Below are positions 1 through 64,000 of a stretch of 64,000 nt of DNA, piece by piece. The translations under genes and the position numbers were made by a program. A model generated the notes under the pieces. It ran no database searches and was not told the DNA's origin. It saw nothing but the letters and a program-made list of their open reading frames with translations. The stretch is from the NCBI GenBank assembly GCA_963666275.2, contig CAXXOA010000002.1:1184001-1248000 (forward strand). The letters are read 5' to 3'. The DNA is from Oceanispirochaeta sp. (GTDB lineage: Bacteria; Spirochaetota; Spirochaetia; DSM-2461). Within the stretch, counting starts at the first letter, position 1, and every line of letters begins with the position of its first letter.

Positions 1-1640
1 CCAAAAACTGTTCGATCATGTGGAAAGGGGTGAAAGTCAATATACTGGACACCCCCGGGCATGCCGACTTCGGCGGGGAAGTGGAACGGGCTCTGTCCAT
101 GGTGGACGGGGTAGTGCTGCTTGTGGACGCCTCTGAAGGCCCCCTGCCTCAGACTCGGTTTGTACTGACAAAAGCCCTGCAGGCCGGACTGGCTGTTGTG
201 GTGGTTATCAATAAAATAGACCGGGCCGATGCGAGGCCCGAGCAGGTTCTGAGCGAAGTTTACGACCTGCTGATCGATCTGGATGCCCATGAGGATCAGC
301 TGGAATGCCCGGTTCTGTTTGCCGACGGAAGAGCGGGAATCGCCAAGAAAGATCTGGCTGACGAGGTGGATAACCTGCATGTTCTGCTGGATACCATTGT
401 TGATGAGGTTCCGCCTCCCTCCTATAACGACGCCGAGCCCTTTCAGATGCTTGTAACAGACCTGTCCTATTCGGACTATCTGGGACGTCTGGCGATCGGT
501 AAGGTAGTCCACGGGACAGTCAAATCCCGGGATGCCCTGGTCTGTCTGAAGGAAGAGGGAAAGCAGATTCCCCTGAATGTATCGAAGCTTCAGGTTTACG
601 AAGGACCCGCTCTGGGAGAGACCGAAACAGCCGCTCCCGGTGAGATCGTTGTTCTGGCGGGTATAGAGAATGTCCATATCGGCGACACCATCTGTACCAA
701 AAGCTCTCCCAAGGCACTGCCCCGGATTACAGTGGACGAGCCTACTGTTGCCATGCGGTTTTCTCCCAACTCCTCACCCACTCTGGGACAGGAGGGAAAG
801 TTTGTTCAGTCCAGCAAAATCCGGGAACGCCTTGAAAAGGAAACCATGCTGAACGTGTCCATCAAGGTGGAGCAGATGACCGACAAGGAAGGGTTTATCG
901 TCAAGGGCCGGGGAGAATTTCAGATGGTTATTCTGATTGAAACCATGCGGAGGGAAGGATTCGAACTCTGTGTGGGTCGGCCCGAAGTGATTTTTCACTA
1001 CAAAGACGGAAAGAAACTGGAGCCCATTGAACACCTCTATGTGGACTGTGAAGAGACCTTTACAGGAATCGTGACAGAGAAACTTTCCAAACGGAAAGGC
1101 CGGATGCTGAGCTATGTGAACCACGAGCACGGACGGGTGCGCCTGGAGTTTTCGGTTCCCTCACGGGCTCTGATCGGATACAGGGACGAGTTCCTCACCG
1201 ATACGAGAGGAACAGGAATTATGAACTCCTATATTTCGGACTACGAAGAGTACCGGGGAGACTTTCCCGACCGGTTTACAGGATCCCTTGTGGCCGACCG
1301 GTCCGGCGAGGCCGTACCCTACGCCCTTTACAACCTGGAACCCCGGGGGCAGCTCTTTATTACTCCCGGCGACATTGTGTATGAGGGCATGATCGTGGGT
1401 GAACACAACCGGGATAACGACCTGAATGTGAACCCCTGTAAAACCAAAAAGCTCTCCAATGTGCGGGCCTCCGGAAAAGACGACGCTGTTGTCCTGACCC
1501 CTGTCCTGCCCATGACTCTGGAACGGGCCATCCAGTTTATCCGGGATGACGAACTGATGGAGGTAACTCCCAAGTCCATCCGTCTGCGGAAAGCTGTTCT
1601 GGCCGCTACTGAAAGAAAGGTTCTGGATAAGCGGAACTGA
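1..1640 (+). CDS. typA: Translational GTPase TypA/BipA, 5'-truncated by the window edge
   Basis: [17 protein letters not shown] (G3), NKID (G4), GRGEFQ, C-terminal [11 protein letters not shown]. Frame is open back to position 3 (KNCSIM…); G1 lies upstream of the window. Confidence 0.97.
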
Positions 1641-1746
1641 CAGGATCTGCCCGGGGAGAGGGCATAACAGCTCCTCCCCGGGCGGTCTGCCGGACTGCCG
1701 CTCTTTTCCAATTGATATTAATCTTATTTAAACTATAATATTAACC

Positions 1747-2187
1747 GTGTTTAAACTGAATGACTGTGTAACCTATATCGCCTCGAACGCCCTGAAGGAT
1801 ATCACCGAGAAATTCAATGATCTCCTGGTGGAGAAGGGCTCTACACGATCCCAGTGGATCGCCCTGTACTTCATTGCCAATCACAAGGGCATCAATCAGA
1901 CCGAACTGGCCGACAAGATGAATATAAAAACACCCACTCTGGTCAGGCTGATTGATAAACTGGAACAGGACGGGTTTATCTTCCGGCAGCAGGATCAGAC
2001 CAACCGGCGGATTATCCGTCTGGAGTGTACGCAACGGGGCTATGAGAAGAACCTCTCTCTGCTTCCCGTGGGGGAGACCTTCTCTCAGGACATAACCCGG
2101 GGGATTCCCGATGAAGAACTGGATGCCTTTGTGGCTGTTCTTTCCAAGCTCCTGGGGAATCTGAAAGAAATTGATAAAAAATTATAG
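1747..2187 (+). CDS. MarR family transcriptional regulator with an N-terminal Cys
   Basis: QTELADKMNIKTPTLVRLIDKLE…D.TNRR winged helix; GTG start. Confidence 0.9.
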   Translation: MFKLNDCVTYIASNALKDITEKFNDLLVEKGSTRSQWIALYFIANHKGINQTELADKMNIKTPTLVRLIDKLEQDGFIFRQQDQTNRRIIRLECTQRGYEKNLSLLPVGETFSQDITRGIPDEELDAFVAVLSKLLGNLKEIDKKL

Positions 2188-2194
2188 TTTCCCG

Positions 2195-2249
2195 TTGACA
2201 GCTCTTTTTTTTGACTCCATAATTAGCATGCTAATAATAAGCAAGCTAA
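2195..2249 (+). promoter_or_regulatory. Sigma70-type promoter with overlapping palindromic operator (probable MarR site)
   Basis: TTGACA (2195) -17 bp- CATAAT (2218); perfect palindrome ATTAGCATGCTAAT at 2222-2235 and a degenerate copy TAAGCAAGCTAA at 2238-2249. Confidence 0.7.
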
Positions 2250-2276
2250 CATAAACCGTGAAGATGGAGGAAGAAA

Positions 2277-2627
2277 ATGTCAAAACCCAGGGATCTGCTC
2301 AATGCTTTTATGGGAGGGCTGGAAGATCTTGGAAAAACCAATGAACCCAACCTGAATGCCTTTATGGGGCTCCTCGGCGCATCCTATGAGCCGGGAAAGA
2401 TGGATCTGAAAACAAAAGAGCTGATCAGCGTGGCCATAGGTGTCTACAACCGCTGCGAATACTGTATTGTGTTTCATGTGTATAAGGCTCTGGAGGCCGG
2501 TGCCAGCAGAGAAGAGATTATGGAAGCCGCCATGGTTTCCGTTGCCTTCGGCGGGGGCCCCACCATTGCCTATTCTGTGACCCTTATGAAAGATTCTATC
2601 GACGAATTTGAAAAAGACTTTTCCTAG
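2277..2627 (+). CDS. Carboxymuconolactone decarboxylase / AhpD-like protein with CxxC
   Basis: KTKELISVAI…RCEYCIVFH…A.EAGASREEIMEA motif; GGAGG RBS. Confidence 0.92.
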   Translation: MSKPRDLLNAFMGGLEDLGKTNEPNLNAFMGLLGASYEPGKMDLKTKELISVAIGVYNRCEYCIVFHVYKALEAGASREEIMEAAMVSVAFGGGPTIAYSVTLMKDSIDEFEKDFS

Positions 2628-2642
2628 GATTTTTCCTGTCAT

Positions 2643-2672
2643 AGACACCGGCCCGGCCGGTGTCTTTTTTTT
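2643..2672 (+). terminator. Intrinsic terminator between the CMD gene and lpdA
   Basis: AGACACCGG-N5-CCGGTGTCT stem followed by a T run. Confidence 0.75.
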
Positions 2673-2742
2673 GGGGCAGACAGGAATTCAATTCTGAATA
2701 CCCATCACTCATCAGATCATGATTTTCAAACAGGAGCGGAAC

Positions 2743-4452
2743 ATGCAGATAGAGATCATCCTCCATAAACTGAGCGGCCATGCCAAAGAGGGCACTGTGG
2801 GGGAAGTTGTAAAAAATCCGGGAGACCCCGTCACAGCGGGCGAAACCCTTATTCTAATAGAAACGGGCAAGGGGGTCGTCGAAGTCCCTGCGGAGGGAAC
2901 CGGTACGGTAGAAAGCATCCGGGTTAAAGCCGGAGAGAAGGTGAAGATCGGCCAGATTCTGGGAACCCTTTCGGGAGAGAAGGCTGCGTCGGCGGGCGCA
3001 CCGAAGAAGGAGGGATTCTCCTATTCCATAGGGCCGGCCAAACCGGTGGACCGGGAGCTGGAGTGCGATATCACCGTGATCGGAGGGGGCCCCGGGGGCT
3101 ATGTGGCGGCCATTCAGGCGGCAAAAATGGGGGCGAAAGTCATCCTTGTGGAAAAGGAGAGCCTGGGGGGAACCTGCCTCAACTGGGGCTGTATCCCCAC
3201 AAAAGCGCTGATCCGCTCGGCCGAGGTGTATCAGAATATCAAAAACGCCGAAAAGTTCGGTCTGGGGGCGGGCCACTTCCCCGCGGATATCCGGAAGATC
3301 GTCCACAGAAAGGATGAGGTTGTGAAACAGCTGGTGCAGGGGGTGGGATACCTGCTGGAACAGGACGGTGTGACCCTGCTCAAAGGTTTCGGAACCCTGG
3401 AGGACGGGAATACAGTCAAGGTGGCGGAGAGGCAGTACAACACCACTATAAAAACGGGAAAAACCATCCTGGCCACCGGGTCCTCCTCCTGTCTGCTGCC
3501 CATTCCGGGCATGGATTCGCTGAATGTGCTGACCAGCACCGAAGCCCTCTCTCTGGAGGAGCTTCCCCGGAAGATGGCCATCATCGGCGGCGGGATCATA
3601 GGCATGGAGTTTGCCTTCCTTTTCAGTAATCTGGGGGTGGAAGTGACGGTTTTCGAGTACTTCGATACGATCCTTACTGTCTTTGACGAGGACATTATTC
3701 AGACCGTGACAGCCTCGGCTTCGGAGCACGGGATCAACCTGATTACAGGGGCCAAGGTCAATCAGATTCTGGAAAATGAGAGCGGCGGCTGCATCCTCCA
3801 GTATGAGCTTCACAAAAAGGAGAAGTACGATCTTTTTGAAAAGGTCCTTGTGGCAGTGGGACGGCAGCCCTGCTATGACGGCCTGGATCTGGAGAAGAAC
3901 GGCATAGAACTGACCCCGGATAAAAAGGGAATCCAGGTGGATGAGACCCTGAAAACCTCCTGTGACAGCGTCTACGCTATCGGCGATATCACCAATAAGA
4001 TTCAGCTGGCCCATGTGGCCTCCCATCAGGGGGTGGTGGCGGCCCGGAATATCATGGGAGAGTCCTGCGCCATGGACTATCGCGTGGTACCCAGTGCGGT
4101 TTTTACCTTTCCCGAGTTTGCCACGGTGGGGATCTCCGAAAAGGATGCGGAAAAGCAGGGGCTCTCTGTCAGAACAGGGACCTTTCCCTTTGCGGCCAAC
4201 GGCAAGGCCCTGACCCTGGGAGAAAGCGAGGGTTTTGTAAAGCTCATCGAAGAGGAGGGGACCGGAGTGATCCTGGGCGGCGCCATTGTGGGCCCCCATG
4301 CGACCGACCTGATCGGGGAGATCACCCTGGCAGTGAAAAAAAGGCTGAAGAGCGAAGACATTGCCGAAACCATCCATCCCCATCCCACCTGCGGGGAGAG
4401 TATACACGAAGCTTCCCTGGCTCTGGGGCTCGGGTCGATCCATTTTGTCTGA
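2743..4452 (+). CDS. lpdA: Dihydrolipoamide dehydrogenase with fused N-terminal lipoyl domain
   Basis: Lipoyl domain (ETGKGVVEVPA), GGGPGGY FAD motif, GGTCLNWGCIP disulfide, GGGIIG NAD motif, HPHPTCGE. Start at ATG 2743 after CAGGAG. Confidence 0.93.
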   Translation: MQIEIILHKLSGHAKEGTVGEVVKNPGDPVTAGETLILIETGKGVVEVPAEGTGTVESIRVKAGEKVKIGQILGTLSGEKAASAGAPKKEGFSYSIGPAKPVDRELECDITVIGGGPGGYVAAIQAAKMGAKVILVEKESLGGTCLNWGCIPTKALIRSAEVYQNIKNAEKFGLGAGHFPADIRKIVHRKDEVVKQLVQGVGYLLEQDGVTLLKGFGTLEDGNTVKVAERQYNTTIKTGKTILATGSSSCLLPIPGMDSLNVLTSTEALSLEELPRKMAIIGGGIIGMEFAFLFSNLGVEVTVFEYFDTILTVFDEDIIQTVTASASEHGINLITGAKVNQILENESGGCILQYELHKKEKYDLFEKVLVAVGRQPCYDGLDLEKNGIELTPDKKGIQVDETLKTSCDSVYAIGDITNKIQLAHVASHQGVVAARNIMGESCAMDYRVVPSAVFTFPEFATVGISEKDAEKQGLSVRTGTFPFAANGKALTLGESEGFVKLIEEEGTGVILGGAIVGPHATDLIGEITLAVKKRLKSEDIAETIHPHPTCGESIHEASLALGLGSIHFV

Positions 4453-4533
4453 CACGCCCCTTTTCAGGCCCACGGTCCGCCTCTTTTCCTGTGCTGTATA
4501 ATAGGGGAAAGATATTTTCCGGGGAGGGCGTAT

Positions 4534-5403
4534 ATGAAACAGGCAGAACTGGTTCTTGACTGCAGGAATCAGCTGGGTGAGGGGATCCTCTGGCACGAGG
4601 GGGAAGAGCGTCTCTACTGGACCGATATACAGGAACGCCTCTTGTACCGGTGGGATCCGGAAACCCCCGGGGCCGAAACCTTTCCCATGCCCGAGAGGCT
4701 CTGCTCCCTTGCCTTCCGGAAGGACGGGGGACTCCTGCTGGCTCTGGAAAGGGGAATCGCCCTGTACGATCCGGCTTCGGGAAAACTGGAGCCCCTTGTC
4801 TCTGTCCGCACATCCGGTGATCCCGTAAGACTCAACGACGGCCGCTGCGACCGGCAGGGGCGGTTTCTGGTGGGTGAGTTCGACAGGGAGGGGAAAAGCC
4901 GGGGAAAGGCCTACCGTATTGATCCGGAGGGAAGCTGTACTGAACTCTTCGGCGGTTTGAGCAGCGCCAACAGTACCTGCTTCAGCCCCCGGGGGGACCG
5001 TCTCTACTACTCCTGTGCCGAGCAGAGGCAGATCTGGTCCTTTGATTATGACAGGGAAAGAGGGATCCCCTCAAAGAGGCAGCTGTTTCATGATTTTTCC
5101 GATCAGCCCGGCCTGCCCGACGGTTCTGTTACTGATTCGCAAGGGTTCCTCTGGAATGCCCAGTGGGGAGGCGGAAGGATCGTCCGGTTCTCCCCGGACG
5201 GCCTGGTGGATCAGGTGGTGGAGCTCCCTGTGAAAAACGTCACCAGCCTCTGCTTCGGAGGGAAAGATCTGAAAACCCTTTTTATCACAACCGCCAGGGA
5301 GGGACTCGGCTCCCGGGAGCTGTCCGGAGCCCCCCATTCAGGAAGCCTGTTCAGGGTCCGCACAGAGACCGCCGGTCTCAGGGAGTCCCGTTTTGCAGGA
5401 TAG
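4534..5403 (+). CDS. SMP-30/gluconolactonase/LRE family protein
   Basis: LGEG..W, RLNDGRCD..GR, PDG..D..G.LW.AQW, TSLCFGG..L..LFITTA. Confidence 0.93.
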   Translation: MKQAELVLDCRNQLGEGILWHEGEERLYWTDIQERLLYRWDPETPGAETFPMPERLCSLAFRKDGGLLLALERGIALYDPASGKLEPLVSVRTSGDPVRLNDGRCDRQGRFLVGEFDREGKSRGKAYRIDPEGSCTELFGGLSSANSTCFSPRGDRLYYSCAEQRQIWSFDYDRERGIPSKRQLFHDFSDQPGLPDGSVTDSQGFLWNAQWGGGRIVRFSPDGLVDQVVELPVKNVTSLCFGGKDLKTLFITTAREGLGSRELSGAPHSGSLFRVRTETAGLRESRFAG

Positions 5404-5533
5404 GCCTTCTGCTGCGGATCTCTGTTTCTTCGGTTTTTCCGCCGGGAAAACAGGTTTAATGGGGAAGGCTGAAAAAAAGAATTGCTTTTTTTTTCCGTAT
5501 CCTCAATGCTAAAGGTTTGAGGGTCCTTTATTT

Positions 5534-8302
5534 ATGAGTAAAATTTCAAGGAAAATGTATCTCCTCCTGGTCCTTTCCATAGGGCTGTCGGTAACCATCT
5601 CCTCATGGTTCATAACAGCCTATCTGCTGATCCAGTCAGAAAAGGACCAGAACCAGATCAATGAGATTCACCTTGAAGGGCTTGTGGACAGTATCGAGCA
5701 GTTTTTTATGCATGCTGTGACGCTGAACCACATGCTTGCCATCAATCCCACCCTGGCGGATACGGTGGTGAACTCTCCCGGCTGGGAGGAACGCAGCCGG
5801 ATCTATGGGGACAGGTACAATGTCCGGGAGGGTGTGGCTCCGGATTCGGGATTTCCTCTTCTGGCGGAAACCCATCTGGACTACAGCTTTATCGAACTCC
5901 TTTTTCTGCAGGATGCCCGGGGAGATCAGACCGCCCGGAGCTTCGGCCCTCTGGGGCGGCGGGAAGAGCGCTGGTGGTTTAAAAAGATCGCCGGTGAAAA
6001 GGACTACAGGCCTTTTATTTCCCACTCCTACTACTCTCTCACTGGGAAAAAGCCTGTGGCATCCATTTTCCATCCTGTTTTTCAGGGCCAGGACTTTGCG
6101 GGGATTATGGGAATGGATATCAATTTCAACCATCTTCAGAAGCTCACGGCATCCTATCTGAATTCCGATGAAATGTACGCCATCGTGGTGGATATGAACG
6201 GTGTGATCATTGCCCATCCTCAGGAGGAAAAGATCCTGGAGATCTATAATCTGGTGAAGATGACCCGCTCGATCCTGCCCGAAGATCACAGGGGAGAACT
6301 GAATGCGGAAGGGTATCTGGACCTGGAGGAGTTCCCCCTGGACTGGCCCGGAAATGTGGCAGACGCTGTGAGCGCCGCCATTGCGGGCTCGAAGGGTATG
6401 ATCCGGGATACGGAGCTCGAAGGGGAGCTGTGCAATATCTTCTATGCCCCGGTGATCCTGGAAACGGAGGGCAACAGGGATCAGAACTATGCGGTCCTGC
6501 TGGTGCGCAACAAAGGCGGTATGATCAGAACCAGAAATATCATACTGGTCTGGGTCTCCCTCTTTGCCATGCTGATCATCCTGATCCTGATTTTCATATT
6601 CAGCCGGGAGTACAACAGGAATATCCTGATTCCCCTGAACCGTCTGATCCGTTCCATGAGCGAAGAGTCGGAGGGCTCCGGTTTCAAAGAGATTGTTATG
6701 GACACGGGGGATGAGTTCTACATGCTGGCCGGGGCCTACAACGATCTGAGGAAGAAGCTGGACAGAGCGAATCTGAGCCTCCAGGAGAAACTCTCCATTC
6801 TGGAACAGAGTGAAGAGGGCTATAAGGCCTTTGCCCAGATAGGCCTCTCCCTGTCTACGGAGAAGGATATAGAGAAGCTGATGGAACTGATCCTGGTGAA
6901 TGCCCGGAGCCTGACCAACGCCGACGGGGGAACCCTCTATCTCTACAACCGGCAAGATCAGTGCCTGGACTTTTCCATCCTCTATACAGAGAGCATGGAC
7001 TTCCATATGGGAGGAACCAGCGGCAATCCTGTGACCCTCCCGCCTGTACCCCTTTATGATCACCAGGGAAAACCCAATTACGGGAATGTCTCCTCCTGTG
7101 CGGCTCTGAAGGGGGAGATTATCAATATCCCCGATGTCTATTCGGCTGAGAACTTCGATTTCCAGGGGACCCGGGTCTACGATGAAAAGAACGGCTACCG
7201 TTCCCGGTCCATGCTTGTGGTTCCCATGAAAAATATGGAGGACGATCTGATCGGGGTGATCCAGCTCATAAACGCCCGGTCGGTGGACAAGGCTCAGGTT
7301 CTCCCTTTTAACGACATAGACGAAAGCCTTCTGATCTCTCTGGCCTCCCAGGCGGCGGTGGCCCTGACAAATACGGAGCTTCATAAAAATCTGGTTCAGC
7401 TGTTCAATGCCTTTATCAAGAGCATCGCCTCGGCGATCGATCAGAAGTCGGCCTTTACGGGCGGCCATATCCGCCGGGTGGTAACTCTGACCATGATGAT
7501 TGCCGATGAGATCAACAGGGCCGACTCCGGGGATTTCGGGGATATCAGGTTTTCCGATGATGAGATGGAGGAGATCCGGATCTCCGCCTGGATGCACGAT
7601 ATAGGAAAGATCACCACCAGCGAATACGTCATGGACAAACAGACCAAGCTGCAGGGCTTTCTGGACGGGATCGATGTGATTGATACCCGCTACCGGACCC
7701 TGATGGGATCTTCCGGAGAAAACCTATCTATCCCGCCGGAAGAACTGGAAGAGGAACTGGACTTCCTGCATCGATGCAATATCCCCAGGGAGTATCTGAA
7801 TGATGAAGACCTGGAACGTCTGAAAGAGATCCGCCGGAGGAGCGAGACCCGGGAGGATGCAATTTCCCCGGGAATCACAGAAGAGGAATTTGCGGGTCTT
7901 TCCATCCGTAAAGGGTCTTTGACTCCCCAGGAGAGGGGCCATATGGAGGAGCATGCGGAAATGACAAGACGGCTCCTGCAGGAACTGCCCTTTCCGGAGC
8001 ATCTGAAAAACGTGCCCGACTTTGCCTCCATGCATCATGAAAAACTGAACGGTACGGGTTATCCCGACGGCCTGACAGAAGAGGAAATTCCCCTGCAGGC
8101 CCGGATCATCGCCGTGGCCGATATTTTCGAGGCCCTTACAGCCAGGGACAGACCCTACAGAACCCCCATCAGCTTTGACAGGGCTCTGGGGATTATGAAG
8201 AGCATGGTTGAATCCGGTCATATCGACGGAAAGATCCTGAACCTGATGATAGAAAGCGAACTTATTTACAGATACGCCGAGAAAGAATTGTCAGAGGATT
8301 GA
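5534..8302 (+). CDS. Membrane-anchored Cache-HAMP-GAF-HD-GYP cyclic dinucleotide phosphodiesterase
   Basis: Two TM segments around a Cache-like domain, HAMP (PL..L…DEF..LA..YN), GAF (ADGGTLYL, SMLVVPM), MHDIGK and HHEKLNGTGYPDGL, ADIFEALTA.DRPYR. Confidence 0.9.
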   Translation: MSKISRKMYLLLVLSIGLSVTISSWFITAYLLIQSEKDQNQINEIHLEGLVDSIEQFFMHAVTLNHMLAINPTLADTVVNSPGWEERSRIYGDRYNVREGVAPDSGFPLLAETHLDYSFIELLFLQDARGDQTARSFGPLGRREERWWFKKIAGEKDYRPFISHSYYSLTGKKPVASIFHPVFQGQDFAGIMGMDINFNHLQKLTASYLNSDEMYAIVVDMNGVIIAHPQEEKILEIYNLVKMTRSILPEDHRGELNAEGYLDLEEFPLDWPGNVADAVSAAIAGSKGMIRDTELEGELCNIFYAPVILETEGNRDQNYAVLLVRNKGGMIRTRNIILVWVSLFAMLIILILIFIFSREYNRNILIPLNRLIRSMSEESEGSGFKEIVMDTGDEFYMLAGAYNDLRKKLDRANLSLQEKLSILEQSEEGYKAFAQIGLSLSTEKDIEKLMELILVNARSLTNADGGTLYLYNRQDQCLDFSILYTESMDFHMGGTSGNPVTLPPVPLYDHQGKPNYGNVSSCAALKGEIINIPDVYSAENFDFQGTRVYDEKNGYRSRSMLVVPMKNMEDDLIGVIQLINARSVDKAQVLPFNDIDESLLISLASQAAVALTNTELHKNLVQLFNAFIKSIASAIDQKSAFTGGHIRRVVTLTMMIADEINRADSGDFGDIRFSDDEMEEIRISAWMHDIGKITTSEYVMDKQTKLQGFLDGIDVIDTRYRTLMGSSGENLSIPPEELEEELDFLHRCNIPREYLNDEDLERLKEIRRRSETREDAISPGITEEEFAGLSIRKGSLTPQERGHMEEHAEMTRRLLQELPFPEHLKNVPDFASMHHEKLNGTGYPDGLTEEEIPLQARIIAVADIFEALTARDRPYRTPISFDRALGIMKSMVESGHIDGKILNLMIESELIYRYAEKELSED

Positions 8303-8365
8303 ACCGCAATACATTTTTCTCTGGTATAATCGGAAAATCCAAAACAAAATTTCTAGGAGACCGCT

Positions 8366-8998
8366 ATGAAAGTGCTGCTTGTGAATGGAAGTCCTCACGA
8401 TAAAGGATCCACCTATACCGCCCTGGAGGAGATATCCCGCACTCTGGGAGAGGAAGGAGTGGACAGTGAAATATTCCAGCTGGGGCTGGATCCCCTTTCG
8501 GGATGCATCGACTGCAAAAAATGCGCCACCCTGGGTAACTGTGTCTTCAACGACAAGGTCAATGAGTTTCTGGAGATGGCTCCCTTTGCAGAGGGTTTTA
8601 TCTTCGGATCCCCTGTCCACTACGGATCCTGCTCGGGATCCATGACCTCCTTCATGGACAGAGTCTTTTTTTCGGATTTCATTTCGGGAACCAATCAGTT
8701 TATCCATAAACCCACTGCCGCCGTTGTCGCCGCCAGAAGGGCCGGAACCACCGCCGCCTTTGATCAGCTGAACAAATATTTTCACCTGGCCCAGATGCCC
8801 GTTGTCACCTCCCAGTACTGGAATATGGTCCACGGTGCCTCATCGCAAGAGGTTGCTGATGATCAGGAAGGCCTTCAGACCATGCGCGTCCTGGCCCGCA
8901 ATATGGCCTGGCTGCTCAAGTGCATCGAAGCGGGAAAACAGAGCGGTGTGGCCAAACCGGCCAGAGAAGAGCGGATCTTTACGAATTTTGTGAGGTGA
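8366..8998 (+). CDS. Iron-sulfur flavoprotein / NADPH-dependent FMN reductase (flavodoxin fold)
   Basis: NGSPH..GST, CIDCKKC.{5}C cluster motif, GSPVHY, RRAGTT. Confidence 0.9.
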   Translation: MKVLLVNGSPHDKGSTYTALEEISRTLGEEGVDSEIFQLGLDPLSGCIDCKKCATLGNCVFNDKVNEFLEMAPFAEGFIFGSPVHYGSCSGSMTSFMDRVFFSDFISGTNQFIHKPTAAVVAARRAGTTAAFDQLNKYFHLAQMPVVTSQYWNMVHGASSQEVADDQEGLQTMRVLARNMAWLLKCIEAGKQSGVAKPAREERIFTNFVR

Positions 8999-9591
8999 AC
9001 CCTCTTCCCCGGCCCCTCTCCCAGAGGGCGAGGGGGGTGTGGTTTTTATCGGGATCCCCCAGAACTCCTCTCCCTCTGGGAGAGGGGAATCAAAGGGGTG
9101 AGGGTTGGAATGGGCTGGCAGGTTAACGTGCAGGACCCACTCAGCTCCTGTTCAAATACTGCTTGATTGTGTTCGAGCTTCCTGGTTATAAACCCTCTCC
9201 CCCGGCCCCTCTCCCAGGGGGCGAGGGGTGTGTGGTTTTTATCGGGATCCCCCAGAACTCCTCTCCTTTTGGGCTGGTCGGAAGCAAGCTTCCTGCTCGC
9301 CTATGCAGCCGTAGGAGAGGGGAATCAAAGGGGTGAGGGTTGGAATGGGCTGGCAGGTTAACGTGCAGGACCCACTCAGCTCCTGTTCAAATACAGCATG
9401 ATTGTGTTCGAGCTTCCTGGTTATAAACCCTCTCCCCCGGCCCCTCTCCCAGGGGGCGAGGGGTGTGTGGTTTTTATCGGGATCCCCCAGAACTCCTCTC
9501 CTTTTGGGCTGGTCGGAAGCAAGCTTCCTGCTCGCCTATGCAGCCATAGGCGAGGGGAATCAAAGGGGTGAGGGTTGGAATGGGCTGGCAG
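8998..9591. repeat. Tandem array of three inverted-doublet palindromic repeat units (8998-9106, 9191-9341, 9426-9576); periods 193 and 235 bp
   Basis: Each unit is AACCCTCTCCCCCGGCCCCTCTCCCAG(A/G)GGGCGAGGGG…CTCCTCTCC…GGAGAGGGGAATCAAAGGGGTGAGGGTT, followed by GGAATGGGCTGGCAG. Confidence 0.95.
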
Positions 9592-9605
9592 ATGAATGTG
9601 TATAG

Positions 9606-10007
9606 TCATAACTCTGTGAGCATATTGATCTGTTGTAAGATCGTTTCCGGGTTGTAGAGAGCTACTTTGTTCGGGTATCTCAGAATTTTAAAACCTTCTG
9701 CTTTCAGAATGTCGTCTCTGACTCGATCCTTGCTCTTTTGTTCTTTAGTCGCATGGTATTCTCCATCAAGTTCTATGATCAGCTGTAATTTATGGCAGTA
9801 AAAATCAACTATATAAGGACCTATTTGGTGTTGTCTTCTGAACTTCAGACTCTTTTGTTTTCCAGCGCGCAGAAATTTCCATATATATTCTTCTGCCTCT
9901 GTTTGTTTGCTTCGTAAGTTCCGTGATGTATCCCGTAAGCCTGAATACTTTAATCCGCCTCGATAATGAAGGGAATTTCTCCCATCCGTATGGTCTTTCA
10001 TATCCAA
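9606..10007 (-). CDS. DUF559 family (Vsr-like, PD-(D/E)xK fold) endonuclease-domain protein
   Basis: R.LR..QTEAE..IW..LR…KFRRQHQIGPYIVDFYC..L.LIIELDGEYH…D..RD..L…GF.ILR..N; visibly more AT-rich than neighbouring genes. Confidence 0.92.
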   Translation of the reverse strand: MDMKDHTDGRNSLHYRGGLKYSGLRDTSRNLRSKQTEAEEYIWKFLRAGKQKSLKFRRQHQIGPYIVDFYCHKLQLIIELDGEYHATKEQKSKDRVRDDILKAEGFKILRYPNKVALYNPETILQQINMLTEL

Positions 10008-10069
10008 ATAAACGTTTGAAAATTAACCTTTGATTCAAAATCTTAAACATTTCTCAAGTCTTTTTATTT

Positions 10070-10321
10070 ACCCTCTCCCCCGGCCCCTCTCCCAGAGGGA
10101 GAGGGGAATCAAAGGGGTGAGGGTTGGAATGGGCTGGCAGGTTAATCGGGGGGGGCTTTTCACTTTGTGATTAGAGAATCAGGATATTTTCAGCGTTATA
10201 TATGCTGGTTATAAACCCTCTCCCCCGGCTCCTATACCTGGGGGCGAGGGGTGTGTGGTTCTCGTAGGGATATCCCGGACTCCTCTCCCTCTGGGAGAGG
10301 GGAATCAAAGGGGTGAGGGTT
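10070..10321. repeat. Two further repeat units on the other side of the DUF559 gene: collapsed unit 10070-10125 and diverged full unit 10214-10321
   Basis: Same ACCCTCTCCCCCGGC… and …GGGAGAGGGGAATCAAAGGGGTGAGGGTT arms as the units at 8998-9576. Confidence 0.93.
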
Positions 10322-10387
10322 GGATTCCCCTGCGAACACCCCCGAAATCCCTTATACTTATACCTGTTCTAATTCTAAGGAGGAATC

Positions 10388-11293
10388 ATGGTTTACAGAA
10401 CTCTGGGAAAAACAGGTCTGGAGGTTTCGGTGATCGGGCTGGGGACCTGGCAGTTCGGCGGTGAGTGGGGGGTGGATTTTACCCAGCCCCAGGTGGATGC
10501 TGTTTTTGATGCCGCCAGGGAAACAGGGATAAACCTGATCGATACGGCCGAATGCTACGGGGATCATCTTTCGGAGAAATTTGTCGGTCAGGCTGTAAAA
10601 AAGGACAGGGACAATTGGATAATCGCCACCAAATTCGGCCATCACTTTGCGGGGCATCTGAAGCGGGAGCAGCTCTGGACGGTCCGGGATGTACAGGCCC
10701 AGCTGGAAGGCTCCCTGAAGAGCCTGGGGGTGGAACAGATCGATATTTATCAGTTCCATTCGGGAAAAAATGAATATTTTGAGAATGATGAGCTGTGGAC
10801 CTGGCTGGATAAGCAGAAGCAGGCGGGCAAAATAGCCCATATCGGAATTTCCATCTCCAACAGCCACGAAGGGGTCATGGAGCCTCAGTCGGCCCGAGCT
10901 GTGGAAGTAGGGGCGGAAATGCTGCAGCTCTACTACAACCGGCTGGACCGCCGGCCCGAAGAGAAGGTTTTTCCCGTCTGCCGGGAGCAGAACCTGGGGG
11001 TTTTTGCCCGGGTACCCCTGGCCAGCGGTTTCCTGAGCGGAAAATATCACAAAGGGGATACCTTCCCGTCCAATGATGTGCGGGGCGCCCAGTCTCAGGA
11101 GGAGATCAATGCTGTTCTGGAACAGGTGGAAGAGATTCGGAAAACCGAAGTTCCCCCCGGTGTTCCCATGGCTGCCTGGGCCCTGGCCTGGTGTCTGAAA
11201 GATCCTGTGGTGACGGCGGTCATTCCGGGCAGCAAGAATCCTGAACAGGTTCGGAAAAATGCAGCCGCAGCGGAACTTGCGGGATCCCTATAG
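10388..11293 (+). CDS. Aldo/keto reductase
   Basis: LGKTGLEVSVIGLGTWQFGG, DTAECYG, IATKFG, IDIYQFH, VIPGSKNPEQV. Confidence 0.95.
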   Translation: MVYRTLGKTGLEVSVIGLGTWQFGGEWGVDFTQPQVDAVFDAARETGINLIDTAECYGDHLSEKFVGQAVKKDRDNWIIATKFGHHFAGHLKREQLWTVRDVQAQLEGSLKSLGVEQIDIYQFHSGKNEYFENDELWTWLDKQKQAGKIAHIGISISNSHEGVMEPQSARAVEVGAEMLQLYYNRLDRRPEEKVFPVCREQNLGVFARVPLASGFLSGKYHKGDTFPSNDVRGAQSQEEINAVLEQVEEIRKTEVPPGVPMAAWALAWCLKDPVVTAVIPGSKNPEQVRKNAAAAELAGSL

Positions 11294-12640
11294 AACTTTC
11301 CGTCCCTGAATATAGACCGAACGGATATGCTCGGGATCCGCTCCGAAAAGGACTTTCTGAAAAAGGATATCCCTGTCCATCTCAGGAAGGATCAGAAAAG
11401 GCGGATTTCCCGCTGTCATATCCACAACCTGGGCGTCGAAAGCGTATCCCGGAGCCAGTTTCCCTACGGGAAGACTCAGAGCTTCTCCTCCGCCGGCTGT
11501 GGCCAGATAGAATGCCTCTTTCAGGGTTATCCGGGAATCCCGGCGGCCCCTGTCTTCCGGGGAGCGGGAGGGATCGGTACCGTCTTCCAGCATCCGGGAG
11601 GAGGTCACCGCCTGCCGGATGTTCTGCAGGATCCCCGGTGAGTAGCCGGCGGATATATCCGTCCCCAGTCCCACTTCCAGACCTTCCGACATATACTCTT
11701 TAATGGGAGCCACGCAGTTGGCAAAGTAGGCATTCGACAGGGGGCAGTGAGCCACGGCGGTTCCTGTCTTTTTAAAGAGCGCTCTGTCATCCCTGTCGAG
11801 CAGAACACTATGGGCCATCACAGACTTTTCCCTGAGAAGGCCGAAATCGTTCAGCGCCGCCGCGTCGTTTTTACCGAATCTCTTTCTGACGAAGTTGTGT
11901 TCCCAGTCACCCTCGCTGCAGTGGGACTGGACATGGACATTGTACTTTGCCGCCAGTCTTCCCAGGCCGGCCAGTGCTTCATCGCTGCAGCTGGGAATGA
12001 ACCGGGGGGTGACCACAGGATAGACTCCCTGGGGAACGGTTTTTCCCAGTTCCTGTACCTGCTGAATAAACTCTTCCGTATCCGCCAGAGCCTCCTCGGG
12101 GGAGGCGTCCCTGTAGAAGTCGGGGTTTTCCTCCTGATGGTCCATCACAACCTTTCCCACCAGTCCTCTCTGTCCCTTTTCGGCGCAGATCTCTGCCAGC
12201 AGATAACTGCTCTCTTTGTGGATCGTGGCAAAGTAGAGGGCTGTGGTTGTGCCGTTGGCAATCAGGGTGTCCACCAGATGGGTGTAGACCTGCCGGGCAT
12301 ATTCGGTATCCTCATACCGGGCTTCCAGGGGAAAGGTGCAGCTGTTGAGCCACTCGTTCAGAGGCAGATCCAGGGCGGTTCCGATCTGGGGCCACTGGGG
12401 CGCATGGATGTGGAGGTCCACAAAGCCGGGAAGGAAGTACTGATGGGGTTTCAGTTCTACAAGCCGGTTCTCCCGGGCGGCCTGACTGAGAAGAGGGCTG
12501 TACTCTTTCTCTCCGGGCTGCAGAATCTTTGCGATCATACCCTTCCCGTCAACACAGAAAAGGGAATCCTTCAGTATCTCTATGGCATCGGGGCTTATGC
12601 TTGTAAAGCCGGTGCCTTTAAATATGGTTTGCCAGTTCAT
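11288..12640 (-). CDS. guaD: Guanine deaminase
   Basis: PGFVDLHIHAPQ, NGTTTALYFATIH, TPRFIPSCS, QSHCSE, HCPLSN, GLGTDISAG. Confidence 0.92.
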   Translation of the reverse strand: MNWQTIFKGTGFTSISPDAIEILKDSLFCVDGKGMIAKILQPGEKEYSPLLSQAARENRLVELKPHQYFLPGFVDLHIHAPQWPQIGTALDLPLNEWLNSCTFPLEARYEDTEYARQVYTHLVDTLIANGTTTALYFATIHKESSYLLAEICAEKGQRGLVGKVVMDHQEENPDFYRDASPEEALADTEEFIQQVQELGKTVPQGVYPVVTPRFIPSCSDEALAGLGRLAAKYNVHVQSHCSEGDWEHNFVRKRFGKNDAAALNDFGLLREKSVMAHSVLLDRDDRALFKKTGTAVAHCPLSNAYFANCVAPIKEYMSEGLEVGLGTDISAGYSPGILQNIRQAVTSSRMLEDGTDPSRSPEDRGRRDSRITLKEAFYLATAGGGEALSLPVGKLAPGYAFDAQVVDMTAGNPPFLILPEMDRDILFQKVLFGADPEHIRSVYIQGRKVL

Positions 12641-12658
12641 CGTGGGCCGCTCCGGGGT

Positions 12659-13111
12659 TCAGGATTTTTCCAGTGATGTCAGATGATCCAGGAGTTTGTT
12701 CAGAGTCTCCTTCAGCTGGAGTACCTCCGGCTCGGAAAGATCCTCTGTTTTCAGATTTTCCACCAGTTGGAAAGGGACACTGGCGGCTTTTTCTCTCAGC
12801 TGCCTTCCCTCTCCGGTGAGAGTTACGACCACCTTCCGCTCATCCGATCTGTCTCTGACCCTTTCCAGCAGTCCGTTCTGTTCCATCCGTTTCAGAAGGG
12901 GAGTGATGGTATTGGTATTCAGCACCAGCTTCTCTCTGATCGCATTGACGGTGATCCCGTCGTTTTCCCAGAGGACCATCAGGACAAGGTACTGGGGGTA
13001 GGTCAGCCCCAGCTCTTCCAGCAGGGGCTGATAGGTTCTGGTAATCAGCCGGGAGACCGCATAGAGGGGGAAACAAATCTGATTTTCCAGTTTTAACTGT
13101 TCGTAACTCAT
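12659..13111 (-). CDS. OhrR-like MarR family regulator
   Basis: LKLENQICFPLYA.SR…LGLTYPQYLVLMVLWE, with the OhrR-type N-terminal Cys. Start taken at MSYEQ. Confidence 0.9.
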   Translation of the reverse strand: MSYEQLKLENQICFPLYAVSRLITRTYQPLLEELGLTYPQYLVLMVLWENDGITVNAIREKLVLNTNTITPLLKRMEQNGLLERVRDRSDERKVVVTLTGEGRQLREKAASVPFQLVENLKTEDLSEPEVLQLKETLNKLLDHLTSLEKS

Positions 13112-13162
13112 ATATCTAAAAATATCCTGTTTACCCGGGGGCATCAAGTTCATCCGGAATAC

Positions 13163-13645
13163 TTATTTCCCCAGAAGTTTTTCAATATCCCCGGCGATTT
13201 TGGAGGGATCCGTCATGGGGGAGAAGCGTTTCACGGGTTTTCCCTCTTTATCGATTAAGAATTTGGTGAAGTTCCATTTGATGCTGTTTCCGATGACACC
13301 GGGTTTTTCGCTTCTCAGATAGGAATACAGGGGATGGGCATTCTCTCCGTTGACCTCCACTTTGCTGAAAAGGGGAAAGGTCACTCCGAAATTCCTGCTG
13401 CAGAACTGCTGGATCTCTTCGTCTCCCCCCGGTTCCTGATGGGCAAACTGGTCACAGGGAAATCCGAGGATTTCCAGGCCTTTCCCCTTGTAGTTCTCAT
13501 AGAGCTTCTGCAGCTCCTTGTACTGGGGGGTAAAGCCGCAATTGCTGGCTGTGTTCACCACCAGAACCACCTTGCCGTTATATTTGCTCATGCTCTCTTC
13601 GCTGCCTGTTATGGTTTTTGCTTTAAAATTGTAAAAACTGCTCAT
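13163..13645 (-). CDS. gpx: Glutathione/thioredoxin peroxidase (Cys-type Gpx)
   Basis: VVNTASNCGFTPQY, LGFPCDQF..QEPG, IKWNFTKFLID. Start ATG 13645 with AGGAG RBS. Confidence 0.95.
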   Translation of the reverse strand: MSSFYNFKAKTITGSEESMSKYNGKVVLVVNTASNCGFTPQYKELQKLYENYKGKGLEILGFPCDQFAHQEPGGDEEIQQFCSRNFGVTFPLFSKVEVNGENAHPLYSYLRSEKPGVIGNSIKWNFTKFLIDKEGKPVKRFSPMTDPSKIAGDIEKLLGK

Positions 13646-13670
13646 TCTGTTCTCCTGAAATATAAGATAT

Positions 13671-13692
13671 GTGCGATTATATCGCACGCGAT
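13671..13692 (-). promoter_or_regulatory. Inverted-repeat operator upstream of gpx (probable OhrR-like site)
   Basis: GTGCGAT-TAT-ATCGCAC perfect inverted repeat overlapping a second dyad ATCGC-AC-GCGAT. Confidence 0.6.
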
Positions 13693-13815
13693 ATAAAATG
13701 TCAAGGAGAAACTTCCACCACAGGCAACAACCAAAGCCCTTGTGCTTAAGGAGCCCTCCCACTATGATGGCTCTGTAAAAAAAAGAACGAATGAAATACT
13801 GATCAAGGAAGAATC

Positions 13816-14355
13816 ATGAAAAAGTTACTGCCCCTTCTGTTTCTGTTTTCTGCGGGTCTGCTCTTTTCCCAGGACTTTGAACTGCTGGGACGCTGGCTCT
13901 GTAAAACCGAAGATATCCGGCTTGTCACCCTGGCGCTTCCCACTATACCGGGGCCTGATGATTATGCTGCTATGGATCCGGAACTGCTGGAAGATCTGGA
14001 TGAGACCTACTGGTTTCAGCATTTCCAGCAGGAAGGCTCTGTGGAATATGATTTTGACACGGCTTCGGGAGATCAGAAAAATGTGATTTTCGAGTTTTCG
14101 GAAGATGGAACCGGCAGCTTTGATCATATGCCCCTGGAATATTATCCTGACGGGAACTATAACGAGTATGTGATCACCGGCGATGAGTTTGATTCCACTG
14201 AGGACAGGAGGGTTGAAAGGACTATCCTTCAGTACCACATGGAGGAGCATCCTGTGATCTATCTCTATCACCATTCCCTGCGGAATTACCGCTCCGAGAT
14301 GGAGATCACCCTATTGAAATTCCGGGTGATCAAACCCCTTCGAGAGGAGCCCTGA
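13816..14355 (+). CDS. Hypothetical exported protein
   Basis: Signal peptide MKKLLPLLFLFSAGLLFS; AAGGA RBS; acidic mature region. Confidence 0.7.
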   Translation: MKKLLPLLFLFSAGLLFSQDFELLGRWLCKTEDIRLVTLALPTIPGPDDYAAMDPELLEDLDETYWFQHFQQEGSVEYDFDTASGDQKNVIFEFSEDGTGSFDHMPLEYYPDGNYNEYVITGDEFDSTEDRRVERTILQYHMEEHPVIYLYHHSLRNYRSEMEITLLKFRVIKPLREEP

Positions 14356-14375
14356 GGGCTCTCCCGGGCGGATTG

Positions 14376-15086
14376 TCAGAGACTCCTTTCAAGCAGAAGG
14401 GTTTTCATCTGTTCCAGATAAGAGTCTGTCAGGATCAGAGTGTCCAGGGTCTCCAGGGGAATCCCCGCAATCCGGGAGAGGGCGGTGGAAAATCCGTGTA
14501 TTATCCGGGAGATCTTTTCTTCCGCCCCGGGCTGCTCCGGATCTGCCATCACTGCATTGATCTGGCGGCTCATCCCGAGATCCAGGTAGTGGATATAGAC
14601 CGCCAGAATCTCTGGATCTCCTTCGAAGTCACAGAGTCCTTCGGTCCGGCCCTGGGCAAAGAGCCGGGAAAAAACCTCCCTGTAGAGCTTTTCACTGTAG
14701 GAACCCATTATCTGCTCCATAAGGAGGTTACCCCGCTCAGGGCGGGGGGGATCTGCTTTCTTTTCAAACTCCGCTGATGCGGTATTCATTCCCGAGGCTC
14801 TTGCCAGCTGCATCACAGCCAGAAGTTTGTCATGCATATCCGGACCTGTTTCCTCCACAATAGGCAGGAAGAGCTGCTTCATCTGAAGGTAGTAGCTGCG
14901 GCAGATCTCCTCCAGTACCTCTTCCTTCGAAGCAAAATGGTTGTACAGGGCTCCTTTGGAGAGTCCGCAGCTGTCGGCTATTTTCTGTATTGTCGTATTC
15001 TCGTATCCGATCTTCCGGAAGAGCTCTTCTGTCCGGGCGAGTATTTCCCTGTAGGTTTTCTCTTTCTGCTGTTCCCTCTTATTCAT
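14376..15086 (-). CDS. TetR/AcrR family regulator
   Basis: LFRKIGYENTTIQKIADSCGLSKGALYNHFASKEE. Confidence 0.93.
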   Translation of the reverse strand: MNKREQQKEKTYREILARTEELFRKIGYENTTIQKIADSCGLSKGALYNHFASKEEVLEEICRSYYLQMKQLFLPIVEETGPDMHDKLLAVMQLARASGMNTASAEFEKKADPPRPERGNLLMEQIMGSYSEKLYREVFSRLFAQGRTEGLCDFEGDPEILAVYIHYLDLGMSRQINAVMADPEQPGAEEKISRIIHGFSTALSRIAGIPLETLDTLILTDSYLEQMKTLLLERSL

Positions 15087-15174
15087 CAGAACTCCGTATC
15101 CTTTTTGAATCCATGCTCCACCATATTAGCCGCTTTTCCTGTTCCTGCAAAGTTTTCAGGCCTTTCCGCAGTGA

Positions 15175-15924
15175 TTACTGAAGAGTCAGCCACTGGAGAA
15201 GAGACTCCTCTCTCTCTTTTCCGCTGGTTCCGGGATGGGCATTCCTGTAGGATCCTGTGATCTCCCCGTCTTTCATGTACAGGACTGTTTCGGCCTGAGC
15301 CGCCACCCTGGCATCATGTGTGACAAGAAGTATGGTGACACCTGTGCTGTTGAGTTCCCTGAACAGGCGGATTATCTCATCGGTGGAACGGGAGTCCAGG
15401 GCGCCAGTGGGTTCATCTCCGAAGAGGATCCGGGGCTCATTGATCAGAGCCCGGCAGAGGGAGGCTCTCTGAAGCTGCCCCCCGGAGGCCTGACTGACAT
15501 GCCTGCGGCCCAGTTCGGAAATTCCTGTCTGATCCATAAGCTGTTCCGCCGAGCGATGAATCTCTTTCCGGGGTTTTCTCCCCGCCAGGAAGGCCGAAGC
15601 CATGATGTTGTCTTTGATATTCAGGTTTTTTATCAGATGGTTCTGCTGAAAAACAAAACCCATTTTATGAAGCCGCAGGCCCGCAAGCTCATTTTCGGAA
15701 AGGTCCTCCAGCTTCTGTCCCTCAAACTCCACACTGCCCAGGGTCATCCTGTCCAGACCGCTTATGTTGTAGAGAAGGGTGGATTTGCCCGATCCCGAAG
15801 GGCCCATGACGGCAATATAATCCCCTTGGTTGACTGTCAGATCGACCCCGCTGAGAGCGGTTTTTCCTGAATTTTCCTCTGCAAATACTTTTGTCACCTT
15901 TTCGGCTTTTAAAATAGTCTTCAT
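15175..15924 (-). CDS. ABC transporter ATP-binding protein (LolD/MacB type)
   Basis: GPSGSGKST, SGGQLQR, DEPTGALD, LVTHD. Confidence 0.95.
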   Translation of the reverse strand: MKTILKAEKVTKVFAEENSGKTALSGVDLTVNQGDYIAVMGPSGSGKSTLLYNISGLDRMTLGSVEFEGQKLEDLSENELAGLRLHKMGFVFQQNHLIKNLNIKDNIMASAFLAGRKPRKEIHRSAEQLMDQTGISELGRRHVSQASGGQLQRASLCRALINEPRILFGDEPTGALDSRSTDEIIRLFRELNSTGVTILLVTHDARVAAQAETVLYMKDGEITGSYRNAHPGTSGKEREESLLQWLTLQ

Positions 15925-15947
15925 CTTTTGACTCCTCTGTCTTTTTC

Positions 15948-18284
15948 CTATTCCGCATTCATGGCGGAAATATTCTTCTGCGATATGTTCCTGGTGGATA
16001 TCACCAGAGCACCCGTTACCGTGAGGATCATCATCAGGGGGAAGAAGAGATAGGATCCCAGGGTGTTTATTTCAAAACTGATGGATGAGGCTCCCAGAAA
16101 AGACCAGATGAATCCGACAAGCTTCTCACCGGCTGTGTTGGCAGCCGCCGTACCCAGGACAAACCCTGTTAGAATCAGAATCATCATTCCGGTGAAGTAC
16201 TGCTTCCGGATCTGGCCGGAGGAAAACCCCAGGCAGCGCATAATCGCGATCCGTCCGGAATCCTTGAGGATCATGAGCCTCAGGAAAAGGGAGGTTATAA
16301 ACGCTGTGATCAGAATGGCAGAGAATGCGGCGGTGAGACTCATCCTTTTCAGCTGGGTCACAACGCTGCCCAGAGTCTGGGACAGGTACTCTTCCAGAAG
16401 GCTCACTCTGGCCGGTCTGAACAGTGCACTGTACTCTCTGACTTTGGCGGGCCCTGTCAGTTCCGGATTCCTCAGGCTTATGTTGATCACATACCAGAGG
16501 GTGTTTTCCGTCCCGGGGGGATCCACGGCCTTGGCTGTGAGGCCGCCATTGGTGATATCCTGATAGATGCCGCTTATCCTCATGGTCCGGGTTCCTGTTT
16601 CGGAATAGAGGGTGAGTTCTTCTCCCACACGGGCATTCAGGTTGCGGGCGTTCAGCTGTGAAAGGGCGATCTCTCCGCTTTCATCCGGGGCTGATCCAGA
16701 CTGGTACTCCAGGGGGAAGGCGGAAAAATCTCCGGTCTCCACATTCAGGTTCTCCTTCTCTCCATGGGACGTTTCAATCCGGTAGCGCCCTGTTTTCATA
16801 GGGGCATAGTGTAAAACCTCCGGGTCATTCTCAAGAATCTTCTGAATCTCCTCAAAGCGCCGATCCCTGTCTTCGCTGTAGGACAGATCTATCCGGATAT
16901 CGCATTCCCCTATGCCCATATAGCGGATAAAAGAGGGGGAATCCAGGGTGTTTACAAGGTTCAGCGGTACCAGGATCACGAAGGCTGAGGCAAAAAATAT
17001 TGTTCCGATGACCCAGTAGAGCCGGAACCGGTGGAGCAGATCCCGGGCTCCCAGGAGGATATTGATATCCCCGATGCGGGAGGAGCCCAGAGATATGGTT
17101 GCGGTTCTGCCAGTTGTTCCGGTTTCTCCCCTGAGTCCGGTTAGGGCGGACACGTTCCTGAACCTTCGGAGAAGGAGGAGGCAGAAGACAAGAACCACCG
17201 CAAAAGTACTTATCGGACCTGTCAGGGGCAGGAGCTTTTCTCCCGGCGACAGAGGGGCTTCGCCCAGGTAGAGGCGTATCTTTTCCGATAGCAGGGGATA
17301 CAGGAGGAATGAAAGGGCGTATCCTCCCAGAGAGGCTATACCCGCCAGGAGGGAGTACTTTCCCAGGTAGAGATGCGAAACAAAGCGGCGGGGAAATCCC
17401 AGAGCCTTCATCACACTGATCTCCCGGCTGTCTTCCTCCAGGGCGGCCAGAATCGAAAACCTCAGGCAGAGCAGGGCAATCAGGGTGAACAGCAGAGTCA
17501 CAAGGATCAGAAGAGCCACAGTGATTCCCGAAGTCAGAGCATTGAGGAGTGTGAAGAGATCTCTCGTCACTGCCGGTCCGTTTGCGGGCAGGCCTGCTTT
17601 TTCGTACTGGTCCGCCAGATCTTCGCTTGTTTCCGGGTCCTTCAGGAGATACTCCATCAGGTATTCGTCTATGCCTTCCCGGCTCCGGAGTTCCTGGAAA
17701 TCTCCGGGACTGAGAACAAATCGTTTGGAGTGAACCAGGGCGGGATTCATCTGGGCATCCCTGACAAAAGCGGCAATCCGGAACAGCTTTCTGTAATCCT
17801 CAGTTTCGATCAGAAGGGTATCATTGAGGGTGAGGTTTCGGGTCTCCATAAAAAACAGGGGAACTCCGATCTCGCCGTCTGAAAGCTGAACCGGCCTGTT
17901 CTCCAGATCCAGGAGCCGGTCGAATCTTTCATTCCCTGTCACCAGGCTCAGATCCATAACACTCCCGGCCAGGGATTCCTTTTCTTCTCCCGGGAGTATT
18001 TCCGATCCGTCCAGATTGATCATTTCCACAATCTGGAAATCTCTGACAAGAGGGTTCTCCCGGGACCACTCTTCCACCTCTTCCCGGTTCACAGGGCCTG
18101 CGTGCATCTGCACATAGTCCGGGATTTCCGCCCTGAGAAAGAGGGCATCCACAGATCTGACTGTCTGCTGGATGAGGGATACGGCTGTTCCGGCCATCAT
18201 GGCCGGAAGCAGGATGAAAAGGACCAGAAGCAGGTTCATCATCCTGTTCTTTTTCAGATCATTGCTTAGAATCTTAAAGGTCAT
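15948..18284 (-). CDS. FtsX-like ABC transporter permease with duplicated architecture
   Basis: Two extracytoplasmic domain + TM blocks with EISVMKALGF and IAIMRCLGF motifs. Confidence 0.9.
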   Translation of the reverse strand: MTFKILSNDLKKNRMMNLLLVLFILLPAMMAGTAVSLIQQTVRSVDALFLRAEIPDYVQMHAGPVNREEVEEWSRENPLVRDFQIVEMINLDGSEILPGEEKESLAGSVMDLSLVTGNERFDRLLDLENRPVQLSDGEIGVPLFFMETRNLTLNDTLLIETEDYRKLFRIAAFVRDAQMNPALVHSKRFVLSPGDFQELRSREGIDEYLMEYLLKDPETSEDLADQYEKAGLPANGPAVTRDLFTLLNALTSGITVALLILVTLLFTLIALLCLRFSILAALEEDSREISVMKALGFPRRFVSHLYLGKYSLLAGIASLGGYALSFLLYPLLSEKIRLYLGEAPLSPGEKLLPLTGPISTFAVVLVFCLLLLRRFRNVSALTGLRGETGTTGRTATISLGSSRIGDINILLGARDLLHRFRLYWVIGTIFFASAFVILVPLNLVNTLDSPSFIRYMGIGECDIRIDLSYSEDRDRRFEEIQKILENDPEVLHYAPMKTGRYRIETSHGEKENLNVETGDFSAFPLEYQSGSAPDESGEIALSQLNARNLNARVGEELTLYSETGTRTMRISGIYQDITNGGLTAKAVDPPGTENTLWYVINISLRNPELTGPAKVREYSALFRPARVSLLEEYLSQTLGSVVTQLKRMSLTAAFSAILITAFITSLFLRLMILKDSGRIAIMRCLGFSSGQIRKQYFTGMMILILTGFVLGTAAANTAGEKLVGFIWSFLGASSISFEINTLGSYLFFPLMMILTVTGALVISTRNISQKNISAMNAE

Positions 18285-19590
18285 ATAAAACTCCTTCTTG
18301 TCCGAAACTCTCTGTGAGTTCCAGTTTCTTTATGGAAGATGAGCGGTATACCCGCAGAGCCAGGAGGCAGACCCCTGCCCCGGAAAGGCTGAAAAGGGCG
18401 GCTATACCCCGTCCCGGTCCGGTTCCGAATATTTTTCCCAGAGAGGGAGCCAGGGAGCCGCCGGGCATCAGCAGAGGAATAAACACTCTGTCAGAAAGAA
18501 AACCCGCAGATCCGAAGGCCAGCAGAGTTCCCGTGAATGTCAGGAAGCCCACAAAGGCCCAGACCCGCCCCTGGGCAGAGGATTCCGTATTATTCCGGAT
18601 CAGAACTTCCGCGGCTGTGTTGATCGAGGGAAGGGCCAGGAAGAAAAAGAACCCCGGAACAAGTACCATAACAGCTGTTTCCTGAAGCCCCATGAGACTG
18701 TAGGCCAGGCCCGCCAGAACCAGAGCCCCTGTGAGCTGACAGCGCAGGCTCAGGTGCCCTCCTATCCAGCCGGAAAGGACTGCACCCAGAAGAATCCCCG
18801 TGGCACAGAGAGACTGGATCACTCCCAGCTGCTCCACCGATGTAAAGGAGAGGACCATAGGCCCCAGCAGAGCCTGAATCAGGCCTGTAAAAAAGAGGAT
18901 CCCGCTGATTAGAATCACAAGAGTTCCGATCCCATCCTTTTTTCTTATCTCATTCAATCCTTCTGACAGTTCCCGGGAGATAGGCTTCCTTTCCGGGGAT
19001 CGGGCTGGGGTCGATACTCCGGCTTGCGCCAGGACGCTGATACCGGACGCGGCAATCAGAAAAGAGATGATATCCGTTATCAGTATTGTCTTTATGGACC
19101 AGTGGGCCATCATAAAACCGGCGGCAAAGGGAGACAGAAGAAGGGGGGCTCCCGATACCATCTGGTTCATCCCGGCCGCCCGGGAATACAGGGAGGGCGG
19201 GACCAGATCCGACACGGAGGCTTTATAGGCGGGATTCATCACTCCCCCCAGGAGGGAGATCCCGGCCAGAGCCGAGTAACTCGTTATGTCTGTTCCCAGA
19301 GTCCCACCGGACGGGATCAGCAGAAGGGCCATCACCGCAGCAGATGCTGCATTTCCGAAAATCATGATGTTCAGGCGGTTGAATCTGTCTGCCAGAACTC
19401 CCGCAAAGGGACGAATCAGAAAGGAGGGGAGGAAAGACACCAGCAGGATCGTGCTGGAGCTGCCGGCCCTGCCGGTGTTTGTAAAGACATAGGCTGTCAG
19501 AGCAAACACTGTCAGCCCCGAACCGATGGAGGAGAGCATCTCCAGGGTCCAGAGGGTCAGAAAACGGCTCATATCAGATCTGTTATTCAT
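18274..19590 (-). CDS. MFS transporter (MefA/DHA3-like)
   Basis: About 12 hydrophobic segments; PFAGVLADRFNR motif A; QGRV in the C-terminal half. Confidence 0.9.
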   Translation of the reverse strand: MNNRSDMSRFLTLWTLEMLSSIGSGLTVFALTAYVFTNTGRAGSSSTILLVSFLPSFLIRPFAGVLADRFNRLNIMIFGNAASAAVMALLLIPSGGTLGTDITSYSALAGISLLGGVMNPAYKASVSDLVPPSLYSRAAGMNQMVSGAPLLLSPFAAGFMMAHWSIKTILITDIISFLIAASGISVLAQAGVSTPARSPERKPISRELSEGLNEIRKKDGIGTLVILISGILFFTGLIQALLGPMVLSFTSVEQLGVIQSLCATGILLGAVLSGWIGGHLSLRCQLTGALVLAGLAYSLMGLQETAVMVLVPGFFFFLALPSINTAAEVLIRNNTESSAQGRVWAFVGFLTFTGTLLAFGSAGFLSDRVFIPLLMPGGSLAPSLGKIFGTGPGRGIAALFSLSGAGVCLLALRVYRSSSIKKLELTESFGQEGVLYDL

Positions 19591-19606
19591 AACGTCTCAT
19601 TCCTGA

Positions 19607-20527
19607 CTAAAAGGCATAGGCCAACTGAAGGCTGGCATAAAAGCCATCTCCCAGATCCTGCTCCGAACCGTCGGGGGCATACTCTGTACCCTCCAGTAGA
19701 TATCCCCCTGTCAATTCAAGGAGGGATAGGTCCAGGGTACCGTAAAGAGCTTTCCAGGCTACACTATGCTGCCTGTCTTTTTCTCCCGATATAACCGCTT
19801 CGTAGTCATCTGCCAGGATTCCCACGCCCACTCCTGCAAAATCGCCCATAGGGTGGGACTCATCGAAGAATCTGTACTCTCCGGAGATGTCGTATTTCAG
19901 TCCCCGCCCGGGGAGCTCCGATGCATCTGTCAGCAGAAAAGAGCTGTTCAGACGGACTCTGCTTCGGGGGGCAAAGATGATATCCAGCATGGGGGAGGTT
20001 GTAAAATCCAGAGCGACATCAACATAGGGAGAGGTGTAATCGTAGTGGAGGAAAGGAAGAGGCATCAGAGGGATTTCATTTCCCCAGTCGCCGATAGCCA
20101 GAGAGGCTCCGGCCCAGAAGGTATGATTCCCCCGGGAGACCAGCTTGTATCCGTAACCGTTTACAAACGTCAGTGTTTCAAGTCCTCCTATTACAGGGCT
20201 GTCAGAATAGCTTTTGAACAGAGAAAAGAATTTGTGCTTTGTCGTATCCCGCTGAAGAAGCATGTCCAGGTTTCCGTATCTTTCCGGGTTGTTCCCGGAC
20301 GAGGGTTCGGAGAGACTGTTTCCCGAAGAGAGGGCGACTATCTGGAGTGAGTCTCCTTTCTGGAAAATCAGTCCGGCTCCTCCCTTCCATGTGTTGAAAT
20401 CCTCCCAGTTATAGCTGTCCCCATAGGCCAGGGGATAGTATTCCGGACTCTCTTCCCGGGGGACTTCATCGGCAAAGGCCGCGGTGCAGAGTGTTATGAT
20501 CAGTGTCTGTAAAATCCATTTTTTCAT
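19607..20527 (-). CDS. Hypothetical exported protein, possible outer-membrane beta-barrel
   Basis: Signal peptide; amphipathic beta-like segments; C-terminus LQLAYAF with terminal Phe. Confidence 0.7.
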   Translation of the reverse strand: MKKWILQTLIITLCTAAFADEVPREESPEYYPLAYGDSYNWEDFNTWKGGAGLIFQKGDSLQIVALSSGNSLSEPSSGNNPERYGNLDMLLQRDTTKHKFFSLFKSYSDSPVIGGLETLTFVNGYGYKLVSRGNHTFWAGASLAIGDWGNEIPLMPLPFLHYDYTSPYVDVALDFTTSPMLDIIFAPRSRVRLNSSFLLTDASELPGRGLKYDISGEYRFFDESHPMGDFAGVGVGILADDYEAVISGEKDRQHSVAWKALYGTLDLSLLELTGGYLLEGTEYAPDGSEQDLGDGFYASLQLAYAF

Positions 20528-20553
20528 AGTGAACTCCTTGTTTTCTACTGATA

Positions 20554-20580
20554 TGACTTTTGGTCAGTGACCGTTGGTCA
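20554..20580 (-). promoter_or_regulatory. Tandem palindromic operators (TGAC-N5-GTCA twice), probable TetR sites
   Basis: TGACTTTTGGTCA (20554-20566) and TGACCGTTGGTCA (20568-20580) just upstream of the operon that ends in tetR. Confidence 0.6.
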
Positions 20581-20673
20581 TTCAAATAGTTAAACAGAGG
20601 GAGATCTTTTTTGTGTTACTTTTTTTCCAAAAAAAATCCTGACGGAAGGGCAGGATCTCCATGAGGCCTGTAA

Positions 20674-21261
20674 TCAGCGAATAATTATTTTAAAAGGACT
20701 CAGAAGGGAGAGCGCCTCGGGGGCAGTGAAGACAGCTTTTTCCACCTTGTTATTCAGAGGATCTATACTGTAGCCCGAAGCCTGATTAAAAGCGGCTTTC
20801 CGCAGATCCGTATTATGAAAAAGAGTCTCTCTGAACTGGGTTCCTGTAAAGTCCGCTCCCATCAGAAAGGTCCCCTGAAAGGAGCATCCTATGATTTCGC
20901 ACTTGGTGAACTCTGCATTTTTCAGGGAGAGGTCGGTGAAATTGCAGCTCTCTATCCTGCACTCCCGGCAGGTCATTTCAAAGGAGAAGTCATTGCATTT
21001 GTAAAAGTCCATTCCCAGAAGCCGGCAGCTGCTGAATTCGTTATCCATAAACCTGGCCTGTTCAATCCGGGGATTTCTGAAATCGCAGCCCTGAAAGGAA
21101 CAGCCCTCGAAGGTTGTCTCAATCAGGATGGTTCCTGAAAATCGGCACTCGGGGAAACGGCAGTTGTAAAACTCTTTTCCCGACAGATCCAGGGAGGAAA
21201 AATCCACGCTTCGGAACTCTTCATCTTCAAAACGGTCTTCAGTTTCAATGCGGCTGTTCAA
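20674..21261 (-). CDS. Pentapeptide repeat protein
   Basis: Repeating (C/A)xFxx pentapeptides (CRFPE CRFSG … ADFTG TQFRE TLFHN TDLRK AAFNQ). Confidence 0.9.
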   Translation of the reverse strand: MNSRIETEDRFEDEEFRSVDFSSLDLSGKEFYNCRFPECRFSGTILIETTFEGCSFQGCDFRNPRIEQARFMDNEFSSCRLLGMDFYKCNDFSFEMTCRECRIESCNFTDLSLKNAEFTKCEIIGCSFQGTFLMGADFTGTQFRETLFHNTDLRKAAFNQASGYSIDPLNNKVEKAVFTAPEALSLLSPFKIIIR

Positions 21262-21728
21262 TCAAATATCCCCTTTATCCCCAGTTCTTTTCTCAGTTTC
21301 CTGTTCATCCTATTCAATTCTTCAATAAGGGAGAAGTACTCTTTTTTTTCTTCCTCTGAAATGGCAGAAAGGCTCCTGTGGATATAATCTCCATGCTCCC
21401 TTTTAAACTCTTTCACAAGGGCTTTCCCCCGGGGGGTCAGGGAGAGTTCGAAAATCCGTTTGTCCTTTTCGTTTCGGCTCTTCACCACGTACCCCATATC
21501 CACAAGACGTTTGGCTACGGGAGTAAATGAACCCTTTTCAAGCTGAAGGATCTGACTGATCCTTGTCATGGAACTGGAGCCCATGAACTCAAGGTAGATC
21601 AGGGTCTGCATCAGGGTGGGGTTCATTCCCTCCTGAAACTCATGGTTATGGAAAAATGCCTTGAAATAGATCTCGCTTATGTCTCTTTTCAGACGGAAAA
21701 TAGGCAGAAGATCTTCCTGTTCTGTCAT
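21258..21728 (-). CDS. MarR family regulator
   Basis: SMTRISQILQLEKGSFTPVAKRL…DKRIFELSLTPRG. Confidence 0.88.
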   Translation of the reverse strand: MTEQEDLLPIFRLKRDISEIYFKAFFHNHEFQEGMNPTLMQTLIYLEFMGSSSMTRISQILQLEKGSFTPVAKRLVDMGYVVKSRNEKDKRIFELSLTPRGKALVKEFKREHGDYIHRSLSAISEEEKKEYFSLIEELNRMNRKLRKELGIKGIFD

Positions 21729-21734
21729 GGAGTC

Positions 21735-23114
21735 CTACCCTCTCTCCGGTGTTTCCACTTTTGACAGTGACAGATGAAAGTGGTGCCTTTTTCTGTAATC
21801 CAGTATCAGGGCCAGGGCTGTAATCAGGATTGCGATTCCGTCTGCACCGGGAACTGCCGCCCAGACTCCCTCCAGTCCGTAAAGGGGGGGGAGAATTGTC
21901 AGCAGGGGGATCAGGCAGAGAAACTGCCTCAGCATACTTAGAATCAGAGCCTTATGACCCTGGGCTGTGGCCTGAAAAAAGGATACACCCAGAATATTGA
22001 CTCCCACAAAGGGGAGCATAAGGAAAAAGATATTCATCCCCTGAACTGCCATCCCCATGGTCAGCGACTCCGGGGCGATGAACATCCCCAGGAGGACCCG
22101 GGGGAAGAGTCTCAGACAGATAAATACAAAGGTGGAAAAGGCTGTTGCCCAGAACATGGCCAGCTTCATGGTCCTGTTGACCCGGTCATGCTGTTCGGCC
22201 CCGTGGTTGAATCCCACGATAGGCTGCATTCCCTGCTGCAGACCCATAAGGGGCATAAAAAACAGGGTAAACAGGCTGTTGATGGCGCCCATGGAGGTGA
22301 TGGCCTGGGTTCCCCCGTAGGAGGTCAGCCGGTAGTTGAGGAATCCCAGAGCGATGCTGTTTCCCACGGTGGAGGCAAAGGTGGCCGCGCCTGTTACAAG
22401 GATATCTTTAACAAGAAGCCACTTCAGTCTGAAATCCTCCAGATGCATTCTGATGCTGCTTTTTCCTCTGAGATAGAAGGAGAGGAGAAGGCCGAAGCCC
22501 AGAAACTGGCCAATGATGGTGGCTATGGCGGCCCCCTGAACACCCCATCCGAAAACAATGACAAACAGGGCATCCAGCACAATATTGGTCAGGGCAGAGA
22601 GGATCATGGCGATCATGGGCAGATGGGCCTGTCCCTCTGTTCGGACTGTAAAGTTGAAGACAAAGGCCATCATGTGAAAGGTAAATCCGCTCAGAATGAT
22701 CCTGAGATAGGACCTGGCCAGAGCCATGGTAGTGGGATCGGCTCCGAAAATATTCAGAACCGCATCCATCTTCCACTGAAGCAGCACAAGGACCGCCAGG
22801 TTGAGGATGATCCCCAGGCTGATGGCGTTGCCGAAGTACTGACCCGCTTTTCTGATATCCCGTCTGCCCAGCTGGATCGACATGAGAGCCGAACCACCGC
22901 TGGCTATCAGTGTGGCCATGGCAAAGAGTATCATCATCACAGGGAAGGCTACGGTCAGACCGGCCAGGGCCTCCTCTCCTGCAAAGCGGCCGATGAACAT
23001 CCGGTCCACAACGTTGTATATAGCATTCACCACCATCGCAATGATCGAGGGGAGTGAAAAGGTCCATAGGAGCCTGCCTATGGGCATTTCCCTCAAATTT
23101 TTCTGTTTATCCAT
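21735..23114 (-). CDS. MATE family efflux transporter (MepA-like)
   Basis: PSIIAMVVNAIYNVVDRMFIG, NIVLDALF…WGVQGAAIAT, GMQPIVGFNHGA. Confidence 0.95.
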   Translation of the reverse strand: MDKQKNLREMPIGRLLWTFSLPSIIAMVVNAIYNVVDRMFIGRFAGEEALAGLTVAFPVMMILFAMATLIASGGSALMSIQLGRRDIRKAGQYFGNAISLGIILNLAVLVLLQWKMDAVLNIFGADPTTMALARSYLRIILSGFTFHMMAFVFNFTVRTEGQAHLPMIAMILSALTNIVLDALFVIVFGWGVQGAAIATIIGQFLGFGLLLSFYLRGKSSIRMHLEDFRLKWLLVKDILVTGAATFASTVGNSIALGFLNYRLTSYGGTQAITSMGAINSLFTLFFMPLMGLQQGMQPIVGFNHGAEQHDRVNRTMKLAMFWATAFSTFVFICLRLFPRVLLGMFIAPESLTMGMAVQGMNIFFLMLPFVGVNILGVSFFQATAQGHKALILSMLRQFLCLIPLLTILPPLYGLEGVWAAVPGADGIAILITALALILDYRKRHHFHLSLSKVETPERG

Positions 23115-23136
23115 TCTATATTATATCCTCTGTATG

Positions 23137-23208
23137 GTTAGATTTCTAACAATAAGGGGAGAAGATACGGCTTTTTAAAGAAAGAGTCAAGAAGGTTTGA
23201 TTTCTAAC
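23137..23208 (-). promoter_or_regulatory. Two copies of a dyad operator upstream of the MATE operon (probable MarR sites)
   Basis: GTTAG-ATTT-CTAAC at 23137-23150 and GTTTG-ATTT-CTAAC at 23195-23208. Confidence 0.6.
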
Positions 23209-23283
23209 TAATTGATAATTTTTTACTGATCAAAGAAAAACGGAATAGATCCAGGAGGGGACAGGGCCCCCGGCATTTTTTAT

Positions 23284-23328
23284 TTGACAGTTTCAGAAAA
23301 CAGGTTTATTATAACTTAAACGTTTTAG
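23284..23328 (+). promoter_or_regulatory. Sigma70-type promoter with LacI-like operator at the predicted start site
   Basis: TTGACA (23284) -17 bp- TATTAT (23307); TAAACGTTTTA with central CG immediately downstream. Confidence 0.55.
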
Positions 23329-23647
23329 TAACATATGTGAGTAGTTTTAGAGCACACGTGATATTTGTGGAAAAAATCTCTTTTCTCCCTATTTAATTCG
23401 ATGCTTCAAAGGCACAGAAAGATACCATCTCTCTGCCCTGTCTCTGCTGAAGTTCTGTCATTTTGTAAGCGAATAGTATGGATATCAGAGTGTCCTGATT
23501 TCAATAAATAACAAACGATCAGTATTAAAGGCTTCCTTTTTAAATAAATATTACGGAAATGCCGGCGTCAGCATGGGGTGACGCGTTTTTACGAACACTG
23601 TTCTTGAGGAAAAGCAGGTTCCCGGGACAGTGAAAAAGGAGTTCTCA

Positions 23648-25078
23648 ATGAGAAAATATTTACTATTAGTTATGGCCTTTGCTCTGACTGCAACGGTTTT
23701 CCCTTCCGGCCATAAGGATGATGTGGCTGCCCGGCCTGAAACAGGTCAGAGCAGTGAAGCCCTCTTTCTCGGTTCCAAGGTACCCTATCCGGATCAGGGA
23801 ATTCTTGAATACACTGCCCCTCCCGCCGGGTATGAAGCGGACTTCATCTACTGGCTGAACAGACATGGATCCCGAAACCTTTCAGGATTTAAATATGATA
23901 AATCCTGGCTGGATATGATTGCTCTGGCAGAGTCGGAAGATCAGTTAACCGAAATGGGTAAAACTGTTAAACAGGATATTCTGAAGATTGCCAATTACGA
24001 AAAAGGAAAATACGGACTTCTGACCCTTCTGGGAAAGAATGAACTGTACATGCTGGGACAGAGAGCTGGTGTGGTTTATCAGGATCTTTTCAGCACAGGT
24101 AGACCCCTGCTGGCAGATGCCACCCGCAAGGAAAGGACCAGAGAGTCCCGGGACAGCTATCTCACAGGTCTTCTGACCACAGGGTACGAAGGCGAAATCA
24201 CGGCAACCTATTTCAAGAAAAATGAGGACCCCTATCTGAGGGCCCTGGATATTGCTCCCCGTTACGAAGAGTACAAAGAGAATGGCGACTGGTACGAAAA
24301 TGTAATTGCCTTTACAGAAACAGATGAGGCCCGGGTCATGACTGAACGGGTGGTTTCCCAGTTCTTCAAACCCGAGTTTGTCCAGCGTCTGGACGATGGT
24401 GAATTTGAGTTCTACAGCGAAGATGACGATGTGATCATCAACAGCCTGGCTACAGCGACCAACGCCCTCTGGGAAATGTATATTATCCTTCCCGCTCTGA
24501 AAGACGACGGCTTTTCCAATGTGAATATGCGGAAATATTTCAATATTGATGAGCTTGAGATGTTTGAGAAAGTCCAGAATGCCAAATCCTTCTATACCAA
24601 AGGTCCCGGTGAACCCGATGAAGAGCCCATAGCTCTTGAAATCATGGCTCCTCTGGCAAAAAGGATGATCAACGAAGTGGATACCCGTCTATCCGGCGAA
24701 ACCGATGCTCTGGGTGTATTCAGCTTCGCCCATGCCGAGACTGTTGTTCCTCTGGTAGGATTTCTGGAGATCGAAGAGTCTGCTGTTCCCAATGATGATA
24801 TAGCCGAAGCCATTACCTACTGGGACGTGGCCTATTACGGACCCATGGCAGCCAACCTGGAATGGATCGTCTATACCGCAGAAGGGAAAGAACCTCTGGT
24901 GAAGATGCTCCTCAACGAGAAAGAGACAGCCTTTGCCTCCTCTCTCAAACCGGTTTCCGGGCCCTACTACAAATGGTCCGATGTGAAATCCTATTACGGG
25001 AAAAAAGTGGCTGATCTGGGATTTGGTCTGGATACCTCTCTGGAGGATAATATCCAGACCCTGGAGGAACAGTACTGA
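23648..25078 (+). CDS. Exported histidine acid phosphatase, MINPP/phytase type
   Basis: RHGSR catalytic motif, HAE proton-donor motif (FAHAETV), PMAANL, signal peptide. Confidence 0.88.
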   Translation: MRKYLLLVMAFALTATVFPSGHKDDVAARPETGQSSEALFLGSKVPYPDQGILEYTAPPAGYEADFIYWLNRHGSRNLSGFKYDKSWLDMIALAESEDQLTEMGKTVKQDILKIANYEKGKYGLLTLLGKNELYMLGQRAGVVYQDLFSTGRPLLADATRKERTRESRDSYLTGLLTTGYEGEITATYFKKNEDPYLRALDIAPRYEEYKENGDWYENVIAFTETDEARVMTERVVSQFFKPEFVQRLDDGEFEFYSEDDDVIINSLATATNALWEMYIILPALKDDGFSNVNMRKYFNIDELEMFEKVQNAKSFYTKGPGEPDEEPIALEIMAPLAKRMINEVDTRLSGETDALGVFSFAHAETVVPLVGFLEIEESAVPNDDIAEAITYWDVAYYGPMAANLEWIVYTAEGKEPLVKMLLNEKETAFASSLKPVSGPYYKWSDVKSYYGKKVADLGFGLDTSLEDNIQTLEEQY

Positions 25079-25156
25079 TCAAGACGATGATCTGATAAAA
25101 AGGGAGTCTCAGTCTCTCTTTCTCCGGAACAGGGGCTGAAAAAAAGGAATAGATCA

Positions 25157-25188
25157 GGGAGGTTCCCCATGGGAGCCTCCCTTTTTTT
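25157..25188 (+). terminator. Intrinsic terminator
   Basis: GGGAGGTTCCC-CAT-GGGAGCCTCCC followed by T7. Confidence 0.75.
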
Positions 25189-25314
25189 ACTTACCAGAGT
25201 CCGGCAATTATGATCTTTTTTCAAAGAATTTCCTTTTTGTGAGGGAAACTTTTGCTGTTTTGCATTAAATTCTTATAAGTAAAGGAATATCCCTTTCAGT
25301 TAAAAGGAGTGAAT

Positions 25315-26472
25315 ATGAAGAAAATATTCTATTTAGCTGTGTTGCTGGCTCTTCTGATCCCGGCAATTGTATCAGCACAGGTGAAAATTACAGCCCCGAC
25401 GGTAAGTGTTAATACAGGTAATACAGCTGCCGATATCGCAATTCAAACACTTATCAATAGCAACTTGAATAGTGCTGCCCTGGAGCTGGAAAACCAGGCT
25501 AATACGGAAATCGAGCCCTATCTGGATCAGGACGATCTGGCTCTGGGATTTGCCAATGCAGGTGCTTCAGCGGCCCACATCGGTACACAGAGAGCCTACA
25601 GCGACTACAAGAGGTTTGCTCTTACCGTGGGAAGCGGCTTTGCCCTTGCGGCTCCGGCCACAACGGCGGAGGAGCTGGAAGACGCGGTCGCTAAGATCGA
25701 AGAGGATGGCGATATCTACTTCGGAGCAGCCACCCAGCCCATCACCGCCTCTCTGGGAATCAATATGGGATGGCTGGTGGAGAATATGTATACTACTGTG
25801 AAATTCGGCTATGCCAATATCAGCGATGGCAGTCTGACCGAAGACTTCTCTTTTAAAACCCTCACCATCGGTGCCCTGGTGGACTATCAGTTGATGAAGT
25901 CCCGGAAACTCCCTCTGGGTTTTGTGAAGTGGCGGGGCCTTTCCGTGGGAAGCGGTGTGCTCTATCAAAGCAACGAATCTGTTTTCAAAGCGGATTTTCC
26001 CTTTGATCCGGTAACTCAAACTGTTCCCATTTCAAGTGAAACGGGAGGGGTTTATGATGACATTGATGTACAACTTGATATTGCCCCGACCCTGACTCTG
26101 GGCGTTTCCTCTCACTCTGTTTCCATTCCCCTGGAAGTTACCACGGGAATCAGGCTCCTCTGGCTGATTGACATGAATGTGGGAGCCGGTGTGGACGTGG
26201 CTTTCGGATCTTCCGACATTGAGGCCGAACTCTCCAGTCCTATCGAGGTTTCTGATACATCAAACCTGGGTTACTACTCTTACAATGATGGATCTGTTTC
26301 TCTGGATGCCAGTACTGATGGTACCGGTCCCCAGATTATCCGTCCCCGCCTGACCGCCGGTCTGGGGCTGAATTTGGGCCCAGTAAAACTGGATGTTCCC
26401 CTGATGTACTACTTTGATATCGGCAAGGGAAACAGCGCCATGGTCGGCGTGAACGTTGGGATTGTCTGGTAG
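25315..26472 (+). CDS. Exported protein, probable spirochaetal outer-membrane/surface protein
   Basis: Signal peptide; many alternating beta-strand segments; C-terminus VGVNVGIVW; followed by a hairpin plus T run at about 26518-26557. Confidence 0.7.
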   Translation: MKKIFYLAVLLALLIPAIVSAQVKITAPTVSVNTGNTAADIAIQTLINSNLNSAALELENQANTEIEPYLDQDDLALGFANAGASAAHIGTQRAYSDYKRFALTVGSGFALAAPATTAEELEDAVAKIEEDGDIYFGAATQPITASLGINMGWLVENMYTTVKFGYANISDGSLTEDFSFKTLTIGALVDYQLMKSRKLPLGFVKWRGLSVGSGVLYQSNESVFKADFPFDPVTQTVPISSETGGVYDDIDVQLDIAPTLTLGVSSHSVSIPLEVTTGIRLLWLIDMNVGAGVDVAFGSSDIEAELSSPIEVSDTSNLGYYSYNDGSVSLDASTDGTGPQIIRPRLTAGLGLNLGPVKLDVPLMYYFDIGKGNSAMVGVNVGIVW

Positions 26473-26602
26473 AAAATACTGGAGAAAAGTGAGGATCTCT
26501 CACTTTTAATATAGAAAACAGCTCTGAAGGACTGGTTCCGGAGGGGCTGTTTTTTTTGTAATTTCCAGGAGAGAAGAGTCTCTTCCCCTTTTTTCAAATA
26601 AA

Positions 26603-26669
26603 ATGCTCCACAGGCATTTGATCTCATAAAAAACAAGTATTGGGCATAATCCTCGTTCTGCTGTATCCT
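26603..26669 (+). promoter_or_regulatory. LysR-type box plus promoter (copy 1)
   Basis: ATGC-N7-GCAT (26603-26617), then AAGTATTGGGCATAAT (26635-26650), then CTGTAT; same layout at 29650-29717. Confidence 0.65.
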
Positions 26670-26720
26670 TTTCCCATGAAACGGATATATGTACTCTTAT
26701 TCCCTGTTGCGGGGAATCCT

Positions 26721-27149
26721 GTGAAAAAGAGGCTTTTACTGGCCCTGGTCATTAGTGCTGGCTTTGCCTCACATCTTCCGGCTCAGACTCCCCAGGAGGG
26801 GGTGGGAATCACCATCACAGTGAACGGGGTGGAACTTCAGGGATCTCTCAACCGGAGCACAACCTCTGCCGCTTTTCTTGAAAAACTCCCTCTGACACTG
26901 CCCATGCTGAACCGCTACTCCCGGGAACTGGTATACAGGTTTGCCGATCCTTTTCCGGCAGAGGATGTTGAATATACAGGATACGAGGTGGGTGAGATCA
27001 TATACTGGCCTCCCCGGCACAGCTTTGTGATCATGTATGCTCAGAACGGGGAACGTTTCTCCATGCAGAAGATGGGGACAGTCCTTTCAGACCTGGATTT
27101 TCTGAAGGACCTGGTGGATCCGGAAGTGACAATCCGTTTGTCAGAGTAA
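26721..27149 (+). CDS. Exported cyclophilin-like fold protein
   Basis: L..S.T…FLEKLPLTL.M…RE…GEIIYWPP..SFVI.Y…MG pattern; signal peptide from GTG 26721. Confidence 0.8.
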   Translation: MKKRLLLALVISAGFASHLPAQTPQEGVGITITVNGVELQGSLNRSTTSAAFLEKLPLTLPMLNRYSRELVYRFADPFPAEDVEYTGYEVGEIIYWPPRHSFVIMYAQNGERFSMQKMGTVLSDLDFLKDLVDPEVTIRLSE

Positions 27150-27187
27150 AAAAAATACATTAAGAATTTAAAAAGGTAAGCATTTTT

Positions 27188-27586
27188 ATGAATTGCGATG
27201 AACTGTGTGAGCGTTACAATCTGACGAAAGAGACCATAGAGGAGCTGGAGAAACAGGGCTTTCTTACAAGTATGAGCTGCCATAACGGAGAGGTCTCGTT
27301 CTCCGAGGAGGATCTGGGCTGTCTGAACAGAATCTTCACGTTGAAGAACGCCGGGATCGATCTGGAAAAGATCAAGGAGATTCTGAAAATGGAACAGGAT
27401 GGTTCCCGTTCTATAACCCGCAGACTGAGAGTCCTGAAAGAACAGAGGGACCGGCAGATGCGGGAACTTCACAGGGCCCAGAAAACCATAGACAGGCTGG
27501 ATTTTCTGATTCATGAACTGAGAAGCAGCGAAGAGAGTACCGGGAGGGAAAATGACAAAATCCTTAAAAGTAAAGATAGCCGTTGA
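27188..27586 (+). CDS. MerR-like regulator
   Basis: FSEEDL..L..I..LKNAGIDLEKIKEIL followed by a coiled coil (L.EQR…L…IDRLDFLI). Confidence 0.8.
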   Translation: MNCDELCERYNLTKETIEELEKQGFLTSMSCHNGEVSFSEEDLGCLNRIFTLKNAGIDLEKIKEILKMEQDGSRSITRRLRVLKEQRDRQMRELHRAQKTIDRLDFLIHELRSSEESTGRENDKILKSKDSR

Positions 27587-28259
27587 CCTGGCTATGACCC
27601 TGGTTCTTCTGGTGCAGATGGGGTATATGCTGACAGGGGATCTCTCCCATGAAATAACAGGGACCGTGATGATCGCTCTATGGATCGCCCATAATCTTCT
27701 GAACCGGAAGTGGTACTCCTCCCTTATGAAAGGGCGTTATCCTCTGAAAAGGATCATTAATTCAGTCCTGAATCTTCTGCTGCTTCTGGCTGTGGCGGGA
27801 CAGATTGTCAGTGCCGTGATCATGTCGTCCTATGTCTTCCGTTTTCTGGGAATCCAGATAGGCATGGGATTCGCCAGGCTTGTGCATATGGTCTGTGCCT
27901 ACTGGCTCCTGGTTCTTTCTTCCCTGCATCTGGGGCTTCACTGGAGCCGAATCATCAAAATTCTCAAAACGAAAACAGCCTATCAGCCTTCTCTGCCGGG
28001 GAAGATCCTTATGAATACCCTGGCGGTCGGAGTCTCCTGTTTCGGCCTTTACGCTTTTATTAAAAATCAGATTCCCATCTATATGTTTATGAGAACTCAG
28101 TTTGTCTTTTTTGATTTCAGCCAGTCGGCTGTGCTCTTTTTCCTGGAATACATAAGTATTCTGGTTCTCTTCGCATCCCTTTCCTATTATGGATCCGCGG
28201 TTCTGGCGGGAAAACAACTCTCAAGGAGATCTTCATGTTCTGTATCAGAGGAAAGCTGA
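27552..28259 (+). CDS. DUF4405-type membrane protein with His-bearing TM helices
   Basis: HEITG, HNLLNRKWY, HMVCAYW, HLGLHW in hydrophobic helices. Confidence 0.82.
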   Translation: MTKSLKVKIAVDLAMTLVLLVQMGYMLTGDLSHEITGTVMIALWIAHNLLNRKWYSSLMKGRYPLKRIINSVLNLLLLLAVAGQIVSAVIMSSYVFRFLGIQIGMGFARLVHMVCAYWLLVLSSLHLGLHWSRIIKILKTKTAYQPSLPGKILMNTLAVGVSCFGLYAFIKNQIPIYMFMRTQFVFFDFSQSAVLFFLEYISILVLFASLSYYGSAVLAGKQLSRRSSCSVSEES

Positions 28260-28909
28260 CTCTTTCCCTTCTCATTTTTGTTCTCATAGTTTCTGCCGCA
28301 GGGGCTCAAAGCCGTTCGGACATCCTTATAGCCTATTACACCTGGGCGGAGAATACGGTGGTCCTGGATCGGGAACGGGCCGTGCGGGAAGCCAACGGCC
28401 ATGTCTTCAGTATGGAAAACAGGTCCGGAGTGGATACAGTCACAACGGCCAGCGTCCTCCCTCCGGGCAATACCTCCCGGATGGCATCCTGGATTCAGGA
28501 GAAAACAGGGGGAGATCTCTACTCCATTCAGGTGGTGGATAAATACTCCTGCTACTGGGATGAATGCCTGGACCGGGCGGCCAATGAAAAAGCCCGGAGA
28601 GCTAGACCCGCACTGACCGGGACGGTGGAGAATATGGATCAGTACGACGTTGTATTTCTGGGTTTCCCCACCTGGTGGTATACCATTCCCATGGCCATTG
28701 CGAACTTTGTTGAGATTCATGACCTCTCGGATAAGACGGTCATTCCCTTTGTAGCCCACGGAACCAGCGGCATTGCCAGGACTATCCGGGATCTTGAAAA
28801 GCTCCTGCCATCTTCGGTTTCCCTGGAAAAGGAGATCGGTATCTACCGCTCCGAAGTCAGCGGGTCCAGAGGGAATGTGGAGTCCTGGCTGAAGGGACTG
28901 GGATATTGA
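28235..28909 (+). CDS. Flavodoxin with N-terminal signal peptide
   Basis: ILIAYYTW, GNT..MA..I, RP.L…NMDQYDVVFLGFPTWW…P, VIPFVAHGTSG. Confidence 0.88.
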   Translation: MFCIRGKLTLSLLIFVLIVSAAGAQSRSDILIAYYTWAENTVVLDRERAVREANGHVFSMENRSGVDTVTTASVLPPGNTSRMASWIQEKTGGDLYSIQVVDKYSCYWDECLDRAANEKARRARPALTGTVENMDQYDVVFLGFPTWWYTIPMAIANFVEIHDLSDKTVIPFVAHGTSGIARTIRDLEKLLPSSVSLEKEIGIYRSEVSGSRGNVESWLKGLGY

Positions 28910-28961
28910 TGAAAAGTAATATTTAGAAAACGGAAATGATTCTGACAGGAATCATTCTCTG

Positions 28962-29627
28962 CTGATTGTAAGGTATGCCGATACATTCTCATATTGTGAG
29001 AAACACGTCGATCGGCCGGACATGATCTGGGTGTGGCAACTGATTTTCTTGAGAATATATTGCTGCTGGCTGTCAACAGAGAAAAGACTCACGTTACACA
29101 TAGTTCTCGTGGTGTTAAATTCCTGGGAGTCGAAATCTTCAATATTTATACGGCAGTGCAACAGGAGAAAGTCACAGCTTTTAAAAAGAAAGTTAAGAGC
29201 TTTACGAAGATGAATCAGGGAATGAATCTGGAAAAGGCGATTCGCAGGCTGAATCCTTTGCTTAGGGTATTTGCCAATTATTTTCGAGTTACCAACTGTA
29301 GGAAAGTTTTTGTACTTTGATGGAATGGATCAGGAGGTGTATAAGGGCCATCCAATTAAAACTCTGGAAAAACCCTCGTCGGCTTAGACAGTTGGGAATT
29401 TCTGTCTTTTTAAGAAGAAGATGGATCGCTGGTGTCACTCTTCCAGCCAGTTGGCTAGCTTGTCTTTGTTGAATAAGTGGTTTGATGAACCTGGGATATT
29501 CAAAATGTGCAAAGTTGAAATAGGTCTCTGTATAGGGGAATTTTGAACAGGAGCCGATACAAGGTTCGCACGTACGGTTCTGTAAGAGGGATATTGCGGA
29601 ATTTATTTCCGCAATACCCTACTTTAT
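28962..29627 (+). mobile_element. Decayed, 5'-truncated group II intron (RT/maturase 3' part plus RNA domains V and VI)
   Basis: LIVRYAD then a 1-nt loss in the second Asp codon; VNREKT…VKFLG; LNPLLR.FANYFR; frameshifted WIRRCIRAIQLKLWK; DV GAGCCGATAC…GCACGTACGGTTC (29551-29580); DVI hairpin ending CCCTACTTTAT (29627). Confidence 0.92.
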
Positions 29628-29649
29628 TTGCCTCTAATGAATTATTTCA

Positions 29650-29717
29650 ATGCTTTTGAAGCATGGTATCGGGGTGGTAAAGAAGTATTGGGCATAATTC
29701 AGTGTTTTCTGTATATT
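29650..29717 (+). promoter_or_regulatory. LysR-type box plus promoter (copy 2)
   Basis: ATGC-N7-GCAT (29650-29664), AAGTATTGGGCATAAT (29683-29698), CTGTATATT. Confidence 0.65.
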
Positions 29718-29829
29718 AAATATAAATCATAGAATCTGACAGGAGAGACTCTCTTCTGAATCAGTTCTCCGGGAACAGGGCTTCCTGTAGGCTTCTTCAG
29801 ATTTTTTCGGGAAATAAAGAAACTGTGAC

Positions 29830-29860
29830 TTGACCTAGAGTCATCTCTAGTTATTAAGGT
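29830..29860 (+). promoter_or_regulatory. MerR-type promoter
   Basis: TTGACC -19 bp- TAAGGT with dyad CTAGAG-TCAT-CTCTAG (29835-29850) in the long spacer. Confidence 0.8.
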
Positions 29861-29878
29861 CTTAAAGAGGAATAAAAA

Positions 29879-30751
29879 ATGGATAGAAAAAAAATTGAAC
29901 AGGAAATATTTCAGGAAGAACGCGCCCTTTTCCAGGGAGAGGATCTTTATATATCAGACACGATTTTTGAATCAGGTGAATCTCCTCTGAAGGAGAGCCA
30001 TCGGATTGAGATGGAACACAGCTCCTTTAAATGGAAATATCCTGTGTGGTACAGTTCTGATATTATCATCCGGAACAGCTCCTGGTTTGAAATGGCCCGG
30101 GCCGGTGTCTGGTATACCAACACAATCACGGTTGAAGACAGCATCATCGAGGCTCCCAAAAACTTCAGACGCTGCGACGGCATTACCCTGAAGAATGTGT
30201 CCCTTACCAATGCGGCGGAAACACTGTGGAGCTGCCGCAATATCGTGATGGATAATGTGAACGCCAAAGGCGACTATTTTGCCATGAACAGTGAAAATAT
30301 GAAGATCAATTCTCTAACCCTTGTGGGAGGATACTCCTTTGACGGTGTGAAGAATGTGGAGATTCACAACGCAAAGATTATGACCAAAGACGCCTTCTGG
30401 AACAGTGAAAATGTCACAGTCTATGATTCTCATATCTCCAGTGAATACCTGGGATGGAATGCAAAAAATCTGACACTCATAAACTGTACCATCGAGAGCC
30501 TTCAGGGTATGTGCTATATTGAGAATCTTGTGATGAAAAACTGTACTCTCCTCAACACGAATCTTGCCTTCGAGTACTCCACTGTGGATGTTCATATCAA
30601 TGGAAAAATCGACAGCATCAAAAATCCCGCCGGCGGGGTCATCCAGGCCGACAGCATCGGCGAGATCATTATGGACGACAGCAAAATCGACCCTGACAAA
30701 ACCAGGATCATCTGTACAGGCGAAGAAGAATCGATGAAAGAAGCCATCTGA
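29879..30751 (+). CDS. DUF3737 family beta-helix protein
   Basis: ERALF…GESPLKES…FKWKYP.W…ARAGVWY…EAPKNFR…TKDAFW…EYLGW…QGMCY…LAFEYS. Confidence 0.88.
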   Translation: MDRKKIEQEIFQEERALFQGEDLYISDTIFESGESPLKESHRIEMEHSSFKWKYPVWYSSDIIIRNSSWFEMARAGVWYTNTITVEDSIIEAPKNFRRCDGITLKNVSLTNAAETLWSCRNIVMDNVNAKGDYFAMNSENMKINSLTLVGGYSFDGVKNVEIHNAKIMTKDAFWNSENVTVYDSHISSEYLGWNAKNLTLINCTIESLQGMCYIENLVMKNCTLLNTNLAFEYSTVDVHINGKIDSIKNPAGGVIQADSIGEIIMDDSKIDPDKTRIICTGEEESMKEAI

Positions 30752-30772
30752 AGGGTTTCCGGAAACAGGATT

Positions 30773-31969
30773 ATGAAATACGATTTTGATACACCCGTAA
30801 ACCGCAGGGACACAGACAGCTCCAAATGGAGTGTTCCCGAAAGCGAACTGCCCATGTGGGTGGCGGATATGGACTTTAAAACGGCTCCCCAGGTCATCGA
30901 GACCCTGGAGAAACGGGCCTCCCATGGTGTTTTCGGTTATACCGAAGTACCCGAGAGCTGGTATGATGCCTATGCCCTCTGGTGGAAAGAGCGCCACTCC
31001 TTTGAGATTTCCAGGGAGTGGATGATTTTTGCCACAGGGATTGTTCCCGCTATCTCCAGTGCGGTCAGAAAACTGACAACGGTGGGAGAAAAGGTCCTGA
31101 TTCAGAGTCCGGTGTACAATATCTTCTATAACTCCATTGTCAATAACGGCCGGAATGTACTGGAGAGTCCCCTGGTTTATGACAGGGGAGAGTACTCCAT
31201 TGACTTTCAGGATCTTGAAGAGAAACTGAAGGATCCCCAGACCACAATGATGATTCTCTGCAATCCCCATAACCCGGTGGGAAAAATCTGGGACCGGGAT
31301 ACTCTTGGGAGGATAGGGACTCTGTGCCGGGAAAACCATGTGGTTGTCCTGTCCGATGAGATCCACTGCGATCTGATCGACCCGGGTAAAGAGTACGTCC
31401 CTTTTGCCTCGGTTTCCGAAGACTGCCGGATGAACAGCGTTACCTGCATCTCTCCCACCAAAGCCTTCAATCTGGCGGGGCTGCAGACAGCGGCGGTGGT
31501 GGTTCCCCATGAAGGCTTGAGGAACAGGATGAACCGGTCCCTGAATACGGATGAAATTGCGGAACCCAATGTTTTTGCCGCAATCGCCGCGGTGGCGGCC
31601 TTTACCCGGGGAGGGGAGTGGCTGGAAGAGCTCCGTGAATATCTTTTTCAGAATAAATCTTATGTAAGAGCCTTTGTAGCAGAAAAAGGCCTTCCTGTCA
31701 GAATCGTCCCTTCGGAGGCTACCTATCTTCTCTGGCTCGACTGCAGGGACATCACTGGGGACAGTCAGAAACTCTACCGTTTTCTACGGGAAAAGGCGGG
31801 TCTCTATCTTACAGACGGAGCCCACTACGGCAGCGGTGGAGAGGGCTTTCTGCGCATGAATACAGCCTGTTCCCGCCGTGTTCTGGAAGAGGGGCTGGCA
31901 CGGTTTGAAAAGGGTATAAAGGATTATCTTCAGTCCGAAAAGATAACAAATGGAGGAGTCTTAAATTGA
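30773..31969 (+). CDS. patB: MalY/PatB family PLP-dependent C-S lyase (cystathionine beta-lyase)
   Basis: PMWVADMDF, LCNPHNPVG, SDEIHCD, SPTKAFNLAG, EATYLLWLD. Confidence 0.92.
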   Translation: MKYDFDTPVNRRDTDSSKWSVPESELPMWVADMDFKTAPQVIETLEKRASHGVFGYTEVPESWYDAYALWWKERHSFEISREWMIFATGIVPAISSAVRKLTTVGEKVLIQSPVYNIFYNSIVNNGRNVLESPLVYDRGEYSIDFQDLEEKLKDPQTTMMILCNPHNPVGKIWDRDTLGRIGTLCRENHVVVLSDEIHCDLIDPGKEYVPFASVSEDCRMNSVTCISPTKAFNLAGLQTAAVVVPHEGLRNRMNRSLNTDEIAEPNVFAAIAAVAAFTRGGEWLEELREYLFQNKSYVRAFVAEKGLPVRIVPSEATYLLWLDCRDITGDSQKLYRFLREKAGLYLTDGAHYGSGGEGFLRMNTACSRRVLEEGLARFEKGIKDYLQSEKITNGGVLN

Positions 31970-32424
31970 AAAAGTTTTTACTTGTCCTGTTTCTGGGATC
32001 ATTGCTTCCCTTTACAGCCTGCTCAAACACAAGATCAGGAACAGAAGACAGTCAGAATTCTCAGGAGGATCAGACAGAAATGACAATTCATGTAACATCA
32101 AACGGGAATACAACGGTATTCGCATTCAATGACAGTACAGCATCCCGGGAGCTCTACAATCAGCTTCCCCTGACTATCAAAGTGGAGGATTTCAGCAGCA
32201 ACGAAAAGATCTTCTATCCTCCCGAAAAGCTCGGTACTGCCGGAACACCCCGGGCCAATGCTAAAGAAGGCTCTCTCTCCTATTATGCTCCCTGGGGAGA
32301 TGTGGTGATGTTTTATGAAGATTTCGGTTCCGCATCAGGACTGTATGATCTGGGACATGCCGTTTCTGGTAAGGAGTTTATCCGGTCCATGTCGGGAACA
32401 GTTGAAATCGTAAAAGGGGAGTAA
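31966..32424 (+). CDS. Cyclophilin-like fold lipoprotein
   Basis: Lipobox FTAC; QLPLTI.VEDFSSNEKIFYPP, YYAPWGDVVMFY. Confidence 0.85.
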   Translation: MKKFLLVLFLGSLLPFTACSNTRSGTEDSQNSQEDQTEMTIHVTSNGNTTVFAFNDSTASRELYNQLPLTIKVEDFSSNEKIFYPPEKLGTAGTPRANAKEGSLSYYAPWGDVVMFYEDFGSASGLYDLGHAVSGKEFIRSMSGTVEIVKGE

Positions 32425-32560
32425 TCCATACTGTTTTTACAGGGGTTCCTCAGGCAGCCTGCTTTTCCCTCTTTGGTGAGGAACTCCTTTTAATATAAGT
32501 TTCCGAAAATATTTATCCTTCCTTATCTGATCCCGCCTGTTTTCAGGTTATACTGTTGCG

Positions 32561-33430
32561 ATGGAACTCCGAGTACTCAAGTATTTTTTAACTATTGCCA
32601 GAGAAGAGAATATCACCAGGGCCGCTGAAATCCTGCATATTACCCAACCCACCCTGTCCCGGCAGATCATGCAGCTGGAAGAAGAGCTGGGTGTGAAACT
32701 TTTTCATCGGGGAGCCAGATTTTCACTGACCGAAAAGGGGCTTCTGCTGCGGCGCAGAACCGAAGAGATCCTGGATCTGACCATGAAAACCGAACAGGAG
32801 ATCAAAGAGGATCTGCAGGATATAAACGGTACTATCTATCTGGGGGGAGGGGAGACCTATGCCATGCACCTCTGGGCGAAGATCATCAAAAAGTTCAGTG
32901 ATGAAAACCCCTCTGTGAATTTTGACTTTTTCAGCGGCAATGCGGATGATCTTAAGGACCGGATGGACAATGGACTCATTGATATGGTGCTCCTTATCGA
33001 ACCGGTGGATATAGAGAAGTATGATTTTATCCGCCTTCCCACGGTTGAAAAATTCGGAATCCTCATGCATAAGGACTCTCCGCTGGCCCGTAATGAGACT
33101 ATCCGGGCGGAAGATCTGCTGGATAAACCTATTATCCTTTCCAGAAGGAACCTTGTGCAGAAACAGATGATGCGCTGGTTTGGAAAGCAGTATAAATCAC
33201 TGAATATAATCGCCACCTACAATTTGCTGTATAATGCGGCCATCATGGTTCAGGAAAATCTGGGATATGCTTTTGTGCTTGAGAATCTGAGTACACCCCG
33301 GGATAATCTCTGTTTTAAACCTCTGGAGCCCCCCTTTGAAGTGGGAGTGGTGATCGCCTGGAAAAAATATCAGGTTTTTTCTCCCGCTACAAAAGCGTTT
33401 CTGGAGCTTGTCAAAAAAGAAATCCCCTGA
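32561..33430 (+). CDS. LysR family regulator
   Basis: MELRVLKYFL.IAREENITRAAEILHITQPTLSRQI. Confidence 0.95.
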   Translation: MELRVLKYFLTIAREENITRAAEILHITQPTLSRQIMQLEEELGVKLFHRGARFSLTEKGLLLRRRTEEILDLTMKTEQEIKEDLQDINGTIYLGGGETYAMHLWAKIIKKFSDENPSVNFDFFSGNADDLKDRMDNGLIDMVLLIEPVDIEKYDFIRLPTVEKFGILMHKDSPLARNETIRAEDLLDKPIILSRRNLVQKQMMRWFGKQYKSLNIIATYNLLYNAAIMVQENLGYAFVLENLSTPRDNLCFKPLEPPFEVGVVIAWKKYQVFSPATKAFLELVKKEIP

Positions 33431-33601
33431 TCGGCTCTCTTTCCTCCTCCCTGTTTCCTGCATCATGGACTCCTATGACCTGAGTCATATCGGAAAATGA
33501 GATGCCGCACTGCCTTTTTCCCTTCAGAATCATTAAATTTCTCCCAAGGATCTTCAAAAAGATTCAACATTTCCTGAAATGGTATTACATATCGGAGGAT
33601 A

Positions 33602-34798
33602 TTGATGAGAAATAAACGACAATTCACAAGGCAGCTGTTTCTGCTGCTACTTGTATTTGTCCTTTCCGGAACCATGGGCCTTTCGGCCCGCGGCAGTCAG
33701 GATACGCAGGAGAATGCCCTTTCGGCGAAGCAGCAGTCTGTTGTGGCTATTGCCGCCTATACAGCCAATGGTGACAGGGATAGCCTCCTGGAGACTCTGA
33801 ATACAGGCCTGGACAATGGTCTGACTGTGAATGAAATCGGAGAAGTTCTTCTGCAGCTCTATGCATATACCGGTTTTCCCCGGAGTCTGAACGGTATGGC
33901 CGCACTGACCACGGTACTGGAGGAACGCCAGGCTGAGGGCATTAACGATCCTGCCGGAGAGGAGCCGGATTTTCTTCCTGAGAATGTGAACAGATACGCC
34001 CTGGGACTTGCCAACCTCAGTGCCCTGGCAGGGTTCCCCATGAATCAGCAGAAAGCCGAAACAAACGGGTACAGCGATGCCATGGATGCCTTTCTGAAAG
34101 AGCATCTGTTTGCTGACATTTTCGGTAGAAACAATCTCTCTTTTGATATGAGAGAGCTGGCTACCATCAGTGCCCTGGCCAGTCTGGACGGTACCAATTC
34201 CCAGCAGATGTTCCATATGAGCGCGGCTATGAACACGGGACTTACAGAAGAACAGATGAACGGCTTTGTGGCTGTTATTGCAGAAGAACTGGGAGAGGAT
34301 AAAGGCGACAATGCCGCTTCTGTTCTGGAGCAGGTTCTGGCCAGACGGGCGGAAATGCCCGCTCCTCCCCAGACCGCAGAGGCCTCTGAGAGAGCCTTCA
34401 TACCCGAGCTTTTTCCCCTGGGAGAACTGAGTGGTAATGAGCAGATCTTTACCGGTGACTCCTGGGTAGCCCCCCTTGTTCCCCCCGCTGAATCGGGAGG
34501 TATCTTTGCCGTTAACGTTACCTTTGCACCGGATACAAGAACCACCTGGCATGCTCACAGTTACGTACAGATCCTGATGGCCAACCTGGGTACAGGTTAC
34601 TATCATGAAGAGGGGAAGGAACCCCGGATTCTTAAACCCGGAGATGTGGTGACAATCCCTGCGGGTGTGACTCACTGGCATGGTGCGGCTCCCGGTCAGT
34701 GGTTCGCCCATATCGCCATTATTGTCCCCGTAGACAGCGGTGAAGAGGATCAGTGGCTGGGTCCTGTAGACGAAGAGTATTATTCCAGTCTGGACTGA
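33602..34798 (+). CDS. Exported CMD-CMD-cupin fusion protein
   Basis: Signal peptide; QLYAYTGFPRSLN, FLKEHLFADIF.R..L…RELATI; cupin VTFAP..RT.WH.H…Q…G.GY…HWHGA. Confidence 0.88.
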   Translation: MMRNKRQFTRQLFLLLLVFVLSGTMGLSARGSQDTQENALSAKQQSVVAIAAYTANGDRDSLLETLNTGLDNGLTVNEIGEVLLQLYAYTGFPRSLNGMAALTTVLEERQAEGINDPAGEEPDFLPENVNRYALGLANLSALAGFPMNQQKAETNGYSDAMDAFLKEHLFADIFGRNNLSFDMRELATISALASLDGTNSQQMFHMSAAMNTGLTEEQMNGFVAVIAEELGEDKGDNAASVLEQVLARRAEMPAPPQTAEASERAFIPELFPLGELSGNEQIFTGDSWVAPLVPPAESGGIFAVNVTFAPDTRTTWHAHSYVQILMANLGTGYYHEEGKEPRILKPGDVVTIPAGVTHWHGAAPGQWFAHIAIIVPVDSGEEDQWLGPVDEEYYSSLD

Positions 34799-34914
34799 GG
34801 TTCAGCCGGAACAGGGTACTCTGAAAACAGCGGAGCCAGTCTCCGGTGTTTTCAGAATTTCTGCCCGGCCCCGTTGTGTTCCGGGGCCGGGCTATCAGAA
34901 TAAAGGTAGCTTAT

Positions 34915-35322
34915 ATGAAACTTTGTAGATTTCTGATTCTGAGTATTTTTGCTTTTTCCGCCGTAGGAAACCTGGCTGGAGAAGTTCTAGACCGGGAACT
35001 GACACGCACCGCTCCCTGGAATGATATCTTCAGTATGTCTATCATTATAGACGGAACAGACCGGGAGAGTTTAAAAACTCTCATGGCGGAAAAGGATGAA
35101 AAGCTCTCCGAGGTGTATAATCAGATAGAGAGTTCCCGCGAAATCGAGAGCCCTCCGGTTCTTGATAGGATTGATCCTACTTTCTGCTCTCGGGGCAGAC
35201 AGGGAAAAACATATCAGGGAAGGGAATCCATTCCTGTAGAAATATTAGGGAGCCGGTTCTTTTACAGTACAGAAGTGGCTGTTGATATAGAGGCTCTTCT
35301 GAAAGAGAGGGATAATTCCTGA
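34915..35322 (+). CDS. Hypothetical exported protein
   Basis: Signal-peptide-like N-terminus from ATG 34915; no family recognised. Confidence 0.55.
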   Translation: MKLCRFLILSIFAFSAVGNLAGEVLDRELTRTAPWNDIFSMSIIIDGTDRESLKTLMAEKDEKLSEVYNQIESSREIESPPVLDRIDPTFCSRGRQGKTYQGRESIPVEILGSRFFYSTEVAVDIEALLKERDNS

Positions 35323-35364
35323 TCTCCTGTCGGTTTTCTCCCCTTGAAAAGGGTATATAACAAA

Positions 35365-36255
35365 ATGCTAAATAAAATAACAATTCCTGTGATTCTTCTG
35401 CTTGCGGCTGTTTTTTCTCCTCTCCCGTCCCAGGAAAGTGAACTCCGTCAGGTCGAGCGTGAGGTGGAAGCCCTCAGGCAGGCCTATCCGGATGTTCAGA
35501 TCTATTTTTCCTATGACAGAACCCTGGAGGATTATGAAATCGTTCTCCGCCGGGATGGAGACCGTTCGGTGCTCTACAGAGCCGGAGGAAGGTATCTTAC
35601 CAGTGAGCTGCTCCCCCGGAAAGAGAATTTCTGGCAGCTGCTCTACCGCTTTTCCGAAACTTTGCGGGATCCAGCGGATTTTACACAGGAGCAGCTGGAC
35701 CGTGTGATGCAGTTCGGGTCTACCGAAAACAGACGCTCCGGCAGGGTTGGTGCTACGGCACTTTTTGATGCTCTTTACGATACCGAAACCAGAGAGGATG
35801 TGGAAAACCATATCGTCCGGTGGGATTTCCTGGGTCAGGCACTCCGGGTTCACTACAGGATCACCGCTCCCCTGGAACGGGTGGAGCAGAAAATCCGTGA
35901 TCTGGCAGCCTCGGACCCTGTTGTCCAGGATTTTATCGATGAACTGGGTTCGGCCAGCGGCTACTCCTGGCGCTCTGTCCGGGATACTTCTGGTAAATCC
36001 TTCCACAGTATGGGGCTTGCGATTGATATCCTGCCGCGGGATCTGGATGGAAAAGCCATCTACTGGAACTGGGAAAAGAATAAGGGAAACGATCTTTGGA
36101 TGCTCATTCCTCTGGCAGACAGATGGATGCCTCCTGAGAGTGTGATCCGTATATTTGAAAGTGAAGGTTTTACCTGGGGCGGCATGTGGCCGATCTGGGA
36201 CAATATGCACTTTGAGTACAGACCGGAACTTCTTGTCTGGAGAGATTTTTTCTGA
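35365..36255 (+). CDS. M15 family metallopeptidase (peptidoglycan carboxy/endopeptidase)
   Basis: WR…SFHSMGLAID and FE..GF.WGG.W..WDNMHFEYRPE; signal peptide. Confidence 0.88.
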   Translation: MLNKITIPVILLLAAVFSPLPSQESELRQVEREVEALRQAYPDVQIYFSYDRTLEDYEIVLRRDGDRSVLYRAGGRYLTSELLPRKENFWQLLYRFSETLRDPADFTQEQLDRVMQFGSTENRRSGRVGATALFDALYDTETREDVENHIVRWDFLGQALRVHYRITAPLERVEQKIRDLAASDPVVQDFIDELGSASGYSWRSVRDTSGKSFHSMGLAIDILPRDLDGKAIYWNWEKNKGNDLWMLIPLADRWMPPESVIRIFESEGFTWGGMWPIWDNMHFEYRPELLVWRDFF

Positions 36256-36288
36256 TCAGACCACTCTTGTTTCTGTTCTCTCCCCGAT

Positions 36289-36873
36289 TCAGCCCTTTTC
36301 CTCTTCCTGCGACTTTTCCCAGCGGGAAGCGATAAGGGCTGCCTGTACCCGGTCTCGCAGACCGAGGGCATTGAAAATAGCGGAAACATAATTCTTTATA
36401 GTCCCTTCCGACAGGAAGAGCTCTTCGGCAATTTCACTGTTGGTGTCCCCCCGGCCGATAGCTTTAAACACCTCTTTCTCCCTCTCCGAAAGCTGGTTGA
36501 TCATCTGCTGCTGGGCTTCTGGAATCCCGGGGAGTTCGCTTTCGCTTTTACCGGCTTTGTTTATCGTTCCGATCAGGGCGCCCATGACACTTCCTGTCAT
36601 CTGAAACACATCGTGATAGGCCTGCTGTATGGCTCTGGCCAGGTCATCCGCCGGGATATCCTTCATCAGATACCCCACCGCACCGGCCTGAACGGGCATC
36701 CTTATGTCCATAAGAATGATCTCCGGATGGAGCTCCATGGCCATCTGGACGCCGTTACGGCCGTTTTCGGCTGTTCCGATGATGTTAATCCCATCCTGAA
36801 TATCCAGCAGGGAGGCGATGCCCTCTCTGACCAGACGCTGATCATCGACAATAAGTACTTTTATTTCATTCAT
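36289..36873 (-). pseudogene. NarL/LuxR response regulator with an in-frame internal deletion in the receiver domain
   Basis: …ILMDIRMPV joins directly to QAGAVGYLMKD; the usual segment from MDG.. through LTTF..DD.. is absent. HTH intact. Confidence 0.8.
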
Positions 36874-38197
36874 GGTTATACCCGATCAGGCTCACCGGAT
36901 CTTTCGGCAGGACCGTCTTCAGGGTACAGCCTTTTCCGGGAGCGCTTGATATTTCAAATGATCCCCTCACCAGGGTGACCCTGTTTTCCAGACCATCCAG
37001 ACCGAAGTGCCCCTGACGTCTCTGTTTCCGGGGATCAAATCCTTTCCCGTTATCCTTTAAAATACAGACCAGATTATCCTGGCCGAAGTCAATACTCAGT
37101 TCCACGCTGCAGGATCCGGCGTGTTTGAGTATATTGGTGATTCCCTCCTGAATAAAGCGGAACAGAGTTATCAGAACCGCATAGTTATAAGCTGTGTAAT
37201 CCCCGCTGATGGAGCTGTCTACCCTGTTCCCGGCTCTCCTGAGGTTGTCCAGAAGGGGGGCTATCTCTCCCTCTACGGAGAAGTTTACATTTTTATCACT
37301 ATTCAGAATATTCAGGGACTCCCTGACATCGGCCATGGTATCTTTCGCTGTTTTCCTGGCTACTTTAATGGCATCCCAGCTCTCGTTCTGATTGCGTTCA
37401 AAATAGGCTTCCGCTTTGGAGAGCTGTATCTGTATGGCTGTCAGGGCATGGCCGACCGAATCATGGATGTCTCTGGCCAGCCGTGTCCTCTCTTCCAGCG
37501 CGGCTGTCTGTCCCACCCTTCTGGCGTACTCTCTCAGATTCTGCTCGGAGATATTCAGCTCCTTCAGAAGCTTTCTGTTCTGATCGCTATGCTCTCTGTC
37601 CTTATTCCAGAAGTAGGCGAAGAGATAGAACAGGATCATTATCAGAGAACGGTAGATTGTAAAAACAATCAGGTACTGGGATTCGCTCCGGGTAAACTGT
37701 ATAAACCCGGGAATGACAAACATCACTGAAAGGATGATGCTTATGATCAGCCCTATGGGAAAGGCGAAGGCCTCATAGGAATAGAATACGATCAGGATGA
37801 AAAAAAGAGTCAGAATGGAGTGATCAAAATTGTACTTTCCCACCAGGAGTATCAGAGCGAGCAGGACCGCCCGGACCATAAAGAGGGTAAAGGGAATCTT
37901 TCTGTCGGCAAACCGGTAGTTCCATTTTTTATATTCAAGAATTTCAAGTAGGATAAACAGAACCGAAGAAATCATGATCATGTGCCTGATCCAGGGAGGG
38001 GCACCCTCGGGCAGGGGGTACTTGTAATAGACATAGTAGTACTGAAAAGGCACCTGGAGGGTCGTGAATATAAGAATTGTCATCAGACGTAAATTACTTT
38101 TAAAATCTATGGAAGAATACAAGGTTTTCTCTCCTGAGAATGTCACTTTAAATTGTCTTATTAAAATCCCTTTCCCGCTCTCTTTAAGTCCCCTCAA
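36866..38197 (-). CDS. Membrane sensor histidine kinase (HisKA_3, DesK/NarX-like)
   Basis: EERTRLARDIHDSVGH, QEGITNILKHA, DNGKGF, GL.GL.NR; several N-terminal TM helices. Start uncertain. Confidence 0.9.
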   Translation of the reverse strand: MRGLKESGKGILIRQFKVTFSGEKTLYSSIDFKSNLRLMTILIFTTLQVPFQYYYVYYKYPLPEGAPPWIRHMIMISSVLFILLEILEYKKWNYRFADRKIPFTLFMVRAVLLALILLVGKYNFDHSILTLFFILIVFYSYEAFAFPIGLIISIILSVMFVIPGFIQFTRSESQYLIVFTIYRSLIMILFYLFAYFWNKDREHSDQNRKLLKELNISEQNLREYARRVGQTAALEERTRLARDIHDSVGHALTAIQIQLSKAEAYFERNQNESWDAIKVARKTAKDTMADVRESLNILNSDKNVNFSVEGEIAPLLDNLRRAGNRVDSSISGDYTAYNYAVLITLFRFIQEGITNILKHAGSCSVELSIDFGQDNLVCILKDNGKGFDPRKQRRQGHFGLDGLENRVTLVRGSFEISSAPGKGCTLKTVLPKDPVSLIGYNHE

Positions 38198-38438
38198 TCA
38201 TATTTTAAGGCATTTCGCATATTACCGCAGTCATATTCCGGGGGCCTCTAATCATGACCGGGGGTCCCATTATTATAGTAAATGGGATATCTCCTCTTTG
38301 CCCTCCTTTCAGGAAGTGCTGTAAATATTTTATTCTGTAATAAATAGATGCCTGCCTCTATTCCGGGTCAGAGAGATCTTTTTATTTCTCTGCAAGAAAA
38401 ATAAAAAAAGGACTGATTAGGATTATTCCTGTCCTTCT

Positions 38439-38905
<467 letters not shown>

Positions 38906-38962
38906 GTTTGTAAAATAAAAACCCATAAGCTGTAGTTGAACGGAATATCACTCTGCATTTCG

Positions 38963-39004
38963 AATCCCGTCGGAAAGAAATCTGTTTCAGCGGGATTTTT
39001 TTTT
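38963..39004 (+). terminator. Intrinsic terminator after the flavoprotein remnant
   Basis: AATCCCG…CGGGATT stem plus T run. Confidence 0.65.
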
Positions 39005-39083
39005 GCTTTGACCTCCGGGAGCCATATGCTCCTGGAAATGGTATCTTTTCCTGCTGATATAAACAGGTAGGAAGGGTTTTCGC

Positions 39084-39285
39084 TTGACGGTCCGGGGTAG
39101 AATTATTAAAGTAATTTTGAGACACCATACATGTATGGCGATGTGGTCGCTTATGTTATGTCTACGGATCTATGAAGGGCATAGTCCTCCATAGGTTTTG
39201 TAAATATATTTTGAAACCGGTTGTTAACCGGCAATTCGCTCTTTTTACCAACCTGTCGGATATTATAGCGCCGACAGGTTTTTTT
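39084..39285 (+). ncRNA. Candidate orphan small RNA (promoter to terminator, no credible ORF)
   Basis: TTGACG -17 bp- TAAAGT; several hairpins; terminator AACCTGTCGG-N11-CCGACAGGTT plus T run (39250-39285). Confidence 0.4.
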
Positions 39286-39379
39286 GCCCCCACACCCAGC
39301 TCCATCATATATTTGTATCTTTCTCTTTTGTAAGCATCATTATATCCTCTTCTCTGTTTTGAAGTCTTAGATAACTGAA

Positions 39380-40261
39380 TCAGAAGGCAGCGACCTGCTG
39401 CCTGTCCCGGGCCGGGGTGATTCCGAAACAGCGTTTATACTCTCTGCTGAACTGTGAGGAACTTTCGTATCCGACCCTCATGGCTGCGGCATTCGCCTTT
39501 TCTCCTTCCTGCTGGATCAGCTCTTTGGCTTTGTGGAGCCTGACGTTTTTTATGTACTGCAGGGGGGATGTGCTTGTCATGGACTTGAACGTGGCATGAA
39601 AGGCTGTGGAACTCATCCCTGCTTCCCTTGCCAGGGCCTGTACTTCAATAGGCTCATAGTAGTGTTCGTGGATTTTATTGATTACCCGGGATATCTGGTA
39701 AAACCCTCTATTATTAACAGCCAGCTCTCTCAGAATCTCACCATTCTCGCCGTTCAGAACTTTGAAGAGAATCTCCTTCAGGAATATGGGGCCGAGAATC
39801 CTTGTTTCGTTTTTTGATTCCAGGGTTCCCAGCATCCGGATAACAGCGTCCATGATCGGCTCTGAAAAGGGGGCATCATAAAGGCTTTTATTCAGCTGTC
39901 CTGTTCGGGGAGGTTCGGCTTCCATCTCATAGAGGATCTCGCCGATGATCTGGGGATCAATATTTATAACCAGTCCCAACATGGGATTCTCTGCTTCAAT
40001 TACCGCTTCGCACTGAACGGGCAGGGGGACTGTCTGTACGTAGTAATGAAAAGGATCGTAGGTAAACTGCTGCTCCCCGAGGAAGATATTTTTCTTTCCC
40101 TGAGCCAGCATGATTATCTGAGGATTATACAGTTGGGGCCTTTTCTTGTAGGGGGTATCTCTCCTGAACAGTCCCACTCCCTTTATCCCTGATTCTTTAA
40201 CCCCTTCTGCAGGAAGTTTCGTCAGGAGAATCTCTTTCATCTGATCTATTTTGTCACTCAT
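39380..40261 (-). CDS. AraC family regulator with AraC_N domain (YqhC-like)
   Basis: QGKK…G…YD, LA.EAGMS..AFH..FK..T..SPLQY.K..RL, VGYES.SQFSREYKR.FG. Confidence 0.93.
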   Translation of the reverse strand: MSDKIDQMKEILLTKLPAEGVKESGIKGVGLFRRDTPYKKRPQLYNPQIIMLAQGKKNIFLGEQQFTYDPFHYYVQTVPLPVQCEAVIEAENPMLGLVINIDPQIIGEILYEMEAEPPRTGQLNKSLYDAPFSEPIMDAVIRMLGTLESKNETRILGPIFLKEILFKVLNGENGEILRELAVNNRGFYQISRVINKIHEHYYEPIEVQALAREAGMSSTAFHATFKSMTSTSPLQYIKNVRLHKAKELIQQEGEKANAAAMRVGYESSSQFSREYKRCFGITPARDRQQVAAF

Positions 40262-40491
40262 AACGACCTCAGCTGTATTTTTTGATATTCTGTAGATTAT
40301 GCATTAATCCTGGAAAAAATAAACATAAATCGAGTCTGATATGTAGAAATAGGCAATTTATATGTTGAAATGGATATTTTTTTACGATCCGGAATGGATT
40401 ATCTTTTCTGTACAGGAACCGGATATGGTGCAGCAGAGCTCTCTCCGGTGACTGGTAAACGTAAAAAAACAAACAGTAAAGAGGTTAGTAT

Positions 40492-40929
40492 ATGAAGTAT
40501 AGGAATAAAGAAGAGTTTGAAAAAGTTAATATGTTCGGAACAGGTCAGCCGAATGACATGTTTGCCCAATATTTTGTGGGAAAATCTTTTCTCAATTTTA
40601 TGGTTAAACCCGGAGAGACACCCCTTTTTCTGGCCAATGTCACATTCGAGCCAGGATGCCGGAATAACTGGCATGTTCATAATGGTAAAAGCGGCGGTGG
40701 CCAGATGCTGATCTGTACAGCCGGAGAAGGCTGGTACCAGGAAGAGGGAAAAGACGCTGTCAGCCTGACCGAAGGATCATTCGTCTATATTAAAACAGGT
40801 GTGAAACACTGGCACGGTGCCAAAGCAGACAGCTGGTTCAGCCATATCTCTCTGGAGGTTCCCGGAGAAGAGTGCAGCAATGAGTGGCTTGAGCCTGTGG
40901 ATGCGGATTTTTACAACAGCCTCAAATAG
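40492..40929 (+). CDS. Cupin domain protein
   Basis: NVTFEPGCRNNWHVH…GGQ.LIC..G.GWYQE…KHWHGA..DSWFSH…EWLEPV. Confidence 0.92.
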   Translation: MKYRNKEEFEKVNMFGTGQPNDMFAQYFVGKSFLNFMVKPGETPLFLANVTFEPGCRNNWHVHNGKSGGGQMLICTAGEGWYQEEGKDAVSLTEGSFVYIKTGVKHWHGAKADSWFSHISLEVPGEECSNEWLEPVDADFYNSLK

Positions 40930-40938
40930 GAAGGAATC

Positions 40939-41700
40939 ATGGATAGAGTAGAACGGAGCGAGAAAAAGTTTAAAGAGCTTTTCGGAGATGTAAAAAGTCC
41001 CGCAGAAGCGATAGATCCGGATTTTCAGGAAATCCTGAACCGGTTTATATTCGGAGAAGTTTTTGCACAGGGTAATCTGGCTGATAAAGTCCGGGAACTG
41101 ATCACTCTGGTTGTCCTCACGACGAATCAGAACCTGGATCAGGTATCCGCCCATGTTTTCGCTGCCCTGAATGCGGGAGCATCTCCTGTGGAAATCAAGG
41201 AAGCCCTCTATCAGTGTGCTCCCTATATCGGTTTCCCCGGGACTCTGAACGCTATAAACAGAGCCAATGGGATTTTTGAAAAAGCCGGGATCCCTCTCCC
41301 CGTGGGGAGTCAGAAACAGGTAACAGAAGAGACCCGATTCGATGAAGGCCTGAAGGTCCAGAAACAGATCTTCGGAGATATTATCGATCAGATGCATAAG
41401 AGCGCATCGGACAACCTGAAACATATTCAGAACTATCTGTCTGCCTACTGTTTCGGCGATATCTATACAAGAAGCGGTCTGGATCTTCAGACCAGAGAGC
41501 TTCTGACCCTTTGTATTCTCATCTCCCTGGGGGGATGTGAGAGCCAGGTGAAATCCCACATATTCGGCAACACCAGAGTCGGGAACAGCAGGGAAACCCT
41601 GATTTCGGCTATTACCCAGTGTATGCCCTATATCGGGTTTCCCAGAACTCTGAATGCGCTGACAGCTCTGGGAGAAGTTCTTCCAGAAAAAGATGCCTGA
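40939..41700 (+). CDS. Double-domain carboxymuconolactone decarboxylase family protein
   Basis: Two repeats of RELIT…H…QC.PYIGFP..LNA. Confidence 0.92.
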   Translation: MDRVERSEKKFKELFGDVKSPAEAIDPDFQEILNRFIFGEVFAQGNLADKVRELITLVVLTTNQNLDQVSAHVFAALNAGASPVEIKEALYQCAPYIGFPGTLNAINRANGIFEKAGIPLPVGSQKQVTEETRFDEGLKVQKQIFGDIIDQMHKSASDNLKHIQNYLSAYCFGDIYTRSGLDLQTRELLTLCILISLGGCESQVKSHIFGNTRVGNSRETLISAITQCMPYIGFPRTLNALTALGEVLPEKDA

Positions 41701-41779
41701 AAACTATAGGGCCATACCGGCCCTTTCCTATTGATACATACGGCTGAAATAGCCAGAAAAACGAAGGAGATATTTTTTT

Positions 41780-42649
41780 ATGATTTTGAATGAGAGTTAT
41801 ACCCTGCCAAAGGGAGTGGAAATTCCCAAACTGGGACTGGGAACCTGGTTTATCGGGGACGATGAAGTTGTGAAGGCAGTGAAAGATGCTGTTGAAATGG
41901 GGTATCGGCATATCGATACAGCTCAGGCCTACCAGAACGAAAGAGGCGTGGGCGAGGGAGTGAAAAACTGCGGTGTTCCCAGGGAAGATCTTTTCATTAC
42001 CACAAAACTGGCGGCGGAGATCAAGTCCTATAACGAAGCTGTGAAGGCTATTGACGGCTCGCTGAAAATCATGGGACTGAACTATCTGGATCTGATGATC
42101 ATCCACAGCCCCCAGCCCTGGATGGAATACGGTGATGATGAAGATCGCTGTTTTGAAGGGAACAAAGAAGCCTGGAGAGCCCTGGAAGATGCCTATAAAG
42201 CGGGTAAAATCAAATCCATCGGAGTCTCCAACTTCCTGAAAGAGGACCTGGAAAATATTCTGGAATCCTGTACAGTCAAACCCATGGTCAACCAGGTTCT
42301 GGCCCATATTACCAACACGCCCTCCGAGCTGATTGCCTATTGCGAAAGCAAAGAGATCCTTGTCGAGGCTTATTCTCCTGTGGCCCACGGTGAGCTTATG
42401 AAAAACCAGGAAGTTCTGAAAATGGCTGAAAAATATGGCGTTTCCATTCCCCAGCTGGGAATCCGCTACTGCCTGGAACTGGGGCTTCTGCCTCTTCCCA
42501 AGACAGCCAATCCTGCGCATATGAAAAACAATGCAGATCTGGATTTCTCCATATCCGCGGAAGATCTTGAAGTTCTCAAGGGAATGAAAAAGATCGAAAA
42601 CTACGGTGACGCCAGCATGTTCCCCGTTTACGGCGGAAAGCTGAAATAA
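41780..42649 (+). CDS. Aldo/keto reductase (2,5-DKG reductase-like)
   Basis: IPKLGLGTW, GYRHIDTAQAY.NE, YLDL..IHSP, SIGVSNF, LPKT. Confidence 0.95.
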   Translation: MILNESYTLPKGVEIPKLGLGTWFIGDDEVVKAVKDAVEMGYRHIDTAQAYQNERGVGEGVKNCGVPREDLFITTKLAAEIKSYNEAVKAIDGSLKIMGLNYLDLMIIHSPQPWMEYGDDEDRCFEGNKEAWRALEDAYKAGKIKSIGVSNFLKEDLENILESCTVKPMVNQVLAHITNTPSELIAYCESKEILVEAYSPVAHGELMKNQEVLKMAEKYGVSIPQLGIRYCLELGLLPLPKTANPAHMKNNADLDFSISAEDLEVLKGMKKIENYGDASMFPVYGGKLK

Positions 42650-42991
42650 AACATTTACTCTTCCAGGCGTTTTGCTCGCTGAGGGAATAGATCCTATAGG
42701 ACATCCTGCTGAATTTTGGGCTCAGTGGGATGTCTTATTTATACGATCAAATAAGGCTTATTATTGTATTAAAAATAGTATAAAGCAATTCATAAAAGGC
42801 AATTGACCTTCCCAAAGCAGTAAGGGGTATCATGAGAGGATCAGAATGAAATGATTCAGAGAACAGCACATAAGGTTTGAGATTCCCTGTCCTTTTGTAA
42901 GATGGCAGAGTGCTAATTTTTGTCCCTCTCCTCACCGGCATGATGCAAAGGGGATGCCGTAATCCCGGAGAATCCTGTATACTCCTTAGCT

Positions 42992-43603
42992 ATGGCTATG
43001 AACAAGAGAGAGCAGCAGTATCAGAAAACCCTGGAAGCGATCAGGCAGTCTGTGGATGAACTGGTTTTGAAGGAAGGGTTTGATAAGCTGACGATTCGCG
43101 GGGTCTGCAAAAAGGCCGGGATCAATCACGGGACTTTCTATCACTATTTCAATTCAAAGGATGATCTGATTATGGATCGGCAGAAACGGTTTAATACTTT
43201 TTTTGCCGACCTCTATGAGACCAGACTTCAGCATATGACTACCAGAGACGCCCTGAAACTCTATTCAACTGAATATATTCACTATATTCAGACAAGACTT
43301 CTGCCCATGCTCATCTCCTTTGAAAAAACCCTCCTGTCTATCAGTGCCAGAGGGAAGCTGGAAGAGAATAGTGCCCAGACCATTTTAATGAAAATTATTG
43401 AAAAGGGAAAATCCGAAGGCGAGATCCTGCCGGAATACTCTACTGAAAGCCTCTACAACCTTTTCCAGATTTTCTATCTGGGAATCCGGGTCCGGTTCTG
43501 TCATACCTACGGCGAATCTCTTCCGGATGAGTCCACAGAAAGAGAGATCCTCAAGTGGATCGATACGCTTTTTGCCCCGGAACAGGAAAAAAACAGCCCC
43601 TGA
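42992..43603 (+). CDS. TetR family regulator
   Basis: GFDKLTIRGVCKKAGINHGTFYHYFNSKDD. Confidence 0.9.
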   Translation: MAMNKREQQYQKTLEAIRQSVDELVLKEGFDKLTIRGVCKKAGINHGTFYHYFNSKDDLIMDRQKRFNTFFADLYETRLQHMTTRDALKLYSTEYIHYIQTRLLPMLISFEKTLLSISARGKLEENSAQTILMKIIEKGKSEGEILPEYSTESLYNLFQIFYLGIRVRFCHTYGESLPDESTEREILKWIDTLFAPEQEKNSP

Positions 43604-43647
43604 CCCCGGCCGGGGAAAGAGGCTGATTACCAGTCTTATTCTGCAAT

Positions 43648-44559
43648 TTAAAGAAGGGAGTTTATGTAGTCGAAGCTCTCTTTCAGAGCCCTTTCCACAG
43701 ATTCATCGCTCTCTTCGTAGTTCTTGTCTTCAATTTCCATACAGGCGCAGAGGTCAAATCCGCTCTCCTTCAGAGTGTCCATGAATTTTTTCCAGTCAAT
43801 ACCGCCTTTGCCGGGAATCCGGGGATCCATATAGTTCAGAGGGTGTGTGAAAATTCCATATTCATCCAGACGTTTCTGATCCACCGAGATATCTTTCAGA
43901 TGGATATGAAAGATCCTGTCTCTGAAATCAAAAAGGGGTTTTATATAATCCATTCCCTGCAGATGCAGATGGGAGGGGTCATAGGAGAGTCCGAAATAGG
44001 GACTGGGGATCATTTCAAACATTTTTTTCCAGAGAAAAGGGGAGGACGCCAGGTTTAAACCGCCCGGCCATTCATCGGCGGAAAAGTACATGGGGCAGTT
44101 CTCAATTCCCACATACACCCCGTGCTCTTCCGCATAGCCTATAATCTCCGGCCAGACCCGACCGAATGTTTCCAGGTTTTCTTCGACGGTTCTGGACTTA
44201 TCTTTTCCGATGAATGTACTGATCCTGTTGACTCCGAGCATCCGGGCCGCTCTGATAAGAGATTTGATATGCTCTATGGCCGGACCGGAAACATCGCCGT
44301 CCGGGTCCAGAGGATTGGGGTAGTAACCAAGGGCCATGATTTCCACATCTTTTGAAGCTGCATAGTCCAGTATCTCTTTTCCCTTTTTTTCATCAAGATT
44401 TTCCGTATCTATATGGCAGGTCCCGGCATAGCGCCTGGTCCCGGTTCCGGCCGGCCAGCAGGCCAGCTCCACTGACCGGTATCCCAGACGGTCTGCCATA
44501 TCAATAACTTCTTCATAGCTTTTATTTTCAAGTATGGCGCTGAGTAATCCAAGTTTCAT
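43648..44559 (-). CDS. Sugar phosphate isomerase/epimerase (xylose-isomerase-like TIM barrel)
   Basis: IENCPM, YDPSH, HIHLKD, RIPG.G.IDW, EIED. Confidence 0.9.
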   Translation of the reverse strand: MKLGLLSAILENKSYEEVIDMADRLGYRSVELACWPAGTGTRRYAGTCHIDTENLDEKKGKEILDYAASKDVEIMALGYYPNPLDPDGDVSGPAIEHIKSLIRAARMLGVNRISTFIGKDKSRTVEENLETFGRVWPEIIGYAEEHGVYVGIENCPMYFSADEWPGGLNLASSPFLWKKMFEMIPSPYFGLSYDPSHLHLQGMDYIKPLFDFRDRIFHIHLKDISVDQKRLDEYGIFTHPLNYMDPRIPGKGGIDWKKFMDTLKESGFDLCACMEIEDKNYEESDESVERALKESFDYINSLL

Positions 44560-44560
44560 C

Positions 44561-45697
44561 TTATTCCTCTATTTTAACAAACTGATTTGATTTTGCACTT
44601 CTGTGAATGGCATCGCATATCCGCATTTCCCGCAGGCCATCGGCAAAGCGGGCGTAAAAGGTCTTTGTTGACGGTTCCAGAAAACTCCGGTAGATCTGGT
44701 TGAATCCCTGTTTGAACGCATCGGGGAATCCTTCCGCATGTCCCGAGGGAAAACTGATCAGGCCGGAGGCTTCGCCTCCCATCAGGCCCGCGTCTTTGGT
44801 CAGATTCTCATTGGCTTTGTTCCTGTAGCCCAGAATGACCTGCTCCTGGTTTTCAAGATTCCATTCCGCCGAGGATTCGGTTCCGCCTACCATCAGATGG
44901 ATCCTGTTTTTCTTTCCCGCAAACATCTGACTGATAAAACAGGTCCCTATGGCGCCGTTTTCAAACCGCAGCAGGACTGTCGCCATATCTTCCGTGTCGA
45001 TGGGAACATCCTCATACCTGTCCGCTTTTTTGTTTGAAAAAGTCAGGTTTTCTCCCACCGCTTTTTTCCGGACAGGATAAACGGTCTGGAAGTCGGCCAT
45101 CACTTCCGTTACTTTCAGGCCTGTAGTGTGCTCCGCCAGATCCACCCAGTGGGAGCCTATATCCGCCACCGCCCGGGTTGTTCCCGAAACACTGGATTCG
45201 AGTCGCCAGGAGTAGTCTGTTTCATAGAGGAGCCAGTCCTGCACATAACAGCCCGAAACAGAGATGATCTTTCCCAGTTCCTTCTTTTCAATTTTCTCTT
45301 TTATATGGTGTGTGGCGGGATAGAACCTGTTGTGAAAGTTGACTGCCGCCACCAGGTTCTTCTTTTCTGCCATTTCAGTCAGCTTCTCCGCCTCTTCGAT
45401 GGTGACTGTCATGGGTTTTTCCAGAATAACATTCACGCCCTTTGAAAGGGCATAGGACGCTATGGGGAAGTGGCTGACATTGGGGGTGCAGACATGCACA
45501 AAGTCCAGCCTCTCTTTATCCAGCATCTCCCTGTAATCACTGTAGGAGTTTTCCACCGATAGCATTTCCGCTTTCCTTTCAGCGTCGACAGGATCGCAGA
45601 CCGCTGCAATCTCCACGTATCCCAATCGGCGGATCGCTTCTATATGAGCAGCACCGATAAATCCTATCCCAATGACGGCGGTACGTATCTTTTTCAT
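44561..45697 (-). CDS. Gfo/Idh/MocA family oxidoreductase
   Basis: IGIGFIG..H, CTPN..H, EKPM, DIGSHW.D. Start ATG 45697. Confidence 0.93.
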   Translation of the reverse strand: MKKIRTAVIGIGFIGAAHIEAIRRLGYVEIAAVCDPVDAERKAEMLSVENSYSDYREMLDKERLDFVHVCTPNVSHFPIASYALSKGVNVILEKPMTVTIEEAEKLTEMAEKKNLVAAVNFHNRFYPATHHIKEKIEKKELGKIISVSGCYVQDWLLYETDYSWRLESSVSGTTRAVADIGSHWVDLAEHTTGLKVTEVMADFQTVYPVRKKAVGENLTFSNKKADRYEDVPIDTEDMATVLLRFENGAIGTCFISQMFAGKKNRIHLMVGGTESSAEWNLENQEQVILGYRNKANENLTKDAGLMGGEASGLISFPSGHAEGFPDAFKQGFNQIYRSFLEPSTKTFYARFADGLREMRICDAIHRSAKSNQFVKIEE

Positions 45698-45715
45698 AAT
45701 TAACCTCAATTTTCT

Positions 45716-45892
45716 ATGTAAAGCTTTACATATTTTGAATGATACAACCACATGATTGATTTGGCAATGGAAAAGTGTAAAACCGTATAAAACCGTGTTT
45801 TAACTCCTCGTATGTATAGGCATTTTTACAAATATGAAACTTTTCGTTGACAAACCCCGAAGCTATGCTAGATTGAATGTAAAGCTTTACAT
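45716..45892. promoter_or_regulatory. Divergent promoter region with two identical perfect LacI-type operators
   Basis: ATGTAAAGCTTTACAT at 45716-45731 and 45877-45892; TTGACA at 45847 for the rightward promoter. Confidence 0.85.
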
Positions 45893-45904
45893 AGGAGTCG
45901 GCTG

Positions 45905-46900
45905 TTGAATCTTACGGATATTGCCCAAATGTGCGGTGTGTCAATTGCAACGGTTTCGCGGGTTATCAATAACGATCCCCGGGTGGCCAGGAAAACGAAG
46001 TTGAAGGTTATGAAGGTCATAGAAGAAAATGACTTCGTTCCCAACACTTCCGGACGGCATCTGCGGACATCAAGGAGCAATAAAATCCTTGTTATGCTGC
46101 CGACTTTTTCCAACCAGTTCTATTCCCGGATCGTAGAAGGGATTGAGGACAGGGCGGACAAGATGGGGTATCAGGTTGTGGTGGTAATGACCATGCTGGA
46201 GAAGACCCTGGAAATGAAGTATCTGGACATGCTGCGGGCCAAGCAGGTGGACGGGTGCATCAATTTTTTCAGTACCTTCAACAGCGATGAGATAACGGCC
46301 ATAGCTGCCCGGTACCCCTATGTGCAGGGGTGTGAACCGACACTGGGGGCTGATGTCTCCAGTGTGGTTATAGACAATGAGAATGCCATATATACAGCAG
46401 CCATGGAATTTCTGGAACAGGGGCATACCCGGATCGCCTACATGAGCGGAGACTACTACAAATTCTCCGAGCTGAGCCGTGAGAAGGGGTACCGGCGGGC
46501 ATTGAAGGAAAAGGGGATTCCCTTTGATGAGGAGCTCCTGGGAAAGACAAACTACAGGTTCAAGGACGGGGTGGTAGAGTGTCAGAGGCTTATGAGTCTG
46601 AAAAAGCCGCCTTCTGTCATTTTGTGTACTTCCGATCCTCTGGCTATCGGTGCCATGAATTTCCTTCGATCCGGTAACTGGCCTGAACAGGTAAAGGTTA
46701 TGGGGTTTGATAATTCTGATATTACAAAGTATTACCTGCCCAGCATCTCCACCATTGCACAGCCCCGGTATGAACTGGGGACAACAGCGTTTGATCTTCT
46801 GTATGAGAAGATTGAAGACCGGAAGAGTCCGGTAAAGAAGACCATCCTTCCCTTTGAAATCATTCACAGGGAATCGACGGGTAATTTGCGATTATCATGA
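45905..46900 (+). CDS. LacI family regulator
   Basis: LTDIAQMCGVSIATVSRVIN; GFDN…P.ISTIAQP..ELG; TTG start with AGGAG RBS. Confidence 0.93.
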   Translation: MNLTDIAQMCGVSIATVSRVINNDPRVARKTKLKVMKVIEENDFVPNTSGRHLRTSRSNKILVMLPTFSNQFYSRIVEGIEDRADKMGYQVVVVMTMLEKTLEMKYLDMLRAKQVDGCINFFSTFNSDEITAIAARYPYVQGCEPTLGADVSSVVIDNENAIYTAAMEFLEQGHTRIAYMSGDYYKFSELSREKGYRRALKEKGIPFDEELLGKTNYRFKDGVVECQRLMSLKKPPSVILCTSDPLAIGAMNFLRSGNWPEQVKVMGFDNSDITKYYLPSISTIAQPRYELGTTAFDLLYEKIEDRKSPVKKTILPFEIIHRESTGNLRLS

Positions 46901-46936
46901 GGGTTCTTCCCCGTGATTAAATATTGGAGGGTTTCA

Positions 46937-47944
46937 ATGAAAAAGAAAATGTTTCTAATGGTTCTGACAGTATTGTTAAGTGTCTCTTTCTGTTTTGCAT
47001 CGGGTGCACAGGATGACGGCGTCAAATCACTTGCGGTAATCATGCCCAGTGCGGACCATGGATTCCTGGGTGAAAGTATCACCCATGCGGAAAATGCTAC
47101 TGAAAAACTGGCTCAGGAGAAGGGATATAAATATCAGTTCCTGATTTCTGATGACGTGGTTGAACAGTCCAATCAGATCGATACCGTGGTTTCCCAGGGT
47201 GTGGATGCGGTTGTTCTCTGGCCCCATAACGGTGATGAGCTGAAATCAGCCGCCCAGTCTATAGTGGATGCGGGTATCCCCCTTATTATCTATGACAGAC
47301 TTATAAGCAATTTTGATGAAACCGCAGAACTTCTGGGTGACAATGACACTATCGGTGAACAGACAGGTCTTTACTTTAATGAGTATTTTAAAGATGAACT
47401 GGCTTCCGGAAAGGTTAATATCCTTGAGTTCAAAGGGGATAACTCTTCTGTTCCCATGCAGAGATCCAATGGGTTCTGGTCTACCGCCAGCCCCAATTTC
47501 AACAAGGTCAATGAATATGTAACCAACTGGAGTAAAGACAAGGCCCAGTCTCAGATGGAAGCGTTCCTGAACTCCAGTACCAAAGCCCAGGTTGAAAGCA
47601 TCGAAGCCATCTTTACTCACGATGCGGAAGTCGCTGCCGGTGTTCTGGCTGCTCTTCAGGGATACGATGGTAGTTTTGATCTGAATGTGAAACTGGTTTC
47701 CGCTGTCAGTGCTTCAAGAGAGCTTCTGGGTCTGTTTGATCACTATCAGGAACTGGGCATCGATCAGGTTGTCTACTCTTTCTCTCCTGCCATGGTTGTA
47801 GATGCCATTGAACTGGGAATCGACATTCTGGACGGAAAATCAGTTTCCGGACAGTATCTGGTTGAAACAGAAATGGTTGATAACGGGAATTACAAAGACT
47901 TTATGAAAGGTCCTGTTTACTCGCTCAGATACTCACTGTATTAA
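46937..47944 (+). CDS. Sugar ABC transporter substrate-binding protein
   Basis: Signal peptide; PSADHGF, GVDAVVLWP, GIPLIIYDR (periplasmic binding protein type I). Confidence 0.9.
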   Translation: MKKKMFLMVLTVLLSVSFCFASGAQDDGVKSLAVIMPSADHGFLGESITHAENATEKLAQEKGYKYQFLISDDVVEQSNQIDTVVSQGVDAVVLWPHNGDELKSAAQSIVDAGIPLIIYDRLISNFDETAELLGDNDTIGEQTGLYFNEYFKDELASGKVNILEFKGDNSSVPMQRSNGFWSTASPNFNKVNEYVTNWSKDKAQSQMEAFLNSSTKAQVESIEAIFTHDAEVAAGVLAALQGYDGSFDLNVKLVSAVSASRELLGLFDHYQELGIDQVVYSFSPAMVVDAIELGIDILDGKSVSGQYLVETEMVDNGNYKDFMKGPVYSLRYSLY

Positions 47945-48003
47945 GAAATTAGGGCCGGCGCATCTGTGCCGGCCTGTTTCGCGCAGTGTCATAGGGATAG
48001 TTT

Positions 48004-49509
48004 ATGCTATTGGAAATGAAAAATATATCAAAAAGTTTCGGAGCTGTGAAAGCTGTCCAGGATGTCTCCCTCTCTATCGGAGAAGCGGAAGTTCATGGGC
48101 TGCTGGGAGAAAACGGCGCTGGAAAATCGACTCTGATGAATGTTCTGGGGGGAATCCTCAGGCCTGACCGCGGTGTGATTGTCATCGGAGGGGAGGAGTT
48201 CACTCATCTGACTCCCTTGAAAGCCACCCATCTGGGGATCGGCTTTATCCACCAGGAGCTGAACCTGGTGAACGATCTGCATGTGTATGAGAACCTTTTT
48301 CTTCATCATGAACTGACCCGGTTCGGCGTTCTCAACAAAAAAGAGATGATACGCCGGTCTTATGAAATCTTTAAGAAAATGAATCTGGATATTGATCCTC
48401 TTGCGATGGTGGGGGATCTGGATACTTCACGAAAACAGCTGATTGAAATTGCCGGAGCGCTTTTATTCGACTGCCGTCTTATTATTATGGACGAGCCCAC
48501 AACCGCTCTGACAAATGAAGAAATCGATAACCTTTTTACAATTATCCGCGGCTTGAAAGAGCATGGGATCAGTTGTATCTATATCTCCCATAAAATGCCC
48601 GAACTCTTTGAAATCTGCGACCGCTATACTGTGATGCGGGACGGAAAGCATGTAGCTACCGGGGATTTTAAAGATATTGACGAGCATCAGGCTACTGAGA
48701 TGCTTGTGGGAAGGAGCCTTGCCGGAGAAGTGGTGGAAAAATCCAACGTTATCAATACCAATGATATTGTTATGGATGTGAAAGGTCTGAGCTGCCATAA
48801 ATTTTTCCAGGATGTCAGTTTCTCTCTTCAGAAGGGTGAGATCCTGGCCATTACCGGGCTGTTCGGTGACGGGAGGGGAGAGCTCAGTGAGTGCCTTTTT
48901 GGCGCCAGAAAGCCAACAGACGGTGCCATCCTTATGAACGGCAGGGATATGACAGGCAAGTCCATCATAAAAAATATGAAAGCCGGGATCTCCATGGTTC
49001 CCCGTAACAGAAAGGAGCGCTCCATTCTGAAGGACATGACAATCCTGGACAATCTTTCCATGGCGTATTTTACAAGCAAGCATAAAAACCTGTATATCAG
49101 CAACAGGAAAGAGCACGAACGCTATGATTCTCACAGGAAGGCTACCAATATCAAGGCGGAAAGCCCGGATAATCTGATCACCTCCCTGAGCGGCGGGAAT
49201 CAGCAGAAAGTCGTATTCTCCCGCTGGTTCGGTCTGGATTCGGATGTATTCATTCTGGATAATCCCACCCAGGGAATCGATGTGGGGGCCAAATTTGAAA
49301 TCTATCAGCTCATAACTGCTCTGGCAGAGAAGGGGAAGAGTGTTGTTGTCTTCAGCTCGGAATACCCCGAAATCCATCAGATCGCCGACAGGTGCCTGGT
49401 TCTCTACAAGGGCCGGATCAATAAAGAATTCAAACGTGATGAACTGAATGAAGTGGATGTTATGTATTATGCCACCGGTTCAAATCTCAAGGAGGCCTCA
49501 GTTGGCTGA
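48004..49509 (+). CDS. Sugar ABC transporter ATP-binding protein (CUT2, two NBDs)
   Basis: GENGAGKSTL, MDEPT, YISH, LSGGNQQK, DNPTQGIDVGAK. Confidence 0.95.
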   Translation: MLLEMKNISKSFGAVKAVQDVSLSIGEAEVHGLLGENGAGKSTLMNVLGGILRPDRGVIVIGGEEFTHLTPLKATHLGIGFIHQELNLVNDLHVYENLFLHHELTRFGVLNKKEMIRRSYEIFKKMNLDIDPLAMVGDLDTSRKQLIEIAGALLFDCRLIIMDEPTTALTNEEIDNLFTIIRGLKEHGISCIYISHKMPELFEICDRYTVMRDGKHVATGDFKDIDEHQATEMLVGRSLAGEVVEKSNVINTNDIVMDVKGLSCHKFFQDVSFSLQKGEILAITGLFGDGRGELSECLFGARKPTDGAILMNGRDMTGKSIIKNMKAGISMVPRNRKERSILKDMTILDNLSMAYFTSKHKNLYISNRKEHERYDSHRKATNIKAESPDNLITSLSGGNQQKVVFSRWFGLDSDVFILDNPTQGIDVGAKFEIYQLITALAEKGKSVVVFSSEYPEIHQIADRCLVLYKGRINKEFKRDELNEVDVMYYATGSNLKEASVG

Positions 49510-50530
49510 AAAAAATAGTGAAACCATAAGTCAGGGGGCGGTAAAATCCATGATTCTTCATAACAATGACTGGAAAACAGCAGGGAAGAAACTGCTGATC
49601 AATCACAACTATTTTATCTCTCTTGTGATTCTGCTTGTCATAGGAAGGATTGCCAGTGACCAGTTCCTGACCCTGCCCAGTCTTATCAATCTGGTGAAAT
49701 CTTCTGTCTTTATAGGAACCATTGCTCTGGGGATGACCCTGGTTATCATTTCCGGCAATATCGACCTTTCCGTAGGGTCTATGCTGGGCCTGTCCGCCGC
49801 GGTGGGTGTGGTGGTATTCAATTCCACCTATAGTGTCTTTATGGCTCTTCTGACCTGTCTGTTTATAGGCCTGCTGCTGGGGCTTTTTAACGGTATCTTT
49901 GTGGGTATCGCCAAGGTAGCTTCGTTTATCGTCACCCTGGCGACTCTGGTAGGCTACAGGTCTCTGACAGTTCAATACGGCGACGGCGGACCTCTCATTG
50001 TGGATAACGATGCGTACTTTGATCAGCTGAGGCCCATCGGATACGGAAAGATCGGAATACTTCCCTACCTTGTTCTTATTTTTGTTCTGTTAACCGTTCT
50101 TGTCTGGTTTGTGATGACCAAAACCAAATTCGGCCGCTATGTGTATGCCATCGGATCCAATGAGAAAGCGGCCCGTCTGACCGGTATCAATGTGGAGCTT
50201 GTAAAAGTTGCGATCTTTACAATCACCGGTATGCTGACCGGTGCGGCGGCTTTTCTGTATATTACCCGGTTCGGTTCGGTCGATGTGGCTACAGCCGGTA
50301 AATCCTTCGAGCTGGATGTTATTGCCGCAGTTGCCATCGGGGGGACCTCCATGGCCGGAGGACGCGGTTTCATACAGGGGTCCTTCTTCGGAGCCATTAT
50401 TCTGTACGCCATTGATGCGATTCTGTCAGCCTTCCTGGTTCCGGCGTTTGTGAATGACCTGATCAAGGGAATCCTGATCCTCGGGGCTGTTCTTCTGCAG
50501 AAAGCACTGGATCGGCGATCTGTAGACTGA
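49502..50530 (+). CDS. Sugar ABC transporter permease
   Basis: GMTLVIISGNIDLSVGS, FGRYVYAIGSNEKAARLTGI, ELDVIAAVAIGG. Start approximate (TTG 49502). Confidence 0.93.
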   Translation: MAEKNSETISQGAVKSMILHNNDWKTAGKKLLINHNYFISLVILLVIGRIASDQFLTLPSLINLVKSSVFIGTIALGMTLVIISGNIDLSVGSMLGLSAAVGVVVFNSTYSVFMALLTCLFIGLLLGLFNGIFVGIAKVASFIVTLATLVGYRSLTVQYGDGGPLIVDNDAYFDQLRPIGYGKIGILPYLVLIFVLLTVLVWFVMTKTKFGRYVYAIGSNEKAARLTGINVELVKVAIFTITGMLTGAAAFLYITRFGSVDVATAGKSFELDVIAAVAIGGTSMAGGRGFIQGSFFGAIILYAIDAILSAFLVPAFVNDLIKGILILGAVLLQKALDRRSVD

Positions 50531-50542
50531 TGGGAGATTGAA

Positions 50543-50597
50543 TAAAAAAAAGTCTCCCGGGAAGGCGCAGTAGAGTTCTATCGGGAGACTCTTTTTT
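50543..50597. terminator. Probable bidirectional terminator
   Basis: A run - AGTCTCCCG…CGGGAGACT - T run. Confidence 0.6.
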
Positions 50598-50944
50598 CTC
50601 AGTTTCAGTTCAAATCCCTTCTAAAATCTATCCTTATTTTTGCAAATCTTTATTTCCCCGAGTTTTTAAATGGATTTCTCTATCTTATCTTGAACTCCCT
50701 TTCTTGTGGCAGGATCAGGCTTTATATTTAACAACTACTTAAAATATATCAAATAGTGAAATTTAAATAGTTTAAATATACTGAATTTCCTATAAAAGAG
50801 AAGATATATCCAATAATGTTTAGTTTAAGTCGTTTTTTAAGTATTGAAAAGTAGCTTAAAATTAATTGAAAATATAAAATATTAAGTTGACAGTTTTTGA
50901 AATTCACTGTTATAGTCTTCTTGAAATCAAATAGGAGGCTTTTT

Positions 50945-51895
50945 GTGAAAAGAGTATTGTTAGTCATGACAATGATGTTTGCAGTTCTTTCGTTTGCTAT
51001 GGCGGAAGGTCAGAAGGAAGATGATGGGAAAGTACGTGTGGGAGCATCTATTTTAACTTCTTCTCATCCATTTTATCAGTCTATAAAAGTTGCACTGGAA
51101 GAAGAGGCAGCTGCCCGGGATGTAGAAATTTCAATTGCTGTTGCAGATCAGGATCTAAACCGCCAGCTTTCTGCTGTTGAAGATTTTATCAATAAACAGG
51201 TAGATGTAATCATAATTACACCTGTAGATTCTGATGGTGTCGTGGGGGCAATTCTTAAAGCAAAAAATGCTGGAATCCCTGTGATCACTGTCGATATCCC
51301 TGCTAATGGGATTGAGGTAGACGCTCATATTGCAACCGATAATTATACAGGTGGTAAACTGGCTGGCCAGGCTATGGCCCAGTATCTTGATTATTCAGGT
51401 AAAGTTGCACTTATCACTTATCCAGAAGTTCAGTCTGTTAGAGACAGAATTGATGGATTTAAAGAACAGGTAGCTCAATATGATGGTATTGAGATTGTAA
51501 CTGAGCTTCCAGGAAGAACCCGTGAAGAAGCAAAAACTGCTACTGAAGATATGATGACTGCTCATCCCGAGGTAACAGGTGTGTTCGGTTTCGGAGATGA
51601 TATGGCCATTGCAGCAACAACAGTTATTAAAGAAAGAAGTGCTGATGCAATTGTAATTGGATTCGACGGAATGGATGAGGGTAGGAAAACTGTTGATGCA
51701 GATAATGCCTTTAAAGCGGTTGTTATGCAGGCCCCTGATAGAATGGGTAAAACAGCCATTGACCTTGCTTTAAAAATTACCAATGGTGAATCTGTTGAAA
51801 AAAATATTCCTATCGTTCCAGGTCTTTATATTTTTGGTCCGGGAGAAGTGCCTGTTTCTCTCGATGGAGATCAGATCTCTTTTGAAATTGAATAA
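50945..51895 (+). CDS. Sugar ABC transporter substrate-binding protein (RbsB-like)
   Basis: HPFY, AGIPVITVD, TDNY.GG.LAG, IGFDG; GTG start after AGGAGG; TTGACA…TATAGT promoter at 50887-50916. Confidence 0.92.
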   Translation: MKRVLLVMTMMFAVLSFAMAEGQKEDDGKVRVGASILTSSHPFYQSIKVALEEEAAARDVEISIAVADQDLNRQLSAVEDFINKQVDVIIITPVDSDGVVGAILKAKNAGIPVITVDIPANGIEVDAHIATDNYTGGKLAGQAMAQYLDYSGKVALITYPEVQSVRDRIDGFKEQVAQYDGIEIVTELPGRTREEAKTATEDMMTAHPEVTGVFGFGDDMAIAATTVIKERSADAIVIGFDGMDEGRKTVDADNAFKAVVMQAPDRMGKTAIDLALKITNGESVEKNIPIVPGLYIFGPGEVPVSLDGDQISFEIE

Positions 51896-51959
51896 GTTTG
51901 AATAAATGAAATTAGATGAGCTGGTATGGTTTTACCAGCTCTTTTATTAGGGAGTCTAT

Positions 51960-53438
51960 ATGCTGGAAGTAAAGGGTATCACTAAGTTGTACCCCGGAGT
52001 CAAAGCGCTGGATAGAGTAAATTTGAAAGTGGAGCCCGGTTTAGTGCATGGACTGATGGGAGAGAATGGTGCAGGGAAATCCACATTAATGAAAATTTTG
52101 GCTGGTACTGAGAATCCTAATGGAGGAGAAATCCTTATTGACGGGGAGTCGGTTGCTATTGATTCAGTTGAAGCTTCTCATGAATCCGGTATCTCAATCG
52201 TTTATCAGGAATTAAGCCTGTTTAATAATTTAACTGTAGCTCAAAACCTTTTTGCCATGAAGGAAATGATGTCAAAAGGGAAGTTCCTCATAAATGATAA
52301 ATCCATGGAAAAAGAAGCTGATCAGCTTCTGAGATCATACGGGATCAATATTGATTCGTCCCTTCCTGTTTTAAAGTTATCTATCTCCGAAAGGCAACTG
52401 GTGGAAATTGTTAAAGCTGTCCGTCTCAATCCTCGTTTTCTGATACTTGATGAGCCTACTTCGTCTTTGAGTGAGGAAGAGGTAAAAATCCTCTTTTCCA
52501 TAATCGGAAAACTTAAAGAAAAAGGCTGTGCAATCATATATATCTCTCATAAAATGAGTGAGATTTTTACCATTTGTGATCTGGTCACAGTTTTCAGGGA
52601 CGGCAAATACATCGGTACCGATTCCGTGGAAAATCTAAATCAGGCCGAATTGGTAAAAATGATGATAGGAAGGGATCTTCAGCACGCTTTTCCTGAGAAA
52701 ATCGACTCTGTAAGAGAAGACGATGCCATTCGTGTCGAGAATCTGACAAATGAACCTTTCTACCATGATGTTTCTTTTCATGTTAAGAAAGGAGAAATTT
52801 ATGGGTTATACGGACTTGTCGGTTCTGGTAGAACAGAAATTATGAAAGGTCTGTTCGGTATCCTTCCCAGACAAGAGGGGAACATTTCAATTAACGGAGA
52901 GACTCTTCATATTGATTCGCCTCAGAAAGCCATTTCTTCAGGGATCGCCTTTGTTACTGAAAATAGAAAAGAGGAAGGCCTTATCCTTACTTCTTCCATA
53001 GAAGAAAATATATCAATGGTGAGGATTGATCATATTCTTGAGCATGGCTTTATCAACTCGAGAAAAGAGAAGAATATTGCCCAGAAACATATCAATGGAT
53101 TCAGAATTAAAACCCCCGGTTCTGAACAGATAGTTAATAACCTGAGCGGCGGGAATCAGCAGAAAGTTGTTCTGGCAAAGTGGTTTGAACATAATCCGGA
53201 AATTTTTATTCTGGATGAGCCGACAAGGGGTATTGATGTGGGTGCCAAGTTTGAGATCTATCAGGTTATCCAGGAGTTGGTGAAGAAGGGTGTTGCTGTC
53301 ATCCTGATTTCTTCTGAACTTCCTGAAATCATGAATCTCTGCCACAGGGTCGGTCTTGTTCGGGATTTTTCCATAATCCATGATGTCAGTACCGATGATA
53401 TCACTGAAGATCAGATTCTTATGAAACTTACTGAATAG
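51960..53438 (+). CDS. Sugar ABC transporter ATP-binding protein
   Basis: GENGAGKSTL, LDEPT, LSGGNQQK, DEPTRGIDVGAK. Confidence 0.95.
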   Translation: MLEVKGITKLYPGVKALDRVNLKVEPGLVHGLMGENGAGKSTLMKILAGTENPNGGEILIDGESVAIDSVEASHESGISIVYQELSLFNNLTVAQNLFAMKEMMSKGKFLINDKSMEKEADQLLRSYGINIDSSLPVLKLSISERQLVEIVKAVRLNPRFLILDEPTSSLSEEEVKILFSIIGKLKEKGCAIIYISHKMSEIFTICDLVTVFRDGKYIGTDSVENLNQAELVKMMIGRDLQHAFPEKIDSVREDDAIRVENLTNEPFYHDVSFHVKKGEIYGLYGLVGSGRTEIMKGLFGILPRQEGNISINGETLHIDSPQKAISSGIAFVTENRKEEGLILTSSIEENISMVRIDHILEHGFINSRKEKNIAQKHINGFRIKTPGSEQIVNNLSGGNQQKVVLAKWFEHNPEIFILDEPTRGIDVGAKFEIYQVIQELVKKGVAVILISSELPEIMNLCHRVGLVRDFSIIHDVSTDDITEDQILMKLTE

Positions 53439-53451
53439 AAAGGGTATAATT

Positions 53452-54411
53452 GTGAAGATCAATATAAAAAATAGATTTCTCAGAGATTTTGGTGGAATCC
53501 TTATTGCTTTATTTATTATAGCAGCATTTTTTTCTGTGTTGAGTCAGTACTTTCTGACCATTAACAACCTGTTGAGCGTATTGCTTCAGGTTTCCATTAT
53601 CTCGATTACTGCATTTGGGATGACTTATGCTCTGATGATAGGGGGTATCGATTTATCTGTAGGATCGGTTATTGCACTGGCAGGAATGGTTTTTGCTTTG
53701 GTTCTTAATGGAACAGGTGTTCTGTTCTTCGCTGTGATAGCTGCATTATTTGCCGGTCTTATAGCAGGATGTATCAATGGTCTCATCGTTGCTAAATTTG
53801 AAATTCCACCTTTTATAGTCACCGTGGCTTCCATGGGGATCTTCCGCGGAATAGCTTATTCTTTTACTGACTCAAAGCCTGTTCCCATCGATATGCCCAG
53901 TGCTCTGGCCATAGGAAATAACAGATTTCTGTTTATTCCCATTCCGGTTTGGATTGTTTTTATTCTACTTGTTATCTCTCATATTGTTCTGGATAAAACC
54001 AGGATGGGACGACAGACAAAGCTTGTTGGAGGTAACCGGGAATCTGCCAGGTATGCGGGAGTGAATATCTTTAAAATAGAGATACTTGTTTTCATGATTA
54101 CAGGTCTGGCATCTGCTGTCAGCGGAATTATTTTGACTTCCAGACTTTATTCAGCACAGCCCAATTCCGCTATGGGTTATGAACTGGATGCCATAGCAGC
54201 AGCTGTTTTGGGTGGTACCAGTTTATCTGGTGGTTATGGATCGGTAATCGGAACTTTCCTGGGAGCTCTTATCATTGGAATTGTCAATAACGGGATGAAC
54301 CTGATGGGGCTTTCCTACTTTTATCAGCTGATAATCAAAGGGATTATTATTCTGATCGCTGTTTATGTGGATATCAGGAATAAAAAAGAAATGTTAAAGG
54401 CAAATAATTGA
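53452..54411 (+). CDS. Sugar ABC transporter permease (RbsC-like)
   Basis: GGIDLSVGS, GGNRESARYAG, GYELDAIAAAVLGGTSL.GG.G. Confidence 0.93.
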   Translation: MKINIKNRFLRDFGGILIALFIIAAFFSVLSQYFLTINNLLSVLLQVSIISITAFGMTYALMIGGIDLSVGSVIALAGMVFALVLNGTGVLFFAVIAALFAGLIAGCINGLIVAKFEIPPFIVTVASMGIFRGIAYSFTDSKPVPIDMPSALAIGNNRFLFIPIPVWIVFILLVISHIVLDKTRMGRQTKLVGGNRESARYAGVNIFKIEILVFMITGLASAVSGIILTSRLYSAQPNSAMGYELDAIAAAVLGGTSLSGGYGSVIGTFLGALIIGIVNNGMNLMGLSYFYQLIIKGIIILIAVYVDIRNKKEMLKANN

Positions 54412-55337
54412 TGAAGAAGATCTTGGTAATAGGAGAAATCCTTGTTGAAATAATGGCCGAGGACCTTGATCAGTCATTTCTCGGAGAAGGAAAGTTTACA
54501 GGTCCTTATGCAAGTGGGGCCCCTGCGATATTTATTGATCAAGTAGCAAAATTTCATGTTCCTGCTACAATTCTATCAGCCGTAGGGGATGATGATTTTG
54601 GAGCACTCTGTATAAAAAGGCTGTCGGGTGATGGTGTGGATACCGGAGCTATCCGGGTAATCACAGATACTTCAACAGGTGTCGCTTTTGTTCGATATAA
54701 TTCAGACGGATCCAGAAATTTTATTTACCACATAAACAACGCGGCCTGCGGTAGAGTTTCCCTTGACGATCTCGCGAATATTAAATGGCAAGAATTGGGT
54801 GTCTTTCATATTATGGGATCATCCATTTTCAACAAAGACATGTTTGCAATTCATAAAGAAGCTATTAAAATGATACCGGATGATTGCATTATTTCTTTTG
54901 ATCCCAATGTCCGTCCCGAAATCCTGAATACTGATCCTGAATTGAGAGATCTCATACAGGAACTGTTCGGGATATGCAAAGTCCTATTTGTAACAGAAGA
55001 AGAACTGGAGTTTCTTTCTGGAACTGATAGTCCTGATAAAGCTCTTAAAAATTGTTTTTCTAAAGGTATTGAAGCGGTTATAGTTAAACGTGGAGCTGAA
55101 GGGGCCTCTCTTTTTACCGATGGGACCCGATACGATGCTTCAAAAATTGATATTCCGGCAATCGATCCTACAGGAGCCGGAGATACCTTTGCTGGCGCTT
55201 TTATGGCAGGGTATGTTTTGGGATGGCCTCTGGAGGAGTGTCTTGAAACGGCAAATATAGCCGGTACTTCAGCGGTTATCAAACGGGGACCTATGGAAGG
55301 AACTCTCAAACTGGAAGATAAAGATTCCGTAATTTAA
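54411..55337 (+). CDS. PfkB family sugar kinase (tagatose-kinase-like)
   Basis: IGEILVEIMA…GPYASGAPAIFIDQVA, FDPNVRPE, DPTGAGDTF. Confidence 0.9.
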   Translation: MKKILVIGEILVEIMAEDLDQSFLGEGKFTGPYASGAPAIFIDQVAKFHVPATILSAVGDDDFGALCIKRLSGDGVDTGAIRVITDTSTGVAFVRYNSDGSRNFIYHINNAACGRVSLDDLANIKWQELGVFHIMGSSIFNKDMFAIHKEAIKMIPDDCIISFDPNVRPEILNTDPELRDLIQELFGICKVLFVTEEELEFLSGTDSPDKALKNCFSKGIEAVIVKRGAEGASLFTDGTRYDASKIDIPAIDPTGAGDTFAGAFMAGYVLGWPLEECLETANIAGTSAVIKRGPMEGTLKLEDKDSVI

Positions 55338-55355
55338 TAAAGCAAGGTTTAGGTC

Positions 55356-56396
55356 GTGAGCAAAAAAAACAGAAAAGTATCGCTGAAAGAAATAGCTCAG
55401 ATAGAAAATGTATCTATCGCTTCAGTTTCAATGGCATTATCGGGAAAGTCCGGTATTTCCAGGGAAGTGGCCGACCGGATAAAAAAAACAGCAGATGAAT
55501 TAGGCTATGTACCATCAAAAAGGGAAAGATCCAGTGGAAAAAGACTGGGAAGCATTGCCATTCTCCAGCCGATTGATGAATTCAGTATGCATTCCTGGAA
55601 TATCTTTACAAGAATCATCAAACAGATAGAACAATATCTATTGGGGAATGATTTTTTCCCGGTTATTATTCCTGTAAATAGTATTATTTCAACGGAAAAT
55701 ACACTGAAAAAACTGCTGGAAATGAATGTTAAAGCGGTTATCTCTATACATCATCTCGAAGAGTCTCTTTTTCAAGAACTAGGAGAAAATAACATTTCCG
55801 TTGTGATCATTAATAATAGTTCCCTGGAAGATTCATATACTTCCGTTCTTGTTGACGATTTCCAGGGAGCTTATAATGCTGCTTTGGAGCTTGTGAATAA
55901 CGGGCATAAGGAGATTCTCTATGTCGACTATCCCAGGACTGATCTTCCGAATATCCTAATGGACAGACGTATGGGGGTTCAAAAGGCATCTTTGGAATTT
56001 GCAGGTTCTGGACACAATTTCCATATGCTGGAGATACCCAACTATGATTCGAGCTCAATTCGAGAAGGGCTGGAAATACTCAAGCATAAAAATATTACTG
56101 CTGTACTTTCTCATGACGATTATCTGGAAGCCAGTCTGTTCATGGTAATAAAAGAACTTGGATATTCCGTACCGAATGATATCTCCATGATAGCAACAGG
56201 GGGAGGAGTTCTTGATTATTCCATTGCATCTACTCCCCAGCTTTCTGCCTATGAACTGGATGTCGACCTCATTGGTAAAATCGCTGGTGAGGAAACAATA
56301 CGTCTGGTTAGTTCCGGGCAAAAAGAAATTAGAGCTTTAAGAACGAAGCAACTTTTTAAAGACCGTAATAGCGTAAAAAATTTGAATAAAAAGTAA
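55356..56396 (+). CDS. LacI family regulator
   Basis: VSLKEIAQ..NVSIASVSMALSG…A.ELGY.P; GY.VP.DIS. Confidence 0.88.
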   Translation: MSKKNRKVSLKEIAQIENVSIASVSMALSGKSGISREVADRIKKTADELGYVPSKRERSSGKRLGSIAILQPIDEFSMHSWNIFTRIIKQIEQYLLGNDFFPVIIPVNSIISTENTLKKLLEMNVKAVISIHHLEESLFQELGENNISVVIINNSSLEDSYTSVLVDDFQGAYNAALELVNNGHKEILYVDYPRTDLPNILMDRRMGVQKASLEFAGSGHNFHMLEIPNYDSSSIREGLEILKHKNITAVLSHDDYLEASLFMVIKELGYSVPNDISMIATGGGVLDYSIASTPQLSAYELDVDLIGKIAGEETIRLVSSGQKEIRALRTKQLFKDRNSVKNLNKK

Positions 56397-56412
56397 AAAG
56401 GTCTAAATTTTT

Positions 56413-57720
56413 ATGAGCGCCATAAATGATTTTCTGCAACTTATGAAAGACAATAAAGCGGGAAAACCCCGGGGGATCTATTCGATCTGCTCGGCTCATC
56501 CCGATGTGATCCGGGCCAGTATGCTTCAGGCTCTGGAGGACGGCTCTATCGTGCTGATCGAGTCCACAAGCAATCAGGTGGACCAGTTCGGCGGCTATAC
56601 GGGCATGACTCCTCCCGAGTTTGTGAGCTATGTGAAAGACCTGGCCGGCGAAGTCTCTTTCCCCGAAGAGAAAATCCTTCTGGGAGGGGATCATCTGGGC
56701 CCCAATGCCTGGCAGAGCCTGCCGGCGGAAGAGGCCATGAAGAATGCCCGGGATCTTGTGGAAGCCTATGTGAAAGCGGGGTATCAGAAGATCCATCTGG
56801 ATGCCAGCATGTACTGCGCCGACGATGAGGGGGACCGGCATAAACCCCTGGCCGATGAAATTGTTTCCGCCCGGGCGGCAGAGCTCTGCGCCGTAGCCGA
56901 AACGACCTGGGAGAAATACTGCCAGGGCCAGCCGAAACCTGTCTATATCATCGGAACGGAAGTTCCCATTCCCGGCGGGGCTCAGGAGGAGGAAGAGACG
57001 GTAACGCCCACCTCTTCTGCCGATGCGGCCCGGACCATTGAAGTGACAAAGGCTGCCTTTGCGTCGAAAGGTCTGGATGACGCCTGGAGCCGGGTGATCG
57101 GTGTGGTGGTACAGCCGGGGGTTGAGTTCGGAGACGATCAGGTGTTCCATTACGACAGCGCTGCCGCGGCGGACCTGAGCCGGATGATTGAGGGAACCGA
57201 CCAGCTCGTTTATGAAGCCCATTCCACGGACTATCAGAGCGAAACCGGCCTGACCAGCCTTGTGAAGGACCACTACTGCATTCTGAAAGTAGGCCCCTGG
57301 ATGACCTTTGCCTTCCGGGAAGCCCTGTTCGCCCTGGCGGATATGGAGAAGGAGCTTCTGGGAGCATCGGGAGTTGAACTCTCCCGTCTGAAGGAGACCC
57401 TGGAGGAGGTCATGATGGAGGATCCGAAGTACTGGAAAAAGTACTATCCCGGTTCGGAAGAGGAGCAGCTGTTCAAACGGAAATACAGCTTCAGCGACAG
57501 GAGCCGCTACTACTGGCCCGATAAAAGGCTCACCGCTTCGATTGAGCTGCTGAAGAAGAACCTGGACGGGAAGGGGATCCCCCTGAGCATGCTGAGTCAG
57601 TATATGCCGAACCAGTACAATGCGGTGCAGGAGGGGAAGATCGCCCTGAAGGCACAGGATCTGATTATAAGTCGGATCCGGGATGTGGTGGGAATCTACG
57701 CCCGGGCCTGCGGATTTTAA
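56413..57720 (+). CDS. gatZ: GatZ/KbaZ family protein (probable tagatose-6-phosphate 4-epimerase)
   Basis: SICSAHP, IESTSNQVDQFGGYTGM, GGDHLGP, KIHLDASM, GTEVPIPGG, VVQPGVEF, EAHSTDYQ, LKVGP, SDRSRYYW. Confidence 0.92.
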   Translation: MSAINDFLQLMKDNKAGKPRGIYSICSAHPDVIRASMLQALEDGSIVLIESTSNQVDQFGGYTGMTPPEFVSYVKDLAGEVSFPEEKILLGGDHLGPNAWQSLPAEEAMKNARDLVEAYVKAGYQKIHLDASMYCADDEGDRHKPLADEIVSARAAELCAVAETTWEKYCQGQPKPVYIIGTEVPIPGGAQEEEETVTPTSSADAARTIEVTKAAFASKGLDDAWSRVIGVVVQPGVEFGDDQVFHYDSAAAADLSRMIEGTDQLVYEAHSTDYQSETGLTSLVKDHYCILKVGPWMTFAFREALFALADMEKELLGASGVELSRLKETLEEVMMEDPKYWKKYYPGSEEEQLFKRKYSFSDRSRYYWPDKRLTASIELLKKNLDGKGIPLSMLSQYMPNQYNAVQEGKIALKAQDLIISRIRDVVGIYARACGF

Positions 57721-57731
57721 ACAGATATCAG

Positions 57732-57763
57732 AGGGTATGCCCCAACGGGTATACCCTTTTTTT
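57732..57763 (+). terminator. Intrinsic terminator
   Basis: AGGGTATGCC…GGTATACCCT plus T run. Confidence 0.75.
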
Positions 57764-57925
57764 GTATCTTAACCTGTCTCTGCCTGCAGAAAAAAAAGAA
57801 ACAGGCAGAAAAATATTTCCATAACTGTCATTTCTCTCTGTATAATCACTATAGGCGAGTCCTTCTGATCTATAGTCCGGTCAGAGCAGGCCGTCTGTAA
57901 TAATTCAAGGGAGTCACAGATTCTT

Positions 57926-59131
57926 ATGAAGCTGTCCATCCGGCACAATATAGGCCTGGATTACTCTTTTACTTTTCTGAATAATCTTAACCTCCTCCAT
58001 GCGCTGTGGATGATCTGGCTCTCTCTGAAGGGATTTTCCCTCTGGGAACTGGGGTTACTGGAGGGTATTTTTCATGCCACCTCTTTTCTTATGGAGGTTC
58101 CTACCGGAGCCGTGGCGGATCTTTGGGGGCGGCGGAGCAGCCGTATCCTGGGCAGAATCTTTTTTATGGCCAGTCTCTTTTTTTTATGGAAGGCCGAAGG
58201 TTTTCTGTTTCAGGCGGCAGGATTCGTTTTGATTGCTTTCAGCTATAATCTCGAGTCGGGAGCTGGTGAAGCCCTGGTGTATGACTCTCTGGTCCATATA
58301 AAAAAAGAAGAGCTTTTCATGGGGGTCCGCGGAAAAAAGGAACTGATCTTTCAGCTTGCGGCGATCACTGCCTTTCTGAGCGGCGGGTATCTGGCTACCA
58401 GGGACTATAATCTTGTCTTTGCAGTCACTCTGCTGGCAGCCCTGCTGTCGGTTGGGAATGCTCTTCTTATGACTGAGCCTCCTCTCAAGAGCCGGCAGAT
58501 CCCTCCTGAAGGATCCATCATCAAACGGGCCGCCCGGTCCCTTGGAGGGCAGACAAAAAACAGCCTTTCCGTGATCCGGAAGGAACCGCGCATTGCCTAT
58601 CTGATTATATACAGTGAGTGTATCTTTGTTTTTACAACCACCCAGTATTTCTATCTGCAGACCTGGTGGAAATTTGCCGGTTACAGCGAGTTCTATATGG
58701 GGATTGTTTTCTCTTTTCAGTGTTTCCTGGCAGGACTGTCGGCACTGGCCGCTCCGGGTCTGGACAAACGGTTCGGAGAGAAAAAACTGCTTTTCATCAT
58801 TCCCGTGCTGCTGCTGATTTCGCTCTGGGGGGTTGCACTCTTTCAGTTCAAAGCCCTCTTTTTTATTCTGAACGGCGTTTTTGAGGGAATCCTCATGGTT
58901 TCGATCAGCGACTATATCAATAAAATGATCCCTTCCGATTACAGAGCCACCATACTCAGCTATCAGTCCATGGTATTCAGTTTTCTAATGATTCTCCTTT
59001 TCCCTCTGATCGGTCTGCTGGGGGACCTGTTTTCCCTGGATGTCTCCTTTTTTGTGATCAGTTCCATCGGAACTGCGCTTTTTGTGCTTTACAGGATTTA
59101 TATACGGTTCTACCAAAAAAGGAACACTTGA
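57926..59131 (+). CDS. MFS transporter
   Basis: EVPTGAVADLWGRR, SGAGEALVYDSL, IPS..RATILS; about 12 TM segments. Confidence 0.92.
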   Translation: MKLSIRHNIGLDYSFTFLNNLNLLHALWMIWLSLKGFSLWELGLLEGIFHATSFLMEVPTGAVADLWGRRSSRILGRIFFMASLFFLWKAEGFLFQAAGFVLIAFSYNLESGAGEALVYDSLVHIKKEELFMGVRGKKELIFQLAAITAFLSGGYLATRDYNLVFAVTLLAALLSVGNALLMTEPPLKSRQIPPEGSIIKRAARSLGGQTKNSLSVIRKEPRIAYLIIYSECIFVFTTTQYFYLQTWWKFAGYSEFYMGIVFSFQCFLAGLSALAAPGLDKRFGEKKLLFIIPVLLLISLWGVALFQFKALFFILNGVFEGILMVSISDYINKMIPSDYRATILSYQSMVFSFLMILLFPLIGLLGDLFSLDVSFFVISSIGTALFVLYRIYIRFYQKRNT

Positions 59132-59161
59132 TTTCGTCTCAGATTTTATTACCTTGAATTT

Positions 59162-60097
59162 ATGGAAGAGTCAGGGAAGAATCGAACTAAGCGTAAAGCC
59201 ATATTCACAGCTGATGATTTCGGGGCCTCCGACTTTATCAATAAAGGAGTGCTCCGGGGGATAGAAAAGGGCATTATAAACAGTGTGGCTGTTATGGTGA
59301 ATTTTCCGGGAGCCCTTGAACATATTGTTCGGTTGAAAGAAACATTTCCCCGTATCTCGATTGGTCTGCACTCTTCCATCACAGCCGGGACGCCTCTCTC
59401 CCGGGAAAAGGACATCTCTTCACTTGTGGATCCCCTGGGAAAGTTCTTTGACCTGCAGGAATTTATTCAGCGCATCAGGGAGATCAGACCTGAGCATGTC
59501 TATACCGAAGCTCTGGCCCAGCTGGAGGCTCTGGAAAGGGCGGGTGTCGAGGTGGAGCACCTTTCCAGCCATCACAATCTTATGCAGGTTTATACCCCCC
59601 TGTTTCAGGAACTGCTCCGGATTGCCCGGGAAAAAGGCATTCCCATGAGAAGCACCAGGCCTCTGAGCCGTTTCCTTCCCCCCTACAGCCGCAGTCCCAT
59701 CATTCAGGAAGGCAGGAAGGCCGCACTGGAGCTGGTGGTCCGTCACACTTTTTCGGCTATCAGGTTCATGAAATACGGCATGCCCCAGGAGATGCAGAAG
59801 AATCAGGATTCCATGATGGACCAGGGAGTTCCCCATCCCGATTTTCTGGGAGACTCCTTCTGGGGGGATCCCACACCCGAGAATCTCAGGTTTATCCTGA
59901 ACCATCAGCCCCCGGGTGTGACGGAATGGGTTTTTCATCTGGGGTCTTCCAGAGGGCTGGAAGAAGCGCCCAAAGGGATTGATCAGGAGTATTTTCACTT
60001 TCGGGAACTTGAACTGTTTACAATCTGTTCCTCCGAACTCCCTCTCTGGCTTGAAAGGGAGGGGATCGAGCAGGTCTCCTTCCGGGATCTCGGCTAA
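59162..60097 (+). CDS. ChbG/HpnK (YdjC) family deacetylase
   Basis: TADDFG…N.G, GLH, HLSSHH, EWVFHLG, R..EL. Confidence 0.88.
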   Translation: MEESGKNRTKRKAIFTADDFGASDFINKGVLRGIEKGIINSVAVMVNFPGALEHIVRLKETFPRISIGLHSSITAGTPLSREKDISSLVDPLGKFFDLQEFIQRIREIRPEHVYTEALAQLEALERAGVEVEHLSSHHNLMQVYTPLFQELLRIAREKGIPMRSTRPLSRFLPPYSRSPIIQEGRKAALELVVRHTFSAIRFMKYGMPQEMQKNQDSMMDQGVPHPDFLGDSFWGDPTPENLRFILNHQPPGVTEWVFHLGSSRGLEEAPKGIDQEYFHFRELELFTICSSELPLWLEREGIEQVSFRDLG

Positions 60098-60205
60098 AAT
60101 AGTCTGTTCCGGAGCTTTTCATATCGACAGCGGCAGGATGAATGTTTTAAAATAAATAGATGATTATTTAAAAAACTATAATTTTTCTGTCGGGAGACAC
60201 GGCTA

Positions 60206-61348
60206 ATGGATAAAAACAAATTAATAATAATCGATGATGACAGGATGGTTCTGCAGTCTTTAAAGAGAGAGATCCTTTCCTTTTCGGCCTCTCGGAATTT
60301 CGAAGCATTTTTTTTCGCATCCCCTGATCAGGCTCTGGATTTTGCCAGGCATAATACAAATATCGGGTTGATGATCACAGATCAGAGGATGCCCAGGATG
60401 AGTGGAAATGAGCTCATTAACAGTATTCGCAAGGTGAATCCTGATATTTCCGCCATCATGATTTCTGCCTATACGGACAGGGAAAGCATGAAAAAGTCGA
60501 TCAGTTCCGGGGTGGTTTCCTATCTTGATAAACCCTGGGACAGCACCCAGCTTATGAGTGAAATCCAGCGGGGACTGGAGATCCATAAACTGAAGAGAAT
60601 CCAGCGAACCTACATAGGCAGGATGAACCGGGAACTCCAGGGGAACGGGAGGTTTCAGAGCTCTCTGATGGGGCGGAACCTTCCCTATAACAAAAGGGTG
60701 AGTTTCTCCTGTAAAATTCTTCCCGTTCCGCCCTGCAGCTGCAGCAGCCATTTTTATCATGTCCATCAGATTGATGAAAACAGCCTGGTTTATATTCTCG
60801 GCGATACGGGGGAACCCGGGTTGAGTGCCTCTTCGCTAAGCTGTATTGTCAAAACTCTGATCAAGGAGTTCTTCTATCAGTCTGGGGATCTGAGAATGTT
60901 CTCCCCCCGGGACCTGCTGGAGCATCTGAACAGGAAGCTCTGCCAGCATCTTGGGAGTCTGTCGGGAAAGGGAATCCAGTGCTCCATTGTCCATTTTGAT
61001 TTTGAATTCAGGAATATCACAGCGGCGGGAACAAGCGGGATGACAAATACAATCCTCCGGAATCCCGCGTTTATCTCTCTGGATACACAGGGGCATCCTC
61101 TGGGAATCAACAGGGATAACCAGTATGAGGAGACCATGGTGGAGATGCAGTCCCGGGACAGGGTTCTTTTGTACTCCAGGGGACTGGCTTCCATACAGGA
61201 GGAGTATGGATTTCTGCATATGACCTTCCTCAAGCATAAGGATGCAGATGATTTTACCAGTTCCGCCTTTGAAGACATCAAATCTCTGATGAAAGGAAAA
61301 CCCCAGTATGAGGACTATGTGCTTATGTCTCTGAAAATAAAAGACTGA
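60206..61348 (+). CDS. Response regulator: REC domain plus degenerate PP2C/SpoIIE-like domain
   Basis: IIDDD…TDQRMP.MSG…SAY…KPW receiver; C-terminal SpoIIE-like layout (P..LL..LN..L, G.PLG, DR.LLY..GL). Confidence 0.82.
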   Translation: MDKNKLIIIDDDRMVLQSLKREILSFSASRNFEAFFFASPDQALDFARHNTNIGLMITDQRMPRMSGNELINSIRKVNPDISAIMISAYTDRESMKKSISSGVVSYLDKPWDSTQLMSEIQRGLEIHKLKRIQRTYIGRMNRELQGNGRFQSSLMGRNLPYNKRVSFSCKILPVPPCSCSSHFYHVHQIDENSLVYILGDTGEPGLSASSLSCIVKTLIKEFFYQSGDLRMFSPRDLLEHLNRKLCQHLGSLSGKGIQCSIVHFDFEFRNITAAGTSGMTNTILRNPAFISLDTQGHPLGINRDNQYEETMVEMQSRDRVLLYSRGLASIQEEYGFLHMTFLKHKDADDFTSSAFEDIKSLMKGKPQYEDYVLMSLKIKD

Positions 61349-61539
61349 CACACCCGACGGGGGTAAATCATATAAAATAAGTATCCTTTCAGCCTGTTTG
61401 GTGTTTACTTACTATACAGGGTACATATTCTGCTTACCCCTCCGGGAGGGATATCAGCAGAAATGGTGTATAAAATCCTAATAATACTAACTGGAATTAA
61501 CTGAGATGATTTCAGTTTTTGATGAGAGGGGACTTATTG

Positions 61540-62646
61540 ATGAAGAAGATGAAACTCCGCGGCCTGTTTACAACTCTTTTTCTGGCGGGAAGTTTTATCA
61601 GCTGCGGGGCCCAGACCTTATCCGCGTTGAATATTGACAATATGTTTACAGACCGGGATGCCAGGCAGATCCCCGACTTCAGCCGGGCCGTTTCTCCGGG
61701 GATCCGACAGGGGGAGGATACTGTGATTTCCTCTGAAGGGATCTATCTTCTCTCCGGCAGGTTTGAAGAGACTTCGATCATCGTCGATGCCGGGAAAGAG
61801 GATAAAGTCCAGCTGATCCTGAACAATCTGTCGATTACAAATCGGGATAAACCGGCTGTGTACATAAAGAGGGCTGACAAAGTTTTTATCACATCCGTAA
61901 ATACCAATATATTCACGGTTTCCGGAGAGATCGGGGATGATGGTGATACCAATCTGGATGCTGTGATATTTTCCCGGGAAGACCTTGTTCTGAACGGAAC
62001 AGGTTCTCTGAATATTACTTCTTCCAGAGAGAACGCCATCACTTCAAAAGATGACCTGAAAATCACAGGAAGCGCTTTGACTGTGAAGTCTGCGAAAGAC
62101 AGCCTGGAAGCCAATGATTCCATAAGAATCTCAGGAGGCGATATCTTCATTGATTCGGGAAAAGACGGCCTTCACAGTGAAAATGAGGATGATCCTGATC
62201 TGGGGTATATCTATATTTCCGGGGGAAATCTGGAAATCCGGGCTGCCGATGATGCCATACAGGGGAACAGTACGGTTCAGATTGACGGAGGAGAAATCCT
62301 CATTACCTCCAGCACCGAAGGAATAGAATCGACCCATGTTCAGATCAACGGGGGAGTGATTGATCTGTATGCCAGTGATGACGGCATAAATGCGGCTTCC
62401 AAAAATGGCAGAACACCCCTGATGGAGATCAACGGGGGAGAGCTGACTGTGGAAGTGGGCCCCGGGGATACGGACGGTTTTGATTCCAACGGAGATCTTA
62501 TTATCCGGGGAGGGACGATCCATGTGACTGCCCCCCGGTCGCCCTTTGACGCGGACGGAGAGGTGGAGTTCCTTGAGGGTAGTGTGTTTGTGAACGGACA
62601 GGCTGTCTCGGAGATCCCCGTACAGAGATGGGGGAGGAGACGGTGA
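61540..62646 (+). CDS. Cthe_2159/DUF4353-type beta-helix carbohydrate-binding lipoprotein
   Basis: Lipobox FISC; G.Y.LSG, KVQLIL, A.IFS.EDL.LNGTGSL, I.SKDDLKI.G, DGLHSEN, DDGINA, DG.DSNG. Confidence 0.87.
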   Translation: MKKMKLRGLFTTLFLAGSFISCGAQTLSALNIDNMFTDRDARQIPDFSRAVSPGIRQGEDTVISSEGIYLLSGRFEETSIIVDAGKEDKVQLILNNLSITNRDKPAVYIKRADKVFITSVNTNIFTVSGEIGDDGDTNLDAVIFSREDLVLNGTGSLNITSSRENAITSKDDLKITGSALTVKSAKDSLEANDSIRISGGDIFIDSGKDGLHSENEDDPDLGYIYISGGNLEIRAADDAIQGNSTVQIDGGEILITSSTEGIESTHVQINGGVIDLYASDDGINAASKNGRTPLMEINGGELTVEVGPGDTDGFDSNGDLIIRGGTIHVTAPRSPFDADGEVEFLEGSVFVNGQAVSEIPVQRWGRRR

Positions 62647-62660
62647 GCCGGGAGAGATTA

Positions 62661-62962
62661 ATGGCAGATGGGACGCGTTTTCAGAGACAGGAGCATAAGT
62701 ACCTGCTGACTCAAGCCCGGAGAGCCGATTTTTTACAGGCTCCGGCTCCCATATTGAAGAGGATCTTTTCAGGGAGTATACTCTCCGGTCCGATCTTGTC
62801 TCTTCGAAAACCACCGGACTGGGAAGCCTGTTTAAACTGGTCTATCATATTGAACTCAGGAAGGACCGCAGCGAGAAAGATTTCATCGATTCCCTGCGGA
62901 TCCGGAACGGAAATCTGGAAATCTCCTCATCTGTCCTGACTGAATCGGCAGATCGTCTGTAA
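62661..62962 (+). pseudogene. Deletion scar fusing the start of a VTC (polyphosphate polymerase domain) gene to the end of a DUF4956 gene
   Basis: MADGTRFQRQEHKYLL (VTC-type N-terminus), frame switch near 62742, then DLFREYT…LVSSKTTGLGSLFKLVYHIEL…EKDFIDSLRIRNGNLEIS…RL* (DUF4956-type C-terminus). Confidence 0.72.
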
Positions 62963-62996
62963 CAGGAGCCTTCGCTGACTGGGGGTATCTCCGGGT

Positions 62997-64000
62997 TCAG
63001 GAGCAGCGGTATTTTTTATAAAGCCTGTAATTCTTGAATCCGCCGGAAAGGTTGTAAACACAGGTAAAGCCTTGGTTGATCAGAAGGTTCTGCGCCGCAT
63101 TTCCCGTTACTCCCTTATTGCAGTGGGTAATGGTGGGGCGGGATTTATCCAGAGACACTGATCTCTCCCGTAATTCTGACAGGGGGATACTTTCGGCTCC
63201 TGTGATATGTCCTTTCTGGTAATCCCCGGAGGATCGGACATCTATAATCTGATACTCCGACTCCCTGCCCAGGAGCTCCCCGGGCGTCATAATCTTTCTG
63301 CCATGGTAAATGGCATTACTCAGGATCATACCCGTATACATCACAGGATCCTTTGTGGTGGAGAAAGGAGGCGCATAGGCCAGGTCCAGATGAAAAAGGT
63401 CCTCCACAGAGGCTCCGAAGGTTATGGCTGTAGCAAAGACATCCAGCCTTTTATCAACCCCTCTCTCGCCGATAATCTGAACACCCAGAAGTTTTCCCGT
63501 TTTTCTGTCTGCAACAGCTTTGATGACCATTTCTCTGGATTCGGGAAGGTAGCGGCTCTGATTTTCCTTGATATTATGGATCACTTCCACGCTGTATCCC
63601 GCCGCTTCCGCCTCTCTTCCTGTCATTCCTGTAAACCCGATGTGAAGATCAAAGAACTTAACGATTCCCGTTCCCAGAACTCCCCGAAATTTCAGGTTTC
63701 CCCCGCTGAGGCTTTCTCCGGCAATCCTTCCGGTTTTGTTGGCCGTGGATCCCATGGGTCTGTACAGAGGGGCTCCTGTCGCGGCGGACCAGACTTCCGC
63801 ACAGTCTCCCACGGCCTTGATCTCCGGCCGGGACGTGGTCATTTCCTCATTCACTTTAATGGCCCCTGTGGAACCCAGTTCAAGACCGGCCTCCTCTGCA
63901 AGGGACGTTTCGGGTTTTACCCCCGCCGACAGGATGACAAGGTCTGCTTCATAGCGTTTTCCCGATCGTGTGTGAACACAATGGTCCTCAATTTTGTCAG
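62997..64000 (-). CDS. CoA-disulfide reductase-like FAD oxidoreductase with C-terminal rhodanese domain, 5' part outside the window
   Basis: AVGDCAE, ANK.GRIAG, LLGVQIIG..GVDKRLDV, LDLAYAPPFS..KDPV, IIDVR…GHI.GA..IPL, HC..G, NLSGGF. Confidence 0.92.
   Translation of the reverse strand, partial: DKIEDHCVHTRSGKRYEADLVILSAGVKPETSLAEEAGLELGSTGAIKVNEEMTTSRPEIKAVGDCAEVWSAATGAPLYRPMGSTANKTGRIAGESLSGGNLKFRGVLGTGIVKFFDLHIGFTGMTGREAEAAGYSVEVIHNIKENQSRYLPESREMVIKAVADRKTGKLLGVQIIGERGVDKRLDVFATAITFGASVEDLFHLDLAYAPPFSTTKDPVMYTGMILSNAIYHGRKIMTPGELLGRESEYQIIDVRSSGDYQKGHITGAESIPLSELRERSVSLDKSRPTITHCNKGVTGNAAQNLLINQGFTCVYNLSGGFKNYRLYKKYRCS

Follow-up and report, generated by a model that had tools for sequence, protein, structure and literature searches.

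Why does a small nuclease gene lie inside an array of hairpin repeats, and does the enzyme have anything to do with the spread of these repeats? The question is raised by one block in the 64,000-nt stretch of an Oceanispirochaeta genome that was analysed here (hereafter the window; the source genome is G000). The repeats resemble BoxC, an E. coli repeat known since the 1990s, and to our knowledge the DUF559/YcjD nuclease family is as unexplained as BoxC. The part of PMC4666352 available to us counts 3,610 copies of the motif in 262 proteobacterial genomes, with no function found and no mobility genes found near it. We believe, with a probability of about 0.6, that the block is a selfish cassette, whose repeats would be nicked by its own putative Vsr-like nuclease and then copied by host repair. 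The original prediction of a REPIN-like system run by a nuclease, either selfish or domesticated, is partly supported: the linkage of gene and repeats is borne out, "domesticated" fits less well than "selfish", and the repeats persist in genomes that lack a matching nuclease.

Five related hairpin units, starting at 8998, 9191, 9426, ~10069 and 10214, bracket one intact DUF559 gene, and the TM_ECO-type motif occurs in the window only within this block, both as predicted. The further claim that each full unit consists of two inverted motifs has to be narrowed: a plain doublet is found in unit 1 only, units 2 and 3 carry inserts, unit 4 is single and unit 5 is half decayed. Unit 1 (8998..9106) is an inverted doublet of BoxC/TM_ECO-type motifs with the purine tails facing outward, the left motif at 9000-9034 on the minus strand and the right one at ~9067-9104 on the plus strand. 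Units 2 (9191..9341) and 3 (9426..9576) are doublets with a 42-nt insert, which lies in the right hairpin loop of unit 2 and, likewise, at 9507-9548 in unit 3; both units and their spacers stem from a recent 235-bp tandem duplication (9079..9548, plus strand, 99% identical). Unit 4 (10069..10125), located upstream of the nuclease gene at ~65 nt from its start, is a single perfect hairpin with a left pyrimidine tract and a right purine tract, and unit 5 (10214..10321) is an older doublet with a decayed left hairpin and an intact right one. The folding was done by ViennaRNA, which models the hairpins only.

The gene (9606..10007, minus strand) belongs to the DUF559 family (YcjD-like, Vsr/EDxHD-fold; PF04480, E=1.8e-32, 111.9 bits against a cut-off of 20.6) and encodes 131 aa from the ATG at 10001, or 133 aa from the TTG at 10007. 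It had been described as AT-rich with intact catalytic residues, and it is: GC content is 39% versus 49% in the window and 53-56% in the flanking genes, and the DFY...ELDGEYH motif is whole, as the catalytic motif is in 139/143 DUF559 rows. D66, E77, D79, G80, H83 and D92 are invariant among 117 homologues. The protein is a single domain with its N-terminal 17 residues predicted at low confidence; a homodimer prediction scored too low to be used (0.03). The fold matches 3HRL, which is also found by sequence (E=2e-16), and the homing endonuclease I-Bth0305I, whose catalytic domain is the closest characterised fold (Foldseek E=4.9e-4); the match to 1VSR is weak (E=0.058). DUF559 genes are under purifying selection (median dN/dS 0.10, maximum 0.20, in the 44/85 pairs with unsaturated dS). 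The clade containing the window protein is weakly supported (SH-aLRT 72); the clade groups judged in this tree had been chosen from an earlier one, so that their monophyly here is not independent evidence.

The block was thought to be a discrete insertion, and a relative of the same genus (G004, locus L034) has the empty site: its flavoprotein and aldo/keto reductase orthologs meet at a TAA, with the ribosome-binding site and ATG coming immediately after it. The whole insertion, 1,380 bp (8996..10375, ends uncertain by a few bases), lies between the stop codon of the FMN_red flavoprotein gene on one side and the stop/Shine-Dalgarno junction of the aldo/keto reductase gene on the other (Pfam names). 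Its end, initially placed at 10321, is corrected to 10375 from this empty site, which lacks the unique tail (10322..10375); a promoter scan of the tail gave no consensus site. In the promoter and terminator scan no score exceeded those of shuffles, and an Rfam search of 8900-10450 gave ten matches, every one far under the gathering score. The insert contains no transposase gene. Neither a target-site duplication nor a conserved target is seen at the single empty site; TGA versus TAA at the two junctions could represent a decayed 3-nt duplication, but the two genomes are only ~80% identical. In contigs from four sequencing runs no junction bypasses the cassette; those that were seen are most simply other copies of the repeat.

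The suggested resemblance to BoxC is real. The motif matches the BoxC/PIT/TM_ECO triplex repeat with a longer loop: both consist of a C-rich 9-mer, a 3-6 nt loop, a G-rich 9-mer, a second loop and a second G-rich 9-mer, the second loop being 5-7 nt in the window repeat versus 3 in TM_ECO. If a second loop longer than 3 nt is allowed, three motifs of the window agree with the published consensus at every fixed position and a fourth differs at one; the strict pattern (second loop of exactly 3 nt) has no exact match in the window, and the 3-nt loop does occur in a few G000 copies outside it. The published pattern recovers the paper's 23 copies in K-12. The suggested proximity to ycjD was also found, with TM_ECO no. 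9 lying 168 nt downstream of that gene in E. coli. According to the accessible parts of PMC4666352 and PMC5100583 (HPG1/HPG2), the E. coli family shares with ours an intergenic, dispersed distribution, frequent inverted pairs and a copy number very uneven among relatives; the former also reports that the E. coli motif forms an intrastrand triplex in vitro. The subtypes beside other DUF559 clades fall outside the published TM_ECO consensus. The source genome has ~40 repeat copies in ~30-35 clusters, dispersed, mostly intergenic, near gene ends and partly in inverted pairs; a pattern search with <=3 mismatches gave 39 matches versus 1 in the reversed genome, and nhmmer at E<0.01 gave 44 versus 0.

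Is the association with DUF559 general? The expected enrichment beside DUF559 genes is observed across phyla, in 89/108 flank windows versus 6/108 distal ones, and the same detector finds the repeat in 66/99 near windows versus 7/99 distal windows of a held-out metagenome set. The ends of other genes at the same loci have it in 5/72 cases. These counts are lower bounds: in most of the 34 "unflanked" rows, inspection by eye reveals variants with a long loop or a short stem which the detector overlooks. They leave out L008 (a weak match in a 1,181-aa frame), L012, L013 and L016 (the same places as L006 and L014) and two fragments shorter than 85 aa. In the source genome both DUF559 genes (2/2) are bracketed though just 40% identical, compared with 1/600 random ORFs, and no other gene there lies between two doublets; in three further intervals shorter than 2.5 kb, the motifs around ordinary genes are single or weak. 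A literature search, with the early subscription papers on BoxC beyond its reach, gave no paper tying DUF559 to BoxC-type repeats, and ycjD is mentioned in neither PMC4666352 nor PMC5100583 as far as their accessible text goes.

The repeat subtype also follows the nuclease clade. Across families, repeat similarity falls as protein distance grows (rho -0.20, permutation p=0.001; four tandem duplicates left out). In 53 of 63 paralog comparisons the repeat is more like the one beside the closest protein of another genome, in 8 more like that of the paralog in its own genome, and 2 are ties. Subtype pairing in the held-out set has a median percentile of 0.80 (n=58). Dispersed copies of subtype B occur in 10/10 clade-B genomes (7 with >=20 copies) versus 15/68 others (1 with >=20), and those of subtype C in 7/9 versus 3/69; the clade labels of some genomes in these counts are incomplete, with 32/148 DUF559 matches not fetched. 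At L190, judged by eye, G003 has its own subtype where G000 has that of the window. Thus, dispersed copies match the resident nuclease clade, and gene-less copies are gained lineage-specifically. This co-variation is not decisive, because inheritance of gene and ends in one piece would also produce it with an enzyme that has no contact with the ends at all.

We presume the following mechanism. The block would represent the version of a small selfish element that carries the gene, here DUF559 between inverted BoxC-type repeats (a hairpin plus a purine third strand), and the doublets and singlets without a gene that are scattered over the genome would be its non-autonomous copies. The nuclease may recognise its own repeat subtype when it is folded, as single-stranded DNA or a cruciform, and nick it in the hairpin or next to it. 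The stretch between repeats would then be copied by host repair or by replication that restarts at the nick, either next door, which would give tandem arrays such as that in the window, or into a new gap. The copying is assigned to the host because such a nuclease cannot form the covalent intermediate of a transposase. More tentatively, and at somewhat less than even odds, DUF559 genes with BoxC-type ends may constitute a separate, phylum-spanning class of transposase-free mobile elements, in which a candidate nuclease of ~130 residues reads and nicks the folded hairpin/triplex ends and so moves its own gene and the gene-less doublets, with one repeat code per clade.

The most serious objection, which we consider unlikely, is that the repeats move by other means (a host enzyme, slippage at triplex stalls, a transposase acting in trans) and that DUF559 is old cargo captured once, perhaps linked to defence or restriction, which has been passed on together with its ends ever since. 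The BoxC/PIT motifs do block polymerase in vitro, as stated in the accessible part of PMC4666352; other small repeat families of G000 nest in the same loops independently of DUF559; and of the 15 long fused frames scanned, 12 encode type I restriction-modification proteins or related methylases. The repeats, whose copy number had been expected to follow DUF559, do so in part: the gene is present in 14/22 repeat-positive versus 59/379 other genomes (odds ratio 9.5, inflated by kinship), but 8/22 repeat-positive genomes have no DUF559 match (four of them rechecked at E 0.01). The window subtype is found in G003 (43 blastn matches) and G004 (20), where the DUF559 genes are of other clades, and of the three DUF559 matches of G117, a genome with 67 subtype-B copies, none is of clade B. 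E. coli chromosomes carry 11, 17, 6 and 14 copies without the ycjD locus versus 23, 25, 26 and 13 with it, overlapping ranges from a small, kin-structured sample (8/10 fetched chromosomes; DUF559 absence family-searched in 2/4 of those lacking ycjD). Against this explanation, bracketing by doublets on both sides is restricted in G000 to DUF559 genes, high copy number accompanies the matching clade, no Y1_Tnp gene is near the repeats, and purifying selection would need to have maintained the same cargo in every subtype.

Can the pair serve the host instead? Here the nuclease would resolve structures or process repeat-carrying transcripts, the repeats would control its expression, and their spread would be a by-product; we regard this as rather improbable. 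It would account for the purifying selection on DUF559 and for the weaker fold matches to mitoribosomal proteins, which we take to be RNA-binding RAP domains. It would also suit the fact that ycjD has long resided in phylogroups A, B1 and C of E. coli, as described in the consulted part of PMC12817139 (the gene is present in 3,375/5,426 genomes). However, the PIT elements are reported to have neither promoter nor terminator activity (PMC4666352, accessible part), and the distribution of DUF559 is patchy (7/41 relatives; 73/401 genomes of the phylum), with up to 7 copies per genome at sites unrelated to each other, broken and truncated copies among them. Repeat-gene-repeat cassettes are found in frame within HsdR and HsdM, at several positions, and tandem copies of gene plus repeat terminate in repeats (L006, L123, L134). 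Orthologous loci were compared in 15 cases, two without the gene pair and one without sequence; the second DUF559 locus has a single repeat in G004 and none in G001. The gene itself, unlike RAYT, looks mobile, given the different sites, several copies and in-frame insertions, and therefore a selfish cassette fits better than a domesticated one. A point against the selfish cassette is that DUF559 is rare on plasmids (48/72,556 records) and phages (2/50,697), which leaves no evident route between genomes.

Chance, i.e., repeats collecting in any intergenic gap, with AT-rich foreign genes supplying gaps, agrees with the mostly intergenic copies near gene ends but is already contradicted by the bracketing, held-out window and gene-end counts, and same-genome paralogs bear different subtypes, which leaves this explanation a negligible share.

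Returning to the selfish cassette, the block is REP/RAYT-like in design and is not a member of that group. As far as the available parts of PMC8266576 and PMC3733652 describe REP/BIME/REPIN-RAYT (REPtron) systems, the likeness includes an enzyme gene surrounded by clustered palindromes of its own type, inverted doublets without a gene all over the genome, tandem arrays, enzyme groups co-varying with repeat types and in-frame copies in genes. The enzyme there is an HUH tyrosine (Y1) transposase and here a PF04480 Vsr/EDxHD-fold hydrolase; REP carries a GTAG or CGTC tag and the window motif has neither, having a purine third tract. Unit 2 does have one GTAG, which is part of the 42-nt insert's end and which unit 3 lacks. 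In the same available text tnpA-REP is mostly single-copy with no mobility evidence, whereas the DUF559 gene is multi-copy at unrelated sites. RAYT was also considered as the driver in this genome and rejected: all seven Y1_Tnp genes are at least 90 kb from any repeat.

A precedent for an EDxHD fold spreading its own gene by cutting and host repair is I-Bth0305I, which shares the catalytic fold and the E-x-D-G-x-x-H...D residues (PMC3239194, consulted in part). Unlike EDxHD homing endonucleases, DUF559 has no N-terminal NUMOD/HTH DNA-binding region, intron or intein (no Rfam intron match in 8900-10450), occupies many unrelated sites versus one conserved homing site, and has structured repeats at its ends. 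Vsr is grouped with DUF559 in the accessible part of PMC3424549; unlike in very-short-patch repair, no cytosine methyltransferase adjoins the gene and the flanking hairpins are mostly mismatch-free (142/179 perfect). Mismatch recognition in the manner of Vsr was accordingly rejected as a general rule; the G.A bias is suggestive at most, 20 of the 36 typed mismatches being G.A or A.G on the purine-tail strand, with G.A at stem position 6 in 13/39 pattern-assigned G000 copies and otherwise only T.G at position 9.

DUF559 is a testable candidate for what spreads BoxC-type repeats, and if the enzyme acts on them, a nuclease that does not belong to the transposase families could spread repeat families. 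If true, many odd in-frame DUF559 fusions (HsdR, HsdM) would be explained as insertions, a set of very small nucleases would become available, with DNA-structure specificities that are matched and differ from one to the next, and E. coli K-12, with ycjD and 23 BoxC copies, would offer a laboratory model ready for use.

The 42-nt insert belongs to a second repeat family; it aligns at 9272..9313 (plus strand) inside the hairpin loop of unit 2. It was considered as a part of the DUF559 system and rejected, as it is present in 14/41 relatives, 8 of which have no DUF559 match. No transposase-like neighbour was seen in six of its loci read by eye rather than by Pfam. The genome holds 25 blastn copies of it, including a filled/empty pair at C1:115421 versus C1:104110.

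We tentatively propose, at a probability of roughly 0.4, that DUF559 nuclease genes and the BoxC-type hairpin repeats around them form a transposase-free element class of their own. The window holds one such gene (9606-10007, minus strand, E=1.8e-32) among five related repeats, as the original prediction had it, and a motif search of the 64-kb window found the repeat nowhere outside these units. The claim that a full unit is made of two inverted copies applies to unit 1 (8998) and, apart from 42 nt inserted into the loop of their right hairpin, to units 2 (9191) and 3 (9426), which have the unit 1 type of doublet and arose as a duplicated 235-bp block; it does not extend to unit 4 (about 10069), a single hairpin with two tails, or to unit 5 (10214), decayed in part. 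The gene has 39% GC versus 49% for the window; its neighbours encode, on one side, a flavoprotein of the FMN reductase type and, on the other, an aldo/keto reductase.

The window repeat is of the BoxC/TM class, and the protein is a DUF559 member. PMC4666352 describes TM_ECO (earlier BoxC or PIT) as a C-rich 9-mer followed, after a loop, by two G-rich 9-mers. All of its fixed positions are matched by three window motifs, and one more has a single mismatch, if loop 2 is allowed more than 3 nt; with loop 2 held at 3 nt, the window has zero exact matches. The supposed resemblance to E. coli BoxC near ycjD was confirmed: TM_ECO no. 9 sits 168 nt downstream of ycjD, the 3' end of which is overlapped by a decayed hairpin. 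The available sections of PMC4666352 leave ycjD unmentioned and report that mobility genes were not found near the motif; those of PMC5100583, where the same motif appears as HPG1/HPG2, are likewise without mention of ycjD. No published link of DUF559 or ycjD to BoxC-type repeats was found in the titles and abstract openings of papers listed by full-text searches of a largely open-access literature. The whole genome (5.27 Mb) has 39 motif matches at up to 3 mismatches versus 1 in the reversed genome, and, to an HMM whose training set excluded both DUF559 loci, 44 matches (E<0.01) versus 0.

In G004, a genome of the same genus, the reductase's ribosome-binding site and start come directly after the flavoprotein stop codon; the flanking proteins are 82% and 85% identical to those of the window, and 1,380 bp (8996-10375) are extra in the window. 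The empty site anticipated in a relative thus exists, in the one of four reductase orthologs that shares the gene order, and because the flanking genes are tightly coupled there, we infer that the direction was insertion. The second DUF559 gene of the window's genome (40% identical to the first) has a doublet on either side; at its site, G004 shows a lone repeat without the gene, and the relative G001 lacks both. Four gene-less repeat sites are plain 22-119 bp spacers in the relatives G001 and G002, in which no DUF559 match and no repeat pattern was found. In G004, repeats of different build occupy two of the three readable sites, and one site in G003 holds the subtype of that genome's own DUF559 clade (both partly by eye). 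The gene-less copies are therefore lineage-specific gains.

The linkage was counted over 143 DUF559 rows, drawn from relatives as well as from the phylum and GTDB (116 of 148 phylum-search matches covered). A generic detector for a C-rich hairpin with a third tract, tuned on the same loci as this count, was positive in 89/108 gene-adjacent windows versus 6/108 windows about 1.1-1.4 kb off. In 133 loci having both flanks, the gene was bracketed by repeats 74 times and had one repeat or more 103 times; the figures for 600 random ORFs of the window's genome were 1 and 37. Since the detector had been tuned on these loci, it was reapplied unchanged to 80 new metagenome loci, where 66/99 adjacent and 7/99 distal windows were positive; 32 of 69 loci were bracketed and 53 had at least one repeat. 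Ends of other genes within the same loci were positive in 5/72 cases. The predicted enrichment beside DUF559 genes is thereby upheld across genomes.

Across whole genomes, the association of the repeats with DUF559 was upheld in part. Among 401 phylum genomes, 73 have DUF559 and 22 the TM_ECO-type pattern; DUF559 occurs in 14/22 pattern-positive genomes versus 59/379 others (odds ratio 9.5, with kin among the genomes not independent) and in all four with at least 10 copies, but a DUF559 match is absent from 8 of the 22. Further, this repeat subtype has 43 matches in G003 and 20 in G004, where the DUF559 genes are all of other clades; G117 has 67 subtype-B copies and no clade-B gene; and E. coli chromosomes carry 23, 25, 26 and 13 copies with ycjD versus 11, 17, 6 and 14 without it. 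Gene loss with slow repeat decay would account for such repeats, as would some mover besides DUF559. Also weighing against the proposal, the hairpins are mostly free of mismatches, and DUF559 is rare on plasmids and phages.

Distinct repeat subtypes form blocks along the DUF559 tree, built on a short alignment of 127 columns (support 94, 86 and 99 for three groups, 72 for that of the window protein). In comparisons across families, more distant proteins have less similar repeats (rho -0.196, p=0.001, 106 loci); the repeat beside the nearest protein of another family ranks at the 93rd percentile of similarity (median), and in held-out loci the best protein match predicts the repeat at the 80th (n=58). 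In 53 of 63 paralog comparisons the repeat was closer to that of the nearest protein elsewhere, in 8 to that of the same-genome paralog, and 2 were ties, the pairs not being independent. Joint inheritance by itself would produce such co-variation between the gene and its ends; the one result that exceeds it is that dispersed copies match the clade resident in the genome. Among 78 DUF559-positive genomes, subtype B occurs in 10/10 of clade B (seven with 20-108 copies) and in 15/68 others (one with 67 copies, the rest 1-16); subtype C occurs in 7/9 genomes of its own clade and neighbouring rows, with single copies in 3/69 others.

The gene appears to move with its ends. Of 15 long frames scanned, 12 are HsdR, HsdM or a related methylase that contains DUF559; compared with an intact HsdR, four of these have precisely a repeat-DUF559-repeat added in frame, and in HsdM the insertions fall in various loops and differ in repeat subtype. 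In-frame cassettes (loci L019-L025, L057, L061, L066, L071, L085) concentrate in type I restriction-modification genes. Copies of gene plus repeat stand in tandem in G003 (three), G415, G100 and G380, the first three of these ending in repeats, and G117 has half a DUF559 gene flanked by two repeats at a stop codon. In E. coli K-12 (fabI-ycjD-sapF, L155:1241-2028), ycjD and a repeat occupy the position that the eefRABCD operon has in other lineages, an operon lost at least twice according to PMC12817139. The ycjD form is present in 3,375/5,426 genomes. Short tandem runs (14-42 nt units) of repeat parts adjoin the nuclease gene at L003, L015, L057 and L110, which points to slippage within the repeats or to their repeated repair.

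The catalytic motif is kept in 139/143 DUF559 rows; D66, E77, D79, G80, H83, D92 and a basic R-R-Q-H stretch are invariant in 117 homologues. Purifying selection acts on homologues, with a median dN/dS of 0.10 (44/85 pairs usable). PD-(D/E)xK enzymes hydrolyse DNA and form no covalent intermediate of the HUH kind, so movement of the proposed element would run through host repair. HUH enzymes work via such an intermediate (PMC8266576). The structure model (pLDDT 81) matches the uncharacterised 3HRL (E=6e-7) and the catalytic domain of the homing endonuclease I-Bth0305I (E=5e-4), and Vsr weakly. I-Bth0305I has the EDxHD motif and was shown to nick and cleave (PMC3239194); identity with an EDxHD homing gene was rejected, as DUF559 is without its extra DNA-binding region. 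The REPIN-like system originally predicted holds for layout and co-evolution, which resemble those of a REPtron (REP repeats plus RAYT), but membership was rejected, as the HUH enzyme and the GTAG/CGTC tag are absent and the gene itself looks mobile.

Other small repeats share these sites. The 42-nt repeat (9272-9313 and 9507-9548) has constant arms around a variable inner hairpin, and sits inserted in BoxC-type hairpin loops. It has 25 blastn copies in the window's genome, occurs in 14/41 relatives, in some as 42-43 nt tandem arrays, and is distributed independently of DUF559; no partner enzyme was found at the loci inspected in this genome and relatives. It also lies in frame (14 residues) in four putative reverse transcriptase genes of the window's genome, group II intron-like by eye (C1:1038490-1039812, C1:1042840-1044162, C3:188204-189526, C3:191386-192732). 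A duplicated multi-gene segment (C1:98568-105200 and C1:109786-116552, pieces 82-99% identical) carries a repeat doublet with the insert in one copy only, a clean filled/empty pair. A third short family (core CTTCGRCTYCGCTCAGGG), perhaps linked to GIY-YIG genes, has 18 copies in the genome, none in the window; it lies in or beside BoxC-type repeats (L169:15-45, L171, L176, L186), once within a G004 hairpin loop. At C2:1938658-1939902, single motifs surround a stretch of 1.2 kb that looks AT-rich and contains a PIN-domain-like ORF (by eye), possibly cargo between repeats. In the reductase gene, high-depth metagenome contigs match 10618-10639 and 11027-11047 with a joint that skips 387 nt (21-nt support), most likely the reductase gene of another, more abundant organism.
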